Positions 1 through 64,000 of a DNA stretch of 64,000 nucleotides are shown here, piece by piece (position 1 is the stretch's first letter; each line of letters begins with the position of its first letter). Source of the DNA: an uncultured Verrucomicrobiae bacterium. Its GTDB lineage: Bacteria; Chlamydiota; Chlamydiia; Chlamydiales; Rhabdochlamydiaceae. The stretch spans positions 1 through 64,000 of the forward strand of contig CAVSUE010000001.1 in the NCBI GenBank assembly GCA_963731265.1, read 5' to 3'. The position numbers and the translations under genes were made by a program. A model generated the notes under the pieces. The model worked only from the letters and a program-made list of their open reading frames with translations, was not told the origin of the DNA and made no database searches.

Positions 1-79
1 GGTCTGCTCCCCAAAAAATGGTCCAAAAATAATGCGAAAAATCCCATTCTAGAAGTTTTTAGAAACAAAGGGATTTTCG

Positions 80-346
80 ATGAAGAAAAGCAAATTTACG
101 GAAGAGCAAATAGTTTTCGCTTTGAAACAGGCAGAAAACGGAACCATTATCGACGAAATTTGTCGCAAGCTTGGCATTTCGCAGGCAACATTTTACCAAT
201 GGAAGAAGAAATATGGTGGGCTGATGCCTTCCGAACTTCGACGGTTAAAACAATTGGAAGAGGAAAATCGTCGATTAAAGCAGCTTGTAGCTGATTTGAA
301 TCTAGACAAACACATGCTGCAAGAGGTGCTTTCAAAAAAGCTTTAA
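80..346 (+). CDS. IS3-family transposase OrfA (HTH)
   Basis: MKKSKFTEEQI...ICRKLGISQATFYQWKKKYGG...LKQLEEENRRLKQLVADL is a typical IS3 OrfA. Confidence 0.95.
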   Translation: MKKSKFTEEQIVFALKQAENGTIIDEICRKLGISQATFYQWKKKYGGLMPSELRRLKQLEEENRRLKQLVADLNLDKHMLQEVLSKKL

Positions 347-1258
347 AGCCTGCTCTCCAACGAGAACTAGTCAAAGAGCTAGTTCTCGTTCATCGAGTGA
401 GTGAAAGAAGAGCTTGTGCAGTGCTGCATATTCGCCGATCTGTGCACCGTTACAAGTCAATTCGAGGAGATCAGGCATTTTTAGTTAAACGGGTCAAAGA
501 AATCGCATCAATCCGTGTACGCTATGGTTATCGTCGGATTCACACTTTGTTGCAGCGGGAAGGGTGGTCCGTGAACCACAAAAGAATCTACCGTCTGTAT
601 TGTAAGGAAAGCCTGCAAATGCGATTGAAAGTTCCAAGAAGAACAGTTAGTATTAAAACGAGAAGAGACCCAGTAATAGCCGGGAAAAAGAACGAATGTT
701 GGAGTATGGATTTTGTTTCAGATGAGCTGTATAACGGACACCGAATTCGGTTTTTGACGATCGTGGACAATTTTACAAGGGAAAGCCCTGGGATCGGAGT
801 GGGAGTTTCATGCAAAGGAACGGATGTAGTGCGTTTTTTAGAAGAAGCGATTAAAGAGCATGGCCGACCGGAAGCTATTAAAGTGGATAATGGGCCAGAA
901 TTTATTTCAAAGGAGCTTGATTTATGGGCTTACGGACAAGGGATTAAGCTAGATTTTTCCAGGCCGGGAAAGCCTACAGATAATGCTTTCATTGAGAGTT
1001 TTAATAGCAGGTTTCGCCAAGAATGCCTGAATCAGCACTGGGTTCCTGTCTCTAGAAGACGCACAGATGAAGGCAAAAGCATGGCGAATAGATTACAATG
1101 AGCAAAGGCCTCACAGTTCGTTAAAAAATGCAACACCCCGAGAGTTCGCTGAGGCGAGCAAGTGGCTCGCTTCCCCGCCCCTCGCCGAGCTATTTGGCGG
1201 CTATGCTCGGGGCTTCGGGGAGCTCGAAAACTTTAGTCCAAAACTGGAGTGTGTATAG
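334..1258 (+). pseudogene. IS3-family transposase OrfB (rve/DDE) with an extra frameshift near 1040
   Basis: Motifs WSMDF, VDNGPEF and PGKPTDNAFIESFN. An extra G after CACTGG moves the C-terminal FLSLEDAQ...[14 protein letters not shown] into another frame (ORF 1067..1258). Confidence 0.85.
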
Positions 1259-1348
1259 GCTAAACTTTATCTCGAGAAATGGGCAATCTCAAGAAAAAAT
1301 AACCCGATTTTTCGCATTTAGCCCGGACCAAAAAAGGGGGCAAGGTCA

Positions 1349-1521
1349 AAGCAAAGCAGATTATTGAGAAATGGAGATTGGATTACAATCTTGTGAGGCC
1401 GCATACAAGCCTTAATGGGTTGAGCCCTCAGCAATTTTTGAATAGCCTAAATGCACAAAATGAAGGTAAATTAACCGCGTAACCTCTATGGGCGAGTGGT
1501 CCGAATGGAGGGGCAAGGTCA
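1349..1521 (+). mobile_element. 3' remnant of a second IS3-family element
   Basis: Translates to AKQIIEKWRLDYNLVRPHTSLNGLSPQQF and ends in right IR ggtccgaatggaggggcaaggtca at 1521. Confidence 0.8.
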
Positions 1522-1882
1522 CCAGACGCCTTGAAAGTAACCATCGTTATGGACAATCTGAATACGCATTCACCCGCATCACTGTATAGCTATTTTGATC
1601 CACCTACAGCTAAACGAATTAGCGATAAGCTTGATATTCAATACACGCCAAAACACGGTAGTTGGTTAAACATGGCGGAAATAGAATTTAGCGCTCTATC
1701 CAGACAATGTCTTAACAAGAGAATACCTTCCCAAGAAAAACTCGTCCAAGAGGTCGAGGCTTGGGAAACTGCAAGAAATGAACATAAGGTTGGGTGTAAT
1801 TTTGATGCAAGAGTGAAACTGAAAAAACTATATCCCACACTAGCCTAATGATTATTTTAAAAACTTTCTTTAAGAAGCACTA
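1522..1882 (+). mobile_element. 3' remnant of an IS630-family element (transposase C-terminus 1522..1848)
   Basis: IVMDNLNTH and YTPKHGSWLNMAEIEFSAL motifs of IS630 DDE transposases; ends ...gcacTA. Confidence 0.85.
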
Positions 1883-1991
1883 GGTGCGACAAAGCTTCAT
1901 TTTGCCAGTCTTGCAAATCGTGTTGAAGATCTTCGGTAAAACCTGGACATTTGATGACAAGTAACAGCGTTGCAAAAATCCATCTGATCAT
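1883..1991 (-). pseudogene. 5' fragment of a secreted-protein gene truncated by the IS630 insertion
   Basis: Minus strand reads MIRWIFATLLLVIKCPGFTEDLQHDLQDWQNEALSH (signal-peptide-like, upstream GAGGA) and runs into the IS630 end. Confidence 0.45.
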
Positions 1992-2182
1992 GACATACAT
2001 CCTCAATATCTTAAGAAGTATTGAAGAGTATTTAAATTTGAAACGATATGAGTTGTCAACAAAAAATTGTTGGCCTATCTGAACTTTGCTTATGCCACTT
2101 GTAGGAAGTTAGTGGTCATTTTTGGCCTGCTGGGTTGGATGGAAGCCTGAACTGATAGCCTGCAAACACTTTGAGGGTTCTT

Positions 2183-2800
2183 CTAAGTAATGAATACTCT
2201 AGGATTGCGAGGGTCTAATGCATCGTAATGGAAATTTTGTACGGCAGGGATCGGGCGTCTAGGATTGTAATTGTAGAAACGGCTGGTGTTTAAATTTTCT
2301 CGCACCCAATCAATGGGTGTAAAAACAAAAAAGAAGCGCTTTTGGTAGTTTCCTTGGGAATCTTTCAACATGGGAAGGCGTGAGTCGTATTCGATAAGAA
2401 AGTCTTCCGCTTTTACAATGTCTGCAGTATCGCCATTATTCCACATTCCAAAGCATTTTAAGACGTATTTTGTAATGATCCCAAAGAGGTGATTCTCGTA
2501 ATAGGCGCGCTTGCATTCGATCGCTTTGCCAAGTCTTTGTTTGATTTCTGATAGGCGGTCGAGTTCCCATTGTCTTCCGGGAATAATGGCGCTTTGAGGG
2601 GATCCCTCTTGCAAAATAGGGTTCGTCTTTTCGACGATGCCGTAGGTCTTTTCGGCTAGCGCGACAAGGTTTACCAAAAAAGCCCCTTTTGCATAGCTCT
2701 GAATATTGGCATCGTTGGTATATTCGAAAAAGCGATCATAGTTGGCTTTTTCTTCATTAGAAATTCTCCCGAACACGGGCTGGTGTGTTGATATTGCCAT
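2183..2800 (-). CDS. hypothetical protein, paralog of 2993..3577
   Basis: ATG at 2800 with an AAGGA RBS; shares FGIITKYVL..MWNNG.T..AED..DSR..SRFYNYNP with its neighbour. Confidence 0.75.
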   Translation of the reverse strand: MAISTHQPVFGRISNEEKANYDRFFEYTNDANIQSYAKGAFLVNLVALAEKTYGIVEKTNPILQEGSPQSAIIPGRQWELDRLSEIKQRLGKAIECKRAYYENHLFGIITKYVLKCFGMWNNGDTADIVKAEDFLIEYDSRLPMLKDSQGNYQKRFFFVFTPIDWVRENLNTSRFYNYNPRRPIPAVQNFHYDALDPRNPRVFIT

Positions 2801-2821
2801 AACTTTCCTTTTCGTTCGTTG

Positions 2822-2962
2822 AGTCAAAGCTCGACTTTGCAACTTTTTGGATCCGCCTGCCTCGCCTATTTACTCTCCGGCGTTCGACGCGTGGTCGAAC
2901 GCCGGAGAGTAAATATTTCGAATCTTTCAAACCCAAAAAGCTACAAAGTCGAGCAACGGACT
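2822..2962. repeat. nested palindromic intergenic element
   Basis: Perfect 22-bp stem 2867-2888/2894-2915 inside outer inverted repeats gctcgactttg / caaagtcgagc. Confidence 0.8.
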
Positions 2963-2992
2963 ATCTTCAATCTTTCTTAAAAAAGCAAACTT

Positions 2993-3577
2993 TTAGAGCG
3001 CTCGGTAATCGATTTTCTCACCGTTCCCTAACTCGATGAGCCTAGAAGGATTGTAATTGTAAAAACGGGAAGTATCGAGTTGTGAATTGTCAAAATCTCT
3101 ACGGACGCAATATTTCCCATAATTGGGATTCTGGGGAACCGAAATTTTAATCACAGGCCGTCGTGAATCCCAAAAGAGTAGAGCGTCCTCTGCTTCGATG
3201 ACGTCTGAAGTATTTCCGTTATTCCACATACAAAAAAACATAAGAACGTATTTGGTGATAATCCCGAAAAAGTTATTATTATAATAACTTTTTTTCAGCA
3301 CAATTGCTTTGCCTAGCCTTTCTTTGGCTTCAGATAGCCGATTGAGCTGCCATTGATCTTGGGTTCTTTGATCAGGGCTGATGTTAATTCGGGCATAATT
3401 GATCGCGTTTCTGACACTCGTAAAGAGATTAGCAAGCTCTGTTAGGCTGGTTCCGTTTGCGTAGTGATCAGGAGAATCTGCGAGTGCAAAAAATCTTTCA
3501 CATCTTTGTTTCGCATATTCCGAAACTTCTGAGTAAGTAAGGGGTTGTGAAAGAAGAGAATTTGTTAATGCCGTCAT
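2993..3577 (-). CDS. hypothetical protein, paralog of 2183..2800
   Basis: 194-aa ORF with clear shared motif blocks. Confidence 0.75.
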   Translation of the reverse strand: MTALTNSLLSQPLTYSEVSEYAKQRCERFFALADSPDHYANGTSLTELANLFTSVRNAINYARINISPDQRTQDQWQLNRLSEAKERLGKAIVLKKSYYNNNFFGIITKYVLMFFCMWNNGNTSDVIEAEDALLFWDSRRPVIKISVPQNPNYGKYCVRRDFDNSQLDTSRFYNYNPSRLIELGNGEKIDYRAL

Positions 3578-3739
3578 TTAATTGCTCATAAAAATTATTC
3601 AAACAGTTTAGCAATTTAACAGCTTAAAAGCAATATAAAGAATGTTATTAAAGGTTTACAAAATAAATGACAATAGAAAACTTTATTATTAACCTCTCCG
3701 CTAATTCATCAAGGGAACCTCAGCACATGGGGTACAGGT

Positions 3740-6709
3740 TCACCTTACAATCGTTTCCTCGGAATCATCTTCCTTCTCGATCTTTTCCAATTCGGGCATG
3801 AGGGACAGGTCGATGAGGGGATGACGGCGGCGAGGTTGAAGGCGGGGCCTTTGCGGGGGTGCTTCCGGCAGTACCATTTCAAATTTGAACAAAGCATGGG
3901 CGATCTCTTGCCTGATGCGCGAGGTCAATGATTCGAAGAGAGCGAAGGCCTCGTGTTTGAATTCGAGGAGCGGATCTTTTTGGCCCACGGAACGGAGATG
4001 GACCTCTGTGCGCAGGTGATCGATATGGAGCAAATGTTCCTGCCAGATCCTGTCTATATTGCGGATAAGGAGGCTGCGGACGACTTCTCGTAAAATTTCT
4101 TCGGGATCCATCTTGGCCTGAGGTTGGTTGCCGAGATGCATTTGGGTATTAGAGATTTTTTCTCCCTCGTGGCTCATTTTTTGGTTAAAGGCCGTGACTA
4201 CTTTACCGGAGGCAAGCTGTTCGATATCTTCGAGCTTGAGATAATCGTCGTCGAATTCTTTGGCATCGAAAGTCAAAGGGAAATGGGTGAGCAGCCATTG
4301 GCGGTAGCCTTCGGGATTCCAGCCGCCTTCGACGCCGCGAGAGGTGAAAAATTGATGGCTCATGCGGACGCAAAGCTCTTCGAGGATTTCACGGGCGAGA
4401 GAAAGAGTATCTTCGATGTGCAAGACTTCATTGCGGAATGAATAAACTTCTGCTCTTTGCTTGTTCATCACATCATCGTATTCCAGTGTATGTTTGCGGA
4501 TGGTATAGTTGCGCTGTTCGACCCGTTTTTGGGCGGTCTCGATCGATTTGTTCAACACTTTTGCGGAGATCGCTTCGCCCTCGGGCGGACGGAAGCGTTG
4601 CAGAAATGTCGTGATCCGCGGCGAGGTGAATAGCCGCATCAGGGAATCTTCGAAAGAGACATAGAATTTGGAAGAGCCTGGATCGCCTTGGCGGGCGCAG
4701 CGGCCGCGGAGCTGCCTATCTATACGGCGGGATTGATGCCGTGTTGTTCCGATGACGTGAAGGCCGCCGAGATCTGCGATGCCGGATTTTAATTTGATGT
4801 CGGTCCCGCGCCCTGCCATATTGGTCGCTACAGTGATTGCGCTAGGGGATCCGGCTTGTGCGATGATCTCTGCCTCATGGGCGTGATTTTTGGCGTTGAG
4901 TACGGTGTGTTCGAGTTTATTTTGCTTGAGGATGCGCGAAAGTTTTTCGGACACTTCTACCGATTCGGTCCCGATCAGGATAGGACGCCCTTTCGTATGG
5001 ATCAGCTGGATGTCTTTGAGAATCGCATTGTACTTTTCCCGTTCGGTCATGTAAATCTCATCATCATCATCCTTGCGCTGTCCTTTGCGATGCGTGGGGA
5101 TGGCGAGCACTTCAAGCTTGTAGATCTCTTTGAATTCATTGGCTTCCGTCATCGCGGTTCCAGTCATTCCGGCAAGCTTGGTGTACATGCGGAAATAATT
5201 TTGCAAAGTGATAGTCGCATAAGTCTGCGTTTCGCCTTGAATGGCAACGCCTTCTTTGGCTTCGATGGCCTGGTGCAGGCCGTCCGAGAACCGGCGTCCG
5301 GGCTGCGGACGTCCCGTGTTCTCGTCGATGATGACAATTTTTTCTTCTGCAATGATGTAATCGACGTCTTTTTCCATCATCAGATGGGCGCGGAGCAATT
5401 GCCTTAAATTATGCGCGCGTTCTTTACGGCGGGAGTCTTCTTCGCGCAGAATGACTTTTTGCTGGAGCTTTTCCGTGTCGGAAAATTCCGGGTTTTGATC
5501 GATTTTGGCATATTCATGGCCTAAGTCGAGCATGACAAAGTCGTCGGAAGAGGCTTTGTCCTTGTTGTCTTCGACCCATCGTTGGATCCCTTTGTCCGTC
5601 AATTCGAATTCGCTGGCGCGCTCGTCGACGATGATAAATAATTCGGAAAGAACTTTCGCGCGCTCTTCTTTATTCTGATCGCCATAAAAATAGATGTCCC
5701 ATTTTTCAATTTGGGCCCTTAGGGTGGGGTTTTCCCGAACGCGCTTTAAGATCTTATTATGCGGGGTTCCTTTGGCGACGAGCCAAAGCTTCCGCAGCGC
5801 TTCTTTTTCTTCAATTTCTTGTTCTTTGTTCAGATTTCTAGCCTGGAGCGTTTCGTCGAGGCTGCCTAATTTTTCTAGAACTTTGCGGGCATCGGTAGCG
5901 AGTTTATTGCTAAGATCGCGTTGATGGCGGACGAGGTTGCCCACATCGTCTTTGAGCTCGTCGTACATTTGCCGCGAAGCCCCCGAGGGGCCGGAAATGA
6001 TCAGGGGAGTGCGCGCCTCATCGATGAGGGTCGAGTCGACCTCGTCAACAATGGCAAAATAGTGGCCGCGCTGGCACTGGTCTTCTTTGCTTTGAGCCAT
6101 GGAATTGTCGCGCAGGTAGTCAAAACCAAATTCAGAGGCTGTTCCATAGAGAATGTCGGCCTCATAGACCGATTTGCGCAAATGATGCGGCGTAGAACTT
6201 GTCAACGCATTGACGGTGAGCCCGAGCATGCGGAAAATAGAGCCGATCCATTCGCAATCGCGCTGAACGAGGTAATCGTTCACAGTGACAAGGTGGACAG
6301 GTTTTTTTGTAAGAGCGTTGAGATAGAGGGGCATGGCAGCCGTCAGCGTTTTTCCTTCGCCGGTCTGCATCTCGGAGATCGCACCATAGTGCATAGCAAT
6401 CCCGCCGAGGATTTGCACGTCATAGGGCACCATGTCCCACTTTTGGTCGTAGCCGGAAACGTGAACATCCGTCCCGCATAAACGGCGGCAAGCATTTTTG
6501 GCGACAGCATACGCCTCGGGAAGAAGGCGGTCTAAAGGTTCTCCCTTGTCGAGACGCTCTCGGAATTCAACCGTTTTATTTCGCAGCTCTTCTTCGGAAA
6601 GGGCTTGAAATTTCTCTTCCCAGCGGTTGACTTCGGAGACAAGCTTTCCGTATTTTTTCAGCAAGCGGCCTTGGGCTGTGCCAAAGACTTTTTTTAAAAA
6701 TCCAAACAT
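3740..6709 (-). CDS. secA: preprotein translocase ATPase SecA
   Basis: EMQTGEGKT Walker A, IVDEVDS, ATNMAGRGTDI and SRRIDRQLRGRCARQGDPG motifs. Confidence 0.98.
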   Translation of the reverse strand: MFGFLKKVFGTAQGRLLKKYGKLVSEVNRWEEKFQALSEEELRNKTVEFRERLDKGEPLDRLLPEAYAVAKNACRRLCGTDVHVSGYDQKWDMVPYDVQILGGIAMHYGAISEMQTGEGKTLTAAMPLYLNALTKKPVHLVTVNDYLVQRDCEWIGSIFRMLGLTVNALTSSTPHHLRKSVYEADILYGTASEFGFDYLRDNSMAQSKEDQCQRGHYFAIVDEVDSTLIDEARTPLIISGPSGASRQMYDELKDDVGNLVRHQRDLSNKLATDARKVLEKLGSLDETLQARNLNKEQEIEEKEALRKLWLVAKGTPHNKILKRVRENPTLRAQIEKWDIYFYGDQNKEERAKVLSELFIIVDERASEFELTDKGIQRWVEDNKDKASSDDFVMLDLGHEYAKIDQNPEFSDTEKLQQKVILREEDSRRKERAHNLRQLLRAHLMMEKDVDYIIAEEKIVIIDENTGRPQPGRRFSDGLHQAIEAKEGVAIQGETQTYATITLQNYFRMYTKLAGMTGTAMTEANEFKEIYKLEVLAIPTHRKGQRKDDDDEIYMTEREKYNAILKDIQLIHTKGRPILIGTESVEVSEKLSRILKQNKLEHTVLNAKNHAHEAEIIAQAGSPSAITVATNMAGRGTDIKLKSGIADLGGLHVIGTTRHQSRRIDRQLRGRCARQGDPGSSKFYVSFEDSLMRLFTSPRITTFLQRFRPPEGEAISAKVLNKSIETAQKRVEQRNYTIRKHTLEYDDVMNKQRAEVYSFRNEVLHIEDTLSLAREILEELCVRMSHQFFTSRGVEGGWNPEGYRQWLLTHFPLTFDAKEFDDDYLKLEDIEQLASGKVVTAFNQKMSHEGEKISNTQMHLGNQPQAKMDPEEILREVVRSLLIRNIDRIWQEHLLHIDHLRTEVHLRSVGQKDPLLEFKHEAFALFESLTSRIRQEIAHALFKFEMVLPEAPPQRPRLQPRRRHPLIDLSLMPELEKIEKEDDSEETIVR

Positions 6710-6914
6710 GGTGATTTCCTATGGAGAGAATGCTAGTAAGAGTTTGATTATATTACCTTTGCAATTTTTAGAACAGAGTTGAAAAAGATGTAGCCGGAAA
6801 AAAAGATCCAATTTTTTTTTAGTAAAACTCGAAGTGTTAAATTCTTAACGGGTTGTATGTTTTAAAAAAAATGCCATTCTGTTAATTTTTATTTAGAACA
6901 TGGAAGGAGGCCAA

Positions 6915-7001
6915 ATGTCCCTGAGCTTGATCCTGGTTTTAATCAAAAAATCCCTGACGGAAAAAAAGCGAAAAAAAGAAGCAACCGCATCTAAATCGTA
7001 A
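6915..7001 (+). CDS. putative 28-aa small basic protein
   Basis: Strong GGAAGGAGG SD, then MSLSLILVLIKKSLTEKKRKKEATASKS*. Confidence 0.4.
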   Translation: MSLSLILVLIKKSLTEKKRKKEATASKS

Positions 7002-7078
7002 TTCTCGACGAAAGCCATTTTGACAAGAATTTTTGGCTTCTCGTATGGTTGCTCTTCAGCACTCATTTAAACAAGCTT

Positions 7079-7480
7079 ATGAAAATTACTATTTTACTCA
7101 TTTTTTTGAGTTGTACAATCCTTTGCCATGCCGAAAATTCCACCCTTCAAGTACCTCAATCTTCCTTGCTCGATAGGGCTCATTCCGTGAAGGAAGACGA
7201 AGAGTTCAAAGTCATAGATCAGATGATCAATGCGACTTCAAAACAACTGGAAACCCAAAAACAAATGAAAGAACTGATGCTTCAGCTCAAACTGCAGCGT
7301 GAAGAATTTATCCAAGGGAACCAAACGCGATCCCATACGGGCAAAATGGTCCGCACGGCACGACAGATCTATGAGCTGATCTCTTCCAACCACCTTGAAC
7401 ATCTCTTTGCCAAAGATTATCTGGATGAGTTAACATTCTTTTCTTCTATTGCCGGCAAATCAGCTGTGACGAGGCCATGA
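7079..7480 (+). CDS. hypothetical secreted protein
   Basis: Signal-peptide-like MKITILLIFLSCTILCHA; stop overlaps the psd start (ATGA). Confidence 0.75.
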   Translation: MKITILLIFLSCTILCHAENSTLQVPQSSLLDRAHSVKEDEEFKVIDQMINATSKQLETQKQMKELMLQLKLQREEFIQGNQTRSHTGKMVRTARQIYELISSNHLEHLFAKDYLDELTFFSSIAGKSAVTRP

Positions 7481-8388
7481 CGGACATTATTTTTCTAGAC
7501 CGCCAGACGAAAAGAACGGAAAAAGAGAAGGTTTACGGCGAGTTTTTCATTAAGCTGTTTTACGGCGAGGGAGCTTTGCCTCGCCTTTTTTCCTTTCTCC
7601 TGCTCCCTTTCTTCGCGCGTATCCACTTTTTTTCCAAGCTCTACGGGTATTTTCAAAAAAGCTCAATGAGCCGGTCCAAAGTCAATCCGTTTGTTCAAAC
7701 TTACCATGTCGACCCATCCGAATTCCTGGATCCGGTTGACACTTTTCCTTCTTTCAATGCCTTTTTTATTCGGAAGCTAAAACCCGAATGCCGTCCTATC
7801 TCAGCGCGAGAGGATGTTGCCGTTTTACCTGCCGATGCGCGTTATTTGGTCTTTCAGCAGATCGATCAAGCGGATGGATTTTGGGTGAAAGGAAAAAAAT
7901 TTTCCCTCAGCGAGCTCTTAGGCGATAAGGCCCTTGCGAAAACCTACGAACAAGGAGCAATGGTCATCGCGCGCTTATGTCCCGTCGATTACCACCGTTT
8001 TCATTTTCCCTGCTCGTGCATTCCCGATCAAGCGCGCTTGATCAACGGCCCCTTATTTTCGGTCAATCCGATGGCCTTGAAGCGCCACATCGAGATCTTG
8101 TGCGAAAATAAACGGATGATCACGTCTTTAAAAACACAAAATTTCGGCTGCGTGCAATATATTGAAGTCGGCGCAACCTATGTCGGAAGCATCGAACAAA
8201 CTTACTCTCCAGGTAAATCTCAAGCAAAAGGAGAAGAGAAGGGATATTTTTCTTTCGGCGGATCATGTTTGATCTTGCTTTTTGAGCCTAATAGAATTAT
8301 TTTCGATCAAGATTTGATTGATGCATCTTCAAAAAAAATGGAGGTGCGCGGCCTTTTAGGTCAATCGTTGGGAAAAGTTTTTAAATGA
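7477..8388 (+). CDS. psd: phosphatidylserine decarboxylase proenzyme
   Basis: SFNAFFIRKLK, RLCPVDYHRFHFP, EVGATYVGSI and the FGGS self-cleavage motif. Confidence 0.95.
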   Translation: MTDIIFLDRQTKRTEKEKVYGEFFIKLFYGEGALPRLFSFLLLPFFARIHFFSKLYGYFQKSSMSRSKVNPFVQTYHVDPSEFLDPVDTFPSFNAFFIRKLKPECRPISAREDVAVLPADARYLVFQQIDQADGFWVKGKKFSLSELLGDKALAKTYEQGAMVIARLCPVDYHRFHFPCSCIPDQARLINGPLFSVNPMALKRHIEILCENKRMITSLKTQNFGCVQYIEVGATYVGSIEQTYSPGKSQAKGEEKGYFSFGGSCLILLFEPNRIIFDQDLIDASSKKMEVRGLLGQSLGKVFK

Positions 8389-8400
8389 GAGAAAAAGGTT

Positions 8401-11400
8401 ATGCTTCAATTTTCCAAAATTCAGAATATCAAATGGGCCTTCGTTTGTTTTTTTGCCCTCTCTGCTTTCTTTCCTTTAGTCCAGGCAGCCATCCCGTCTT
8501 CATGCCCTAATCCCAGCGAGACGACAGGGTATTTAGGGAACTTGGGCACAACTTCGGGAAATTGCCAAACCCTCCCTCTTCCGCCGCTTGACGCTTTTGG
8601 TTCTCTTTCGGTGAATCAAAATGCTCCCTTGCAACAGGTCAACCGCTTGAATCCAAATCAGCTGCCGACGACAAATAATTTTCAGACCTTCCAAAATCCT
8701 TGCTGCATTTTCCCCACTGTTTGGGAGGCAACGGGTACTTTTGCTGTGAGTGCAGGAGCGGGGAGTAATTTAATGCGATGCGGTCCGTTCATGGTCGCAA
8801 TGACACAGGTCGGCCCCGCTGCCCAAGCACCGCAATACAACTTTAACAATGGTGTGAATTTTGGAACGTCGATGGCACCCGTGGGCTTTCCCAACCTCGT
8901 CATCAACCCTCAGGGCACGATTTTTTTCAGCTCCGTGGAGACTAATAGTACAAGCAGTTACTTTACTGTCTCTACTAATATCGTCAACGCTCAAACCTGT
9001 CTTGTCACTTATACTCCCCCCGCGCCTTACTCTGGGGAGATTATCGATTACAATGTAATTGGGAATATTTTCCACGATGTCTATTACAATGGGATGACTC
9101 CTGCCTTAGCCACCAGCAATCCGATATTGTCAGATGGTACAGGTGTGATATTGACGGTGAGTACTGACGGCATAACTCAAGGCCCTCTTCAATCAGTCCC
9201 GTTCGGAGGCACTATAACAGGAAAAGCGTTTCAGTTTTTTACAGTCAGAAATACGGGGTTGGGAGTTTCTTCTTACATTCTTTACGCCGTCGATAGTGAC
9301 GATAATGGGATCACATTTAGAGTCAGCACGAATGGGGCCGATCCGTTTTTCTTTACAGCCCTTAGTTCTTATACAGGTTTTCTCCGATTGGCGGCCCTCT
9401 CGACAAACGATCCAACTCCAATGGTGCCGGCGCCCCCATCGCCCCCTGCCGTTTGGACACAAGGGACTTATTTCATGCCGGAAAATATCAATGACGCTTC
9501 TGACTCTTCTCTAAACCCCCCCGCAACGTGCAGTGGCAGATACATTGCTAATTGTCCTATCGAACAAATCGGGTGTTGCGTAATCCCCGGCGAACCCAAT
9601 TGGTGGAAAATAGTACAGGTCGATGCGATTGCCCCGACAGGGATGAGCTTTTGGATACAGTTCCCGACAAACGGGGTAAATCTACCACCTCCACCGCCTC
9701 CGTTGCCACCACCTCACTGGGCAGAATTATTCACATCCCTATCGAAAAAAGTCATTAATGGCCCTTGGTTGAATACCACAGGAACCGCCCAATACCCGAC
9801 TTCCCAAGCTATGTCCATTATCCTGCCGGTTATTGCGATAGTGGATCCGGTCCAGGCGGGCAGTTGGTACACGGACTTCTTCAATCTTCGGACAAATCCT
9901 TCTCCTCCGCCCCCTCCGCCCCCTTCTCCTCCCTACACCGATGGAAGTGATTTTTCGACCAACTTTTTTCTTGTGCAATTCGACATGTTCATGGCACAGA
10001 ATTTAGCCTCTCAGGTTCAGGCGTTTCAAGCTGCTTCCCGAACTTTGCCGAGTTATACGATTACATCTCCCGTGAATAACGTGAATGTTTACTTGGCGCA
10101 TCGTCTCAGTATTCCCATCCAGGCGGATATCACGACGACTGCTAATACGATGGAATGGACATATACGCTTTCCCCCAATCTCCCTGCGGGGACCCCGAAT
10201 AACACATTGGTCTGTTTTCCTTTTTGGAAATATTTGCAAGGCACAACGCCCGGTGTGGTCAATACGATTCCAGGAGGAGGGCAGCCTCTGCAAAACTTCA
10301 TTTATAATGATACCATTAAAGGGACGCTTTACGCTGCGGAATGCAGCAGTGCCTCCAACTCTGTGACATTTTTAGAAGGGGGGGTACCGCCGTGGTATAG
10401 CCCCACGATTCCATTCGGTCTCTTCATTCCCGCCGACCTGACATTCACTCCAACGCAGATGAGTGCACTTGGTGCGGCATTGACTCAAATCGGCCAGCAA
10501 GTTGTCCCCCTCCCTTATTTTCCCGAAAATTTTCTCGACGCTGCCTACAACGGCGGGAAGACTTGTTATATGCTCGCTAAAACGGGACTTTATATTGCTT
10601 ACTATTTGAAACAAGTGACGCCTGCCATGTCCGACGCGCAAATTAAGGCCGCGACTCAGGCTTATATCGACAATGCTAAGAGCTGCCTAACAGCGTATCT
10701 TGTGGGAAGAACGCCGGGCTCCTCATTTTTTGTGGCCGATCAGACAGCTGGGGGAATTTGTGTCAATGGGGCGGGCGGAGATGGCACGTATGCTAATGGT
10801 CCCAACTTACAGCAAAGTGTCGACAGCGGGGTCGATTTTGGAAATTACGTTTATAACGATCATCATTTTTTTGCTGGGTATTTTCTCCTCGCTGCAGCGA
10901 TGGTAACGGAGTGGGATATTCTTTATAATTCGGGGTCGTTGTGGATCGATATTGGTGTTATGGGAGCAGACTCGCAAATGTATACAATTCGAAACATGGT
11001 CGACTTTCTCTGGAGAGATACCCATAATCCATTCACAAATAATCCTGCAGACCCAAGCGGCATTTATGATCCTGATCTTCCGTATGATCGGAATGGCTTC
11101 CCATGGGAAGGACATAGCATCGCGAACGGTCTGCAGTACCAGCCGAACTCCCTGGGAAGAAATCAGGAAAGCATCTCCGAAGATTTCAATTCGTGGCTGG
11201 GAATGAACGCGTATGCAAATCTCGTCCTGCAGGCTGCAGCATTAACAGGTTTAGAAATAACAACCTATCAAACTGTAGCCGATTTTAGCCTGATGAATTT
11301 GAAGATGACAGCAAGCTCGGGAATTCAATGGTATAAAAATCCGGCATATTGGATTGGACAGAATTTGTGGACCACCGATCCGACTTACTTGAGACCAGCG

Positions 11401-11484
11401 ATTTACATTGGGCAGTTCACGCAAACAACAGTCACAAATGGAGAAGTCAACGACAGCTCGGCTCAGAACCAGACCTACTTTTAG
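8401..11484 (+). CDS. secreted glycoside hydrolase family 81 (endo-beta-1,3-glucanase)-like protein with Pro-rich inserts
   Basis: Signal peptide; DFGNYVYNDHHFFAGY, WEGHSIANG and GRNQESISED match the GH81 catalytic Asp/Glu/Glu motifs. Confidence 0.8.
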   Translation: MLQFSKIQNIKWAFVCFFALSAFFPLVQAAIPSSCPNPSETTGYLGNLGTTSGNCQTLPLPPLDAFGSLSVNQNAPLQQVNRLNPNQLPTTNNFQTFQNPCCIFPTVWEATGTFAVSAGAGSNLMRCGPFMVAMTQVGPAAQAPQYNFNNGVNFGTSMAPVGFPNLVINPQGTIFFSSVETNSTSSYFTVSTNIVNAQTCLVTYTPPAPYSGEIIDYNVIGNIFHDVYYNGMTPALATSNPILSDGTGVILTVSTDGITQGPLQSVPFGGTITGKAFQFFTVRNTGLGVSSYILYAVDSDDNGITFRVSTNGADPFFFTALSSYTGFLRLAALSTNDPTPMVPAPPSPPAVWTQGTYFMPENINDASDSSLNPPATCSGRYIANCPIEQIGCCVIPGEPNWWKIVQVDAIAPTGMSFWIQFPTNGVNLPPPPPPLPPPHWAELFTSLSKKVINGPWLNTTGTAQYPTSQAMSIILPVIAIVDPVQAGSWYTDFFNLRTNPSPPPPPPPSPPYTDGSDFSTNFFLVQFDMFMAQNLASQVQAFQAASRTLPSYTITSPVNNVNVYLAHRLSIPIQADITTTANTMEWTYTLSPNLPAGTPNNTLVCFPFWKYLQGTTPGVVNTIPGGGQPLQNFIYNDTIKGTLYAAECSSASNSVTFLEGGVPPWYSPTIPFGLFIPADLTFTPTQMSALGAALTQIGQQVVPLPYFPENFLDAAYNGGKTCYMLAKTGLYIAYYLKQVTPAMSDAQIKAATQAYIDNAKSCLTAYLVGRTPGSSFFVADQTAGGICVNGAGGDGTYANGPNLQQSVDSGVDFGNYVYNDHHFFAGYFLLAAAMVTEWDILYNSGSLWIDIGVMGADSQMYTIRNMVDFLWRDTHNPFTNNPADPSGIYDPDLPYDRNGFPWEGHSIANGLQYQPNSLGRNQESISEDFNSWLGMNAYANLVLQAAALTGLEITTYQTVADFSLMNLKMTASSGIQWYKNPAYWIGQNLWTTDPTYLRPAIYIGQFTQTTVTNGEVNDSSAQNQTYF

Positions 11485-11517
11485 CGAATGAACCCGGGCT
11501 TTTTAGACCGGGATCAC

Positions 11518-13617
11518 CTACTCACCGCAGGGCACGATGTTCACATTGCCAGAAACGGTCACGTTTTCAGCGACGTTGTTCGAGAGATCATTGAGGTTGA
11601 TGACAGAAGAGCCTCCGACAGTGGAGATATTCAAGTCGGTTGTTCCTGAAGCCGCCTGTGAATGGATCTGATTGTCTGAGACCGTAGCGCACAAGTTTCC
11701 TCTAGAGAAAAGATTCATTCCCACAGAGCCCGTTCCGCTTCCTGTGTAGACTGTGTTGTTGGTGACAACCGCTTTAAAGTTTGCGCCCGTTGGGAAATTA
11801 ATTTGCGCAGTGATGCCAAATTGTTGGGGTGTGGTTGTCGGCGTCAAAACTGTATTGCCGTCGATGATGAGATTACCGCTATCTGGCGCGTTGTTGACAC
11901 TGGCAACAATAGCTCCTTGGTCTGTCGAGCCTATTGTTCCCATGATGTTGCCAGCGTTGTCCAAGACAGTATTTTTCAGGATCTGTACGGTGGAATCGGG
12001 CATTCCGGTAGGATAAAAGATGCCGCGCAAACCAAAATTAGAAATGCTGTTGCAGGCGATTACTGCCTGCGCGGATGCAGTCGTTGGGTTTGTATTTGGC
12101 CCGAAAAAGATCCCTGTGCTTTTGAATCCGGAGATTGTATTATCAGAAATATTCGCATCCATAAATGTCCCATAGACGACACCAACAGCTATGCCTAGAT
12201 TCAATGCTTTTGATACAGAATTGATCAACTGATTATATTTCACATCCACACCCCCCTGCCCGGCAATCCTAATGCCTGAATAATCCACACTTCCAAAGAA
12301 AGAGTTGTTGTTGATGTCTGCTCCAATGATCCCTGAAGAGCCGTCGATGCCGTAAAAGCCCGCTGACCTGACCATGATCTGAAATCCGGAGACTTCGTTA
12401 CCATTCGCAAGTGTCACCACACTCCCTGGCGTATTGGTAATGACCGGAGAGCTGCCAGAAAAGGCAGGAATCTTAATGTTTCCTTTTGTTGTCGAAATTG
12501 TATGAGCAATGCCTGAGCCGAATAAATCTTGATTGTTTTGCAAAGCGATTCCCATGTCCATGCCGGTCGTTGTCCCGTCCCCTGGAAAAACATAAATGAT
12601 GTCATTAGGCGCTGAAGCATATTCTGCCTCCAAAAGGGTGGGAAAAGGGCTTTCATAGGTGCCTTGGGAACTGCTCGTATTATCGACGAACCAGACCTTC
12701 CAGGGATCGCCTGTGGCTGGGTTGATCGCTTTTTGTTTGATATGTGTGCGTTTGACAACAGGAATTTCAAAACGGTAAGGAGCGAATGCCGCACGAGAAA
12801 AAGCGAGATCATTCTTAAATCGACATGACTTGTCTTTGTAGTGGAGTTTTTTGCCCAAGGGAAGATTGAGAGCGAGGGTTCCTTGCACAATGCTGCCAAA
12901 GAGATTGTCATAAGAATAGGAGGCTTCCAAAGAAATGTATTCCTTATAGCGTCCGAGAAAACGTGCTTTGCCTCCCCACGAAGAGGCATGGGCAGCGGAA
13001 AAATAATAAGGGCCAGCTCCGGCGTAGAAGTCGTATTTGGCGCTTTGAGTAATGTGCGCCCCGATTTCGGCATCGCCGCCCGTTAGCACGCGGAATTGCT
13101 TGTGTTTCAGCAAAATTTGATTTCCATGGAAAGAATCGAAGTCGTAGCCATAGCGACGGCTTCTATCAGTGCCCACAGGGAAATACCCATTCATCCGGTA
13201 TTCCATTCGTTTACCGAGCAATTCAATGCCAGGACTAACCTGCTGTGGGGTGAGACGATGGGAGTGCTGTCTCACATCATAATAAATATAATATCCTACG
13301 ACATGGTGAAGAGAAGAAAGCCATGTTCGTCCGCCAACCCCTACATTCCCTGCGAATTTCCCGTCATCGAACACATGGCCGCGAAGGTCTAAAAAGGGCA
13401 TGAATCCCGTAGAGCGATTGTAACTCCCGAAACCTTCCAGAGTCGTATACCCGTTTGAATATCCAACTCCGCGCGCCTCCGTATGACGCAGTCCAATATG
13501 CATCGCACGATAAGGCGTTTCGCATTTGACTATATCTGGAGATTGAGAGTTCTGGTCAGCGAAGCTCATGTGGGAAATCACTAAAGAAATTGGAAACACG
13601 TAATTCAAATATCTCAT
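11518..13617 (-). CDS. inverse-autotransporter beta-barrel protein with beta-helix passenger
   Basis: N-terminal barrel motifs (FLDLRGHVFDDGKFAGNVGVGGR, PGIELLG..EYRMNGYFPVG), GTYESPFPTL, then parallel beta-helix repeats. Confidence 0.75.
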   Translation of the reverse strand: MRYLNYVFPISLVISHMSFADQNSQSPDIVKCETPYRAMHIGLRHTEARGVGYSNGYTTLEGFGSYNRSTGFMPFLDLRGHVFDDGKFAGNVGVGGRTWLSSLHHVVGYYIYYDVRQHSHRLTPQQVSPGIELLGKRMEYRMNGYFPVGTDRSRRYGYDFDSFHGNQILLKHKQFRVLTGGDAEIGAHITQSAKYDFYAGAGPYYFSAAHASSWGGKARFLGRYKEYISLEASYSYDNLFGSIVQGTLALNLPLGKKLHYKDKSCRFKNDLAFSRAAFAPYRFEIPVVKRTHIKQKAINPATGDPWKVWFVDNTSSSQGTYESPFPTLLEAEYASAPNDIIYVFPGDGTTTGMDMGIALQNNQDLFGSGIAHTISTTKGNIKIPAFSGSSPVITNTPGSVVTLANGNEVSGFQIMVRSAGFYGIDGSSGIIGADINNNSFFGSVDYSGIRIAGQGGVDVKYNQLINSVSKALNLGIAVGVVYGTFMDANISDNTISGFKSTGIFFGPNTNPTTASAQAVIACNSISNFGLRGIFYPTGMPDSTVQILKNTVLDNAGNIMGTIGSTDQGAIVASVNNAPDSGNLIIDGNTVLTPTTTPQQFGITAQINFPTGANFKAVVTNNTVYTGSGTGSVGMNLFSRGNLCATVSDNQIHSQAASGTTDLNISTVGGSSVINLNDLSNNVAENVTVSGNVNIVPCGE

Positions 13618-13636
13618 TTTCCCTCAGAACTTCCGT

Positions 13637-16600
13637 TTATTTAAGCTCATCCGTAACTAGCGGAGGTATAAGCGTGTAGTTAATAAATATATTCATTGGC
13701 GTATACAAGAAAATGTCATCTTTTTGGTCCATAATTTGGTCAAAAATAAAAATATCCCCTGGATAGTAATCGATGTCCATGCCCATAGGAGACCAGACTC
13801 CCGCAAATCCTTTCCCATGAGGCCTAATTTTGTGTACCACAATGGGAGCGGGTGGCGCCGGCGGCGGCGAAGGGGGTGACGGAGGCGATGGAGGTGGTGG
13901 CGGAGATGGAGGTGGTGGCGGAGATGGAGGTGGTGGCGGAGATGGAGGTGGTGGTGGGGCGGGGGGAGGAGGCGGCGGAGGTGGAGGAGGCGGCGGAGTA
14001 ATACAATCGCCGCAAGTTAAATCTGTATAGGTACCTGAGGGGGGGCCATCGAGGAAGTAAACGCAAAACTGATTGTGGATGGCTACAGTATCGGTCGCAG
14101 TGACGGATTCATCAAAAGTAATGTTACCCGATCCTGCATTGTAAAGGTCTATACCTGATGCCGAGACTGCGCCCGATATGTTGAGATCCTGGGCATAATC
14201 GACGACTAAATAACTCAGATCGGTCAAACTGGTGAGGTAGACTGTGCTTGCAGTGGAGCCGTCAATCCCTAATAAATTGTTGGGGGTGGGAAGCGGGCCG
14301 CTCTGAATTGCAGTCGAGAATATGTCGCCGCCCCTTAGAATGACGCCATTAAACCCAAGCGTCAAAGGTCCTGTGAGGGTAATGTCTCCCGGGGAGTCCG
14401 CTCCCGCTGCATTCAAATTCTGTGCAGGGAAAACGAGTGTGGGCAGATCTTGGGCTCCTCCCCCCATTCCAGCTCCGCCGGTAGCGAAAATAGGGCCGCG
14501 CAAAGCGGTTCCAGTAGCGGATTCGATATAAACATTTCCTCCCCCTCCCCCTGTTCCGGAAGTTCCTGGGAAAGCAGGGGTTCCCCCTGCATAGATTCCG
14601 AGCAAATTGATGGAGTTTGCATTTGAGATTAAAGTAACGTCTCCTCCTGACAATCCATTAGGAGCATTCGGATTGTTTGCTGTTGCAACCGAATTCAATT
14701 GCCGGCCTCCCGTAGTCGTAATCACGGATTTAATGACCACATTTTGACCTGCGGCAGGGACCAAGGCGCTCGTCAAAGGATTGGGATTTGGAGATGGCGG
14801 AGGGGCAGGAGGAGGCGGCGGAGGACCGAGGGGGGTCTGGACCAGGTAATAAAAATTAATGGCTCCGTCAGTCTCAATAAAGACAGGACCCCCATCAACA
14901 GGTGGAGATGGCGGCATCATCGCCATTTGGGCAACGGGTGCGCCAGAAGTGATCAACGGTCCATAAAATGAGGTGGTCCCTGTTCCGGCGCCCTGTGTGA
15001 AAGAACGGACGCGCATGTAATGGTAGGCTAGAGTAGGATTGTTTTGGAATTGAAGGGTGACGTTGTTAGCGGTTTCAATGAACAGATCTCCGATGGGAGA
15101 TACTCCGACTGAATTATTAAAAAGAATATTTCCCGCAGCCCTTAATGTGAGATTTCGATTTGAAGAGTTCGTATCGCTATTGACAAATCCGTCGTAGGTG
15201 ATATTGCCTCCGCTCGATGAGGTGAAGGAATTTCCATGCAGCGTAACCGAGGCGGAATTAAAATCGATGTCTCCAGTGGTTTTAATATCGGAAAAAACTT
15301 GAACGTCCTGTCCAGTGGCGTTCACCGTTAAAGTTCCTAAAGGCTGGGAATCCCCGACTGCTCCACCGAAAATCACCCCTGCCGAGCCAGAAACGTCGAT
15401 CGTCAGGTTTTGATTAGTCGAAGGAGCGCTATCGACGGTGTTATTAAAATTGACCGTTGCTGTCATCGAACTAAGTGTCGTAGTCCCTTTAAGCTGAACA
15501 GCTCCCGAGAACGTTAAACCTCCCGTAGCACTAAAAGAACCATTGAGAAAGATTGTCCCTAAATTATTAGGAGCGGCGGCGCCGTTGACCGAGCTCAGCA
15601 AAACGGAAACATTAGGATTAGTAATATTTACAGTTGCAGGTGTGGTTCCTTGATTATCTCCTAATGCGATGAAGGTGTCGTTCATCGTGCTGGCATTTGC
15701 TCCGATGATGATCGTTGTCGGCCCGGTGACACTCTCTAAACAGCTAGCTGTTACAATATAGTTAGTTATGCCCAGGCAAGCTGGTGCAGGGGTAGCGCAT
15801 GCACACCCGTCATTGAGAGAAGGAATAGTGGGGGCCATAGCCGTGCAAGTCAGAGTCATCGGAGTGTTATTCGCTGCGGTCGAGCTAATGGTCACGCTGC
15901 AGGGGTCGAGATCCCATTGGCCACCTTTACCATCGGTGGCGGATGCATCGATGCGTCCAGTAATGGCGCGGAAGAGATTTCCACTGGATGTTTCGATATA
16001 TCCTCCGTTGCCTTCGATCGCTCCGCCGCGAGAGAATAATTTTGCATCAAAAATTGTCGCTTTTTCAGCCCAGAGGATGATTTCCCCCCCATCGCCTCTA
16101 ATGATTGCATCGGTATGGATGGAGGTTTGTTCATCGCAAGCTGTGTACTGGGCAGTTGGATATAGCCCATCTCCGTGCTTGCCTCCTCCAACTAAAACTT
16201 TTCCGCCGCCAAACGGCCCCGAGGCGTTAATAGCAGCCCTTTCAAGAGAAATGACTTCGCCTTGAATCCAAACCTCTCCTCCTTTGGCAAACTCGGCAGA
16301 TTGACTCGCGTCCAAATTGCCGCCGACGATGACCAAACTGTCTTTTTCACCGTAAAGGTGGATGTGTTTCGCTTTGGACACGCCTGCATGAAATAGGAGA
16401 TGGGATTCAGGGGAACCCGATTCTAAAAAGCAGGGATCGGCTGCGATGGCCTCTTTTTCGCACTTCACGAATAAATGGCTCTCTTCGTGCCCCAAATAGA
16501 TGCTGTCTGCTGTTGCCAAAACAATCTGTCCCTCCTCGGCCAATATGTTGCCGTTATGAAGGATCGATTTGCCGATTAGGGCGATCTGCTCTCCCACCAA

Positions 16601-17068
16601 TGTTCCATAGAGCTCGATATTGCCTTTCACATCGAAAAAACGATCGATGTGAGCAAGAAAATCGGCGTCGCTCAAATGCCCGGCAGCGGCATAGAGTGCA
16701 GAAACGTTGACGACGGAATCAGGCCCGAACATGATCCCCGCGGGATTCATGAGGTAGACGATGCCATTCGAGAAGATCTTCCCATCGATGTGGCTGGCAA
16801 TATCGCCGTTGACGCGATTGAGGATGCGATGGGAAGCTTCCCCCATTTGAAACCGCACCGTTTCATCGCTTTTCACGTCAAAGTGGCGGTAATTGAGGAT
16901 CGCTTGATCGGAGGCTTGGATGAGTAGCTCATTGCCGGCGGACGACACATGAGCCGTGCCATGGGCCACGTCATGGACTTGGGGCAATGCAACCATGTGC
17001 GATGCAGCGCTTAGCATGGGGAGGGAAAAAACTAATCTCCAAAATCCTTTCTGCATCCTCTTCCTCAT
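13637..17068 (-). CDS. TpsA filamentous-haemagglutinin-family exoprotein with polyproline tracts
   Basis: TPS secretion domain (ILNRVNGDIASHIDGKIFSNGIVYLMNPAGI), GGEIILWA/GGYIETS/GQWDLDP repeats, and Pro tracts. Confidence 0.85.
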   Translation of the reverse strand: MRKRMQKGFWRLVFSLPMLSAASHMVALPQVHDVAHGTAHVSSAGNELLIQASDQAILNYRHFDVKSDETVRFQMGEASHRILNRVNGDIASHIDGKIFSNGIVYLMNPAGIMFGPDSVVNVSALYAAAGHLSDADFLAHIDRFFDVKGNIELYGTLVGEQIALIGKSILHNGNILAEEGQIVLATADSIYLGHEESHLFVKCEKEAIAADPCFLESGSPESHLLFHAGVSKAKHIHLYGEKDSLVIVGGNLDASQSAEFAKGGEVWIQGEVISLERAAINASGPFGGGKVLVGGGKHGDGLYPTAQYTACDEQTSIHTDAIIRGDGGEIILWAEKATIFDAKLFSRGGAIEGNGGYIETSSGNLFRAITGRIDASATDGKGGQWDLDPCSVTISSTAANNTPMTLTCTAMAPTIPSLNDGCACATPAPACLGITNYIVTASCLESVTGPTTIIIGANASTMNDTFIALGDNQGTTPATVNITNPNVSVLLSSVNGAAAPNNLGTIFLNGSFSATGGLTFSGAVQLKGTTTLSSMTATVNFNNTVDSAPSTNQNLTIDVSGSAGVIFGGAVGDSQPLGTLTVNATGQDVQVFSDIKTTGDIDFNSASVTLHGNSFTSSSGGNITYDGFVNSDTNSSNRNLTLRAAGNILFNNSVGVSPIGDLFIETANNVTLQFQNNPTLAYHYMRVRSFTQGAGTGTTSFYGPLITSGAPVAQMAMMPPSPPVDGGPVFIETDGAINFYYLVQTPLGPPPPPPAPPPSPNPNPLTSALVPAAGQNVVIKSVITTTGGRQLNSVATANNPNAPNGLSGGDVTLISNANSINLLGIYAGGTPAFPGTSGTGGGGGNVYIESATGTALRGPIFATGGAGMGGGAQDLPTLVFPAQNLNAAGADSPGDITLTGPLTLGFNGVILRGGDIFSTAIQSGPLPTPNNLLGIDGSTASTVYLTSLTDLSYLVVDYAQDLNISGAVSASGIDLYNAGSGNITFDESVTATDTVAIHNQFCVYFLDGPPSGTYTDLTCGDCITPPPPPPPPPPPPAPPPPPSPPPPPSPPPPPSPPPPPSPPSPPSPPPAPPAPIVVHKIRPHGKGFAGVWSPMGMDIDYYPGDIFIFDQIMDQKDDIFLYTPMNIFINYTLIPPLVTDELK
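13846..13999 (-). repeat. polyproline/SPPPPP-encoding tandem repeat inside TpsA
   Basis: 18-bp unit gatggaggtggtggcgga repeated three times from 13887, plus degenerate flanking units. Confidence 0.9.
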
Positions 17069-18882
17069 TAAAAGATAATCGTCGCAGAACCATAATACTG
17101 ATTATGGTTCTTTTTGATGCCGTTCGCAGCCCGCAGAGCATGTCCGCCATCTGCTCGGATAAACACATTATGCCATATCACGAGCTCTAAACCCACTCCA
17201 ACTCCCATGAGAAGGTGGTCTTTTTCGAATGAACGTCTTTGGTTCACCGTGGTTTCTCCGACATCGTAAAACGCTCTAAAAATCAGATCCCAGTCGGCTT
17301 GCCCTTTGGGTTTGTCGGGCACCCATCTAAATTTATTTGTACACGCGCGGGGATTTGGTTTAAAGGCCTGAGGCAAATGGAAGCGATATTCTAAGGAGCC
17401 CATGTAAAGATTATCTCCCGCGACAGTGGATTGGGGATAACCGCGGATGGTATAAAGCCCTCCCAATATTCCTTCCAATTCGGGGATGAGCCGTTGATTG
17501 AAGGCATTTTGCAGCTGTGAAACAAAGACGATCTCATTGGCAAGACGCTGCACTTTTTGACTGTCGTGGAACAAACTCTCAAGATAAAAACTTCCATACA
17601 AACCGGCTTGGACGATGGCCCAATTCGTGCTTAAACCCCGTCTTCCCAAATCATTCAGATTTTTTTTCACATTCCAAAACAGAGAACTAATCGTGCTTTG
17701 CACAGTCAAGGAGGCGATCAGTTTTGTCTCCCGCTTGAGCTGTATGAGTTTTAGCCCGACTTCCGGAAGAAGGAAATTCTTCGTCGCTGAAGAAAAAAGG
17801 AAATGCCCTCGATTGTGAATATGGCGATATTCCATCTGTCCGACAAAATCCAAAAACAGTTTCCCCCATTGGGCAATGTTGGTAATGAACTCCAAATTGC
17901 CGATTGCTTGGGTTCCCACGAACAGGTTTTGAGGGAGGGCAAATTCAGCGGACTCAAACCGAGAATAGCTTCCGAAAATTTTATAGCGTGTATCTATGGA
18001 ATTGCCGAGGGGGGCTTCGTAAGAGGCGTCGAAGGTATAATATTTGTCAAAACTGTCGCTAGCGGCATCGCATTTAAAGATGTCGTCATTCCCCGTGAAT
18101 TGCGTGTGGACAAATCCGGCGGCTTCCTGCCAACGATGAATCGGTTTTGGAACATTGTTGTTGGCATTAATGTAAAAATGCCAGGGGCGCTCTTCTGAGA
18201 CGACGAAGTTTAAGTCAACCTCTCCAGGTACGCTAGTGGGCCCGATTTCCAGATCGATTCTTCGGTCGCGATATCGATTGAGGTTGTGTAAGTAATTGTT
18301 CAAAACTGACGAGTTGACCCAGCCTCCCGGATACCCTGAAGAAGGATCGGGAAGCGAAACAGGGAGATGGTCGCAGATCTTTTTGGTGAGTTTGCCATTT
18401 TTAGAATCCACATCGATCTTAGTGACCATCGGTGTAGAGATGATAATCTTTATTGCCTTATCGCCTTCTGTTCGAACGTCGGTCCCATTTTGTGTGATCT
18501 CGGTGGTGGGAATATAAATGAATGTCCAGTTATAGCCCAACCCATGGAATTTTTGGAAAAGCGCGGATAGAACGGCAGCCAACGCATCATCGGACATCTT
18601 TTTCAACTTGGGATAGTCATTTATCCTTGCAATGGTCGTGTGAATCCGCTGAATTCCCGGGCTTTTTTTCCCGTATAAGATCCCATTTTTTTCAAATAGG
18701 GAGATCTCAACCCGCTGTAGTTTGTCGAGAGGAATCTCTTCCGGATGCGACTGAGCGTATTCCAATTCGATGTGTGAAATGGAATAAATTTTCTCAGAAG
18801 AATCAGTTTCTTCATCTGCGAAAATCAGGATGGGCAGTATAAGCGCAAATAAATAAAGGCAGGATCGGCAAAGCTTCATCAA
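17068..18882 (-). CDS. TpsB (ShlB/FhaC-family) outer-membrane transporter
   Basis: POTRA-like region, IRGYPQS (VRGY motif), FYDVG, GVGVG and a terminal Phe; translationally coupled to TpsA. Confidence 0.85.
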   Translation of the reverse strand: MMKLCRSCLYLFALILPILIFADEETDSSEKIYSISHIELEYAQSHPEEIPLDKLQRVEISLFEKNGILYGKKSPGIQRIHTTIARINDYPKLKKMSDDALAAVLSALFQKFHGLGYNWTFIYIPTTEITQNGTDVRTEGDKAIKIIISTPMVTKIDVDSKNGKLTKKICDHLPVSLPDPSSGYPGGWVNSSVLNNYLHNLNRYRDRRIDLEIGPTSVPGEVDLNFVVSEERPWHFYINANNNVPKPIHRWQEAAGFVHTQFTGNDDIFKCDAASDSFDKYYTFDASYEAPLGNSIDTRYKIFGSYSRFESAEFALPQNLFVGTQAIGNLEFITNIAQWGKLFLDFVGQMEYRHIHNRGHFLFSSATKNFLLPEVGLKLIQLKRETKLIASLTVQSTISSLFWNVKKNLNDLGRRGLSTNWAIVQAGLYGSFYLESLFHDSQKVQRLANEIVFVSQLQNAFNQRLIPELEGILGGLYTIRGYPQSTVAGDNLYMGSLEYRFHLPQAFKPNPRACTNKFRWVPDKPKGQADWDLIFRAFYDVGETTVNQRRSFEKDHLLMGVGVGLELVIWHNVFIRADGGHALRAANGIKKNHNQYYGSATIIF

Positions 18883-18915
18883 GGCCTAAAAATGAATAGT
18901 GTCTTCCCATTTACA

Positions 18916-19536
18916 CTAATCGGATATTTTACTACAAATCGAACAATTTTCTATTTTGTGTCCTCGTGCTCTGCAAAATTTTCGCGCGAAATAAATGAGC
19001 TGCAAGTGCAATTTGTTCCACGAATTTTTAGGAAATAGGGCCTTGAGATCTTTTTCTGTCTGTTTGACATTTTTTCCCGAGCTTAAGCCCCATCTTTTTG
19101 CCAAACGATGAATATGGGTGTCGACGGGAAAGGCAGGCATGCCGAAAGCCTGGATCATCACGACGGACGCCGTTTTATGTCCCACGCCGGGGAGAGATTC
19201 CAGAGCGGAAAAAGAACAAGGAACTTTTCCCCCATATTTTTCGAGAAGGATGTGAGAGAGGTTCCAGATTGCCTTTGCTTTGGTGTTGCTCAGTCCGCAG
19301 GGGCGAATGATCGCCTTGATCTCTTCCATAGAAAGAGCGGTCATCTCTTTAGGCGTAGATGCCTTGGCGAAAAGCTGGGGCGTGACCAGATTCACGCGAA
19401 CATCGGTGCTTTGAGCGGAAAGCAGCACGGCGATAAGCAAAGTATAAGGGTCCTTGTGCAAAAGAGGAATTTCAGGATCGGGAAAAAGATCGTTAAGGAT
19501 TTTTTGAATCCATCGCGCTTTTTCTTTTTTTGTCAT
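18916..19536 (-). CDS. nth: endonuclease III
   Basis: LLSAQSTD, HhH LPGVGHKTA, VDTHIHR and C-terminal Cys cluster. Confidence 0.95.
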   Translation of the reverse strand: MTKKEKARWIQKILNDLFPDPEIPLLHKDPYTLLIAVLLSAQSTDVRVNLVTPQLFAKASTPKEMTALSMEEIKAIIRPCGLSNTKAKAIWNLSHILLEKYGGKVPCSFSALESLPGVGHKTASVVMIQAFGMPAFPVDTHIHRLAKRWGLSSGKNVKQTEKDLKALFPKNSWNKLHLQLIYFARKFCRARGHKIENCSICSKISD

Positions 19537-19628
19537 AGTGATCTACTTTCCTAAGAATTCCTTCGAAGCGGCGTTAAAATCTATGGAAAAATCCATCAAA
19601 AAGCAAATTTTTCCAATTTCAGATAGGC

Positions 19629-21005
19629 TCACTTCCCGACGCAGAATTTAGAGAATATTGCCGAAAGAATATCTTCAGTGATGTTGAGTCCGATGATTAT
19701 CCCGAGCTCGCCGAGAACCTTTCTCATATCAGATGAGACGAATTCGGGAGAGATCTGTGTTTTTAACCCTTCGATCAGCGTTTGAAGAGCTTCGATCGCA
19801 CAAATTAGCGCTTGATGGTGCCGCACACTCGTAATGATCACTTCGTCTTTTGAAGGGGGGCCTTTGCGCCAGATGAACTGGTCGATCTGTTGCCGCAGCT
19901 GATCGAGTCCGATTCCTTCTTTGGCGGAAACAGAGGCTGAATGGGGAAATTCCAGAAAGGGTACTGGGTCGTGTGTCAAATCGATTTTGTTCCAAACCAG
20001 CAACGTTTTTTCTTTCGGCGCCTGTGCAATCAGATGTTCCGATTCCCGACAAATGCCACGGGCGGCATCGAGAACTAGCAAGATAAGGTCTGCCTGCTGC
20101 AATGCTTCTTTTGAGCGGCGGATCCCTTCGCGCTCGATGATTTCTTCTGTTTCTCGAATGCCCGCTGTGTCGATCAAGCGAAAATGCAGCGCACCCAATT
20201 TCATCTCTTCTTCGATCAGATCGCGGGTGGTCCCAGGGATATTCGTGACGATGGCCCGCTCTTTGCCTAAAAGAGCGTTCATTAAAGAGGATTTGCCGAC
20301 ATTCGGTGGTCCTGCCAAACAGAGGGAGATGCCATGACTGGCAATTTTTCCGTCATGGAAAGTATCGTTAAGCTGCTGCAGCGCTTTCAAGACATCTGTC
20401 AATTGGGTGATCACTTCTTCCATCGAAGCGAATTCAAGGTCCTCTTCCGGAAAGTCCACCCATGCTTCCAAAATGGCGGCGATGTCGAGGAGTTTTTTTT
20501 GAAACGAGCAGATTAATGTGGAGAGCTTTCCTTGCAGTTGACATTCCGCCATCTGCAGGGCAAGCTCGCTTTTCGCTCCGATCAGCTGCTGCACCGCTTC
20601 TGCCTGAGCAAGATCGAGTTTGCCGTTGATGAAGGCTTTAAAAGTAAATTCCCCAGGCTGTGCCGGCCTTGCGCCGGCTTTCAAGATCGTATCGAGCACG
20701 CGTCGCGTGATCAGGGTCCCGCCGTGGCAATGGATCTCGATCGTATCTTCTCCCGTATATGATTTTGGGGCGAGCATCACCAAAGCGAGCGCCTCATCGA
20801 CGACGTTCCCCTCTACATCGATAACATTGCCGAAATGGGCAGTATGCGTTTTGTAAGCGCGAATTGGGCCGGAGAAGATTTTTTCCGCAATGCCGACCGC
20901 ATCATTTCCGGAAATGCGGACGATCGCCACCCCACCTTCTCCGGGGGGAGTCGCGATGGCAGCAATCGTCTGTCCAGGCTGGTAGGGCCGGTGGTTGAAT
21001 TCCAT
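19629..21005 (-). CDS. mnmE: tRNA modification GTPase MnmE/TrmE
   Basis: TIAAIATP, GPPNVGKSS, GTTRD, DTAG, NKID and C-terminal FCVGK. Confidence 0.97.
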   Translation of the reverse strand: MEFNHRPYQPGQTIAAIATPPGEGGVAIVRISGNDAVGIAEKIFSGPIRAYKTHTAHFGNVIDVEGNVVDEALALVMLAPKSYTGEDTIEIHCHGGTLITRRVLDTILKAGARPAQPGEFTFKAFINGKLDLAQAEAVQQLIGAKSELALQMAECQLQGKLSTLICSFQKKLLDIAAILEAWVDFPEEDLEFASMEEVITQLTDVLKALQQLNDTFHDGKIASHGISLCLAGPPNVGKSSLMNALLGKERAIVTNIPGTTRDLIEEEMKLGALHFRLIDTAGIRETEEIIEREGIRRSKEALQQADLILLVLDAARGICRESEHLIAQAPKEKTLLVWNKIDLTHDPVPFLEFPHSASVSAKEGIGLDQLRQQIDQFIWRKGPPSKDEVIITSVRHHQALICAIEALQTLIEGLKTQISPEFVSSDMRKVLGELGIIIGLNITEDILSAIFSKFCVGK

Positions 21006-21087
21006 TTTTTTCTGTAAAATTTAAGGGTAAATCATAGCGGAAATACATTCCTATGACAAGGGAGTAAATGGCGTGAATTAAAATTTT

Positions 21088-21681
21088 TTATACAGAGCGC
21101 AAGGCGGCTGTGATCAACTTGGCGAGCTCCGGTTCGCCCTCGAACTTATTAAGGGCTGCCTTGATCGCCTTTTGGGCTTGAGTGCTGTTATAGCCCAGAT
21201 GGATAAGGGCGGATAAGGCATCTGCCGCCGTCCCTCTCTCTTCTGGCTGAGGGAGAGTTGTGAGGGATTTCTCTAGCCCCTTTTTCATTTTATCGCGCAT
21301 ATCGACGATAAGCCGTTCCGCTGTTTTTTTCCCGATCCCGGGAATTTTGCAGATAAGCTGGGTATTTCCCTGACTGATGGCCGCTTGCAAATCGCGGGTT
21401 TCCATATGGCCGACCAAACATAGCGCTGTCTTGGGACCCACCCCGGAAACTTCGAGCAAGCTTTCAAAAAGATCCCGTTCTTGCTGCGTTAAAAAACCAT
21501 AAAATTTTTGCGAATCTTCGCGGACGATGAATGAAATGTAAAAGACGACGAATGCCCCCAAAGCAGGCAATTTGGAAACATTGTTGAATGGGATCAGCAA
21601 GCTGTAGCCTATGCCATGCACTTCAACGACAGCTTTTGAGAAAGTAGTCTCGACCAAAGTTCCCTTTAAGTACTCATACAT
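21088..21681 (-). CDS. ruvA: Holliday junction branch migration protein RuvA
   Basis: VREDS..YGF, VSGVGPKTAL and IPGIGKKTAERL. Confidence 0.96.
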   Translation of the reverse strand: MYEYLKGTLVETTFSKAVVEVHGIGYSLLIPFNNVSKLPALGAFVVFYISFIVREDSQKFYGFLTQQERDLFESLLEVSGVGPKTALCLVGHMETRDLQAAISQGNTQLICKIPGIGKKTAERLIVDMRDKMKKGLEKSLTTLPQPEERGTAADALSALIHLGYNSTQAQKAIKAALNKFEGEPELAKLITAALRSV

Positions 21682-22190
21682 ATTCTTTCCTGAAAATTGA
21701 GCGAGTTGGCATGGCAGATCGCCAATGCAAGCGCATCGGCAGCGTCTTCGGGCTCGGGAATGCTGGACAGGTTCAAGAGAATCTGCACCATTCTTTGCAC
21801 TTGTTCTTTGCTGGCCGAACCATTGCCAACCACTGCGAGCTTCGCTTTCTTGGGCGCGTATTCGTAAATTGGAATGGACCTTCTCGCCGCTGCGAGTAGA
21901 ACGACGCCGCGCGCCATCCCCAATTTCATCGCGCTTTGCACATTTTTATAAACGAATTGGGTTTCCACGGCAACTGCATTTGGCGCATACAGATCTAGCA
22001 GTTTGTCCAAACTTTCGAAAAGGGCGAGATAACGTTGCGCAGCAGAGCCATCGGTCGGCGGCCGAATGCAGCCGAAATCGATAGGTTCAAATTGAGGTCT
22101 GCTTCCGACTTTGATGACGCCGTACCCCGTGATGCGGGTTCCCGGATCAACGCCAAGAATGATGAGGTTTTTTTGTGATTGTGGTGTCAT
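21666..22190 (-). CDS. ruvC: crossover junction endodeoxyribonuclease RuvC
   Basis: ILGVDPG..TGYG, LGMARGV and DAADALALAICH. Confidence 0.96.
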   Translation of the reverse strand: MTPQSQKNLIILGVDPGTRITGYGVIKVGSRPQFEPIDFGCIRPPTDGSAAQRYLALFESLDKLLDLYAPNAVAVETQFVYKNVQSAMKLGMARGVVLLAAARRSIPIYEYAPKKAKLAVVGNGSASKEQVQRMVQILLNLSSIPEPEDAADALALAICHANSLNFQERICMST

Positions 22191-22260
22191 AAAAAAAAAT
22201 TTGCTTTAAAAAAACGTGTGGCGATAATGGTCACTTTCAATCTTGCTCAGGGAGCCTTCG
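22191..22260 (+). promoter_or_regulatory. putative sigma70-type promoter and RBS, co-duplicated upstream of both YVTN genes
   Basis: TTGCTT-N16-GATAAT plus GGAG; a near-identical copy lies at about 23555-23624. Confidence 0.5.
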
Positions 22261-23499
22261 ATGACAAAGCAAGCCCTATACAAAGTTCTCTTCTTCTTTT
22301 TAACCTTATCGGGAAATTTGATCCATGCGAACTTTGTTTATGTGACAAATTTCGATTCAGATAGTGTCTCTGTGATCAATACAACGACAAATACTGTCGT
22401 TGCGACAATCACAGTAGGTGTACATCCTACTAGCGTTGCGATCACGCCGAATGGCCAGTTTGCTTACGTGATAAATCAACAGTCCAACGATGTCTCTGTG
22501 ATCGATACGTCAACCCATACGGTCGTTACAACGATTCCTGTAGGATCTATCCCCCAAGGCGTTGCTATCAGTCCTGATGGACAATTAGCCTATGTGACGA
22601 ATAACAGTTCTAGCAGTATTTCAGTGGTAAATACATCAACAAATACAGTCAATTCGACAATTTCAGGGGGTTTTGACGGACCTGTTGGCATCGCGATCAC
22701 TCCAGACGGCCGATTTGCTTATGTGGCAAATGAGTTATCAGACTATGTCGCGGTAGTCGATTTATCGACGAATCTTGTCACTGCCAGGGTCACGACAAGT
22801 GGGAGTCCCTTCGGAGTTGCCATTACCCCCGATGGCCGATTTGTTTATGGGGCAAATTACATAGGAAATACTGTTTCCGTGATCGATACATCCACCAATA
22901 GGGTAACAGCGGATATCATGTTGCCTCAAAATAATAGTCAAGAAGTCGCCATTACGCCGGATGGGCAATTTGCTTATGTGATAAGTTTTCTCAACGATCA
23001 GATTTATGTGATCAATACATCTACGAATAGTGTCACCGCAACCATTCCTGGCTCTTCGGGACCTTTTGGGGTTGCGATCACACCAGACGGTCGATTTGCT
23101 TATGTCACATCATATAGTAGTGCCTCTGTCTCCGTCATCGACACTTCAACGAATACGGCCGTCGCAACAGTCGGCGTTGAGAGCGGCCCTCTAGGAATTG
23201 CTATTACCCCTTCCATTGCGCTCGCGACCAATCTTCGAGGCCACCAAAAAAAGAATGACTTTGCTGTTATCTACGCGTTGTTTAATCGCCTACAGTGGCA
23301 ACCCTCGTCTCCTTCTTTTGGACCGACAGTTTTAGGGTATTATGTTTACCGCAATGGCGTTCTGATCGCTACTTTAAGCGCCAATACTTTTGAATTTGTC
23401 GACCATAACGTCAAAAAAAATGCAAAAAATACTTACAGTGTCGTTGCCTTTGGTACACAAGATCAGCTAGGCACGCCGGCGACAATCTCAATAGATTAG
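22261..23499 (+). CDS. secreted YVTN/YncE-type beta-propeller repeat protein
   Basis: Signal peptide, seven ~42-aa (A/V)ITPDG.FAYV.N..S..VSVIDT repeats, and an FN3-like C-terminal domain (VLGYYVYRNG). Confidence 0.9.
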   Translation: MTKQALYKVLFFFLTLSGNLIHANFVYVTNFDSDSVSVINTTTNTVVATITVGVHPTSVAITPNGQFAYVINQQSNDVSVIDTSTHTVVTTIPVGSIPQGVAISPDGQLAYVTNNSSSSISVVNTSTNTVNSTISGGFDGPVGIAITPDGRFAYVANELSDYVAVVDLSTNLVTARVTTSGSPFGVAITPDGRFVYGANYIGNTVSVIDTSTNRVTADIMLPQNNSQEVAITPDGQFAYVISFLNDQIYVINTSTNSVTATIPGSSGPFGVAITPDGRFAYVTSYSSASVSVIDTSTNTAVATVGVESGPLGIAITPSIALATNLRGHQKKNDFAVIYALFNRLQWQPSSPSFGPTVLGYYVYRNGVLIATLSANTFEFVDHNVKKNAKNTYSVVAFGTQDQLGTPATISID

Positions 23500-23624
23500 C
23501 CGCCGCCTTTCTAAACCTAAAAGAGTGAGGTTTTGTTTTGAATGAGAAGCTCTGAAAAAAAAATTTGCTTTAAAAAATCATGTGACGATAATGGTCAATT
23601 TTAATCTTGCTCAAGGAGCCTTCG

Positions 23625-24875
23625 ATGACAAAGCAAGTCTTATACCAAGTCCTCTTTTTCTTTTTAACTTTATCGGCAAATTTGACCCATGCGAACTTTG
23701 CTTATGTGACAAATTTCGCTTCAAATAGTGTTTCCGTGATCGATACAAGGACGAATACCGTCGTGGCGACAATCCCAGTAGGTACAGACCCTGCTGGAAT
23801 TGCAATTACGCCGAATGGACAGTTTGCTTACGTGGCAAATGAAGCGTCTGACGATGTCTCTGTGATCGATACGTTAACCAATACAGTTGTTACAACAATA
23901 TCTGATGGGGTTGGAGATCTCCCTCAAGGTGTTGCTATCAGTCCCAATGGACAATTAGCCTATGTGACGAATTACAATTCAAATAGTGTATCAGTGATCG
24001 ATACATCACTAAATACAGTTATTGCGACAATTTCGTCCGGTTTTGTCGGGCCTGTTGGCATTTCAATCACACCAAACGGCCGATTTGCTTATGTGGCAAA
24101 TAATTCATCTAACAATGTCTCGGTGGTCGATTTATCCACCAATATGGTCATTACCATGGTCACGACCGGCACGAATCCGTTCGGAGTTGCCATTACACCC
24201 GATGGGCAATTTGTTTATGTGGCAAATAGCCTAGGGACGAATGTTTCCGTGATCGCTACATCCACCAATATAGTGACAGCCAATATCACATTCAATGCAC
24301 CTCAAGAAGTCGCGATTACGCCGGATGGCCAATTTGCTTATGTGACAAGTTTTTTCAACCACCAGGTGGCTGTGATCAATACGTCCACGAATATGGTCAC
24401 CGGAATCATTCCCTTTACTAATCCTATGAATTTGGCCCCCTTTGCGATTGCGATCACCCCGGACGGCCAATTTGCTTATGTCACTGACTCATCAGCTGGG
24501 AGTGTCTCTGTCATCGATACGTCGACAAATACGATTGTCGCTACAGTGGGCGTTGGGAGCGGTCCTCAAGGGATTGCTATTACCCCTTCCATTGCGGCGG
24601 CGAAGAATCTCCGCGGCCACCAAAAAAAGAATGACTTTGCTGTTGTCTACGAGTTGTCTAATCGCCTGCAGTGGCAGCCCTCTTTTGCTCCTTTTGGACC
24701 GACGGTTTTAGGGTATTATGTTTACCGCAATGACGTTCTGATCGCTACTTTAAGCGCCAATACTTTTGAATTTGTGGACAATGACGTCAAGAAGAATGCA
24801 AAAAATAATTACAGCGTCGTTGCCTTTGGCGCTCAAGGACAGCTAGGCGCGCCGGCGACAATCACCATACATTAG
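23625..24875 (+). CDS. secreted YVTN/YncE-type beta-propeller repeat protein (tandem paralog)
   Basis: Same architecture; near-identical N- and C-termini. Confidence 0.9.
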   Translation: MTKQVLYQVLFFFLTLSANLTHANFAYVTNFASNSVSVIDTRTNTVVATIPVGTDPAGIAITPNGQFAYVANEASDDVSVIDTLTNTVVTTISDGVGDLPQGVAISPNGQLAYVTNYNSNSVSVIDTSLNTVIATISSGFVGPVGISITPNGRFAYVANNSSNNVSVVDLSTNMVITMVTTGTNPFGVAITPDGQFVYVANSLGTNVSVIATSTNIVTANITFNAPQEVAITPDGQFAYVTSFFNHQVAVINTSTNMVTGIIPFTNPMNLAPFAIAITPDGQFAYVTDSSAGSVSVIDTSTNTIVATVGVGSGPQGIAITPSIAAAKNLRGHQKKNDFAVVYELSNRLQWQPSFAPFGPTVLGYYVYRNDVLIATLSANTFEFVDNDVKKNAKNNYSVVAFGAQGQLGAPATITIH

Positions 24876-25209
24876 AGTCTGTGCCAAACCCAAGTTACGT
24901 CGTTTTTTGCGCCTTTTCTTTTGGGCTTTGACTCGATTCCTTGGTCTAGTGTCCCGTTGCAAGAATTTTTGGAATAATTTCTGCGTCAAAGCCGCTATAA
25001 TCCACGATCGCAAGTTGATTCGTATTGAATTAATACGGATCAACTTGCGAAGCCTGCGATCGTCGATTATAGCGAGCTTTCACGTTAGAAATTATCCGAA
25101 AAATTTTTGTAACGGGACACTAGTTAATTTAACTATGTCCTGCGGAATCGAATCAAAGCCCAAAAGAAATTCATCAAAAATCCAAGTAATAAGGGTCGTG
25201 GACAGACTC
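24875..25209. mobile_element. palindromic MITE (GAG...CTC ends, TTA duplication) containing a second MITE
   Basis: TTA-gagtctgt...acagactc-TTA; inner inverted arms ttcttttgggctttga.tcgattcc / ggaatcga.tcaaagcccaaaagaa. Confidence 0.8.
24946..25123. mobile_element. inner palindromic MITE flanked by CTAG
   Basis: ctagtgtcccgttgcaa...ttgtaacgggacactag with a central hairpin cgcaagttgat.cgtatt / aatacg.atcaacttgcg. Confidence 0.85.
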
Positions 25210-25422
25210 TTAGGGCCCGGCTTTCTAATTAAAAAAAATCCTAACGCCCCGATCGTTGCGTAGCCGCATCTTACAGGTATACAAAATCCTGTCCGCTTGG
25301 TATTTTTTTAGACAAAGGTTCAAAGGATCCTAATAACTGATTGACTTTACTATAAGGGGACGGTACTTTGAAAAAGGCTGGGAATTTGGTAATAAATTTT
25401 TTTAGGAATTTCGTCTTTGTCA

Positions 25423-26490
25423 ATGGAATCTCTTCGTAGCTTAATGCCGCAGAATATCATTGTGCGCATGCCGAATTGGATCGGAGATCTGGTGATGGCT
25501 ACGCCAATTCTTTCCGATTTAAGAAAAGCTTATCCGCAAGCACACATCACTGCGATGTGCCGCTCTCCCATATGCGAGCTATTGAAAGAAGATCCCGAGA
25601 TCAATGAGCTGTTTTGTTTCAGCAAAGCCAGCGGTTTTAGCCGAAGAGAAGAAAAGCGGAACGTCATTGAAAAATTACGGAAAGGCAATTACGACCTAGG
25701 CATTCTGTTGACGCATTCTTTTTCTTCAGCATGGTGGTTTTGGCTGGGTAAAGTGCAAAATCGCCTCGGTTATGAGTGCAATGGGCGTAAACTTCTTTTG
25801 ACTCAAAGCCTTTCTTTCCCTAAGAACATTCAGAACCAGCATCTTGTCGTCACGTATAAAATGCTTCTAGAACCTCTGGGCATTCCGGTCTCTAATACGC
25901 CGCCACGCCTTTATTTGTCGCCGAAAGAAATCCATGATTCCCGGGTGCTTCTGAAGCAGCATAAGATACCGGATGGCGCTCTCATCGTCGGCATTAATCC
26001 AGGGGCGACCTATGGATCGGCGAAATGTTGGCTGCCGGAACGGTTTCGAGAGGTGACCGAGCGGCTTTTGCGCGATAAAGATGTGTACGTTGTCTATTTT
26101 GGAGATCAGGCGACCGCTTCAGTTGTTAAAGAAATTTGCACCGGTTTACCGAAACGTGTCATCAATTTAGCTGGCATCACCTCACTTCGGGAACTGTCCA
26201 GCTTAATCAGCCAATGCGATGTGATTTTGACCAATGACAGCGGTCCGATGCACATTGCCGATGCTCTAGGGACGCCTATTGTGGCTCTTTTTGGGTCGAC
26301 GAGCGAGGTAGTAACGGGACCCTACCGTTCAGGAACTCTCATCCATAAGCATGTTGAATGCTCTCCCTGCTATCAACGCACGTGCCCGATCGACTTTCGC
26401 TGCATGAAGCGGATTGAGGCTGATGAAGTGTATGAAGCGATCGTTAAAATCCTGCAGGCCAAACGTTCTAAATTACATATTATCGCGTAA
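25423..26490 (+). CDS. waaF: lipopolysaccharide heptosyltransferase II (GT9)
   Basis: PNWIGDLVMATP, INPGATYGSAKCW and TNDSGPMHIA. Confidence 0.9.
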   Translation: MESLRSLMPQNIIVRMPNWIGDLVMATPILSDLRKAYPQAHITAMCRSPICELLKEDPEINELFCFSKASGFSRREEKRNVIEKLRKGNYDLGILLTHSFSSAWWFWLGKVQNRLGYECNGRKLLLTQSLSFPKNIQNQHLVVTYKMLLEPLGIPVSNTPPRLYLSPKEIHDSRVLLKQHKIPDGALIVGINPGATYGSAKCWLPERFREVTERLLRDKDVYVVYFGDQATASVVKEICTGLPKRVINLAGITSLRELSSLISQCDVILTNDSGPMHIADALGTPIVALFGSTSEVVTGPYRSGTLIHKHVECSPCYQRTCPIDFRCMKRIEADEVYEAIVKILQAKRSKLHIIA

Positions 26491-26491
26491 A

Positions 26492-27403
26492 ATGCTAAAG
26501 ACTCTTTGGAAAAAATACGGATTCAATCCCTTCGATTCATTGTTAAAAAAAGCCGCCAATGCGGGGCGTCGCCGTTTTTTGATCTGCTGGAATCGGGGTC
26601 TTGGAGATATTCCTCTAGGCCTTTATGCATTGACGTTTCGTATCCGCCAGCATATTCCGGATGCGGAAGTGACGTTTGCTACACGGCCCGACCTCGCCGA
26701 TGGTTTTAAAATGTTGGAGAAAGTCTCGGTCCTCATTGATCCTGAGTGGAAGCGGGGAGCTCCTTTCGATATCCAGGCAACTCTTGCCAAATCGGGTTTA
26801 TCTTCTTCCGAGTTCGATGTGATATTGGAACGCCCTGATCCCACGCGATGGCTGATGTGGCAGATCGGCAAACTCGTTCCGAAACTTTGCTGGAATCCCG
26901 AGTGGGATGCGCTCCATGAGCGTTTTTCTTTAGATTCGAAGGAAACCTACATTGGCGTCCACGTTCAGACGGAAACCCAATATGCCTATGAAAAAAATTG
27001 GCCTACTTCACATTGGAAAGAATTTTTTCAAGCCGCTAGAGAAAAAGGGATGAACATCCTTCTTTTCGGCTTTGCTAAAAATTCAGTATTTGAAGGAGAT
27101 CACATCGTCGATTTAAGAGGAAAAACCTCCTTTTTGGAAATGCTATCGATCATTAAAAACCGGTGCCGTTATCTCGTTGTCCCCGATTCAGGAGTCCTAT
27201 CGATCACCTATTACATTGACGCCTCTTTCGATATTGATATCGTCTCTTTGTGGGCCGATCCACGGCAAGGCATTCTTCGGCAAAAAGTCCCTTCCCCTAA
27301 TCCTCTTTTGCGCCACACGCCTCTCATCGCTAAAGATAAAGATCTGCGTACCATAGACGTGCAAACTGTGGCCCATTCCCTCTTCCAGGAGGCCCTATGT
27401 TAA
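26492..27403 (+). CDS. GT9-family glycosyltransferase
   Basis: RGLGD, EKNWP, IVDLRGKTS and VPDSG motifs of GT-B family 9. Confidence 0.75.
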   Translation: MLKTLWKKYGFNPFDSLLKKAANAGRRRFLICWNRGLGDIPLGLYALTFRIRQHIPDAEVTFATRPDLADGFKMLEKVSVLIDPEWKRGAPFDIQATLAKSGLSSSEFDVILERPDPTRWLMWQIGKLVPKLCWNPEWDALHERFSLDSKETYIGVHVQTETQYAYEKNWPTSHWKEFFQAAREKGMNILLFGFAKNSVFEGDHIVDLRGKTSFLEMLSIIKNRCRYLVVPDSGVLSITYYIDASFDIDIVSLWADPRQGILRQKVPSPNPLLRHTPLIAKDKDLRTIDVQTVAHSLFQEALC

Positions 27404-28734
27404 AATCTTCTATCCAGGAGATGTTATTCCAACTCGGACAGCAGGAGCTTTCCATCGGATTAGAATCTCTTTCCTCTACTGCTCTTGAGAAGTTTTCTCT
27501 TCAATTGCAAAAATACTCTTCAGCGCTTTCTGTTTTACAAAAGGAGCTGCTGTTCCAGCCGAAAAAAACTTTCCCCAATGAGGTGAAGCCCTGTTCTCAT
27601 TTTTCCTTGAGCGGGAATACTGAAGATAAAAAGATTGGGGATGAACTGGTGCGTCAAGGGAAAGTCGGCTGTTTAATCCTGGCCGGGGGGCAAGGAACAC
27701 GCCTTGGTTTCGAAGGGCCCAAGGGGAGTTTTCCCGTCAGCCCAATTAAAAATAAAAGCCTGTTTCAACTCTTCTGCGAGCGCACAAAAGCTGCGAGCGT
27801 GTGGTTTGCATGTCCATTGCCCTTGTGCATTGTCACTTCTGCGTTGAACCATGTCGAAACGGTGAAGTTTTTTGAAGAGAATGCCTTTTTCGGACTTTCT
27901 CCTGGCCAAGTTTTCTTCATCATGCAAGACAATCTTCCATTCCTCGATAATCATGGGCATTGGATGTTAGAGCACCCAGGAAAAATTGCAGAAGGCCCTG
28001 ACGGCAATGGCCATGCCCTCCGCTTATTTTTTTCATCAGGACTTTGGGAAAAGTGGAAAGATGCAGGAATTGAATTTCTCCATGTGATCTATGTCGATAA
28101 CGCTTTGGCCGATCCATATGATGTCGAATTTGCCGGCTTTGCTGCACGCAGCCAGTCGGACGTTGCTTTAAAAGCTATCGAGCGCCTCTCTCGCGAAGAA
28201 AAAATGGGCGTTCTCATCGAATGCGAGGGAAAGCTAAAAGTCATCGAATACACAGAACTTCCCAGCGGCTTCTCCGAGTTTCCTTTTTCCAGCCCCGGCA
28301 TGTTCTGTTTCTCGATGAAATTCATTGGGCATCTTTTTCAAGAGATGAACGTCGAGCTGCCTCTGCACCTCGCGCGAAAAAAAGCCCTTGTTCTGCTCGG
28401 CACGGCCAAAGGATTCGTCCAGGAAATCGCCCATGTCTGGAAATGCGAAAGATTCATTTTCGATTTCCTTGATTATGCACAGACAACTGCTGTTCTCGTT
28501 TCCTCGAGAGAAAAAATCTATGCACCCTTGAAAAACGCCACGGGTGAAAAAAGCGTCGACTCCGTGAAACAGGCGCTTCTGCTCCACGACCGCGAAATCT
28601 ATCAAGCTCTGACAGGGACGATGCCTTCTGTAGCTTTCGAACTCGATCCTGCTTTTTATTATGCTAGCGAGGCTTTAAGAGAAAAGCTATCAAGCGTTCA
28701 CTTGTCCGATCAGGATTATATTTCTTCTGTTTAA
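27397..28734 (+). CDS. UDP-N-acetylhexosamine/UDP-glucose pyrophosphorylase (UAP1/UDPGP-type)
   Basis: LAGGQGTRLG..GPKG, PDGNG, VDNAL, ERFIFD and PLKNA. Confidence 0.88.
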   Translation: MLKSSIQEMLFQLGQQELSIGLESLSSTALEKFSLQLQKYSSALSVLQKELLFQPKKTFPNEVKPCSHFSLSGNTEDKKIGDELVRQGKVGCLILAGGQGTRLGFEGPKGSFPVSPIKNKSLFQLFCERTKAASVWFACPLPLCIVTSALNHVETVKFFEENAFFGLSPGQVFFIMQDNLPFLDNHGHWMLEHPGKIAEGPDGNGHALRLFFSSGLWEKWKDAGIEFLHVIYVDNALADPYDVEFAGFAARSQSDVALKAIERLSREEKMGVLIECEGKLKVIEYTELPSGFSEFPFSSPGMFCFSMKFIGHLFQEMNVELPLHLARKKALVLLGTAKGFVQEIAHVWKCERFIFDFLDYAQTTAVLVSSREKIYAPLKNATGEKSVDSVKQALLLHDREIYQALTGTMPSVAFELDPAFYYASEALREKLSSVHLSDQDYISSV

Positions 28735-28741
28735 TACATCA

Positions 28742-28839
28742 GAGACTGACAACAAAGCAGACTTCTTCGCTTTTTGGGAATTCGAAAATCGGTTCAAAAG
28801 AACCGAAAATCGACTAAAGCTGAGTTTGTGGTGAGTCTC
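28742..28839. mobile_element. short MITE with TCA duplication
   Basis: TCA-gagactgacaacaaa...tttgtggtgagtctc-TCA. Confidence 0.65.
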
Positions 28840-29380
28840 TCAGCGTCCTAAGGCGTCACGATACTTTGCTCGTGGTTAAAATTATATTTTACAGCGCCTA
28901 TTGCTTTGGATAATCCTGGACATATACTGGCTTTTGAGAAAATTAGTTCTTAATTGCGAAACATTATGGCAGCCCCAACAAATAATCGCCCCTCATTGCT
29001 TTTTGGTCCCGGGCCATTTCTCCACGAGGATATCGCGAGGGTCGGCTTTCACTACTTAACGGTTGTCGATGGAGGCCGATAAGCGTGGAACGCAGCTATG
29101 CAATTAGCCGGTATTTGGTTTACCAAGTGGCAGATTGGGGGGAGTTGAAAAATAAAGCCGGCAAACGGGTTAGAGAGGTGCTCAAAAATCGCAGACAAAT
29201 AAAATCTCCGCACTTCGGCAATGAATTTTTCACTGTATTTTAAATTTTGTTGCCAAATTAAATGGAAGGACTGGCTATAACCGCTGAGATTGCTGATTTA
29301 GACAAGCCGACTAAATGAACGGTCCCGAGCTGGAAAACCTGAAGTTGTAATCCGGAACAATTTTTGTTAAGCTTGACTTA

Positions 29381-29472
29381 GAGACTACTGTTGAATTAAG
29401 GCTTCGTCGAGTTTTCGTAATTATTTTGGTCCAAATTGGGTTAAAAGAATCCAAAAAATCGATAACAGCCTC
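29381..29472. repeat. internally deleted copy of the MITE at 52448
   Basis: Shares gaattaaggcttcgtcga...attattttgg and the aatcga.aacagcctc end with 52448..52614. Confidence 0.7.
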
Positions 29473-29492
29473 TTTATATATAGGATTGATGC

Positions 29493-30491
29493 ATGCGGAT
29501 TGCTTATTTAGGCGCTGGTACGTGGGGATTTTGTTTGGCTTCGCTTCTCGCTTCCAAGGGAAACGAGGTCGTTCTCTGGACAGCCAATCCTGAGTTTGCA
29601 AAAACTCTCAGTAAAAACAGGGAGCATCCTAAACTTCCCAAAGTCAAGGCGGACGATCGCGTCGAGTTCACTTCCGATTTGAAGCATGCGCTTGAGGGCG
29701 CTGAACTCCTCGTTGAATCGGTAACGTCCAAAGGCATCCGTCCCGTGTTCGAACAGGTACTCGCTCTAGGGGGCGTCAATTGCCCCATCGTCATCACTTC
29801 TAAAGGGATTGAACAAAATAGCGGGCTGCTTTTGCCCGAGGTCGTGGTTCAGGTTCTTGGGGAGCCGATGCGTAAAAATATCTGCTGCTTAAGCGGCCCA
29901 AGCCACGCCGAAGAAGTGATTCAAAAGCTGCCCACATCCGTTGTCGTCGCTTCCTACGATCCCCATTTGATGCGGCAGATCGTCGATATTTTCGGGACCC
30001 CTTTTTTTCGTGTTTATCCCAATGCCGACATGAACGGCGTCGCTTTCGGCGGGGCGATGAAGAATATCATCGCGATTGCTTGCGGGATTTCAGATGGCCT
30101 GGGATTCGGCGATAATACGAAAGCCGCATTGATGACGCGCGGCCTGCATGAGATCCGCAAGCTTTCCATCACAAAGGGAAGCAAGCAGGAAACTTTGAAT
30201 GGGTTGTCCGGCATGGGAGATTTGTGCGTCACCTGCCTTTCGAAGCTAAGCCGAAATTATATGTTCGGCCGCCTGATCGCCGAAGGGGAGCAACCTCAAT
30301 CCGCCCAAGAGAAGATCGGCATGGTCGTCGAAGGCGCATATACCTGTGTTTCCGCTTTGCAGCTCGCTCAAAAAAATCAGATCGATGTTCCCATCACCCA
30401 AGCGATTTATTCCATTCTTTATGAAGGCCTCAACCCGCGCGATGCGGTCAAATCGCTGCTTCAGCGAGCGATTAAAGAAGAACATTTGTAA
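29493..30491 (+). CDS. gpsA: NAD(P)H-dependent glycerol-3-phosphate dehydrogenase
   Basis: GAGTWG, SKGIE, SGPSHA, GGAMKNIIAIA and GMGDLCVTC..SRN. Confidence 0.96.
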   Translation: MRIAYLGAGTWGFCLASLLASKGNEVVLWTANPEFAKTLSKNREHPKLPKVKADDRVEFTSDLKHALEGAELLVESVTSKGIRPVFEQVLALGGVNCPIVITSKGIEQNSGLLLPEVVVQVLGEPMRKNICCLSGPSHAEEVIQKLPTSVVVASYDPHLMRQIVDIFGTPFFRVYPNADMNGVAFGGAMKNIIAIACGISDGLGFGDNTKAALMTRGLHEIRKLSITKGSKQETLNGLSGMGDLCVTCLSKLSRNYMFGRLIAEGEQPQSAQEKIGMVVEGAYTCVSALQLAQKNQIDVPITQAIYSILYEGLNPRDAVKSLLQRAIKEEHL

Positions 30492-30506
30492 TTAAGAGGG
30501 TTAACC

Positions 30507-32012
30507 ATGGCCTTGGAAGGGTTGAAGATCGTTACCGCTCAGGAAATGGTGCGGATCGAGAAAATGGCCTATGCGGATGGCGCTTCCGAACAGACTTTCA
30601 TGGAGAATGCCGGTGATGCTGTGGCGATGGCTGCGGAACAATTTATTCATGAACATGGGCTTCCTAAAGTTGTCACGCTTCTTGTCGGCAAAGGCAATAA
30701 TGGCGGCGATGCTTTTGCCGCGGGGGTCAAACTCATTCAAGAGGGTTATCAAGTGGCTGCCGTCCATATCTATCCTTTGGACCAATGCAGCAGTCTATGC
30801 AAAATGATGCATGACAAATTTCGGTCGCTGGGTGGCAGTGTTCGCAATACATGCGAATTTGGCTCTAAAGGGGTCATCCTCGATGGGCTTGTTGGGACAG
30901 GGTTTCATGGAAAAGCTGACCACGTTCTCGCTTTGGCTATCGAATCTGCTCATCGATCGAATCTGCCCATCCTAGCCATCGACATTCCTTCTGGAGTGAA
31001 TGGCACTACAGGAGAAGTGGAATCTGTGGCCATCCATGCAACTGAAACGATTTTCCTGGGCCTGCCTAAAAGCGGGTTTTTCCTCAAAAATGGTTGGGAC
31101 CACGTCGGCACATTGCGCTATGCGAGTTTTGGCCTCGCAGAAAAATACATCGCCCAAGCTAAATCATTCGCATGTTTGCTCAATGAAGAATCGATGTTGC
31201 TTCCACCCATAAAAAGGACACGGCACAAATACCAGGCAGGTTATGTGATTGCGATTGCAGGCTCGCCCGGAATGCCCGGCGCTGCTTTGCTCGCGAGCTA
31301 TGCTGTATTGTGCGCAGGTGCAGGGATTGTCCGGTTGTTCCACCCTTTGGGCATGGAAGCGGAATTAAGTGGAGCCCCCTTTGAGGTGATTCGGGAAGGC
31401 TGGGATGGGAAAAATTTAAGTCCAATCCAAGAACAGGCCAAAAGAGCAAAAGCTATGCTGATTGGCCCTGGCATCGGAAGGACAATGAAAACAGAAAAAA
31501 TGTTCAAAGCTGTTCTATCTGCCGTCAAACTTCCCATGGTCATCGACGCTGACGCGTTGTACCTTCTTTCTGAAAACCCTTCCTGGAAATTACCGCCGAA
31601 TTCTGTGTTAACCCCGCATCTCGGAGAGATGGAGCTTCTTCTTTCTTCTTCCAAAAAGGGGAATGGAAAAAGCGAAATCGAAATGTGTCAAGCTTATGCA
31701 GAAGAAAAGAAAACCACGATTGTCCTTAAAGGCGCGCCCACGATCTTGTTTCATCCTGGAACTTCTCCGATCGTGATCGGCAGAGGGGATCCCGGAATGG
31801 CAACGGCTGGCTCGGGAGATGTACTGACAGGGATCATCGCCGCGATGATCGCCCAAGGACTCGGCTCTCGCCAGGCCGCGGCATTAGGAGTTTACCTCCA
31901 CGGTCTGGCTGGAGAATCTGCAGCTTCACTCCTCACATCTTATAGCATGACGGCATCGGATTTAATCGATTTTCTGCCTACTGCTTTTAAGTCATTGATT
32001 ATTAATAAGTAA
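30507..32012 (+). CDS. nnr: bifunctional NAD(P)H-hydrate epimerase/dehydratase (YjeF)
   Basis: MENAG, GKGNNGGD, DIPSG, IGPGIG, DADAL, TPHLGE and ATAGSGDVL. Confidence 0.93.
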   Translation: MALEGLKIVTAQEMVRIEKMAYADGASEQTFMENAGDAVAMAAEQFIHEHGLPKVVTLLVGKGNNGGDAFAAGVKLIQEGYQVAAVHIYPLDQCSSLCKMMHDKFRSLGGSVRNTCEFGSKGVILDGLVGTGFHGKADHVLALAIESAHRSNLPILAIDIPSGVNGTTGEVESVAIHATETIFLGLPKSGFFLKNGWDHVGTLRYASFGLAEKYIAQAKSFACLLNEESMLLPPIKRTRHKYQAGYVIAIAGSPGMPGAALLASYAVLCAGAGIVRLFHPLGMEAELSGAPFEVIREGWDGKNLSPIQEQAKRAKAMLIGPGIGRTMKTEKMFKAVLSAVKLPMVIDADALYLLSENPSWKLPPNSVLTPHLGEMELLLSSSKKGNGKSEIEMCQAYAEEKKTTIVLKGAPTILFHPGTSPIVIGRGDPGMATAGSGDVLTGIIAAMIAQGLGSRQAAALGVYLHGLAGESAASLLTSYSMTASDLIDFLPTAFKSLIINK

Positions 32013-32139
32013 GGCTAAAAATCAGCCTTAACAAACTGAATGTTAACGGCTTGATGTAGAAGTAAAAAACTGTTGAATTGTTCAATTATTTTTATTATAA
32101 TTTTATATAATTTATAATTAAATATAATCTGGAGAACAT

Positions 32140-33840
32140 ATGTCGATTCTTAACATAAACAGTCTTAACAGTAATACTTCCTCTGAAGAAGTAAATTTAA
32201 ATTCCCAACAGAGTAGCAATGAAACGCCGATTGGGATTATACAAGATGCAGTGGATAGAGCCTTTGCAAGATTAGGCATTCATTCCGGAAATGGGCTGCA
32301 ACCCCAGTCAAGCAGTTATCAATCTTCAATTATCCCGCAATACAGCTATACAGAATTTCCATCAAATAGTACTCAGAGCGTTTCGTTCGCTCAGTCAACT
32401 GAAGAACAACAACTCGTGAACGAGCTCAATGAGATTAGAAACGCCTTTAGGCATCCAAGTTATCCAATGATGCAGCGGGGTTTGGTAGAACAAGTCTTTT
32501 ATATTTTTCAGGTCCTGGGAGAAGGGCATCCTGTGCGCAACAATTTTTGGCTAAGCGTCGCCCAAGACGTTCCTCGTGCGATCCGAGCTGAATTTTTCTA
32601 TTCCGGTATAGATAGTAGAATATGTATTTGTATACGTGAAGCATTCGGAACTGCAGTGCAAGCTCCACTTGGAACTCCTGCAGAAATAGGGGAGCTTGTA
32701 AATCTGATTAATGAGCGGGATCCCCAGACAAGCAGTTCTGAGCAGTTCCCATTTCCAAGCCAGTACGAACCCAATGGAATGTATGGAATGGGAGATCATT
32801 TTGAGTTCTTGAGGTGGTTTCGAACGGATAACAATACTCTTGCTCACGCCGCTTCTTTTTTGATTAGCAACCTTACTCATTTCTCCAGCAGTTTGGATGG
32901 TTTTGAACAAAGGCTTCAAGGTAATGATGGGGTTGTCGCTAACGCCATTTCTTTATTGAGTAGCAACCTTAGTGATTCGACCTCCACATCAACAACTCAT
33001 TTATCTGCTTCTCTCCAGGCTTTCCGAGACGCAGTTCCAGATGATGTGCTTAAAAGTTTTGATGTCGAGTCGTTGCAAGAAGATTCTTCCTTAATCACTC
33101 TTTGGTTACAGAAACTTAAAACGGGTAAAGAATTTTCTGATCCTCAGATGCGGCCTCTTTTATGCACACGAGTACTTTCCATCTTGCTTTTCGCAACAAA
33201 AAATCCGGAATATTTGGAAAAACTTAAACCTATTCTCGTCGAAGCGACCGGAAGTTGTGTCGATAATGCCTCTCTAGGAGTGAATGATCTTGAAATAGAG
33301 AAAAAAATGATGGAATCGTCTGATTCTTCTCTTGAATATGTGATAAAACTTATTAAGGGATTTTTTAAAATCAATTACCTCAAAGAGTTCGGAGCCCGAA
33401 TTGTGGCGGACCGTTATAAAAATCAACATATCGATGATGTCGAAGTTCAACTCGGTTTACAAGTTGCTCTCAAAGACGAACTCGATCTTCCGGTTGATGT
33501 TCAAGATATGGACTATTTATCCCATTCTACTCTAACGGAACAAGATTTCAGCAATGCCAAAAATGAAGTCGAAGCATCGTTGGCTAATAGCGATGTTTTG
33601 GCCGATTATTTTGTCGCACAAAAAACGTGGACAGATCGCATCGAGAAGGAATTTGTTCAAGAAAAAGTCGCTCTTTTAGGCTCACTCCAAAAAGAAATCG
33701 ATGATCTGGACTCTAGAGCTGCTGATATGCTCAGTGGAGATTATAAAAACCAAGCGGAAGCAATAGCTAAAAAAGCGAATAAAATCAGCGCCGAATGGCT
33801 CAAGAGCAAGACCCTTGAACTGTTGAAACAATCTGTTTAA
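32140..33840 (+). CDS. NEL-domain (IpaH/SspH-like) E3 ubiquitin ligase, putative secreted effector
   Basis: Ser/Asn-rich N-terminus; EATGSCVDNASL (catalytic CxD); DDVEVQL...L...LDLP....M.Y. Confidence 0.75.
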   Translation: MSILNINSLNSNTSSEEVNLNSQQSSNETPIGIIQDAVDRAFARLGIHSGNGLQPQSSSYQSSIIPQYSYTEFPSNSTQSVSFAQSTEEQQLVNELNEIRNAFRHPSYPMMQRGLVEQVFYIFQVLGEGHPVRNNFWLSVAQDVPRAIRAEFFYSGIDSRICICIREAFGTAVQAPLGTPAEIGELVNLINERDPQTSSSEQFPFPSQYEPNGMYGMGDHFEFLRWFRTDNNTLAHAASFLISNLTHFSSSLDGFEQRLQGNDGVVANAISLLSSNLSDSTSTSTTHLSASLQAFRDAVPDDVLKSFDVESLQEDSSLITLWLQKLKTGKEFSDPQMRPLLCTRVLSILLFATKNPEYLEKLKPILVEATGSCVDNASLGVNDLEIEKKMMESSDSSLEYVIKLIKGFFKINYLKEFGARIVADRYKNQHIDDVEVQLGLQVALKDELDLPVDVQDMDYLSHSTLTEQDFSNAKNEVEASLANSDVLADYFVAQKTWTDRIEKEFVQEKVALLGSLQKEIDDLDSRAADMLSGDYKNQAEAIAKKANKISAEWLKSKTLELLKQSV

Positions 33841-33874
33841 GCCGCAATCTATTTCTTAATAGACTGAATTTATA

Positions 33875-34153
33875 CTAAAGCTCTTCGTATACATCCTTTC
33901 TGTGATATACAACGACAATTGTAACTATTTTTTCTTTTTCATTAATTTTATAGACGATGCTGTAGTCACCAACTCTTAGTCTCCGATGACCTTTCAGGCT
34001 ATGACGGAGAGGCTTTCCAAAGCTAACGGGATCGATCTCGAGTCTATCTCTGATTGCCCTCCCAAGGGTCTTTTGTATTGCTTTGAGAAGAGCTTCGAAT
34101 TGATCATGTGCATCTTGATCAATGAATTGTACTACAAACCTAGTGTTTTCCAT
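33875..34153 (-). CDS. RelE/ParE-family toxin
   Basis: PVSFGKPLRHSLKGHRRLRVGDY.IVY...HRKDVY. Confidence 0.88.
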   Translation of the reverse strand: MENTRFVVQFIDQDAHDQFEALLKAIQKTLGRAIRDRLEIDPVSFGKPLRHSLKGHRRLRVGDYSIVYKINEKEKIVTIVVVYHRKDVYEEL

Positions 34154-34371
34154 AACTTGTCTGCGGAAACAGACGGCTTAACTTTTGCTCTTTTTTCGGC
34201 TTCTTCTGCTAATTTAGACAAATAAATATCCTCTCGCAATTCAAGAGCTTCTTCAACGAGTTCTTGTGTAATCTGAGAAAGGGATATTTCCCTTTCCCTT
34301 GATAAACGACTCAAAGCCTGAGCAGTTTTAGGCCTAAATGAAACGTTGATTCTTCGGTGTTTTGTTGGCAT
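34132..34371 (-). CDS. antitoxin (RHH/CopG-like)
   Basis: RINVSF...LSQITQELVEEALELREDIYL; lies upstream of and overlaps the toxin. Confidence 0.8.
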   Translation of the reverse strand: MPTKHRRINVSFRPKTAQALSRLSREREISLSQITQELVEEALELREDIYLSKLAEEAEKRAKVKPSVSADKLWKTLGL

Positions 34372-34443
34372 ATTTAACCTCCTTTCAACTGTATACAGTG
34401 TTCACAAGTCTGATTAAGGATTTACTGAAAATTTATTCAGAAA

Positions 34444-34974
34444 TTATCCCTTCTTCTTACGAGGAAAGGGAATAGAATAAAAAATGACAAGGGAATCGGC
34501 TCCTGGGTTTTTCCAAAGCATCCGCGCATTGGAAATGTGATTGAATTGCGCGCCAAGACGCGCTTGGTTATGAAAAACGTAGGCTAGTTCTCCAGCGGAT
34601 CGGAAGTTGATGGGAAACCCTAGCCGTTTTCCATGGCCGTGATAATAAAGGCCTGGAGCAAAGCTCGGCGTGAAGACGATTTTTTTCCCAAGAAAAAGAT
34701 CGAATGCTATACCCCCGCAAAGAAACATATTTCCGTCCGTTGCGACGAAATATGCCGCGAGCGGGCGCACGTGAAAGTACTTAGAGCTCCAGACGTCCCA
34801 GCGGTATTCCACTTGAATCAGGGGGCGCAGACGACTCTTGTCGACATCGAAAATTCCCGGCCCCACCATCAAGTGCGTGGGGGCAAGGTTTTTTCCCTCG
34901 CTCCAACCTCGCGCAAGACCGAATACCAGAAAAATTAGGATGATCCAGGTATACATGTCACTCCCATATCTCAT
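34444..34974 (-). CDS. lipid A 3-O-deacylase PagL-like outer-membrane protein
   Basis: FRS..EL.Y.F...RLG..FNHISNA...NPG motif; signal peptide. Confidence 0.75.
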   Translation of the reverse strand: MRYGSDMYTWIILIFLVFGLARGWSEGKNLAPTHLMVGPGIFDVDKSRLRPLIQVEYRWDVWSSKYFHVRPLAAYFVATDGNMFLCGGIAFDLFLGKKIVFTPSFAPGLYYHGHGKRLGFPINFRSAGELAYVFHNQARLGAQFNHISNARMLWKNPGADSLVIFYSIPFPRKKKG

Positions 34975-35141
34975 GCACTATTCACCGTGGTATATTTTTT
35001 CTAATTCTGCAAGGATTTTTTGCCACCAGATGCGAGAAAACTCGCTCCCCCTAGTAGATGAATCTCGCCGTTTAAAAATGAAGGTCAGCGTGAAGAGAAA
35101 GAACTCTTACCGATCGATCTGAAGAATGGTAAAAAGCTTTC

Positions 35142-36107
35142 CTAAAAGGGAAGCTTTATTTGGTGATGATCCACAAACCAGTCTGTAAATTTTTTCAGCC
35201 CTTCCCGAAGGGAAGTTTTTGGCTGAAATCCTAAAATCTTTTGACTTTTCGAAATGTCTGCATAGGTGATGGGAACATCTCCTGGCGGCATCGGATGCAT
35301 CATCAGGGAGGCTTTTTTCCCAAGGCAATCTTCTAGAATGGAAATGAATTCCAAGACACTGACGGGAGAACAATTGCCCAAATTGAATATCTCATTTGTT
35401 GCGCCGTAGTCGATAGCAGCCATTGTGCCTTTGACGATGTCATCGATGTAAGTGAAGTCGCGCATCAGCTTGCCTTCGCCAAAAACGGGAAGAGGCTCTT
35501 GATTGAGGATCGCTTTGGCAAAGGAATAATAGGCCATGTCGGGGCGTCCCCAGGGACCGTAGACGGTAAAAAATCGGAGGCCTGTGCAAGCAAGCCCATG
35601 CACGTGATGATAAGAGCTGGCGATCAGTTCATTGCAACGTTTTGTCGCGCCATAAAAACTGGCGGGCTTTTCGACGGGATCTGTTTCTGCGAAAGGAATT
35701 TTAGAATTCATTCCGTAAACAGAGGATGAAGAGGCATAAATGAGCTTGATGTGAGGAGATTGCCGCAGGGCTTCCAAAACCTGCACGAAACCGTTTAAGT
35801 TGCTATGCACATAGCTTTCGGGGGCTTTTAATGAATGGCGGACTCCCGCTTGCGCAGCCAAATGAACGAAATGTGTGATGGAATGTTTCTGCAATTCGTT
35901 TTTGATGCTGTTTTGGTCGACGACATCGCAGTCGATGACGGGGATTTCCATCTCTGCAAGGAGTTTTGTCCGCGCGCGTTTGAGTGAAGGATCATAATAG
36001 TCATTAAAGTTATCGCAGCCAAAAACAGCGTCGCCTCTCAACTTCAATGCGCGGGCAACATGAAACCCGATAAAACCGCCGATTCCTGAAATAAATATCC
36101 GTTTCAT
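35142..36107 (-). CDS. NAD-dependent epimerase (UDP-glucuronate 4-epimerase-like)
   Basis: HLAAQAGVR, YASSSSVYG, YGATK and LRFFTVYGPWGRPDMA. Confidence 0.9.
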   Translation of the reverse strand: MKRIFISGIGGFIGFHVARALKLRGDAVFGCDNFNDYYDPSLKRARTKLLAEMEIPVIDCDVVDQNSIKNELQKHSITHFVHLAAQAGVRHSLKAPESYVHSNLNGFVQVLEALRQSPHIKLIYASSSSVYGMNSKIPFAETDPVEKPASFYGATKRCNELIASSYHHVHGLACTGLRFFTVYGPWGRPDMAYYSFAKAILNQEPLPVFGEGKLMRDFTYIDDIVKGTMAAIDYGATNEIFNLGNCSPVSVLEFISILEDCLGKKASLMMHPMPPGDVPITYADISKSQKILGFQPKTSLREGLKKFTDWFVDHHQIKLPF

Positions 36108-36288
36108 AGTATGTTGCCATATCTTTCGGGCACTTTTTGCAAATTTTGGCGCGTCCATAGGTGCCCCCAGCTATTGGACGCGGAAAAATTTTCAAAAATT
36201 GCCTCGAAATCTACGGCAATCTACTATAAACTGAGCACAAAACTCAGGTTACTAAAAAAATTACATCATATTTATCGAACAGCTGCTT

Positions 36289-37371
36289 ATGCATGGTAAC
36301 ATTTCCCATTTTTTGAGGCCTCTTCAAAAAATTTTCTTGCTCCTGTTGCTTCTTGTGAGCTCCTGCACAAATCCGCCTTATCGCGGCGGCGATGTTCTCG
36401 GAGCTGACGAATTCGTTATGGATTCGTACAGGATTCGCGAGGGGAAATTTTCCATCTTGTCTATGGAGGGGAAAAATTTTGAAGACCTTCCTTCGGATTT
36501 ATTGGAGGAATACGAAGATGTGATCAACAACGGGGATGTGCTGCAAATCGCTATCTATCACCCAAGCAGGACCGATCTGACCGAATCTGTCCAAAGGATC
36601 GGCCAGCTCATCGGATACCGCGTCAGTGAAGGAAAAATTTATCTTCCGGACCTGGAGCCCGTTGAAGTCGAAGGGTTAACTCTGCGCCAGGCCCAAGAGA
36701 AAATTGAGGCCCTTTATCGTCAGCAGATCAGAGATATCAATGTCTTTATCGCTTATAAAGACCGCATTTTAAGAAAAGTCGAGCTGGCGGGGCTCGTTCA
36801 GGTCCCCAATATACCTGTCGATGGGCGGCTGCGTCTTTTTGAAGCGCTTTCCATTGCGAAAGTTCCTTCCAATGCCAATCTTTTTAAAAGTTATGTGGTG
36901 CGCGATAACTCTCTTATTCCCGTCGATCTCTTTAAATTGATAAAAGAGGGCGATATGCAGCAAAACATCGTGATGCGTGGAGGGGATAAAGTCTATATAG
37001 CCGATCCCGCTGCTTCGACGCTGATGGTCCTCGGTGAAGTCACCAAAGAACGCGTCATCGATGTCCCCGACGGTTTCATGACTTTGCGAAAAGCACTCGC
37101 TGAAGCAGGAGGAATTTTGACTTCGGGAGACCGTTCCTATATTCAGGTCATCCGCGGCAATATCCTCCACCCAAAAATTTACACTTTGCATTGGAACCAT
37201 GTGATACGCCTTCCCAACGACAGCATGCTGCTCATTCCAGGAGACATCGTTTACGTAGCGGCCAAACCGCTTTCTGAATGGAATCGGTTCGTGAATGATC
37301 TTTTGCCAACTTTCATTGCCCTGGATTTAATTAGTAAAGGAATCAAAGGTATAGGAATTGTGGTGCCGTGA
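36289..37371 (+). CDS. wza: Wza-like polysaccharide export lipoprotein
   Basis: Lipobox LVSSC, Poly_export region (I..GDVL.I), SLBB repeats and LIPGDIVYV...WNRFV..LLPT. Confidence 0.85.
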   Translation: MHGNISHFLRPLQKIFLLLLLLVSSCTNPPYRGGDVLGADEFVMDSYRIREGKFSILSMEGKNFEDLPSDLLEEYEDVINNGDVLQIAIYHPSRTDLTESVQRIGQLIGYRVSEGKIYLPDLEPVEVEGLTLRQAQEKIEALYRQQIRDINVFIAYKDRILRKVELAGLVQVPNIPVDGRLRLFEALSIAKVPSNANLFKSYVVRDNSLIPVDLFKLIKEGDMQQNIVMRGGDKVYIADPAASTLMVLGEVTKERVIDVPDGFMTLRKALAEAGGILTSGDRSYIQVIRGNILHPKIYTLHWNHVIRLPNDSMLLIPGDIVYVAAKPLSEWNRFVNDLLPTFIALDLISKGIKGIGIVVP

Positions 37372-40043
37372 ACTCTGATGATTTGACTGTGATCACTCTC
37401 TCCGACGTTAAGCTGCTTTTTCGGCGCAACCTATCGAGGATTAAATGGGTCTCGATGATGGGCGCTCTTCTTTGCTTCACTCTCCTACTCCTCCGAGAAC
37501 CTCACTATCATGCCGAAGCCACATTCAAACAAGGGGCGAAGTCGAATGAAATCGGATTGAGCCTGAAAGAAACCTACCAACAGTTATTCGTACCTCCATC
37601 CGAAGGAACGACTGTAGCGATTATGCAGTCAAATCAGGTGCTTAAAGGAGCGGTCGAAGCCCTGGCCTTGCAAGCGGTTTGTCATTCCGATTTAAGAATT
37701 GTGAGAGTGCTAAAAAGAATCCGCGACAATCTTTCTCTGGAGTTTGGGGGATCTCTTTCCGATTTAGACCCTTTTATATTCCGCCATGTTTCTTATCCAG
37801 GTGAAAGACCTCTGAAACTTTTTATAAAATTGGTTGAGGAAGGAAGATATCAGATATTCGATCAGAATAAAAACTTGCTAGGAGAAAGTAAAATTGGAGA
37901 ACGGATTGTATTTTTAGGCACAAAACTCATACTCCAAAAAGCTCCCCATTCTGTAAAAGGCGGCAAATTATATCCTTTGACGCTTCAGCCATTAGCAGAT
38001 GTTTCTGCGTTGCTGAGGAAAAAGTCTTTAAAAATTATTCCTCTCAAACAAGATAAGAACATTTTAAAACTCGAATTCACCTCCCGCAATCGTTTTTTAG
38101 CTGCTGATTTTCTCAACCAGTTGATGAAAAGCTATCAAACCTATTTAAAAAGGGAAAATGATGAGACCTGCCAAGTGCAGATCGACTATCTCCGTCAAAG
38201 ACAGGAAGAGCTGACGCAATATTACGATGAAGCTTTGGTCGATCATGTAGAATACCTTAAAGAGAGTTTACAAAAAAATGGGTTCATCGGTGTCGCACAG
38301 GAAATGGAAATTCTTTCCGAGCCGAAAAATCACTACACATCCAGGCTTTTCGATATCGATCTTGAGCTTCGGCGGGTGTCCGCACAGGAACATAAAAAGA
38401 ACTTTGAAGCGGTTTCTCCCTCTTTGCTTTTAGAGGTCGCCCAGGTCGGGGAGCAAGTCCGTGAAACAAAGCTCCTCCTCGAATGCCTGGAAAAACAAGA
38501 ACAAATTCCCGCTTTGCCTTCCCTTTTGAAAGATCCGAAAAGCGCGATTGCGCTTTTAGTGAAGCAAATTGCCGATTCATCATCGGATAGGCCTTCTTCA
38601 ATCCTTTTGGTCAGAGAGATGATCGGCCAGCTCCTGCAAAAAGGTAAAATTCTGGAAGAGAACCTCGACCTTCAAAAAAAGGAAGATCATGATTTTTCGG
38701 GGATCAAATTAGACACAGCCCAAGAACTTTTAGTCGGGTATACGCGCGAAAGGGACAATTTGCAGGCGCAATTAAGAGAATTAGTGTTTTTGCGCGATCA
38801 AATTTTTCATGCGGACTTTGAGGTAAGTTCTTTAGGAGGAGTCTTAAATGACAGCATCACCGCTGACTTGATTCAAAAGGCGGGGGCTGTCGCATTGCAG
38901 TTGAAAGACAGGGAGAACCGCAGCGAGCGGGAGCACAGCCGTCTCCAGGAAACCCTCCAAACGCAAAAGAATTTTTTATCCCAATACCTCCTTCAAACCA
39001 TTGAGCTCAAAAAACTCAAAGCAAAATTATTGAGCGATAAGACCGATTCTTTGCGCCGCACTACAGCCGGCCTGTTAGAATCGGAAAAAGCATTGCTTAC
39101 AGAAAAATTAACCGAATTGAATCAAAAAATGGGCGACCTTCCCGAAAAACTACGACGCGAGTCAGTGCTTGCGATGAGAAAGGAACTGGGATCCACGATG
39201 CTTCAAGCTGTCTCGCAAATTACCGAGACAAAAAATTTGAATCAGCATATCTTCCAAGCTAACTCAAAGCCTTTGGACTCGGCGTTGCCTCCTATGAGAA
39301 TTCCTTCGCCAAAAATTCTTATCCTAACTGTAGTTTTCGGCCTAGCAGCAGCCCTGGCGTATTATGTTTATCTCTTCTGCAAAAATTTGCTGAAAGGTTT
39401 TCCTGTGACCGAGGAGAATTTAAAAGTCTCGGGTTTCCCCACCACCGGCTCTTTTTCCAAGCATTGCAATGCCAAGCTGCAGGAAATTTCATCTCAAGAT
39501 TTGGAAACCATGCGCCGAATCGTCGAATTTCTCCTTTCTCAGCCTAAAAAGGGGGAAGGTTCTGTTGTGACATGCATAGGCGGAAAATATCCAAAATATA
39601 CTTTGCCTCTAGCTGAATTGCTAGCGATGCGCGGCCTCAAAGTTCTCGCCATCGACTGCGTCTTTGATCAAGTCGTTCACGAAGACGATATGCCGGGACT
39701 TTGGCAATATTTGAATAATCCCTCCCTTGATCTGCCCATCAGGCACTCCCTGATGTTCGACCATTTGCCGAGCGGGGGAACAACGCGCCATGCGGCAGAA
39801 TTCATCGGCAATGCAAAATTTACAGGATTTATTTCCCGCATCAAACAAAGGTACGACCTGATCCTATTATTTAGCAGCGCCGATGCCACGACCGCGGAAG
39901 GCCACGCCTTCCTTCCCATTTCCGACTCGGTGATCGTCACCGCCCAGCAGGAGCAAAAGGATGAGCTCCTCGTTTATCTCAATTGGGCCAATAAAAAAGA
40001 GGCCAACTGTGCTACTTTTGTCTACTCAGAGGAGTTTGGTTAA
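37368..40043 (+). CDS. Wzc-like polysaccharide co-polymerase with degenerate kinase domain
   Basis: Two TM segments flanking coiled coil, downstream of wza; C-terminal BY-kinase-like region (PGLWQYL, LPSGG, YDLILL) lacks a Walker A. Confidence 0.65.
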   Translation: MNSDDLTVITLSDVKLLFRRNLSRIKWVSMMGALLCFTLLLLREPHYHAEATFKQGAKSNEIGLSLKETYQQLFVPPSEGTTVAIMQSNQVLKGAVEALALQAVCHSDLRIVRVLKRIRDNLSLEFGGSLSDLDPFIFRHVSYPGERPLKLFIKLVEEGRYQIFDQNKNLLGESKIGERIVFLGTKLILQKAPHSVKGGKLYPLTLQPLADVSALLRKKSLKIIPLKQDKNILKLEFTSRNRFLAADFLNQLMKSYQTYLKRENDETCQVQIDYLRQRQEELTQYYDEALVDHVEYLKESLQKNGFIGVAQEMEILSEPKNHYTSRLFDIDLELRRVSAQEHKKNFEAVSPSLLLEVAQVGEQVRETKLLLECLEKQEQIPALPSLLKDPKSAIALLVKQIADSSSDRPSSILLVREMIGQLLQKGKILEENLDLQKKEDHDFSGIKLDTAQELLVGYTRERDNLQAQLRELVFLRDQIFHADFEVSSLGGVLNDSITADLIQKAGAVALQLKDRENRSEREHSRLQETLQTQKNFLSQYLLQTIELKKLKAKLLSDKTDSLRRTTAGLLESEKALLTEKLTELNQKMGDLPEKLRRESVLAMRKELGSTMLQAVSQITETKNLNQHIFQANSKPLDSALPPMRIPSPKILILTVVFGLAAALAYYVYLFCKNLLKGFPVTEENLKVSGFPTTGSFSKHCNAKLQEISSQDLETMRRIVEFLLSQPKKGEGSVVTCIGGKYPKYTLPLAELLAMRGLKVLAIDCVFDQVVHEDDMPGLWQYLNNPSLDLPIRHSLMFDHLPSGGTTRHAAEFIGNAKFTGFISRIKQRYDLILLFSSADATTAEGHAFLPISDSVIVTAQQEQKDELLVYLNWANKKEANCATFVYSEEFG

Positions 40044-40089
40044 AAAAAACTCCCCCCTCTGTGATAATGGTGTGTAAAATTATTTTTAT

Positions 40090-41049
40090 ATGACAAAACC
40101 TCAAAAAATTCTCGTGACCGGCGGAGCAGGCTTTTTAGGCTCCCACCTTTGTGAAAAATTGCTGCAGCAAGAATATTCCGTTCTTTGCCTCGACAATTTT
40201 TTTACAGGCAGCAAAGACAACATTCTCCCTTTCATCGATCATCCTTTGTTCCAGCTCATCGAACACGATATCTGCTTTCCCATCGACCTCGATGTCGATG
40301 CTATTTACAATCTCGCCTGTCCGGCGTCCCCGATTCACTATCAGTTCGATCCCGTCAAGACGATCAAGACAAATGTCCATGGGGCGATCAACATGCTCGA
40401 GCTTGCCCACGCCAAAAAGGCGCGCATCCTGCAAGCCTCCACCAGCGAAGTCTACGGCGATCCTCATCAGCACCCCCAAACGGAAACCTACTGGGGAAAC
40501 GTCAACCCGATTGGCATCCGTTCTTGTTATGACGAAGGAAAGCGTTGCGCAGAAACGCTATTTTTTGACTTCCATCGGCAGTTTGGCCTGCCCATTAAAG
40601 TCGCCCGAATCTTCAATACCTATGGACCTCGCATGCACCCCAATGACGGCCGCGTCGTCTCGAACTTCATCGTACAGGCGTTGAAAAATGAGGCCATCAC
40701 GATCTACGGAGACGGAACCCAGACGCGCTCTTTCTGCTTTGTCGATGATCTGATCGAGGGGTTGATCTCATTGATGAACACCACAAAAGAATTGACCGGG
40801 CCTATCAACATCGGCAATCCCAACGAATTCACCATCTTGCAGCTTGCCGAACTCGTATTCGAGCTGACAGGTAAAAAACCCAACCTCGTTTTTTACCCGC
40901 TTCCGGGCGACGACCCCAAACAGCGCAAGCCCGACATCGCCCTCGCAAAGTCACAGCTTGGCTGGGAACCCAAGATCCAACTCAAAGAAGGCCTCAAAGC
41001 CACGATCGATTACTTCGACAAGTGTCTTTCTTCAAGTTCGAAAGGGTGA
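40090..41049 (+). CDS. UDP-glucuronic acid decarboxylase (UDP-xylose synthase)
   Basis: [36 protein letters not shown] and RIFNTYGP. Confidence 0.92.
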
Positions 41050-41636
41050 CCTTCATTTAACCAGACCTAAATTTTCTAGCCTTCCTAAAAACAACAATTG
41101 AAATGTTGTATCTTTGAACAGTAAATTTGTTAATACAAATTTCTGTAAAAGGTGGGCCCATGAACAAACTGAAATCCTTCACCGCTTCATTGCTTCTTGC
41201 AACAACACCCACAATGTCCGCTTATCCTCAACAGGCAGTTCGCCATAGATCTTTTCTTGTACAGAAAGTTAACCAAGAGCAACAAATCGGCAAAGATTAC
41301 GTTTTATCTTACGACGACATTCTCCGCCTGCTGGATGAAATTGAATCAGGTGAATTGAAAAAAAAATGCACTCTGGAAGTTAGAATGGTTCCGATATACT
41401 TATACCCGGAACGTTAGCAAAAATCGTTTCCAGAGGAATAAAAGGAACTCAAGAACTCAACGTAATTTATAGAGGTCTGAAAACTGCAGAAAAGACCTTC
41501 CTTCTTGAGTCAGCCACCAGTCTTGAAAGTGGTGCAAAAATTGCAGAAATTGTCCAGCTTGAAAAGAATATCTCTGAATGGTTAGGAGTAATTAATAGTA
41601 GTGCAAAAACATACGCATATGTGAAAATATGCTGTC

Positions 41637-42251
41637 ATGAAGAACACATATTCTCCCGGTGAATTCGGATTATTAATCGGAAGGACGACAAAAACCCTGC
41701 AAAGATGGGATCGTAAGGGCATACTTAAAGCCCACCGTTCCATTACTGGACGGCGCTATTACACCCATGACCAATATGTGGAGACAACTGGACAAAAAGC
41801 CAAAAAACGACAGTTGGTCACTTATTGTCGAGTATCAAGTGCAGGTCAAAAAAAGGATTTGATTTCACAGAAAAATGCTGTAGAATCTTTCTGTTTGACA
41901 GCAGGGAAAATCATCGAAGAGAAGTTGGAAGATATCGGTTCGGGGCTAAACTACAAGCGGAAACATTTCGTACAATTGATGGAAATGGTAGAACGAGGTG
42001 AGGTATCTGAAATTGTAGTGGCCCATAAAGACAGGCTCGTCCGTTTTGGGTTCGAATGGTTCGAAAAATTCTGTAACGACCACGGAGTTTCCATTCTCGT
42101 TATGAATGCGGACTCTCTTTCACCCGAGCAAGAAATGACCAAAGATCTCCTATCAATTATTCATTGTTTTTCCAGTCGCTTATATGGCCTGAGAAAATAC
42201 AAGAAGAAAATCATTGAAATGGCCAAAGACAATGAGAACTGTCAAGCGTAG
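41637..42251 (+). CDS. tnpA: IS607 serine recombinase TnpA
   Basis: N-terminal MerR-like HTH (TLQRWD..G), YCRVSS, DIGSGLNYKR, DRLVRFGFE and FSSRLYG. Confidence 0.95.
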   Translation: MKNTYSPGEFGLLIGRTTKTLQRWDRKGILKAHRSITGRRYYTHDQYVETTGQKAKKRQLVTYCRVSSAGQKKDLISQKNAVESFCLTAGKIIEEKLEDIGSGLNYKRKHFVQLMEMVERGEVSEIVVAHKDRLVRFGFEWFEKFCNDHGVSILVMNADSLSPEQEMTKDLLSIIHCFSSRLYGLRKYKKKIIEMAKDNENCQA

Positions 42252-43761
42252 GTCACTTCCACTCAACGGAAAAAAACAAACAGCTCTTGAAAGCTTATGC
42301 CAGGCATACACTGGTGAAAAACGGCTTTGGCTGCAACACTTCCAAGCCTGGGATTGTCAACCCTATTTAGGAAGGCCCCGAGCAATTCGGGATGAGAAAA
42401 TCAAACAAGGCTATCGTTCACCCCACCAATTGCAGGCTCGTCATTGGAAACTTGCCCTTGATGACGCAGCTGAAACATGGGATAAATATTGGCAGTCCAC
42501 TTTTGTTAAAGTCCGCTTAAAGATCTCCCATCGGAAAGCACTCTCCGAGACGGAGAGCCATTATGCCTATTGGCTTCTGAAAGGTTATTCCCAGTTTTCC
42601 GCCATGATGCAGGGGAAATGCCCGGAGCCGTCCTTTGCCATTGATGATCTCTCCCGGAGGCATATTGCAGGCTATGTGCGGAGGATCACCAGACTCTGCA
42701 AAGGAAAACCACCCACTGTAAAAAAAGCCAGAAGCGTCCGGTTCGATGCCAACTGTTACGATCTTTTCGAGCACAAAGGGCGTCAATACATCAAAATCAT
42801 GTCTCTGATTCCCGGTAAGAGGATTTGTATCCCCTTTTCCGGCAAAGCGCCTATTTCAGGCACAATTACCCTTGTTTTGTCAGAAGGAAACGTCGACTTT
42901 CACATCCCTCAAGAATTAAAAAAGAAGAATCCTCCCAAGACATCTCCCGAAGCTGTTGACTTTGGATATACTGAAGTCATGACGGATACCCAAGGCATTC
43001 GTTATGGGACTCAATTTGGTACAATACTGACACAGGTATCAGAAAATCGGCACCAGAAAATGCAAAAACGTCACAAGCTGCATGCCATGGAAAAGAGACC
43101 GACAACTTCCAATCCCAAAAAGGCAAAATCCCTTCGAAAATATAATCTAGGCAAGCAAAAACACCATGCGGCTGCCAAACGACTCAGGGCCACATTGGAA
43201 AGAGAAATCAACACCTCAATCAACCAACTCATCCAAACGAAAAATCCCTCCCTCTTAATCACAGAAGACTTGCGCCATACTTTTAAGTATAACAAGTCTA
43301 AACAAATGAATAGAAGACTCTCCAGCTGGTTGAGAGGTAAACTACAAGATCGAATTGCTTTTAAAGCGTTGGCGGAAGGTTTCCGTCATGAGCAGGTCAA
43401 TCCGGCCTACGGCTCTCAAAGCTGTCCCTTTTGCGAATTTGTGGATCATCGAAATCGCAAAAACGACCGCTTTCAATGTCTGCATTGTGGACATGAGGAC
43501 ATAGCGGACCGGATTGCCGCACTGAACTATGCCAGAAGATTTGGCGATCCTGAGATCGGACGGTATACGCCTTACCGTCAAGTAAAAACCATTCTTTTGG
43601 ACAGGTTCCACCGCCGATTGGAAACGGGGCAACCCGTGACTGTTCCAGGCAGGACTCTAGAAACCGTAATGGGGATGTATCCACCGTCACCATCGAGACT
43701 AAGTCATAGCCGGAAGAGAGAAATCTCGCGAACCGGACGGTCAATCAGAGAGCGAAATTAA
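42232..43761 (+). CDS. tnpB: RNA-guided endonuclease TnpB (509 aa)
   Basis: RuvC-I AVDFG, RuvC-II ITEDL, Zn ribbon CPFC...CLHC and RuvC-III ADRIAALN. Confidence 0.9.
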   Translation: MRTVKRRSLPLNGKKQTALESLCQAYTGEKRLWLQHFQAWDCQPYLGRPRAIRDEKIKQGYRSPHQLQARHWKLALDDAAETWDKYWQSTFVKVRLKISHRKALSETESHYAYWLLKGYSQFSAMMQGKCPEPSFAIDDLSRRHIAGYVRRITRLCKGKPPTVKKARSVRFDANCYDLFEHKGRQYIKIMSLIPGKRICIPFSGKAPISGTITLVLSEGNVDFHIPQELKKKNPPKTSPEAVDFGYTEVMTDTQGIRYGTQFGTILTQVSENRHQKMQKRHKLHAMEKRPTTSNPKKAKSLRKYNLGKQKHHAAAKRLRATLEREINTSINQLIQTKNPSLLITEDLRHTFKYNKSKQMNRRLSSWLRGKLQDRIAFKALAEGFRHEQVNPAYGSQSCPFCEFVDHRNRKNDRFQCLHCGHEDIADRIAALNYARRFGDPEIGRYTPYRQVKTILLDRFHRRLETGQPVTVPGRTLETVMGMYPPSPSRLSHSRKREISRTGRSIRERN

Positions 43762-43995
43762 AAATAAACACGTTTGAACACGTTTTTAGGAACAGAAGGT
43801 GCTAAGCTTATTCGAAATGAAGTTGGGGATTCTGTTTTCATTTCAAAAGACGGATTGAGGTGTGTGAGGTTCGATTTTAATAAAACATATCCTCATAGTA
43901 ATCCTCACGGTCACTTCGAAGTTAAAATTGAAGGTGAATGGGTAAAATCTGGACCGATCTACCCAATAGATGTACACCATAATTAGGCAAAAACG

Positions 43996-44241
43996 ATGAT
44001 AATTTATAATGTAGATACAGACAAAAAAGTAAATAAGATCATCCTTTATTTGACTTCTGATGAAGCACAGGAAATGAAAGGCTCTCTTGAATTAATTATA
44101 AAGAACAATGAAAAACACCATCATGAACATATTCCTGATAGAGAAGACTTTAAAAGAGAAATTACCATTTGTATATACAAAGAAGACAACTTATCAAGCT
44201 TTGACGAACGTTCAAAGAAACTCATTCTTAATGATGAATAA
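43996..44241 (+). CDS. small acidic protein, candidate immunity protein
   Basis: 81 aa, starts 9 nt after the toxin-like stop; LYLT.DEA...HHHEH. Confidence 0.6.
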   Translation: MIIYNVDTDKKVNKIILYLTSDEAQEMKGSLELIIKNNEKHHHEHIPDREDFKREITICIYKEDNLSSFDERSKKLILNDE

Positions 44242-44272
44242 ATTGAAGGAATTTCAAATTTCGAGGTTTTCT

Positions 44273-44845
44273 ATGATCAAATTTATATTCATTTCGGCTT
44301 TTGCTTTTCTCGTTTTCTTCAACTCAGCAGTTGCGAATGCAAACAAGTACTTAAAAGGAATTTCAGAATTCGATGTTGTACTCATGTTTTTTACAGAAAA
44401 TGATGAAACTCATCAGGCTCTATGGAAAGAAACTGTTTCTTCCCTAGAGAAAATTGGAACTGTGCATATCTCTGAAAAAGATATTAATCACGCTGAAATT
44501 TCATTGCCCTTTCTTTTATTGACTATCGATGGAAATGATAAACAAGGTTCGATAATAATTTTTGCTGAAGCAGAACTTCTCATCAATCGATCCAGAATCA
44601 GTACCAAGATTTGGGAATTGGATTTAAAGGATTCAGAGAAATCCGCTGAACCTTTCTTGACAGAAGAGGGTACAATTGGTTTTAGAAAAGTTAGGATACC
44701 CGAGGAAGAGATTAACCAGTCATTGCCCGAGAGAATGCTTGGACGATTTGTAAAAGAATACAAAATCGGCAATTCCGGAAGACCCGTATTTCACATCCAG
44801 AGAAAGGCCTGTAGTTTTGTGAGGGATCTCACTTCCCCGGAATAA
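44273..44845 (+). CDS. hypothetical secreted protein
   Basis: GAGG RBS; signal peptide MIKFIFISAFAFLVFFNSAVANA. Confidence 0.6.
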   Translation: MIKFIFISAFAFLVFFNSAVANANKYLKGISEFDVVLMFFTENDETHQALWKETVSSLEKIGTVHISEKDINHAEISLPFLLLTIDGNDKQGSIIIFAEAELLINRSRISTKIWELDLKDSEKSAEPFLTEEGTIGFRKVRIPEEEINQSLPERMLGRFVKEYKIGNSGRPVFHIQRKACSFVRDLTSPE

Positions 44846-47800
44846 CATAAGCATTTCTGCCGTGCCTGCTTTTGATCTCGCGCCATTTCTTTACGATTTC
44901 GGTGGCGAGAGGCGCCGCCTCTTTACCGCCGGCTTCGCTGAAGCGGAGGTAGACGACGACGACGAGTTCGGGATTCTCCCAGGTTTGTTGCTCCTCTTCA
45001 GAAAAGGCGACTCCCCCGAACCAAATGTGGTTGTGGATTTTTGCGGTGGATTCTGAATCGATCGATTGCTTGTAGAGGATCTCCGCAGTGCCCGTTTTGC
45101 CGATCAATTGATCTTTCAGATCGTAGAAATTTTGCATCCATTCGGGGTTCTGGTGCAGGGCGCGGATGATTTGCGGCCGCGCAGTTCCTTTAGCCCCGTT
45201 GATCACCAGGTGCATTCCTTCGATGAGGGGTCCACGGATGTTACCTGGCATGGGCAATTCCCGTTTGATTTCCGGAGCGCTGTACCAGATGTAGGGATGG
45301 GTTCCATCCGCTTGAGTAGCGGAAAAGAGTGGGAAGTGAATTCCAATGGAGGCTAACTGATCTTTAAAAGGAAAAAGCGCTTGTTCGAAGGGATCGCGGT
45401 ATTCCCGGAGTGGCTCTTTGCCCGCGATGACTTGGATCACTTTGGGTTTGAGGACTTTCCCTTTATTCGCAATCGCGCCGAGCATGACCGCGGTTTGTAA
45501 AGGGGTGACGACGAGGGAGTGCTGTCCGATCGCAAATGAGTATAATCCTGTTTTATTCAGCGTGACATCATCGGGAAGCGTGCCGGCGATTTCGCCGGGG
45601 AGCTCGATCCCCGTCTTTTCCCCAAAACCGAAGTCTCTCGACGTGGCCACGAGGTTCAAGGGGTCTTTCAAATATTCCCCTGCGAGGATCGAAAAATAGA
45701 TGTTGCTCGATCGCTCAATCGCGCCGACGATATCGATTTTGCCGATGTTGGGGCGGCTTCGAGGGAGTTTTCCGCCTTTGTACATGCGGGTGATCGACTG
45801 TCCCTCGAGAGTGGAGCCCAGAATTTGATCATTGCTTCCAGGTTTAGAATGCCATTTCATGTTATCGATCAGCGTTAAGGGATTCGCATTCTGCATTTCT
45901 TTCAATTGCGCGCAACGCTCCAAAAGTCCTTGATAGGCGACAACGAGTTTGAAAACCGACCCTTGAGGGGTCGATTGGCGGAACGCCTGCGATCGCCCAT
46001 ACCCATATCCCGCAAGAGGATAGAAGGCGGCGGCGAGGTGTTTGCCTATTTGAGCTCCCTTCGTGTTGCGCAAACTTCGATAGCGGCCAAAAAGCGGGAA
46101 TTTAAGTTCTTCAAAAGTGCGCATCGATTGGAGAAATTTCAATTGTTTTTCATGAGAAAGAGAGGCGATGGCGGCCTTTAATTTCTCTGCGTGTTTTTTT
46201 ACCTTTTCAGGAGTTTCATCCCTTAAAAAGGTTTGTATAAGGGTAAAGCGATTTTCTTCCCAAAAAACTTTAAACAACTGTTTTTCTATTTGCTCAAGGT
46301 AGTCGGTGTAAGGTTTTGCATATTGCTTTTTCTGTTTCTCTTCTTTGCGTTTTGTTTTTAGGTATTCCTTAAAATTTTCGTTCCGCCAAGTCTGAAAATC
46401 GTGTTTGTGAAACCAGTTTTTAAAGTGCGCATGCAAATAGCTCTGCACGACAGCGAATGATTGATTGAGAAGGCGGTAGCCTGCCAAGGATAGCGGGCTA
46501 ACGCTATCGAAAAGTTCCGGAGAAAACTGGTCCTTGTCGGCAAGAAGACGGCACAGGTCGACGATCAGTAATTTATCATCATTATTTTTCACCTGCTGCA
46601 AATAGGGATCGATTTTGCTTCTCAAGCTTAACGTTTCAGAGCTTTTTTGCTTTAGAGAAAGCTCGATATTCTTTCTCGCTTCGAGAGAGGGTAGATTTTT
46701 TGAAGAAATGTGCGGCGCAGCAGGATAAAGTGCTTCCAGCAACGCATTCATCTGACTTTGCCCGGAGATGAGGAGCAAGTTTTCCAATGTGGTCTGCAAG
46801 CTAATCGCATTGCCAAGAGTGGAAATTTTTTGTAGGGTTGAAAGGACTTCGCTTTGCGGAGGAAGAATCGCTTCAAGATATTTTTCCAAAGAAAGATCGA
46901 TTGCCTCTTCATAAAAAGAAGCGGAGTTTTCCTTGTAACGTTCCCTTTCCAAAGGGCGCTTGCCATCCCAAATTTCTCCGATGTAAGTTTCATTCTCAAG
47001 CCATCTGCGAATACGCGCCTGTTTTTCTTCCCTGACATCGGGAATCCGCGAAGGGATGAAATCGTTCGGATCGATGCGAGGATAAGAGGCCAATGTCAGG
47101 ATTTCGCCTGTTTTTGGGTCCAAAGCGACAATGGCGCCGCCCTTGATCCAAGGCGTGCTCAAGTCCGGACCTCCATCAGGGTGGCATGACTCGCGAATGG
47201 TTTCATTTTGAGCGAGAAGCTGTTCAGCAAATTCTTGAAGTTCTGAAGAAACCGAGAGCAAAAGGCGTTGCCCTGAAACCTCTTTGCGGGCCCCAGGAAG
47301 CTCGTGTAAAAAAATGCCCTTCGTATTGACTTCGTAGATTTTTTTACCCGCATAACCGCGTAAGTCCGCATCGAATGCACCTTCCACTCCTGATTTGCCA
47401 ACGAGGTCGTTGATCCTGTACGCCTTTTCTTGCAAGGCCTTCCATCTTTCCCGCACTTCCAGAGGATTGTGGAAACCTTTTGGCAATACAGCCACCTCGC
47501 CCGATTCCCGCTTAGAGAGGTAGTCTTGCAGTGTTTTCAACTCTTCAGCGATGGAATAGTATTCTTTGTAGCTGATGGATCCCATGTAGCCGATCACATC
47601 GGACCCGATTTTTCCGAACGGATAATACCGCTTAGACCCTTTCTCGGTGACGACCCCCGCCCAATCCTTCTCAAGCATTTTGAGACGGTAATATTCCTGC
47701 TCTGTAAGATCTTCCTTCAAAATGAAAGGAGTGTGCGGGAAAAGCGAGGCCTTCGCATGAATGACGTCTTCTATGGCCTGAGAGTCCATCTGCAATTCTT

Positions 47801-48158
47801 TGGCGAGAAGTTCCGAAAGGTTTTTTATATATTCCGACCTCGCTTGAATGCGAACACGTTTTCCCTCCACATTCTTTTCCCATCTTACTGCAGGGATTTG
47901 ACGGATGTCCGCGTAGCATACAGCGGCATTGTATTGAATTTTATTGAGGGCGAGAGGGATGTTGAATCTGTCCCGGACAGTCGCCCGTTCAACTTTTTCG
48001 ATGACCGTGCGCCTCATGGGCCGGCGGGCTTTTTCCACATGCTCATCGTGTTGGACTACCGAGAGGTACCAGACCCGCACTAAAATTAATAATAGGCCTA
48101 AGATAATGATGTTTAAAACTCTGTTGGCCTTCTCGGGAATCGTGTAGTCCATTCGCAC
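44829..48158 (-). CDS. mrdA: penicillin-binding protein 2 (chlamydial long form)
   Basis: RYYPFG, GKSGVE, GSVFK (SxxK), SSN (SxN) and KTGT; large chlamydial-type insertions. Confidence 0.9.
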   Translation of the reverse strand: MRMDYTIPEKANRVLNIIILGLLLILVRVWYLSVVQHDEHVEKARRPMRRTVIEKVERATVRDRFNIPLALNKIQYNAAVCYADIRQIPAVRWEKNVEGKRVRIQARSEYIKNLSELLAKELQMDSQAIEDVIHAKASLFPHTPFILKEDLTEQEYYRLKMLEKDWAGVVTEKGSKRYYPFGKIGSDVIGYMGSISYKEYYSIAEELKTLQDYLSKRESGEVAVLPKGFHNPLEVRERWKALQEKAYRINDLVGKSGVEGAFDADLRGYAGKKIYEVNTKGIFLHELPGARKEVSGQRLLLSVSSELQEFAEQLLAQNETIRESCHPDGGPDLSTPWIKGGAIVALDPKTGEILTLASYPRIDPNDFIPSRIPDVREEKQARIRRWLENETYIGEIWDGKRPLERERYKENSASFYEEAIDLSLEKYLEAILPPQSEVLSTLQKISTLGNAISLQTTLENLLLISGQSQMNALLEALYPAAPHISSKNLPSLEARKNIELSLKQKSSETLSLRSKIDPYLQQVKNNDDKLLIVDLCRLLADKDQFSPELFDSVSPLSLAGYRLLNQSFAVVQSYLHAHFKNWFHKHDFQTWRNENFKEYLKTKRKEEKQKKQYAKPYTDYLEQIEKQLFKVFWEENRFTLIQTFLRDETPEKVKKHAEKLKAAIASLSHEKQLKFLQSMRTFEELKFPLFGRYRSLRNTKGAQIGKHLAAAFYPLAGYGYGRSQAFRQSTPQGSVFKLVVAYQGLLERCAQLKEMQNANPLTLIDNMKWHSKPGSNDQILGSTLEGQSITRMYKGGKLPRSRPNIGKIDIVGAIERSSNIYFSILAGEYLKDPLNLVATSRDFGFGEKTGIELPGEIAGTLPDDVTLNKTGLYSFAIGQHSLVVTPLQTAVMLGAIANKGKVLKPKVIQVIAGKEPLREYRDPFEQALFPFKDQLASIGIHFPLFSATQADGTHPYIWYSAPEIKRELPMPGNIRGPLIEGMHLVINGAKGTARPQIIRALHQNPEWMQNFYDLKDQLIGKTGTAEILYKQSIDSESTAKIHNHIWFGGVAFSEEEQQTWENPELVVVVYLRFSEAGGKEAAPLATEIVKKWREIKSRHGRNAYVIPGK

Positions 48159-48314
48159 CTATGGAAATCCTCTCCATCATAAAAAAATCTGGTTTATAGT
48201 AAAGAGGTAAGATTAATTTATAATTTTAATTACACCTATTTTTCGCATTGATTTATACAAACTGATTTGTTTATATTAAACGCGTTTAAATTAACAAAAA
48301 TTAGGTTTAAAATA

Positions 48315-48911
48315 ATGTCAATAACACCAACAGCAAATAGTGCTCATTTGGGGAATACGAGCATGCAAACTGCTCCGACGCCGACGCAAACTCTTACAAC
48401 TTTGGGCCTTTCTTCGGTTGAAGACTCCCTTTCTTCTCTTCCTGCGGAGAGCGGTGGCTTTTTCGGCGGTATCCTTGCGAAATTTACAGCTGGGTGGAAC
48501 GCCCTTAAAGCGTTTTTTGCCCCTTTTTTCTTCACCCAAGAAAAGAAGGTCTCCCCTGACGAGGAACGCTGTGCCCATATCAAGGACCGATTGGATGGGA
48601 TCAATACTGTCTCCTATGAAGAATGCCTGGACAAATTTTTCCACATTCAAAATCCGGTCCACAAACTCGAAGCGTTCAAAGCGATTCAAAATTCGACGCA
48701 AGCCTCCGCTCAGACCGTTAGAGCCTTCTACGGGCATTTGGCAGTTGATGTGCAAGGGCATATCAAACGGCATACCTGGGAAGCTAACGGCAATCGTGAC
48801 GACGGGATGGGCCTTGCATATGGCGATTTCACGTTGTATTGGCATCCGAAACATGCCCATGTTTCTACAGCCATTGACAAGTGCATCGCTGAAGCAAAGG
48901 CGGGGAGCTAA
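48315..48911 (+). CDS. hypothetical protein, candidate secreted effector
   Basis: Ser/Thr/Pro-rich N-terminus, amphipathic segment, and its own terminator. Confidence 0.65.
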   Translation: MSITPTANSAHLGNTSMQTAPTPTQTLTTLGLSSVEDSLSSLPAESGGFFGGILAKFTAGWNALKAFFAPFFFTQEKKVSPDEERCAHIKDRLDGINTVSYEECLDKFFHIQNPVHKLEAFKAIQNSTQASAQTVRAFYGHLAVDVQGHIKRHTWEANGNRDDGMGLAYGDFTLYWHPKHAHVSTAIDKCIAEAKAGS

Positions 48912-48917
48912 TTATTT

Positions 48918-48949
48918 ACTGCCAAAACTTTATTTTTGGCAGTTTTTTT
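48918..48949 (+). terminator. rho-independent terminator
   Basis: actgccaaaa / ttttggcagt stem followed by a T tract. Confidence 0.75.
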
Positions 48950-49024
48950 CTGCCTCCACAGTAAAGTAATTTTTTCATCTCTTGGAATTAAATTCTCCGT
49001 TTGTTAAAAATAGAGGTGATTTTA

Positions 49025-49093
49025 GAGAATGGTGTCGATTTAACGTTTCGTCGAGTTTCGGGATTATTTGGGCCGCTTTTCGATACCAGTCTC
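49025..49093. repeat. short degenerate MITE directly upstream of tRNA-Gly
   Basis: gagaatggt.tcga...tcgataccagtctc; shares ttcgtcgagttt...attattt.ggccgcttttcga with the 52448 family. Confidence 0.6.
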
Positions 49094-49097
49094 CTAG

Positions 49098-49168
49098 GCG
49101 CCTGTAGTTCAATGGTAGAACCGTAGCCTTCCAAGCTACTTGTGTCAGTTCGATTCTGATCAGGCGCT
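49098..49168 (+). tRNA. tRNA-Gly(TCC)
   Basis: Acceptor gcgcctg/caggcgc, anticodon loop CTTCCAA, T-loop TTCGATT. Confidence 0.93.
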
Positions 49169-49277
49169 TTCCTCGCCTTTTTGCGTGAGGATCCAAACAA
49201 AATTTTAACCAAGACTGAAATTTCTCCGCCATTAAAGCTTAGGAGAGATGCCGTCGTCAAACTAAGAGGGACAAGGC

Positions 49278-50081
49278 TTGGCACAGACAGATGTCACCAT
49301 TAAAGAATTACTAGAAAGCGGTGCGCATTTTGGGCACCAAAGACACCGTTGGAACCCGAAGATGAAACGTTTCATTTTCGAGGAGCGCAACGGAATTTAC
49401 ATTATCGACCTCGCAAAGACAATGCAGCAGATTCGCAATGCTGTCCAAGTAGTCAGAGAAATGGTCTCCAAACGCAAATCGATCCTTTTCGTCGGCACAA
49501 AGAAACAAGCGAAAACCGTCGTCAGAGAATGCGCTGAAGAATGCGGTGAATTTTACGTTTCTGAACGCTGGCTCGGCGGAACTTTGACAAATCTCTCCAC
49601 CATTCGAAATTCCGTCAAAACGCTTGAGCGCATCGAAAAGAAAATCACAACAGGCGGCGATGGATTGACAAAAAAAGAGCTTTCCGTGCTCGGTAAAGAG
49701 CAGACCAAGCTCGACCGTAACCTTTCTGGCATCCGCGCCATGAGAAAATTGCCGGGCTTGCTGATCGCCGTCGATCCAAGCTGCGAGCATATCGCCGTGG
49801 CCGAAGCGAAAAAACTGGGAATCCCGGTGATGGCGCTTGTCGACACCAACTGCAATCCTGACCCTATCGACTTCGTCATTGCATGCAACGACGATGCCTT
49901 GAAGAGCATCAAACTCATCCTTCAGGCTCTCATGCAGGCAGTCATCGACCGCAAAAATGAGCTGAACGTGGGCGTCGCAAAAGGAGATGAGACGGAGCAA
50001 GGACAAGAAGGGCAAGAAGAAGATGAGCAATTCGAATTCGAAATCAAAGATAAAGAAGATCGCGATGGAGAAAAGCTATGA
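49278..50081 (+). CDS. rpsB: 30S ribosomal protein S2
   Basis: GAHFGHQ..RWNPKM, LFVGTKKQA, RWLGGTLTN and DTNCNP. Confidence 0.97.
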   Translation: MAQTDVTIKELLESGAHFGHQRHRWNPKMKRFIFEERNGIYIIDLAKTMQQIRNAVQVVREMVSKRKSILFVGTKKQAKTVVRECAEECGEFYVSERWLGGTLTNLSTIRNSVKTLERIEKKITTGGDGLTKKELSVLGKEQTKLDRNLSGIRAMRKLPGLLIAVDPSCEHIAVAEAKKLGIPVMALVDTNCNPDPIDFVIACNDDALKSIKLILQALMQAVIDRKNELNVGVAKGDETEQGQEGQEEDEQFEFEIKDKEDRDGEKL

Positions 50082-50929
50082 GCGGAAAAGTCAAAGCTGA
50101 AATGGTCAAAGAACTTCGTGATCGCAGCGGAGTGAGCATGGGAAAGTGCAAAGAAGCGCTCGACCAAGCCGGCGGCGACATGAACAAGGCCATCGACATT
50201 CTCCGCAAAACGGGGATGGCCTCTGCTGTCAAGAAGGAAGGGCGTGAGACTAATGAGGGTTTGATCGGTTCTGCGGAAGGACAAAATGCCATTGCTCTCA
50301 TCGAAGTGAATGCAGAGACCGACTTCGTCACTCAGAATGAGAAATTCAAGCAATTTTTAAAGGACGTTGCCCAAGTGGCGGCTGATTCGTCGGCATCTTC
50401 CTTGGAAAGCTTAATGAAGCAGCCTAATCCGAAAGACGAATCCATCACCCTTGAACAATACCGTGCGCTTGTCATTCAAAGCTTAGGCGAGAACATTCAA
50501 GTAAAACGTCTTTCTGTTTTGCCCAAGAGTTCTGACATTTCGGTCGGGCTCTATTCTCATATGGGCGGAAAGATTGTCGTCGCTGTTTTGTTGTCCGGGG
50601 GCGCAGGCCAAGAAGCTCTTGCCCGAGATATCGCGATGCACGTCGCTGCGGAATCTCCCGAGTATCTCGGTCCTGAAGACGTTCCTGCGGATGTGCGCGC
50701 TAAAGAAGAAGAAATTGCCCGCAGCCAAATGAAAGGAAAACCGGAAAATATCATTGAAAAGATCGTCGAAGGGAAAGTCAAAGCATTCTGCGATGAAGTG
50801 TGCTTGACCTGCCAAAAGTATGTGAAAGACAATACTATCACAATCTCTCAGCTTCTTGAAAAAGAAAGCAAGCGATTGGGCAAACAAATTAGCATCAATG
50901 CTTTTCATCGCTGGAAAGTGGGAGGATAG
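50078..50929 (+). CDS. tsf: elongation factor Ts
   Basis: VKELRDRSG..MGKCKEAL, EVNAETDFV and IAMHVAA. Confidence 0.97.
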   Translation: MSGKVKAEMVKELRDRSGVSMGKCKEALDQAGGDMNKAIDILRKTGMASAVKKEGRETNEGLIGSAEGQNAIALIEVNAETDFVTQNEKFKQFLKDVAQVAADSSASSLESLMKQPNPKDESITLEQYRALVIQSLGENIQVKRLSVLPKSSDISVGLYSHMGGKIVVAVLLSGGAGQEALARDIAMHVAAESPEYLGPEDVPADVRAKEEEIARSQMKGKPENIIEKIVEGKVKAFCDEVCLTCQKYVKDNTITISQLLEKESKRLGKQISINAFHRWKVGG

Positions 50930-50958
50930 TCCGCGTGCTCACCTCTCAAGCAGCTTAC

Positions 50959-51189
50959 ATACCGCGCGCAGGAAGGTTTTGTGAGTTTGGACTCTGCGAG
51001 GCAAAGCAAAATCGAAGCGATGCGGCCGAACGAGAAAGACAATTCCCGAATAGGGCTGCAACCATTAAAGGATGGTTGCAGGTCTCCTCGGAGTTCAAAC
51101 TCCGAAGAGACTGGAACGGCTGAAGAGGAGGATCGATTTTGCAAAGCGGCAGCCAGTCCAAATTCACAAAACCTGACGGAGCGCGGTAT
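50959..51189. mobile_element. 231-bp palindromic element inserted in the 5' end of pyrH
   Basis: Inverted ends ataccgcgc...aggttttgtga.tttggact / agtccaaattcacaaaacct...gcgcggtat; internal hairpins at 51056-51081 and 51082-51111. Confidence 0.88.
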
Positions 51190-51891
51190 AAGAGAGTCCT
51201 TCTGAAACTTTCAGGAGAAGCGCTGATGGGCGAGCAGAAATTTGGCGTTGAGCACCCAGCTTGTCAGCAGATAGCTCAAGCGATCAAAGAGGTCCACTGT
51301 CTTGGCGTCCAAATGGGAATTGTGGTCGGGGGCGGAAATATTTTCCGCGGCAGCCAGGCGGCCAGCTTCGGTTTTGCCCGAACGCCCGCCGACCATATTG
51401 GCATGTTGGCGACGACCATCAACGGTCTCGTCCTTCAGCAAACTTTGGCTAGTCTTGGGATAGAAAGCCGGGTCATGAGCGCCTTAAATATAGATCAGAT
51501 CGTCGAGCCATTCCATTGGGGCCGCGCCCTGCATTCGCTGCAAAAGGGGATCCCCGTCATCTTCGTCGGAGGAACGGGCAATCCTTACTTTACGACCGAT
51601 TCCGCAGCAGCCCTTCGCGCCAGTGAAATTCAAGCTGAAATTCTACTCAAAGCGACAAAAGTTGACGGCATTTTCAGCGAAGACCCAAAAAAAAATCCTC
51701 AAGCGATCAAATTCGACCGCCTCACTTACTCAGAAGTTCTCGCAAAGCAATTGAATGTGATGGACGCCACCGCGATCGCTTTGTGCCGCGAGAGCCAAAT
51801 ACCCATTTGTGTCTTTAATTTATTTGAACAGGGAGCGATGCTCAAAGCTGTTTGCGGACAGCCAAAAGGCTCGCTTGTCATGGGAGGTTAA
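51139..51891 (+). CDS. pyrH: UMP kinase (TTG start supplied by the inserted element; ancestral start GTG 50935)
   Basis: KRVLLKLSGEAL, VGGGNIFRG, GTGNPYFTTDSAAALRA and VMDATA. Confidence 0.93.
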   Translation: MQSGSQSKFTKPDGARYKRVLLKLSGEALMGEQKFGVEHPACQQIAQAIKEVHCLGVQMGIVVGGGNIFRGSQAASFGFARTPADHIGMLATTINGLVLQQTLASLGIESRVMSALNIDQIVEPFHWGRALHSLQKGIPVIFVGGTGNPYFTTDSAAALRASEIQAEILLKATKVDGIFSEDPKKNPQAIKFDRLTYSEVLAKQLNVMDATAIALCRESQIPICVFNLFEQGAMLKAVCGQPKGSLVMGG

Positions 51892-51893
51892 CA

Positions 51894-52448
51894 ATGACTA
51901 CAGTTACGGAACAGACAAAAGTGAAAATGCAAGCTGCGCTTGACCATTTTAAAACCGAGCTCAAAAATTTACGTTCCAACCGCGCGAATACGGCAATGCT
52001 CGATGGCGTCCTCGTCGAGGCTTATGGTTCGCAAATGCGCATCAAAGAACTTGCCAACGTCACAGTTCCCGAGCCCCGGCAAATCCTTATCAGCCCGTTT
52101 GATCCTCAGACTTCCGCTGCGATAGCAAAAGGTATTGAAAAAGCAAATTTGAATCTTCAGCCCGTTGTGGAAGGACAGGTCATCCGTATTAATGTCCCTC
52201 CCATGGATGAGTCCATGCGCAAGCAGATCGTCAAACAAGGTAAGCAAAAGGCCGAAGATTCCAAAATTGCCCTCCGTGACATCCGCCGTAAGAATAATGA
52301 ACTTGTCCGCAAGCAAAAGGCCGATGGCCTGGTTACAGAAGACGTCATGAAAAAAGAAGAAAAGGGCATCCAGGAGCTCACAGATAAATTCTGCAAAGAA
52401 GTCGATGACCTTTTCACCGCGAAGGAAAAGGAGATTATGACGGTCTAG
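51894..52448 (+). CDS. frr: ribosome recycling factor
   Basis: LRSNRA...VEAYGS, I.PFD and RDIRR motifs; follows pyrH. Confidence 0.96.
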   Translation: MTTVTEQTKVKMQAALDHFKTELKNLRSNRANTAMLDGVLVEAYGSQMRIKELANVTVPEPRQILISPFDPQTSAAIAKGIEKANLNLQPVVEGQVIRINVPPMDESMRKQIVKQGKQKAEDSKIALRDIRRKNNELVRKQKADGLVTEDVMKKEEKGIQELTDKFCKEVDDLFTAKEKEIMTV

Positions 52449-52614
52449 AGACCGATCTCGAATTAAGGCTTCGTCGATTTCCCGATTATTTTGGCCGCTT
52501 TTCGACTTTTTTTTGCGGGTGTAGTATATAAGGTAATACAACCCCCGCAAAAAAAGTCGAACATCGACTCAAAGGAACCCAAAAATAGACAGAAGATTAA
52601 TCGACAACAGCCTC
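52448..52614. mobile_element. palindromic MITE between frr and tRNA-Glu
   Basis: GAG...CTC ends; central ttcgac(t)ngcggg / cccgc(a)ngtcgaa hairpin; overlaps the frr stop. Confidence 0.75.
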
Positions 52615-52673
52615 TTAGCGCTTGAAAATAAACAAAGGCGCTATATAGAATAGTGTCTCTTTTTTAAAGAAAG

Positions 52674-52748
52674 GGCCCCATCGTCTAGCCTGGCCTAGGA
52701 CACCAGATTTTCATTCTGATAACAGGGGTTCGAATCCCCTTGGGGTCA
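52674..52748 (+). tRNA. tRNA-Glu(TTC)
   Basis: Acceptor ggcccca/tggggtc, anticodon TTC, GGTTCGAATCC. Confidence 0.95.
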
Positions 52749-52769
52749 CATTTTACTACGTGTCCATTC

Positions 52770-52842
52770 GAGACTTTAGCTCAGTCGGTAGAGCATCTCA
52801 CTTTTAATGAGAGGGTCGATGGTTCGAGTCCATCAAGTCTCA
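52770..52842 (+). tRNA. tRNA-Lys(TTT)
   Basis: Acceptor gagactt/aagtctc, anticodon loop CTTTTAA, GGTTCGAGTCC. Confidence 0.95.
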
Positions 52843-53236
52843 ATCCCAAAAAAATACCCAGCCAAAGGCTGGGTTTTTTTTTGGGATTGAGACTTGAGTG
52901 AGCCACGGTGTGGCTCATGTATGGACTCGAAGTGAAGCGGCCTTGAGCCGCGAACCGGACGGGCTATCAAGCAATCCCAAAAAAATACCCAGCCAAAGGC
53001 TGGGTTTTTTTTTGGGATTGAGACTTGAGTGAGCCACGGTGTGGCTCATGTATGGACTCGAAGTGAAGCGGCCTTGAGCCGCGAACCGGACGGGCTATCA
53101 AGCAATCCCAAAAAATACCCAGCCAAAGGCTGGGTATTTTTTGGGATTGAGACTTGAGTGAGCCACGGTGTGGCTCATGTATGGACTCGAAGTGAAGCGG
53201 CCTTGAGCCGCGAACCGGACGGACTCCCAAGTCTCA
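52841..53236 (+). repeat. three tandem ~131-bp structured tRNA-linked repeats
   Basis: Units start at 52841, 52972 and 53103 and are near-identical; the array ends in caagtctca, the tRNA 3' end. Confidence 0.92.
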
Positions 53237-53341
53237 TTTTCTGTTACGAAGCCTCAATGATAATATCTTACTGAACGATTGCATATAATTATTTATTCAC
53301 GCATAATCTTATCCAATCAATTCACAATTTTGCTGATTATT

Positions 53342-54448
53342 ATGAGCTCAAGAATAGACTTTACAATCTCTATCCCACCTCAATACACACTGCCTGTCGC
53401 TTCTCCTGTAACCCTATCTCAAACAATTGCTTCTCGGCCAGTTTCTGACTCAATTCGTCAGCGTGAGCAAACCTCTCAAGGAATCACAGGTTGTTTGAGC
53501 CCAATTTGGAAAGCGATTGTCGATTTCTTAAACAAAATATGGGAATGCTTCTGTTGCAAAAAGAAGAGTGAAATACTTACTCCAGATGAAATTGAGCGGC
53601 GCCGGGTAGTGCAAGAACAAGAGCTTGCGGTCTGGCAGACCCAGATGGGAAGGAGTTTAAGAGTTAGTGCAAATAATGGAGATGTCAGTTTTGTTGATTT
53701 GAGCGGAAGAATCGCTCGGCCAGGATGTTGTTCCGCACTTCAAATGGAGAGGATTCCCCAAATCGGCCACTATACGGAAAATTACCCTGTATTAAGTCGG
53801 CTTATCGCAGTAAAACTCCCAGCAAGACAATTGCAGCGGTTTCCAGACGCGATAAAAAATGAATTGGCAAATGTTGGTCCAGATAACTTAGATCTCTATT
53901 TTATAGTTTGGGAGGATATTCCGAGAATGTTCGAAGATGCCGGACAACCTGGAAAGAGAAATTTAATCTACCATCCCATTGCTTTTCCTAATGCGCAAAG
54001 AGGGGAAACGCATTGCCAAGATATGCCTATGGGGATCTTTGAGACAGAGGGCATCGAAGAAGCGCGCGGATCTCCAAACCAAGCCCTTCCTTTTAATCGC
54101 TTTGGTTTGCAAAATGTGCATATTCATCCTCAAGATTTGCCGTTTGGCCAAGCGATGGCTATATCGCCAGACCATGCACGCTTTCATTTGCCTGCCGACA
54201 GAAGTTGGAGTACCTTCCATAGCGCATGCAAATTCCCCAACAATCGGGCAGCGGCTGTCTTTGGAGTTATCATAGATTCTGATAATCGCACCCAGGAATC
54301 GAATGTTCTACTGCGTCCACTTGGTCAAAATCAGATCACCTTACAAGAATATAAGACCGTGATTCAAAATAGTCAGCTGGATCCTAACTTGAAGCGTAAA
54401 ATCGCCCATGTGCTGGATTTCTATACTGAAGGCCCTCAACACAACTGA
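53342..54448 (+). CDS. hypothetical protein, candidate secreted effector
   Basis: S/T/P-rich N-terminus and IWKAIVDFLNKIWECFCCKKK amphipathic/Cys motif. Confidence 0.7.
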   Translation: MSSRIDFTISIPPQYTLPVASPVTLSQTIASRPVSDSIRQREQTSQGITGCLSPIWKAIVDFLNKIWECFCCKKKSEILTPDEIERRRVVQEQELAVWQTQMGRSLRVSANNGDVSFVDLSGRIARPGCCSALQMERIPQIGHYTENYPVLSRLIAVKLPARQLQRFPDAIKNELANVGPDNLDLYFIVWEDIPRMFEDAGQPGKRNLIYHPIAFPNAQRGETHCQDMPMGIFETEGIEEARGSPNQALPFNRFGLQNVHIHPQDLPFGQAMAISPDHARFHLPADRSWSTFHSACKFPNNRAAAVFGVIIDSDNRTQESNVLLRPLGQNQITLQEYKTVIQNSQLDPNLKRKIAHVLDFYTEGPQHN

Positions 54449-55230
54449 TCAGATCATTTGCAAACTCTTTCGACTGCAGCTCCCTGTTCGTAGACGAAAT
54501 CTGCTTTCAGAACGGGGCTTTGCTCCCTTCCATTTGGCTGCGCCTTGCTGGCGCACCTTTGTTGAAGTAACGGGCTTTATCAATAAAGAGCCGAGTAGAT
54601 TGTGGTAAGAGAGGAATAGGATAGCAACGGACGAGGGTCAAGCCTCCTAAATGTTTAAAAATGAGGCGCTTGTGATTTTTTCTGCCATTGTAATTTTGCA
54701 TAATAGGAAGCAGAGGTTGTGTATTTTTAACGCTATTTCACTCCTCCCAAGCAAAGCTATTTTCTTTTTGGCTACGGGGTACTCGAAAATCGACTTGGCT
54801 TAAGGCAACTTACCCGGAAGCATATTGGGTGGACCTGTTAGATCCTGAATTATTCAGATTATTGTCAGCAGGCCCTGAAAGACTTCGTCTCTTACTTGAA
54901 GAGACCCCGAATAAAAAAATTGTGGTGATTGACGAAGTGCAAAAAATTCCCGAGCTGCTCAACGTTGTCCATAGTCTGATTGAAGAAAAAAGAGGGTAGC
55001 AGATTATTCTGACAGGCTCCAGTTCAAGGAAGCTCAAGCAACAAGGGGTGAATTTGTTAGCAGGCAGGGCCCTTCTAAAGCATATGCCCCCCTTTTTTGC
55101 AGGGGAGCTAGGAAGTTCGTTTGATTTAGCCAAGCATCTGCGTCATGGAATGCTATCTATTGTGATTGATTCTGAAGCGCCAGAAGAGGTCCTTCGCTGT
55201 TCCTAAAAACGTGTTCAAACGTGTTTATTT

Positions 55231-56760
55231 TTAATTTTGCTCTCTGATTGACCGTCCGGTTCGCGAGATTTCTCTCTTCCGGCTATGACGGGGTCTCGAT
55301 GGAGACGGTGGACGCATCTCCATTACGGTTTCTAGAGTCCTGCCTGGAACAGTCACGGGTTGCCCCGTTTCCAATCGGCGATGAAACCTGTCCAAAAGAA
55401 TGGTTTTTACTTGACGGTAAGGCGTATACCGTCCGATCTCAGGATCGCCAAATCTTCTGGCATAGTTCAGTGCGGCAATCCGGTCCGATATGTCCTCATG
55501 TCCACAATGCAGACATTGAAAGCGGTCGTTTTTGCGATTTCGATGATCCACAAATTCGCAAAAGGGACAGCTTTGAGAGCCGTAGGCCGGATTGACCTGC
55601 TCATGACGGAAACCTTCCGCCAACGCTTTAAAAGCAATTCGATCTTGTAGTTTACCTCTCAACCAGCTGGAGAGTCTTCTATTCATTTGTTTAGACTTGT
55701 CATACTTGAAAGTATGGCGCAAGTCTTCTGTGATTAAGAGGGAGGGATTTTTCGTTTGGATGAGTTGATTGATGGACGTGTTGATTTCTCTTTCCAATGT
55801 GGCCCTGAATCGTTTGGCAGCCGCATGGTGTTTTTGCTTGCCTAGATTATATTTTCTAAGGGATTTTGCCTTTTTGGGATTGGAAGTTGTCGGTTTCTTT
55901 TCCATGGCATGCAGCTTGTGACGTTTTTGCATTTTCTGGTGCCGATTTTCTGATACCTGTGTCAGTATTGTACCAAATTGAGTCCCATAACGAATGCCTT
56001 GGGTATCCGTCATGACTTCAGTATATCCAAAGTCAACAGCTTCGGGAGATGTCTTGGGAGGATTCTTCTTTTTTAATTCTTGAGGGATGTGAAAGTCGAC
56101 GTTTCCTTCTGACAAAACAAGGGTAATTGTGCCTGAAATAGGCGCTTTGCCGGATAAGGGGATACAAATCCTCTTACCGGGAATCAGAGACATGATTTTG
56201 ATGTACTGACGCCCTTTGTGCTCGAAAAGATCGTAACAGTTGGCATCGAACCGGACGCTTCTGGCTTTTTTTACAGTGGGTGGTTTTCCTTTGCAGAGTC
56301 TGGTGATCCTCCGCACATAGCCTGCAATATGCCTCCGGGAGAGATCATCAATGGGAAAGGACGGCTCCGGGCATTTCCCCTGCATCATGGCGGAAAACTG
56401 GGAATAACCTTTCAGAAGCCAATAGGCATAATGGCTCTCCGTCTCGGAGAGTGCTTTCCGATGGGAGATCTTTAAGCGGACTTTAACAAAAGTGGACTGC
56501 CAATATTTATCCCATGTTTCAGCTGCGTCATCAAGGGCAAGTTTCCAATGACGAGCCTGCAATTGGTTGGGTGAACGATAGCCTTGTTTGATTTTCTCAT
56601 CGCGAATCGCTCGGGGCCTTCCTAAATAGGGTTGACAATCCCAGGCTTGGAAGTGTTGCAGCCAAAGCCGTTTTTCACCAGTGTATGCCTGGCATAAGCT
56701 TTCAAGAGTTGTTTGTTTTTTTCCGTTGAGTGGAAGTGACCTACGCTTGACAGTTCTCAT
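55231..56760 (-). CDS. tnpB: RNA-guided endonuclease TnpB (509 aa)
   Basis: Near-identical to 42232..43761; D/E/D triad and Zn ribbon intact. Confidence 0.9.
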   Translation of the reverse strand: MRTVKRRSLPLNGKKQTTLESLCQAYTGEKRLWLQHFQAWDCQPYLGRPRAIRDEKIKQGYRSPNQLQARHWKLALDDAAETWDKYWQSTFVKVRLKISHRKALSETESHYAYWLLKGYSQFSAMMQGKCPEPSFPIDDLSRRHIAGYVRRITRLCKGKPPTVKKARSVRFDANCYDLFEHKGRQYIKIMSLIPGKRICIPLSGKAPISGTITLVLSEGNVDFHIPQELKKKNPPKTSPEAVDFGYTEVMTDTQGIRYGTQFGTILTQVSENRHQKMQKRHKLHAMEKKPTTSNPKKAKSLRKYNLGKQKHHAAAKRFRATLEREINTSINQLIQTKNPSLLITEDLRHTFKYDKSKQMNRRLSSWLRGKLQDRIAFKALAEGFRHEQVNPAYGSQSCPFCEFVDHRNRKNDRFQCLHCGHEDISDRIAALNYARRFGDPEIGRYTPYRQVKTILLDRFHRRLETGQPVTVPGRTLETVMEMRPPSPSRPRHSRKREISRTGRSIREQN

Positions 56761-57021
56761 TGTCTTTTGCCATTTAGATAATCTTTTTCTTGCAAAAAGA
56801 TTCTACAGCATTTTTCTATGAGATCAAATCCTTTTTTTGACCTACGCTCAACGCTCTGCAATAAGTGACCAACTATCGATTTTTGGGTTTTAGCCCAGTT
56901 ATCTGCACATACTGATCATGCGTATAACAACGCCGGTGGGCCTACGATCGTACCTTTATAGCATTTTCGTCGTCTGTCGGATTCACGAATCGAATTCATA
57001 TGGAGAATATGTGTTCTTCAT
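56741..57021 (-). pseudogene. tnpA: decayed IS607 tnpA
   Basis: The start (ATGAAGAACACATATTCTCC) and end match copy 1; large internal deletion and stop codons. Confidence 0.85.
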
Positions 57022-57711
57022 GACCGCATATTTTCACATATGCGTATGTTTTTGCACTACTATTAACTACTCTTATGTAGGCATCTATCTTAAGGAAGAG
57101 GTACAAGCGGAAGGGATTGTTCGCAATGTTGGGGATTTTGCTAGATTTTTGGAAGCGATGAGTTTTTCTCATGGGTCGCTGATTAATTCTTCAAATATTT
57201 CAAGGGAATGCCAATAGCACGGAAGACTGTCGATAGCTATTTATCCCTGTTAGGAGATTTACTCCTCTCCTTTCATTTGCAAGTTTTTCGAAAAAAAGCC
57301 AAAAGAAGCCTCATTCGTCATTCAAAATTCTATTTTTTTGATGCGGGTGTCTATAATTACATTCGACCTAAAAGTTTTTACGATGTCCAAAGTGAAACCG
57401 AGGGCGCTGCTCTCGAGAGATTAGTCGCTCACCACTTGAAGGGATGGGTTGATGCGCAATTAGAACAATACAGTCTTCACTTTTGGCAAACGACCTCTAA
57501 TGTGGAAGTGGATTTTATTGTTATGGGTCCTGATTGTTTTTATGCTATTGAAGTGAAGAATGGAACAGTCATTCACCCAGGAGATCTCCGGGGGTTAGAG
57601 CTATTTAAAGAAGATTATCCGGAAGCGACTCCAATTTTGCTTTATCGAGGAAGCATAGAATCAAATAGAGAGGCATTCTTTGCTGCCCGGTAGATGAATT
57701 TCTTTTACAAA

Positions 57712-58620
57712 TTAATCCGCAAAGGCTTCTTTAATCCTTTGGGTTTTGAAAAAATCCCAAATGAAATCGGTCGCATTGAAAAATCGGACATTATTGCCGG
57801 CAAATGGAATCGGCAACACATTACCCGCGCCCGCCCATTGATGGCCCAAGCCGTCAACAATAACGAATATCGCCTCGAGACTCTGTGGATTCGGCCCCCA
57901 AGTCGTGATAGTGACGCCTCGCTTTTTCGTCACCGTTTGCTGCGATTCGGCAAGCCCCAATAGGGGCAGCCATGGCTTAATCGAATCGATCATCGGCGCT
58001 TTCCAAAATTTTTCACCGCGTGCGTTTTTTCCTGTTCCGCCTTCCAGAGGATTCAGAGGGTCGGCCGATCCTGTAATCAACAACACCGACATGGGCCTTG
58101 CCGGTTTCGGATCTTTAATAAACAAAGGGCCTGACATGGGCGCAATCGCTGCAATCAAATCAGACAACTCGATTCCCGCCCGAAAGGACATTGAAGCTCC
58201 GCTCGAAAAACCGGTCACGTAAATCCGATGGGTATCCACCGAAAATCGCTGCGACACATCCTGGATGACATACTTTAAATAACCGATGTCGTCTGCGTGC
58301 GTCTGCCCGTTTTCCAATCCGTTGTTCCACACGTTGGGGTTGGATTTTGGATTTGAGGGCATTTTGACATCTAAGGGCATCGCTTCACCAAATGCGACAA
58401 TGAACCGCTCTTTGTCAGACTTGCCAACCCATTGAAGATATTCAGCGGCGTCTTTGGCATTGCCTCCCCACCAATGAAGGACGATGACCAAAGGCATTGG
58501 CTGCGAAGATTTCGGCACGCTGACCAAATAGCGGCGTTGCATTTCCTGGATTTCAAAATCAAAGGTTTGCATTGCGAAAACCTGGCTAAATAAAAGACAA
58601 AAAATAGTGATCCATCTCAT
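57712..58620 (-). CDS. secreted alpha/beta hydrolase (PHB depolymerase/LpqC-like esterase)
   Basis: PLVIVLH, DDIGYL, RIYVTGFSSG (GxSxG), G..DP and GLGHQW. Confidence 0.85.
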   Translation of the reverse strand: MRWITIFCLLFSQVFAMQTFDFEIQEMQRRYLVSVPKSSQPMPLVIVLHWWGGNAKDAAEYLQWVGKSDKERFIVAFGEAMPLDVKMPSNPKSNPNVWNNGLENGQTHADDIGYLKYVIQDVSQRFSVDTHRIYVTGFSSGASMSFRAGIELSDLIAAIAPMSGPLFIKDPKPARPMSVLLITGSADPLNPLEGGTGKNARGEKFWKAPMIDSIKPWLPLLGLAESQQTVTKKRGVTITTWGPNPQSLEAIFVIVDGLGHQWAGAGNVLPIPFAGNNVRFFNATDFIWDFFKTQRIKEAFAD

Positions 58621-58706
58621 GCATGATGAAATGGCAAAAGTTTGATAAGAAGTCAACCGGCAAAAGCCTAAACTATGCTCATCGATTTTGGCAAAGTCGT
58701 AGCCTG

Positions 58707-59048
58707 TCAATAATCAACCAATCTACGCGGGGGGTACATTACATGCGATTCAATGTTCTTCAATGTCGGCACAAGCTTAAGATCTTGATTGTAATCAAGA
58801 CTTATCATGGTTTTTGCGATGGCTTGAATATCGGGGTCTACTTGTTCTTTATCATCAATCAGGTGGTAAACTTGTAAAATCGATTTGGATTGGGGGTACC
58901 GCTCGTGTATTATGTTAAGACATTTTTCAACGAGTGCGATGGCTGCTTCCGGGTGGTACTGGCATAGGATTTCCAGGGCGCCGCATGTTGCAGTATAACA
59001 AGGGTAGGAAACTTCATACCCATTAGAGAGTGTAACTATTGGTGACAT
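58707..59048 (-). CDS. hypothetical protein
   Basis: ATG at 59048 with an upstream GAGG; 113 aa. Confidence 0.55.
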   Translation of the reverse strand: MSPIVTLSNGYEVSYPCYTATCGALEILCQYHPEAAIALVEKCLNIIHERYPQSKSILQVYHLIDDKEQVDPDIQAIAKTMISLDYNQDLKLVPTLKNIESHVMYPPRRLVDY

Positions 59049-59086
59049 GCGGCCTCTCAAAATGAATTTTTCTGTTTTCGACCAGT

Positions 59087-59911
59087 TTATGTTGCAGCAA
59101 ACATTTTTTGCAAATTCGGTTTTCTCCTTTCTTCGAGCTTGTCGATGACGATGGCCGATGCGACATTGTGAACCACGAGGCAGAGCATGTTTAGCGGCCA
59201 GCCACGGTACCATTTGCTGACGACTTTTCTCGATAATAGATGAGTAGGACTGATCTTTAGGGCTTGCTTTAAGGTATTTCCCATGTCGAATGGAGCTCCT
59301 ATTAAGCTTACTACCAATCCGGATTTGACCCCAATGATTGTCAGTTCGCGAAGGGATAATTTTTCTTCGGGTTTTTTTTGAGCTCGATCGCGGAAATATT
59401 TCTGGGCGGTCAGAAATGTTGACCGATTCACGCTGAGTTTTGTCCAGTGGGTAGTAAAACCGGTCCAGCCATCTTGGTATACATTGCTGAAAGAAAAAGT
59501 GGATTTACCGGTAAATGCCGACGTAATTTTCATTCTTTCTAGTGGTGTGGAAACGGCAGCATCGATTGTGGCAATCGCAAGTCCCGTGAAAATTTCTCGA
59601 CGGTAATCCGTGATGTGGTGACCCTCCAAAAAAAGGGGGAGGCCCGTCATCATCGGCCAGCTCCACAATTGTTTCAGACTTGTTCTTAATAAGTCGGCGG
59701 AAAGGCCCTGATAAAACGCTTTGGCTCCTTCTTGCCGAAATAATGTAAGGGCGATCTGATAACATTTTTCAGACTTCCCGGAACATTGCTGGCGGATTTT
59801 GACTACTTCCAAGGGATAAATCAGCGAATGTACAGCAATGCCTCTTGCAACGCCCCAGAGACTGCTTTTGATCAAATGCAGGGAAGTGGAATTGTCTACA
59901 TAGCTACTCAT
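59087..59911 (-). CDS. mitochondrial carrier family (SLC25-like) protein
   Basis: Three repeats with signature Px[DE]xx[KR]: YPLEVVKIR, TPLERMK and a degenerate APFDMGNT; also FYQGL..LLR and WYRG. Confidence 0.8.
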   Translation of the reverse strand: MSSYVDNSTSLHLIKSSLWGVARGIAVHSLIYPLEVVKIRQQCSGKSEKCYQIALTLFRQEGAKAFYQGLSADLLRTSLKQLWSWPMMTGLPLFLEGHHITDYRREIFTGLAIATIDAAVSTPLERMKITSAFTGKSTFSFSNVYQDGWTGFTTHWTKLSVNRSTFLTAQKYFRDRAQKKPEEKLSLRELTIIGVKSGLVVSLIGAPFDMGNTLKQALKISPTHLLSRKVVSKWYRGWPLNMLCLVVHNVASAIVIDKLEERRKPNLQKMFAAT

Positions 59912-59935
59912 GAAATGTGCTCCTGAAGGATTTTA

Positions 59936-60094
59936 GAGTTGGTCTACGATTTTGTTGTTTGATTTTCGATGATTTTTTCTTTAGGATCTAATTCGGTGCC
60001 GCAGTACATAGTTAATTAACTAGGACAAGGCGCCGAATTAGATCCTAAAGAAAAAGGCGCGAAAAGAAATTAACAAAAATCCGTGGACAGACTC
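59936..60094. mobile_element. palindromic MITE (same family as 24875), TTA duplication; supplies the MFS stop codon
   Basis: TTA-gagtt...acagactc-TTA; arms tctttaggatctaattcgg / ccgaattagatcctaaaga. Confidence 0.8.
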
Positions 60095-61308
60095 TTAGAC
60101 TTTTGCGATGCAACAATGACCCAACAGCTAGCTATTGCTAAGGCCATCCAATACCAAGAAACGCTTGCGATCATTCCTGTTTTTTTAAAGCTCCAAAGAG
60201 CCAACGCTGCCGTCGGGCTTCCTAAAAGTTGTGAGCCGAGTGCATAGCCTAAAGAGATGACCCCATACCGGCAGTGGGAAGGAACGAGCTGCTGTGCCCA
60301 GGCGTGGAAAGGGGCAAAAAAAGCGACGCCAAAAACGACAAAGAGGGTTCTGACTCCGATGACACCTCGAAAAGAAGCTCCTTTTAAGGATAAAAACAAA
60401 GGGAGCGAGAGGGCAACGACTCCTAATGCGGCCGAAAGCATCAGTTTTTCCCTTTGAATTTTCGAAGAAAGATACCCGAAAAAAGGCAAAGCGCAAAAGT
60501 CAAAAATGAGCAAATAGGTATTGATCTGCAGGACTTCCGCTTTTGTCATAGAGGAGACCAAAGGGACAAACCCGTTCATCAAGATCAGCGCAATAGAATA
60601 AGTCGCATGGGCAAATCCTGAACAGATCACAATGGACAAAAGAGGCTTTCGATAGGAAGTGAAAATGTCTTTTAAGTTAGGAGAGAATTTCATCCTTGGC
60701 TTGACAGAAGCGGCAGAAAACCGAAAGAGGCAACCAAACAATCCGGTGATGCAGCCGCATAGATAAAGCCAACGCCAGCCGGGATCGATGACGTTGTACC
60801 GGCTTAATAAAAAAACTCCCAAGGATGCTAGAAGATGGCCACCCATGGAGGAGGCGCTGTAAAGACTACTGAGTAGATCGTGCCGTTTTTCCGATGCATT
60901 TTCCAAAAGAAAAATCGCGCCGCCCATGATTTCCCCTGCTGCTAAAAAATTTTGCAGGACTCTTCCCAAACAAAAGAAAATAGGGGCGAGAATGCCTGCC
61001 TGTAGAAAGGTCGGACTGAAGGCAATGCAGCCCGAGACGAAGGACATGCCCGCTAACGTGAGAAATAGGGCGTGCTTGCGCCCATAAACGTCCCCAATGT
61101 AGCCGAACACTAACGATCCAAGAGGGCGCGCAAGTATTCCTAAGGGGATCATGGCATAGGTCAATAGGAGCGCTGTGATGGGCTCTTGCTTAGGAAAAAT
61201 CAAGGGAGCTAAAAATGCAGATAAGTACCCAAATAGAGCGGTATCATAGTGCTCAAAAAGATTGCCAACGCAGGCATTCCACATTTGTAAGCGTGAGGCA
61301 ATTTTCAT
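60070..61308 (-). CDS. MFS transporter (ProP/MHS-like)
   Basis: GNLFEHYD, RPLGSLVFGYIGD.YGRK and about 12 TM segments. Confidence 0.88.
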   Translation of the reverse strand: MKIASRLQMWNACVGNLFEHYDTALFGYLSAFLAPLIFPKQEPITALLLTYAMIPLGILARPLGSLVFGYIGDVYGRKHALFLTLAGMSFVSGCIAFSPTFLQAGILAPIFFCLGRVLQNFLAAGEIMGGAIFLLENASEKRHDLLSSLYSASSMGGHLLASLGVFLLSRYNVIDPGWRWLYLCGCITGLFGCLFRFSAASVKPRMKFSPNLKDIFTSYRKPLLSIVICSGFAHATYSIALILMNGFVPLVSSMTKAEVLQINTYLLIFDFCALPFFGYLSSKIQREKLMLSAALGVVALSLPLFLSLKGASFRGVIGVRTLFVVFGVAFFAPFHAWAQQLVPSHCRYGVISLGYALGSQLLGSPTAALALWSFKKTGMIASVSWYWMALAIASCWVIVASQKSKSLSTDFC

Positions 61309-62012
61309 AGGTCCTCTAAGAGTTTGGCCTGAATGGCTCGGATTTTCTGGGCGGTGAGCAACGGATCCATTACGTCCATCAGACCTCCTGCCATTGCAAT
61401 GCCATCGTCAAAACGGAGTTCTTTGTACACGGCTTCCGCCCGCTCTAGATGGATACCTCCAATGGCAACGATGCGATGAGAAGAAATGGCTCGTATGTTC
61501 CGTAGACCCTTCATGTCCCACAGTTGATCATTCCGGGGACAGGTTCGGTTAGATGCGGAAATTTTAACGCTGATGTAATCGACCTCGTTGGTCTGTGTAA
61601 CCGCTACGACATCATCCATTGTTTTGACGGGTATGCCGATAATTCCCTTTTCTCCTAATCGCTTTCTTGCTTCCGAATAGGGAAAATTTTCCTCTAAATA
61701 GACGCCATGGGCACCGATGGCTTGCGCCACTTCAAGCGGATTTAAGGTATTGATAAAGAAAGAAGTTCCCTCAAGGATCCGCTTCAAACGGGCTGCTGTT
61801 TTTAAAATGACTTCGAAATTACTCTGATGATCGCGGAGTTGGACACAGGTGACGCCGCCTTTTACAGACTCCAAGATCCTCGAAAAAAATACTCCTTCAT
61901 CTTGAAAAGAGGGACGATTGGCAACGAGATAAAGGGAAAGATCAAAACCAGGCCGTTCTTTTGGAAAGTGTAGACGGCTGCAAGGAAAAGCGCGGCGGCA
62001 GATCGCTGACAT
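61305..62012 (-). CDS. thiamine-phosphate synthase (ThiE/TenI)-like protein, degenerate motifs
   Basis: DLSLYLV, GGVTCVQLR, VAIGGI; AAGGAG RBS; lies downstream of the TPP riboswitch. Confidence 0.75.
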   Translation of the reverse strand: MSAICRRAFPCSRLHFPKERPGFDLSLYLVANRPSFQDEGVFFSRILESVKGGVTCVQLRDHQSNFEVILKTAARLKRILEGTSFFINTLNPLEVAQAIGAHGVYLEENFPYSEARKRLGEKGIIGIPVKTMDDVVAVTQTNEVDYISVKISASNRTCPRNDQLWDMKGLRNIRAISSHRIVAIGGIHLERAEAVYKELRFDDGIAMAGGLMDVMDPLLTAQKIRAIQAKLLEDL

Positions 62013-62085
62013 ATCGTAACTCCTTGGTTGAAAAAAAATGAACCACCAGGGAGAAAAACGAGGATAGAAATGAAGTTGCTCATCC

Positions 62086-62205
62086 ACACTTCCTACGCTG
62101 GCATTACCCAGATCAGGTGTATGAACCTATCAGCATCTTGCTGATAGCTTCAAAGGGTCTCTCTCAGCTAAGTTGCTTTTGAAGCAGACTTAGCACCCCT
62201 GGTGT
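62086..62205 (-). ncRNA. TPP riboswitch with an extra stem-loop
   Basis: Minus strand GGGGTGC...GCTGAGA...ACCCTT...ACCTGATCTGGGTAATGCCAGCGTAGGAAG. Confidence 0.9.
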
Positions 62206-62307
62206 TATTCCAAATAAGGTTACATGGCCTCGAAATTTATCGGCAAGTTTAAATGGATGCAAATCCTATTTTTTGTTATTAAGAAGTGAACATTTAAGAG
62301 AAAAAAA

Positions 62308-64000
62308 ATGAGTCGGCTTTCAGAACTGTTAAGATGCATTCCTCTGATTTCTGTTTTTTTGGTTTTTCCAGCATTTTCCGATGACTATTCGGACGATAGC
62401 CTTGCAGAATTCTCAAGGATAAAGGAAGAACTTATCGAGCAGAAAAGAAGGCTCGTCGAAAAAGAAAAACAGCTTATCAAAAAAAACAGAGAACTGACGG
62501 AGAATGAAAAACAAATTTCTCAAGAGAGACAGCTCCGGATTGAACAACGTGAGCTTCGGGCTGCATTAGATGTGGAGAAAAAAAATGAAGACCAAGAGCT
62601 TTTCTCTTCATCAGATGTGCAGGAAGAAATTGAAGAACAAGAGGTTGTGTCTTCATTAGATGTGCAGGAAGAGCGGGACGAAACTCTTCTTGTGCAAGAA
62701 GATCAACAACAGGCACAACCGCAAGCTTCCCTGCCTTCTTCGCAGACTCATAAACGTCAAGCACGCGCCGAAGAATGTGGGTCGCCTTTCCGCATTATGC
62801 ACGTCGGGGTGCGCCATACGGAAGCTCGCGGGGTGGGCTACAAGAAAGGTTACACGACTTTAGAAGGGTTCGGGATTTGGGATCGCGATAGCGCGATGAT
62901 GCCATTCCTCGATGTGCGCGGCCATGTGTTCGATAATGGTAAATGGGCAGGCAATGTGGGAGCTGGGGCTAGAAGCTATCTCCGTTCGATCGACCATGTG
63001 CTTGGCGCTTATTTATACTACGATATTCGGCAAGGGAGCCACAGCCTCACTGCGCAGCAATTGAGCCCAGGCGTTGAACTTTTAGCAGACCGGATGGAGT
63101 ATCGGATTAACGGCTATTTTCCTGTCGGGAATAAAAAAACTCGGAAATACGGTTTCGAATTTGCCGAATTTGACGGGAACGACATTATCCTGAAAAGCAA
63201 GCAACAGCGCGTGATGACGGGAGGGGATGCGGAAGTCGGCGCCCACCTAACTCAAAGTACAAAGTATGACATTTATGCTGGAGCAGGGCCTTATTACTTC
63301 ACCTCGACTCATGAATCAGCCTGGGGAGGAAAAGTGAGATTGCTGGGGCGTTACAAGCAATACGTATCCCTGGAAGCTTCTTATTCTTACGATCATCTTT
63401 TTAAAAATGTTGTTCAAGGCACCGTTGCCCTGAATATTCCTTTTGGCAATAAGATGAGGCGAAAAGACGAAAAATGCACAGGAGGGATTCACCTCGCGCT
63501 CGCACGCGCGGCCTTTGCGCCCTATCGGTTTGAGATCCCTGTCATCAAAAAAGTTTCCCGAAAAGAAAAGGCGATCAATCCGGCCACAGATCGAGCGTGG
63601 ACAGTATGGTTCGTCAATAATACCAGCAGTTCTTCCGGGACTTTTGAGAGCCCGTTCCCAACCTTGGCATTGGCGGAAAGTGCTTCTTCGGAAAATGATA
63701 TCATCTATGTTTTCCCAGGAGATGGTACCACGACCGGGATGGATATCGGGATTACTTTGCAAAACTCACAATACTTATGGGGTTCGGGAAACTCGCATTC
63801 TCTCCAAACGACGAAAGGAAAAATCAAAATACCTTTCTTTACAAACTCTGCTCCCTCGATCACCAATACCGCTGGCGATGTTGTCGACTTGGCAAGTGGA
63901 AATGAAGTCTCAGGTTTCAATATTCTTGTCGGTACAGCTGGGTCTTCAGGAATTTTCGGCAGCATGGTAAAAATTGGGGCGACGATTACTGATAATTTGA
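62308..64000 (+). CDS. inverse-autotransporter-type protein, paralog of 11518..13617 (runs off the window end)
   Basis: The frame from ATG 62308 reaches the window end and is absent from the ORF track (no stop). Signal peptide, Glu/Gln-rich coiled coil, then HVGVRHTEARGVGY..GYTTLEGF. Confidence 0.85.
   Translation, partial: MSRLSELLRCIPLISVFLVFPAFSDDYSDDSLAEFSRIKEELIEQKRRLVEKEKQLIKKNRELTENEKQISQERQLRIEQRELRAALDVEKKNEDQELFSSSDVQEEIEEQEVVSSLDVQEERDETLLVQEDQQQAQPQASLPSSQTHKRQARAEECGSPFRIMHVGVRHTEARGVGYKKGYTTLEGFGIWDRDSAMMPFLDVRGHVFDNGKWAGNVGAGARSYLRSIDHVLGAYLYYDIRQGSHSLTAQQLSPGVELLADRMEYRINGYFPVGNKKTRKYGFEFAEFDGNDIILKSKQQRVMTGGDAEVGAHLTQSTKYDIYAGAGPYYFTSTHESAWGGKVRLLGRYKQYVSLEASYSYDHLFKNVVQGTVALNIPFGNKMRRKDEKCTGGIHLALARAAFAPYRFEIPVIKKVSRKEKAINPATDRAWTVWFVNNTSSSSGTFESPFPTLALAESASSENDIIYVFPGDGTTTGMDIGITLQNSQYLWGSGNSHSLQTTKGKIKIPFFTNSAPSITNTAGDVVDLASGNEVSGFNILVGTAGSSGIFGSMVKIGATITDNL

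Follow-up and report, generated by a model that had tools for sequence, protein, structure and literature searches.

An IS607-family insertion sequence of environmental Chlamydiota with an AG crossover, RRGAG insertion sites and a predicted TnpB-omegaRNA system

The DNA analysed here, the first 64,000 nucleotides of contig CAVSUE010000001.1 (the window), carries two copies, A1 and B1, of an IS607-family element that is best explained, at a probability of roughly 0.8, as a recently active insertion sequence that inserts at the AG of RRGAG sites and would home with the aid of TnpB and an omegaRNA. This explanation is carried by the anatomy of the element, its ends, insertion sites and target motif, the covariation of its RNA and the intact catalytic residues of its TnpB. 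Judged by sequence, the element is of a known class, IS607 with TnpB, and reveals no new mechanism, its insertion and cutting activities being predicted. The features of the two copies are:

41584..41588, + strand: left-flank motif AGGAG (RRGAG) of A1, predicted TAM, with the AG core at 41587-41588
41589..43795, + strand: IS607-family element, copy A1, 2207 bp, ends defined from nine genomic copies and empty sites
41589..41656, + strand: left end of A1, 68 nt, presumed TnpA binding region
41637..42251, + strand: tnpA, 204-aa serine recombinase, RVSS motif with Ser67
42232..43761, + strand: tnpB, 509 aa from ATG, 20-nt overlap with the end of tnpA
43637..43795, + strand: omegaRNA scaffold of A1, at least 159 nt, conserved GGUCAAUCAGAGAGCGAAA core, covariance model R1
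43767..43785, + strand: two subterminal direct repeats AACACGTTT (43767-75 and 43777-85) inside the 3' part of the omegaRNA
43796..43815, + strand: predicted guide of A1 (right flank)
55177..55196, - strand: predicted guide of B1 (right flank)
55197..57069, - strand: copy B1, non-autonomous derivative, 1873 bp, with left end, tnpA remnant, intact tnpB, omegaRNA and right end
55197..55355, - strand: omegaRNA scaffold of B1 (model R1, 151.6 bits)
55231..56760, - strand: tnpB of B1, 509 aa, intact
56761..57069, - strand: left end and tnpA remnant of B1, ~76% identity to A1
57070..57074, - strand: left-flank motif AAGAG of B1, predicted TAM

A1 combines a tnpA for a serine recombinase with a tnpB of 509 aa and a scaffold for an omegaRNA that runs to the right end. 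The initial annotation had recognized an IS607-family element with TnpB, which is backed by the family match of TnpA and the features of TnpB, but its span of 41581..43815 takes in left-flank bases and the 20-nt guide, so that the element itself is confined to 41589..43795. TnpA reaches 207.6 bits against the NCBIfam IS607 family transposase model (cutoff 110), and Pfam places MerR_1 at residues 5-47 (8.5e-7) and Resolvase at residues 61-187 (8.6e-19), the IS607 layout of an N-terminal MerR-type HTH and a C-terminal catalytic domain; on these matches it is a clear IS607 transposase. The genome holds nine copies with differing flanks, five full and four with a decayed tnpA, the tnpB frame being open in 8/9 and the tnpA frame in 5/9. 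B1 lacks an intact tnpA, of which alignment to A1 reveals only a decayed remnant with deletions of 27 nt, 6 nt and ~306 nt and loss of the catalytic domain. The 68-nt left end shows two differences between full and tnpA-decayed copies and contains short A/T-rich repeats resembling those at the right end; its role in TnpA binding is presumed because of the description in Chen et al. 2018 (PMC6188088). Presumably the AACACGTTT repeats, which alter in step with each other across relatives, are TnpA sites as well. A comparison of the two ends (TAATTAAT.. on the left and ..GGAACAG on the right) yields no terminal inverted repeats. Among short contigs from four DNA sequencing runs, several end at 43795, one (X3) runs on from the element into a different flank and one carries a tnpA-deleted junction from 41890 to 42200, while none represents the excised (empty) form.

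TnpB is a divergent member of its family, for which Pfam returns the TNB domain alone (7.3e-13), and which scores 79.1 bits against NCBIfam guided_TnpB (E 3.9e-22, cutoff 100) and 22.9 bits against IS607_TnpB (cutoff 350). Its D/E/D triad is intact, as first annotated, with D243, E345 and D426 invariant across 19 aligned homologues, in which the zinc-ribbon cysteines (CxxC..CxxC; C398, C401, C416, C419) are invariant too, and in the alignment to AsCas12f, D426 falls in the region of the RuvC-III Asp. A PDB sequence search matches the C-terminal RuvC/zinc-ribbon part only. The AF2 model (mean pLDDT 82.8) is consistent with a TnpB/Cas12f fold, and Foldseek matches it to AsCas12f (1.1e-13), ISFba1 TnpB (1.3e-10), ISDra2 TnpB (1.1e-9) and Fanzor2 (3.3e-8). 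Nuclease activity of this TnpB is predicted. Between the stop codon and the right end there are 34 nt, in agreement with the ~35 nt noted before. Its description as a large TnpB holds for the 509 aa as such, but is partly an artefact, because the scaffold of the omegaRNA doubles as the coding sequence of the last ~30 residues (479-509), for which disorder is predicted; the listed homologues mostly measure 480-550 aa.

That the 3' region encodes a structured RNA is supported by covariance model R1, which in its own genome finds exactly the nine right ends (9/9), and in addition 20 related loci outside its training set. RNAalifold yields 62 pairs for the scaffold, 22 of them with compensatory changes. 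In the three conserved helices (21 sequences) 96.2% of the cells pair, as against 33-43% with the partner columns slid, double changes occur in 9/19 pairs, and 0/500 shuffles match the observed values. The scaffold is closed by pairing of 5' CUGUUCC (43640-43646) with the terminal GGAACAG (43789-43795), and this terminal helix covaries (GGAACAG/CUGUUCC, GAAACAG/CUGUUUC, GGAACGG/CCGUUCC), a perfect complement of at least 6 nt to the terminal strand being present in 18/20 elements. Compensatory changes of this kind support an omegaRNA of ~160 nt, and more covarying hairpins are located upstream of the scaffold at ~43565-43636. A central pseudoknot (CGAG/CUCG with CCGG/CCGG) appears plausible by eye, but is not claimed since its first helix never varies. 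Rfam matches between 41300 and 44100 of the window, at E up to 1, stay at chance level (mir-153, E 0.19; RSV_RNA, 0.21), and the 15 related loci searched give one tRNA and weak miRNA-like or riboswitch matches; the RAGATH-18 motif is absent from both sets. The guides initially predicted for the two copies equal the true right-flank starts. The only perfect genomic match of the A1 guide is its own site, preceded by GAACAG, and for none of the nine guides does the genome contain a match with up to two mismatches behind RRGAG.

The six bases 5' of the left ends read TAGGAG in A1 and TAAGAG in B1, as reported at the outset. GAG precedes the element at 34/34 left junctions (nine from the own genome and 25 from relatives, in 11 genomes or MAGs), the left boundary being proven by empty sites for own-genome copies and anchored at GAG in the relatives, because the common sequence continues through GAG. 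A purine occupies position -4 in 34/34 and position -5 in 31/34 of these junctions. Of the proposed TARGAG target, the purine-rich motif ending in AG stands, but T at -6 occurs in only 9/34 and A at -5 in 21/34; since -6 is without bias, the motif is RRGAG. Genome-wide, 8.2% of AG dinucleotides have RRG on their 5' side, compared with RRGAG at 9/9 copies, which places the element at RRGAG beyond chance. The purine-rich left-flank motif is, as first suggested, the natural candidate for the TAM, and insertion after RRGAG makes the cutting rule of TnpB predictable, with RRGAG as its putative TAM. The right end, AACAG, differs from the target motif solely at -3 (C for G), and ACAG closes every copy of this genome and those of nearly all relatives, as far as ~35% TnpB identity. 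The related lineage L054, represented in its genome by a single full copy and two copies truncated at the 5' end, ends in CGG.

An unlikely alternative, though the one that deserves most weight, accepts that the element moves as proposed and takes the flank motif to be the target choice of TnpA only, with a TnpB that is not an active RRGAG-dependent nuclease, whether inactive, a repressor-like derivative or specific for another TAM. The divergence of TnpB, below the guided_TnpB cutoff and with TNB as its sole Pfam domain, speaks for this possibility, as does ISXfa1, in which the specificities of TnpA and TnpB are reported to overlap only in part (Yoon et al. 2023, bioRxiv 10.1101/2023.08.09.552727). 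However, none of 19 homologues departs from the catalytic triad or the zinc ribbon, intact tnpB is retained in copies without tnpA, the omegaRNA is under structural selection, and the departure of the right end from the motif at -3 alone is sensible only if the motif is the TAM, all of which argues against an inactive TnpB. The RRG preference itself could reflect either the choice of TnpA or retention driven by TnpB.

The crossover can be read directly from empty sites. Uninterrupted orthologous sites exist for A1 in G017 and G023 and for B1 in G002, G013 and G012, and A2, another copy in the genome, has uninterrupted counterparts in five paralogues and G003. In G023, the empty site of A1 reads ..GGCTAGGAG and then directly AAGGTACTAG.., and the intact G017 protein spans the site as ..NWLGEGAKF... 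All of these sites have the exact length for simple insertion, with a single shared AG and zero target duplication, which confirms the proposal that excision at AG restores the host sequence of both window copies. AG is the sole identity between left and right junctions in 9/9 copies and occurs once per empty site, so that the element has a 2-bp core matching at target and right terminus, which is AG, as first proposed, and not GG; this arrangement fits the 2-bp crossover of a serine recombinase. A 2026 review describes the IS607 family as inserting strictly at GG, against which the empty sites document an AG crossover directly. In the review PMC13565253 a GG core is ascribed to "most members" of that family, which makes it typical and not defining. 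The statement that characterised IS607 elements recombine at GG is likewise incomplete, as Ren et al. 2024 (PMC11061315) report 5'-AGGAG or 5'-GAGGG TAMs.

In a further copy, A3, GAG is separated from the left end by an additional C, which is left unexplained by a clean AG crossover, and the empty site of this copy is confounded by a ~170-bp MITE adjoining the right end. For A4, the left flank used as query returned no close orthologue. An exchange of 1 bp, or a staggered one, displaced by one base, in which the AG identity is merely coincidental to RRGAG and AACAG, is very improbable: it could draw on the C of A3 and on the unexpected altered-core junction products of Zedaveinyte et al. (bioRxiv 10.1101/2023.11.20.567912), but AG is the only identity at all nine pairs of junctions, the other eight left junctions (8/9) are exact, and serine recombinases exchange across 2 bp (Chen et al. 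2018, PMC6188088). That GAG or RRGAG is the element's own start, leaving neither target specificity nor an AG crossover, is scarcely credible, since, although the sequence common to the copies crosses GAG and copy comparison alone cannot set the boundary, the empty sites of A1, B1 and A2 each hold the motif once and have the length expected for insertion downstream of it, and positions -4 and -5 vary between A and G like target bases.

For the preferred reading, an IS607-family element with RRGAG/AG insertion and TnpB-omegaRNA homing, we infer the TAM identity, the nuclease activity, homing and the source of the RRG preference. TnpA would excise the element as a circle and insert it by 2-bp crossover at the AG of 5'-RRGAG sites without duplication. 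TnpB, with ~470 folded residues and a disordered tail, is the predicted binding partner of an omegaRNA of ~160 nt or more, whose transcript would run from the 3' part of tnpB past the right end into flanking DNA. Once the element is excised, the donor joint would present RRGAG directly 5' of the guide-matching flank, so that TnpB could cut the rejoined donor site and the element would be copied back (restorative homing). Occupied sites would be spared, as AACAG differs from the motif at -3. The four copies that lack tnpA keep left end, tnpB, omegaRNA and right end, and because of this loss would have to be mobilised in trans by the full copies.

The lineage of ~500-aa TnpBs linked to serine recombinases is common in environmental Chlamydiota and also occurs in Nitrospirota, Firmicutes and others; a characterised member of this clade was not found in the literature. 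We tentatively propose, at a little short of even odds, that it is a so far uncharacterised clade of OMEGA systems whose omegaRNAs form a family of their own outside Rfam, the recombination core being part of the helix that closes the RNA. If so, a physical link would tie the crossover dinucleotide of TnpA to the TAM of TnpB and to the fold of the RNA, and a change in one would go with changes in the others. In one lineage the end has gone from CAG to CGG, with a compensating change in the 5' strand. G009 harbours at least 11 copies of gene-less mini-elements consisting only of the ends and a 104-nt minimal omegaRNA, which would then be natural "guide-only" parasites of the system. The element offers a fully specified, testable TnpB system, comprising the protein, a ~160-nt scaffold, a TAM, RRGAG, predicted from 34 naturally occupied sites, and the natural guides of nine copies. 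For chlamydial genomics, it explains why assemblies break and genes are disrupted at many places in this genus.

Cas12f proteins are CRISPR-associated and dimeric and employ crRNA/tracrRNA. Both in structure and in sequence, the RuvC/zinc-ribbon half of the present TnpB is matched best by AsCas12f (7WJU, 8J12 and related entries), but this TnpB lies in a transposon context with no CRISPR array. Closer in context are the ISFba1-type elements of Ren et al. 2024 (Cell Res; PMC11061315), which share a serine TnpA and a guide from the right flank, and for which TAMs of 5'-AGGAG (18/22 strains) or 5'-GAGGG are reported. Their AGGAG adjoins the left end and falls within RRGAG, so that a purine-rich, SD-like TAM is already known for IS607 TnpBs. 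The ISFba1 TnpB structure (8IAZ), solved in the same study, is related in fold, but gives no sequence-level match in the PDB search, and ISFba1-type TnpBs are described as 330-433 aa long, compared with 509 aa here, with a RAGATH-18-derived reRNA that has no counterpart in the present element or its 15 related loci, and with hosts among gut Firmicutes rather than environmental Chlamydiota. H. pylori IS607 and ISXfa1 (Chen et al. 2018, PMC6188088; Yoon et al. 2023), as described there, resemble the present element in the N-terminal HTH and C-terminal catalytic domain of TnpA, the lack of inverted repeats and duplication, short direct end repeats within the reRNA and pairing of guide-adjacent bases with an upstream segment, but have a GG core and a GGG TAM, and the present TnpB falls far below the IS607_TnpB cutoff. 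CboIStron (Zedaveinyte et al., bioRxiv 10.1101/2023.11.20.567912) is likewise reported to be excised scarlessly as a circle, with a 2-bp core common to target and right end, a scaffold ending in core bases and persisting tnpA-less derivatives, but has a GG core, a TGGG motif and a group I intron, whereas the core of the present element is AG and Rfam returns no intron match for it. In CboIStron the TAM equals the TnpA target and the right end mimics it save at -3 (TGGG and TCGG), and ISXfa1 distinguishes self from non-self at the same position (GGG and CGG; Yoon et al. 2023). RRGAG and AACAG follow the same logic as these characterised IS607 TnpBs, and would extend the -3 rule to a third core/TAM pair.

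The IS607/TnpB element described in the initial annotation was confirmed and extended by nine genomic copies, empty sites, 34 left junctions and a predicted omegaRNA scaffold. Two of the copies lie in the window, namely the full copy A1 and the copy B1, in which tnpA is decayed.

IS607-family features of the window
41589..43795, + strand: IS607-family element, copy A1 (2207 bp, three parts)
41637..42251, + strand: tnpA (204 aa)
42232..43761, + strand: tnpB (509 aa), overlapping tnpA
55197..57069, - strand: copy B1, the window's second copy

In TnpA, Pfam finds a MerR-type HTH and, C-terminal to it, a resolvase catalytic domain, and the protein scores 207.6 bits against the NCBIfam IS607 family transposase model (cutoff 110). 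TnpB is divergent: Pfam reports only a Cas12f1-like TNB domain (7.3e-13), the NCBIfam guided_TnpB model reaches E 3.9e-22 with 79.1 bits, under its cutoff of 100, and the IS607_TnpB model gives only 22.9 bits. Alignment of 19 homologues (38-85% identity) shows no variation at D243, E345, D426 and four cysteines of the zinc ribbon. An AlphaFold model predicts a TnpB/Cas12f fold (mean pLDDT 82.8), with AsCas12f (1.1e-13), ISFba1 TnpB (8IAZ, 1.3e-10), ISDra2 TnpB (8H1J, 1.1e-9) and Fanzor2 (3.3e-8) as the best Foldseek matches. Since residues 479-509 are predicted to be disordered and are encoded by the stretch forming the RNA scaffold, the folded TnpB is nearer 470 aa; the stop codon lies 34 nt from the right end of A1. 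TnpB belongs to a large family: among the 8000 scored candidates, 263 proteins were found at E 1e-3 or better, those named coming from Rhabdochlamydiaceae or Chlamydiales MAGs, and a 50%-identity library gave 236 representatives at E 1e-30 or better and 3935 at 1e-3 or better.

The genome (2.34 Mb, two contigs) contains nine copies, each with different flanks. The five full copies (A1-A5) are 98.6-99.2% identical to A1. The other four (B1-B4) share with them 68 nt at the start of the left end, with two differences, and have a tnpB and right end 96.0-98.7% identical to A1, while their tnpA remnant is ~76% identical and has lost the catalytic domain through three deletions that are identical in all four. 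Because these deletions are common to copies at four different sites, the B copies spread after the loss of tnpA, and were presumably mobilised in trans by TnpA from the full copies. A B-type deleted junction is also present in one contig of an independent public run. B3 is additionally broken by ~1.2 kb of foreign DNA in its tnpB (G000:C1:861885-863104, where G000 is the window's own genome), which is probably another insertion sequence; it encodes two ORFs of 96 and 325 codons, and ~306 nt of tnpB are lost at the site. Shorter elements were seen as well. In a genome of the same genus, G009, a gene-less mini-element of ~363 bp (L145, G009:C45:67300-68200) has the same left-end start and right end, is inserted after ..AAGAG and carries a compact 104-nt omegaRNA that keeps helices P1-P3; at least 11 short mini-element copies were found there by the RNA model. 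A separate MITE-like repeat of ~170 bp with terminal inverted repeats, which matches itself on both strands (window 36102..36251), has more than 15 matching places on both contigs, one of which (G000:C1:684569-684743) adjoins the right end of A3 and has no counterpart at the orthologous position in G003 and G005.

All copies start with TA(A/G)TTAATA.. and end with ..TTTTTAGGAACAG, followed by mutually unrelated right flanks. The empty site of A1 in the related genome G023 reads ..GGCTAGGAG and immediately AAGGTACTAG.., and the corresponding site in G017 is diverged, is of the same length and encodes an intact protein (..NWLGEGAKF..). B1 has empty sites of the expected length in three related genomes (G013, G002 and G012). 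A2 lies within a multi-copy gene, with empty sites in five paralogues and one orthologue, where ..GTTGAAGAG is directly followed by the homologue of its right flank. These uninterrupted sites show simple insertion without duplication. The left junction reads RRG-AG-TAATT and the right junction AAC-AG-flank; they have nothing but AG in common, and AG is present once per empty site, as a 2-bp serine-recombinase crossover would predict and in keeping with the AG core proposed in the initial annotation. At the left junction of A3 (G000:C1:682361-682362) an extra, unexplained C separates the target GAG from the element's initial T, and the right flank of A3 starts with CTAATTAAC, similar to the element's own left-end start. 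The left flank of A2 (G000:C1:448216-448615) belongs to a gene family with ~20 paralogous stretches in the genome. A1 splits the C-terminal part of a gene (flanking parts at 41420..41588 and 43796..44241) that is intact in G017, where it has at least 563 aa and an 82-aa ORF lies downstream of it; the upstream part in the window also appears truncated. The arrangement is reminiscent of a toxin-like C-terminal module with a small partner gene, and the 70-aa and 81-aa ORFs at the split gene had no Pfam match.

Of the 34 left junctions, this genome contributes nine and 10 further genomes or MAGs the remaining 25. The boundary in relatives was set after GAG by analogy with the copies of this genome, for which alone empty sites provide the proof. 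Positions -3 to -1 are GAG in all 34, position -4 is A or G in all 34, and position -5 is A or G in 31 and T in three, while position -6 is unbiased (T 9, A 11, G 9, C 5); just 8.2% of the AG dinucleotides in the genome are preceded by RRG. The target motif read from these junctions is thus RRGAG, and the TARGAG originally proposed was over-specified. In two copies from Sutterella MAGs (L075 and L078, ~33% TnpB identity) the right ends are ..ACAG/..GCAG and ..TAAAG/..TTAAG precede the shared sequence at the left junctions, so that the AG core may be kept with a different upstream motif.

The last ~160 nt of the element are conserved well beyond the coding requirement. Relatives at 35-45% TnpB identity retain three segments: 5'-GACUGUUCCGGGCAGGACUCUAGA, the core GGUCAAUCNGAGAGCGAAAC and the terminal GGAACAG. 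RNAalifold predicted 62 pairs from 11 close sequences, 22 of them with compensatory changes. When three helices were counted on 21 diverse sequences, 96.2% of the cells pair, compared with 33-43% in a control with slid partner columns, and 9 of the 19 pairs show double changes; none of 500 shuffles reached these values. In the outer helix, CUGUUCC (43640-43646) pairs with the seven terminal bases at the right end and covaries as GAAACAG/CUGUUUC and, in one lineage, GGAACGG/CCGUUCC. A perfect complement of at least 6 nt is present in 18 of 20 elements, the exceptions being L075 and L058. A covariance model built from these sequences later located a 5' strand in L058 that has one mismatch. This model finds precisely the nine right ends in the genome and no other match there; it has matches in five of the 41 related genomes, counting this one, and gives 40 matches in 79 related loci, 20 of them outside the model-building set. 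Three loci of one Acidobacteriota MAG (L054, L073 and L077) end in GGAACGG instead of GGAACAG, with CCGUUCC opposite it on the 5' side of the closing helix; this MAG carries a single full copy plus two others truncated at the 5' side, of which only the final ~450-490 nt remain.

By analogy with characterised systems, TnpA would excise the element as a circle and rejoin the donor, setting RRGAG immediately before what had been the right flank. An omegaRNA whose 3' part is this flank would then guide TnpB to cut the rejoined site, and repair from a sister copy would restore the element. The occupied site would be spared, as the right end AACAG differs from RRGAG at position -3 only, which is also where the motifs differ in CboIStron (TGGG versus TCGG) and ISXfa1 (GGG versus CGG). 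Consistent with such protection, the sole perfect genomic match of each of the nine guides is its own AACAG-flanked site, and no match with up to two mismatches lies behind RRGAG in this genome. In four A2 paralogues GAAGAG is kept, and the sequence after it has three mismatches relative to the opening 16 nt of the A2 guide.

In the accessible text of the IS607/TnpB literature, no description was found of an AG crossover demonstrated through empty sites or of this chlamydial TnpB clade of ~500 aa, although the supplements of Ren et al. and Altae-Tran et al. 2023 may list members. Use of a GG core by characterised IS607 elements, the premise of the initial annotation, is correct for H. pylori IS607, ISXfa1 and CboIStron (PMC6188088; bioRxiv 10.1101/2023.08.09.552727; bioRxiv 10.1101/2023.11.20.567912), and a 2026 review has the family inserting strictly at or after GG (PMC13565253). 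The premise is incomplete in view of the IS607 TnpBs with RAGATH-18-derived RNAs, for which the TAMs 5'-AGGAG (18/22 strains) or 5'-GAGGG, AG-rich motifs beside putative left ends and the ISFba1 structure were reported (Ren et al., 2024; PMC11061315). A purine-rich, SD-like TAM was therefore already known. The earlier interpretation stands in outline, but its claim to novelty relies on an outdated premise. The omegaRNA, which matched no Rfam family, RAGATH-18 included, in the element region and related loci, is new as a family, but not in design, since both the pairing of guide-adjacent bases with upstream sequence and TnpA repeats inside the RNA have been described for ISDra2 and ISXfa1 (Yoon et al., bioRxiv 10.1101/2023.08.09.552727). 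The element differs from the RAGATH-18/ISFba1 group in its TnpB of 509 aa, compared with 330-433 aa, which has no PDB sequence match to 8IAZ, and in an RNA without RAGATH-18, and represents a well-defined system with a clean, testable TAM prediction, RRGAG.

Follow-up and report, generated by a model that had tools for sequence, protein, structure and literature searches.

In the 64,000-nucleotide stretch of DNA analysed here (the window), the UMP kinase gene pyrH is interrupted after codon 8 by a 231-bp palindromic element. This is a concrete, testable example in which a mobile element interrupts a gene and at the same time brings in signals from which translation could be restarted. PyrH is, on balance, probably still made, by re-initiation at the element's own Shine-Dalgarno (SD) sequence and TTG codon (51139); initiation at this TTG, its coupling to translation of the leader ahead of it and the activity of the product are what we infer from the sequence. 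The points counted in favour of re-initiation are a TTG that is the sole start to keep the KLSGE motif, an open SD, an intact PyrH body, homology that begins past the element-encoded part, the presence of SD plus TTG in one of 52 copies and a junction-spanning contig from an independent library (X2). Counted against it are the loss of pyrH in congeners, the pairing of the TTG in a hairpin, replacements at two invariant sites, uninformative branch counts and thin support from X2.

The insertion site in the tsf-pyrH-frr operon

The gene lies in the usual tsf-pyrH-frr order (Table 1), with the tsf stop codon TAG (50927-50929) just before the pyrH GTG. Its nearest named relative is the PyrH of a Candidatus Rhabdochlamydia MAG (72%), by which the host is placed in the Chlamydiales. 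The element measures 3 x 77 nucleotides, so that the frame is kept, and its ends at pyrH are inverted (ATACCGCGC/GCGCGGTAT); excision of 50959-51189 restores GTG-LTSQAAY|KRVLLKLSGE. The genome under study (G000) was compared with relatives of the same genus (among them G001, G003, G004, G005 and G008, of which G003 is the closest). A preliminary description of this DNA had proposed a mobile palindromic element and, as a check, alignment of the tsf-pyrH junction with relatives; the empty site was found in all 12 of the same-genus relatives whose junction was read, and its idea of mobility is borne out by this allele and by further copies in the genome. Compared with these empty sites, the insertion at pyrH is exact and without target duplication. 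The element would have entered pyrH once this lineage had parted from its closest sampled relative, landing in a phase that carries TGA and so dividing the gene into a 62-codon leader and the PyrH body. No Pfam family matches the leader, no Rfam family was found inside the element at E <= 1, and a promoter and terminator scan gave no site within the element and no terminators (0). Elsewhere nearby, Rfam reported only three tRNAs and chance matches of microRNA models in a neighbouring tandem repeat, and one promoter-like match lies in tsf (50804-50833, against 0.5 expected).

Table 1. Features of the interrupted pyrH locus (positions in the window).
Feature	Position	Strand	Description and basis
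tsf (elongation factor Ts)	50078..50929	+	Upstream operon gene; ORF; Pfam EF_TS, E 2.3e-61
Native pyrH Shine-Dalgarno, GGAGG	50921..50925	+	9 nt before GTG 50935; kept in relatives' empty sites
Leader ORF	50935..51123	+	Native GTG, 7 native codons, 54 element codons (phase 0) and TGA; 62 codons
Palindromic insertion element, ATAC...GTAT	50959..51189	+	231 bp; empty sites, paralogues, fold
Open phase of the element	50960..51187	+	76 codons, YRAQEGF...TERG; 0 stops in phase 1
In-frame TGA closing the leader	51121..51123	+	Sequence; ORF table
Element-borne Shine-Dalgarno, AGGAGG	51126..51131	+	Sequence; mostly unpaired in predicted fold
Proposed re-initiated pyrH	51139..51891	+	TTG, 16 element codons, 233-codon PyrH body and TAA; 250 aa; putative start site
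Conserved PyrH body	51190..51888	+	96% identity to closest relative (G003)
frr (ribosome recycling factor)	51894..52448	+	RRF, E 1.6e-54; next gene; own SD within pyrH 3' end

A family of insertions with one open phase

A BLAST search of the genome with the 231 bp gave 31 matches at E <= 1e-3, the query itself included, and 15 copies with both ends were recognised. Members of the family are small (168-357 bp), with terminal inverted repeats, interchangeable inner modules between conserved ends and no transposase, and 12/15 of the copies here have a length divisible by three (3n; binomial 2.9e-4), or 10/13 when counted by distinct lengths (p 1.6e-3). Of 18 further genomes of the genus, 13 carry the family, as does one of four genomes of other genera within the host's family, and none was found among 115 genomes of the order's other families. 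A profile search with the element ends recovered only short copies and identified no parent element. Exact excision of ATAC...GTAT gives the relatives' sequence length at pyrH, lpxK, nusB, pyrB and rnr, and at priA a one-codon difference from the relative is left after excision. Models with a target duplication of TA, AT or ATA were rejected at pyrH and lpxK, where only the exact excision fits the relatives. In addition, an IS200/IS605-like insertion 3' of TTAC was considered on account of the left flank at pyrH (cTTAC) and rejected, as the left flanks of other copies are unrelated to it. The family is a lineage-restricted one of palindromic, mostly 3n insertion elements of a Chlamydiales genus, and its copies often lie within genes or at gene ends.

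Phase 1 (A|TAC CGC...) is open in 8/15 copies of the genome and phase 0 in none of them (0/15). The phase-1 peptide occurs in 49 database proteins, and each of the 10 that were fetched, 227-723 aa long, contains it. Phase 1 is also the one read in six copies that lie inside genes, namely priA, lpxK, nusB, pyrB, folC (a FolC-like Mur ligase) and the RNase R gene, and an empty site was found in a relative for each, which agrees with the preliminary view that the family enters conserved genes in frame in the manner of Rickettsia palindromic elements. In G001 and G005, the frame stays open for at least 60 codons past the element in 19 of the 24 3n copies and in none of the 13 non-3n copies (Fisher 2.4e-6); hosts there include RecC, DnaX and an FtsX-type permease, and at least 10 in-frame copies are clearly internal or C-terminal. 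Insertions near the N-terminus are those of PriA, RNase R and the FolC-like ligase. The family appears to be tolerated inside genes because translation of its one open phase adds a peptide to the host protein. Among the intragenic copies of this genome, the one in pyrH is exceptional in being inserted in a closed phase: the element's open phase is out of frame with pyrH and is unusable there.

The 3' end of the element also appears to serve other genes as a ribosome-binding site, in the arrangement GGAG, 6 nt, start codon. In front of a conserved TPR gene, the 357-bp copy at 349892-350248 has come between the native SD and the ATG, which now adjoins the element end GGGAGCAGTAT. At folC, the element end GGAGCGCGGTAT together with the following G makes an ATG, 6 nt behind GGAG. 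This use of the 3' end and the dedicated open phase employed by six copies are points beyond the preliminary description.

A more speculative reading is that evolution has made the family harmless to genes by several means together, namely 3n lengths, a stop-free phase with a hydrophilic peptide, a ribosome-binding site at the 3' end and, in some variants, an internal SD-TTG restart. Next to read-through and replacement of the ribosome-binding site, the pyrH copy would then stand for a third way of being tolerated, in which a leader and a re-initiated body are formed by signals of the element. We hold this to be rather doubtful; if true, such a design would let the family colonise both the coding sequences and the gene starts of a compact intracellular genome.

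Proposed restart signals, gene loss and rival readings

From its own GTG, the pyrH reading frame is interrupted by the TGA before the body is reached, and in this phase the TGA is followed by the AGGAGG, 7 nt and the in-frame TTG. The sequence statements of the preliminary description (231 bp at 50959-51189, GTG 50935, TGA 51121 and AGGAGG-N7-TTG 51139) all hold, as does its account of a gene split into a 62-codon leader and a body provided with an element-borne start signal. The leader stop lies 15 nt before the TTG with the SD between them, a layout that fits the distance of about 20 nt within which coupling or re-initiation is expected, and no canonical in-frame start other than the TTG would preserve the KLSGE motif. 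Ribosomes translating the leader would open the long hairpin and reach their stop 15 nt ahead of the TTG, where the same ribosomes, or fresh 30S subunits binding the exposed AGGAGG 7 nt upstream, would start. The product would be a PyrH with its first 17 residues taken from the element in place of the native eight. A 281-nt stretch is predicted to fold at -126.3 kcal/mol (z = -9.47; 0/200 shuffles as stable), with the SD bases mostly open (P unpaired 0.82, 0.91, 1.0, 0.3 and 1.0). The TTG (51139-51141) is paired in this fold (P unpaired 0.0), in agreement with the preliminary description, which placed it in a stem, and was still paired when 51106-51136 were forced to be single-stranded in the model to mimic a terminating ribosome.

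A base-calling error is an unlikely source of the TGA, because the same GCTGA occurs at the matching place in three paralogous copies (folC, priA and pyrB) and the pyrH copy aligns gap-free to its paralogues on both sides of it. The AGGAGG is matched at its place in the nusB copy, with GAGAAGGA, GAAGAGGA or no such motif in other copies. Among 52 copies read, that at pyrH is the only one to combine a full AGGAGG with a TTG in frame beyond the last stop of phase 0. The preliminary description had asked whether other copies share these features: other copies do sit in frame in genes, and the trio of TGA, AGGAGG and TTG is kept at pyrH alone and is not a design of the family. Readthrough or recoding of the TGA, often enough to yield a full-length PyrH with a 77-residue insertion after residue 8 to useful effect, is improbable. 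The kept frame and the single stop in the pyrH phase would allow this, as would the tolerance of N-terminal family insertions in PriA, RNase R and the FolC-like ligase. Nevertheless, this genome uses TGA as an ordinary stop (that of rpsB overlaps the tsf ATG), Rfam gave no element (SECIS, for example) at E <= 1, the sequence bears no mark of a recoding site and standard levels of stop-codon readthrough are low.

The 250-codon ORF that would follow from re-initiation is a UMP kinase by Pfam (AA_kinase, E 7.7e-33) and by TIGR02075 (308 bits against a cut-off of 243.9). Uridylate kinases in the PDB match it to E 1.8e-73 (1ybd), 2bne being among the relatives, and their homology starts from residue 15-17, past the element-encoded part; one homologue has 47 residues ahead. 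The 233-codon body is free of stops and frameshifts and keeps all family motifs. pyrH is usually regarded as essential, and was so taken in the preliminary description; this does not hold in the genus, where pyrH is dispensable. In G001, G005 and G008 (93-95% complete), tsf is directly followed by frr and no PyrH-family match exceeds the cut-off, and in G004 all that is left of pyrH is a remnant with residues 1-45 and 207-233. The case for a necessary rescue of the gene is therefore weaker, and early gene decay becomes a serious rival. The same insertion would in that case have knocked out a dispensable UMP kinase and been tolerated; the intact frame would reflect a young insertion, and the SD and TTG would be an accident of codons for acidic residues (GAG GAG GAT) and of the stem. 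This is given an appreciable though lesser probability.

Besides the deletions, the burial of the TTG in a stem favours a knock-out. Both motifs also fall within normal family variation, as GAGGAGGAT is present in the nusB copy too and ATTTTGC in four others. Moreover, all six of the other intragenic insertions are missing from G003, so that the burst of insertion appears recent. Two of the four PyrH replacements specific to G000 (Thr101Ile, and Pro at 122 for Ile or Val) fall at positions invariant in the other 11 congeners, and synonymous and non-synonymous branch counts (5 and 6 in G000, 7 and 6 in G003, with 14 ambiguous) showed no difference between G000 and its sister branch and are uninformative. 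G001 and G005 keep pyrB, pyrE and pyrF without pyrH, which is a further point for a knock-out and suggests another route from UMP to UDP in the genus, for which paralogues of the adenylate kinase family are candidates. Against a knock-out stand the intact 233 codons and the occurrence of a full SD with in-frame TTG only here among the copies read. In addition, the relatives that are without pyrH removed it cleanly, with no untranslated 0.7 kb left before frr, and the insertion is shared by a strain that differs by about 3%.

The latter evidence comes from a comparison with public sequencing runs (among them X1-X4), the best of which shares 0.33 of the sampled words. In X2, a soil RNA library, which can contain DNA, one contig bridges the junction of element and pyrH (51134-51284, 4 differences, with 56 and 95 nt on either side) and a second covers 51271-51401. 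Five of the nine X2 differences were listed; among these, the pyrH differences are three synonymous and one conservative change, Ser to Asn, where relatives have Asn (binomial 0.05 under neutrality), one of the listed pyrH differences being on the junction-bridging contig. In X1, a DNA contig begins at 51186; its first letters are the GTAT of the element and not those of the empty site, and it shows 0 differences over 311 nt. Contigs of X3 and an X4 piece at 51151-51190 continue unlike the window and appear to derive from other family copies, and an X4 piece at 50700-50890 matches tsf only; stretches that no contig covers carry no weight either way. Searches of metagenome contigs with an exact 25-mer of the filled right junction, and with the element end plus degenerate PyrH codons, gave 0 matches each.

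It is very improbable that a repeat was misplaced into pyrH during assembly, or that an indel or base error made the stop. Repeats are a common source of misassembly, and the contigs obtained cover the right junction only, leaving the left junction and 51121 outside. However, two libraries agree on the right junction, the copy is gap-free against paralogues that in three cases share the TGA, and its flanks align to G003. Removal of the element from the RNA, whether intron-like or by processing and ligation, would restore the native pyrH message and is scarcely credible. It has the strong hairpin on its side and nothing further; RNase III, acting on such a hairpin, would sever the message and not rejoin it, no Rfam intron or ribozyme was matched at E <= 1, element and pyrH are still contiguous in the RNA-library contig, and neither of the two RNA runs showed a joint from which the element was missing.

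Relation to known palindromic repeats and coupled genes

The best-known examples of palindromic repeats inserted in frame in housekeeping genes come from Rickettsia; to our knowledge, the Rickettsia palindromic elements (RPEs) lie without target duplication, a trait shared by the chlamydial family at the sites compared. There is strong reason, from 3n lengths, the open phase, empty sites and hosts such as PriA, DnaX, RecC and LpxK, to regard the latter as a second system of this kind, in the Chlamydiales; no report of such a chlamydial family was found in the open-access literature. RPEs are described as short palindromic repeats in frame in unrelated housekeeping genes, with a conserved ORF that is read as an extra peptide, and in-frame insertion is said to have been taken to an unusually high frequency in Rickettsia (Ogata et al. 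2000, Science 290:347, as recounted in PMC10969869 and PMC3733652). The chlamydial family is likewise a short palindromic repeat of an obligate intracellular bacterium with many in-frame copies and a peptide-coding phase. It is filed as an analogue of RPEs and not as a member, the likeness being one of behaviour and not of a sequence comparison with RPEs. The host belongs to a different phylum, and the chlamydial copies are longer and modular and have a 3' end that doubles as a ribosome-binding site. At pyrH, moreover, the copy is out of its open phase and the host gene is split, not extended, a situation that we did not find described for RPEs in the literature consulted. This unrelated-looking family may offer a second, independent system in which to study the movement of such elements without target duplication and their toleration by proteins.

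Classical MITEs are marked by target-site duplications and by a parent IS, whereas the chlamydial element is without target-site duplication at pyrH and lpxK. It also differs from MITEs that alter expression, as no promoter-like site lies inside it. Correia/NEMIS of Neisseria, ERIC, RUP and BOX are summarised as small non-autonomous MITEs with terminal inverted repeats and hairpins, found at gene ends and in some cases within genes, with ORFs and fusions (PMC10969869). The chlamydial element resembles these in its small size, inverted ends, strong hairpin and location at gene ends or inside genes.

The arrangement at pyrH is also reminiscent of translational coupling, that is, termination and re-initiation between adjacent cistrons of bacterial operons. 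The upstream stop shortly before the start, the SD between them and the predicted sequestration of the start in a structure that upstream translation would open are all in keeping with it. Unlike in the usual case, the two cistrons are the halves of one ancestral gene split by a mobile element, and the restart signals were brought by the element itself. The body is that of a full-length bacterial UMP kinase in its usual operon order, whereas the native start is cut off by a stop and the predicted product would carry 16 foreign N-terminal residues after the TTG. Gene callers will mis-start or split genes at such elements.

The insertion in pyrH and its family

The UMP kinase gene (pyrH) of the source genome lies in the usual order between tsf and frr (Table). 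The frame opened by the TTG encodes a full UMP kinase from residue 18 onward, matching Pfam AA_kinase (E 7.7e-33), TIGR02075 (308 bits against a cut-off of 243.9) and uridylate kinases of the PDB (E down to 1.8e-73, alignments beginning at query residue 15-17); its nearest named relatives are from Chlamydiales MAGs, the top one being Candidatus Rhabdochlamydia (72%). Excision of the element fuses GTG-LTSQAAY with KRVLLKLSGE, reproducing the reading of the preliminary description, every coordinate of which is correct.

Features of the pyrH region (window positions) and copies of the element in genes of the source genome (contig C1). Phase 0, ATA CCG..., is the frame read in pyrH; phase 1, A/TAC CGC..., is the open frame of the element.
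Feature	Position	Remark
rpsB	49278-50081	first gene of rpsB-tsf-UMP kinase-frr
tsf	50078-50929	directly 5' of UMP kinase gene
Native SD, GGAGG	50921-50925	followed by GTG 50935, both at tsf stop
Leader ORF	GTG 50935 to TGA 51121-51123	62 codons
Element	50959-51189	231 bp; ends ATACCGCGC and GCGCGGTAT
Element-borne AGGAGG	51126-51131	7 nt ahead of TTG 51139
TTG-started frame	51139-51891	250 codons; start 15 bases 3' of TGA
frr	51894-52448	3' of UMP kinase gene
tRNA-Glu	52674-52749	ahead of tRNA-Lys
tRNA-Lys	52770-52842	3' of tRNA-Glu
PriA copy	after residue 10	phase 1
RNase R copy	after residue 17	phase 1
FolC-like Mur ligase copy	after first codon	phase 1
LpxK copy	38 residues from C-terminal end	phase 1
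NusB copy	12 residues from C-terminal end	phase 1
Aspartate carbamoyltransferase PyrB copy	6 residues from C-terminal end	phase 1
Element pair	C1:846263-848522	nusB-element-murB-gene-element-folC

The empty-site allele sought at the tsf-pyrH junction has been found in all 12 same-genus genomes read (G002, G003, G006, G007, G009, G010, G011, G012, G014, G015, G017 and G018), G013 being left out of the count as a low-completeness assembly with pyrH in pieces with stops. In this short form the start codon lies a few bases past the tsf stop, with 7-10 codons between it and (K)(R/K)xLLKLSGE. The closest relative, G003, in which the PyrH body downstream of the site is 96% identical, reads GTG CCC ACC TCT CAA GCA GCT TAT/AAG AGA, and the window, once ATAC...GTAT is excised, matches it in length, with a synonymous TAC/TAT difference as the sole remainder. 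Comparison of the window with this empty site revealed no target duplication, in which the family differs from classical MITEs.

A BLAST search with the 231 bp returned the further copies that had been looked for, with 31 matches in the source genome, self included; end profiles located 17 left ends and 15 copies with both ends. Copies share conserved ends (~75 nt left, ~60 nt right) around an interior of interchangeable modules, and range from 171 to 357 bp. Among the other genomes of the genus, 13 of 18 contain the family (76 matches in G001, 36 in G005), as does one of four genomes from different genera of that bacterial family, against 0 of 115 genomes from other families of the order (at most six candidates scored per genome, one genome unscored). 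The element matches no Rfam family. The element, its family and its empty sites can be regarded as virtually certain.

A second, small hairpin sequence of GTTGCAGAAATTATTCCAAAA-TTTTTGCAAC type breaks up two source copies (C1:455557-455830 and ~1542800-1543019); it has the look of a smaller repeat nested in them or of the end of an IS. A 170-bp subfamily of G001 (L255-L260; ends ATACGGCGCG...CGCGCCGTAT) is not 3n (a multiple of three) in length, is closed by stops in all forward phases and lies within a long open frame in 0 of 7 cases, which points to a branch of the family that is non-coding.

Residence in genes and at gene starts

The make-up of the family suits it to residence in genes. Lengths of 3n are seen in 12 of the 15 source copies (binomial 2.9e-4) and in 10 of 13 distinct lengths (p 1.6e-3), both rough figures, since the copies are related. 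Phase 1, with the peptide YRAQEGFVNLDSARQSKIE...SPNSQNLTERGI, is stop-free in 8 of the 15, and phase 0 contains at least one stop in all of them. Six intragenic copies are in phase 1 and the host frame continues through each, which answers in the affirmative the question whether other copies sit in frame in genes. Five have an empty site in G003; for the sixth, folC, the G003 contig ends ahead of the junction and a short N-terminus is found in G002 and nine others. Excision yields the relative's length in lpxK, nusB, pyrB and rnr, and one codon fewer in priA. A 2.3-kb stretch holds murB and the gene after it between two copies in the same orientation. In G006, PriA (L151) carries a different insertion of ~60 residues at the N-terminal spot occupied by the element in the source genome, which may be another repeat family.

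From the single-contig genomes G001 and G005, 37 copies with ends pairable in the hit list were taken, a similarity sample rather than a random one, and a copy was counted as embedded if an open frame of at least 60 codons extended beyond it on its own strand. Embedding was found for 19 of the 24 3n copies (17 in phase 1, two in phase 0) and for none of the 13 others (Fisher 2.4e-6), and seven of the 19 have at least 84 open codons on both sides. Hosts recognised by Pfam include RecC, DnaX, an FtsX-type permease, TsaE, an ABC ATPase, an outer-membrane efflux protein, a short-chain dehydrogenase and a class IV aminotransferase, the domain of which is cut in two by the element; a Pfam family was absent from 4 of the 16 relatives' frames scanned. 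Searched against 1.84 billion representative proteins, the element peptide gave 49 matches at E <= 1e-3, and all ten proteins fetched (227-723 residues) hold it within their sequence, in N-terminal, internal or C-terminal placement. A 171-bp phase-0 copy opens a short-chain dehydrogenase in G005 (L275:239-1198, minus strand); having no phase-0 stop and ATG rather than ATA as first codon, it may provide both the start codon and an N-terminal extension of 57 residues.

At other genes, ribosome-binding sites too are provided by the element. A 357-bp copy (C1:349892-350248, L014) lies exactly between the ATG of a TPR gene and its native SD, AAGGGG, which overlaps the upstream stop. The 131-residue product, which may resemble the chaperones of type III secretion, shows 84-95% conservation in five relatives (L279-L283), all with an empty site. 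The ATG now adjoins the element end ...CCGGGAGCAGTAT, with GGGAG 6 nt ahead, and this end must now act as the ribosome-binding site of the gene. At folC, the element end GGAGCGCGGTAT and the next G make an ATG 6 nt past GGAG, and the copy at 1557161-1557454 ends 3 nt ahead of the ATG of an ABC-F gene.

In the portions of the literature drawn on here, Rickettsia palindromic elements (RPEs) are described as repeats found in an intracellular bacterium; each carries a conserved ORF, and in-frame insertion in unrelated genes is frequent (PMC10969869, PMC3733652). Judged from those descriptions the present family behaves alike, in agreement with the RPE-like insertion first proposed for pyrH; as the host belongs to another phylum, it is classed by behaviour as an RPE analogue and not as a member. 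It differs from RPEs as described there in its modular length range, in a 3' end that doubles as ribosome-binding site and in the out-of-phase, gene-splitting pyrH copy. The full text of open-access papers and preprints yielded no prior report of such elements in Chlamydiales, and an RPE-like family there is the wider finding and the more valuable result.

The pyrH copy and a proposed restart of translation

The pyrH copy is an exception in the family. Being 3n it preserves the downstream frame, but its insertion between two codons, one base away from the open phase, puts it in the stop-bearing phase. Its GCTGA recurs in the folC, priA and pyrB copies, and TGA serves the genome as an ordinary stop codon, as in rpsB. 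TTG 51139 is the only canonical in-frame start between the TGA and the indispensable KLSGE motif. Among 52 copies compared (15 from the source genome, 37 from G001 and G005), an in-frame TTG stands here after the last phase-0 stop in three (pyrH, folC, lpxK), preceded by a full AGGAGG in pyrH only (GAAGGA in lpxK, none in folC); TGA-AGGAGG-TTG is thus peculiar to pyrH rather than kept in other copies. AGGAGG is found at the corresponding place in the nusB copy and ATTTTGC in four others, placing both motifs within family variation.

The element is predicted to fold as one long hairpin (-126.3 kcal/mol, z -9.47), with AGGAGG in an internal loop (P unpaired 0.82-1.0 for four of five bases) and the TTG paired (P unpaired 0.0), within a stem as previously proposed. 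Because the native SD and GTG are both preserved, translation of the leader should proceed along the 5' arm and terminate at 51121, over the SD and 15 nt ahead of the TTG. This layout has the geometry of translational coupling, for which reason termination-reinitiation at TTG 51139 is proposed; alternatively, fresh subunits could initiate on the SD exposed once leader translation melts the stem. Re-initiation at the TTG is the best-supported mechanism, favoured by a modest margin over even chances. It would yield a PyrH in which 17 residues encoded by the element replace 8 native ones, and in solved homologues the replaced N-terminal region lies outside the conserved fold, one having 47 residues ahead. 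In the fold model, freeing the footprint of the terminating ribosome alone leaves the TTG unreleased, and release would need helicase action or trailing ribosomes.

Retention and loss of pyrH

The main rival, that the insertion is a tolerated inactivation of a dispensable gene, is a possibility on the unlikely side. The preliminary description took pyrH to be essential, which does not hold in this genus: it is cleanly absent in G001 (L142), G005 (L143) and G008 (L144), assemblies 93-95% complete, two of them single contigs, in which tsf is directly followed by frr and no PyrH-family match reaches the cut-off, and in G004 (L141) only residues 1-45 and 207-233 remain. Since pyrB, pyrE and pyrF are kept in the pyrH-less G001 and G005, UDP is made or acquired by some other route in the genus. 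The nucleotide transporters Ntt1 and Ntt2 are listed as chlamydial core genes in the section consulted of PMC9723776. Extra adenylate-kinase-family paralogues are seen in the source genome and G008. Also against use, the source genome has no second pyrH, and its specific Thr101Ile and Pro at 122 fall at positions invariant in the other 11 congeners.

Inactivation is opposed by a PyrH body that is intact, with all motifs present, and by a public soil RNA library (X2). There, a 151-nt contig spans the element/pyrH junction (51134-51284, 4 differences), so that a strain ~3% different also carries the insertion, and a second contig covers 51271-51401 with 5 differences. Three of the listed pyrH differences are synonymous and one is Ser-to-Asn, Asn being found there in other congeners; at least three of four synonymous has a chance of 0.05 under neutrality, with four differences unlisted. 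Of the listed pyrH differences a single one falls on the bridging contig, and presence in an RNA library is no proof of transcription. Branch counts for the source pyrH are uninformative on use.

In G001, tsf (L142) aligns as four pieces in different frames, reflecting either frameshifts or long-read assembly errors, and similar breaks are seen in several genes of G013 and G018. Downstream of frr, a tandem array of 2.9 copies of a 131-bp unit (52841-53222, 98% matches) begins at the tRNA-Lys 3' end. Rfam microRNA models match the array by chance only; each unit contains a long A/T-flanked hairpin.
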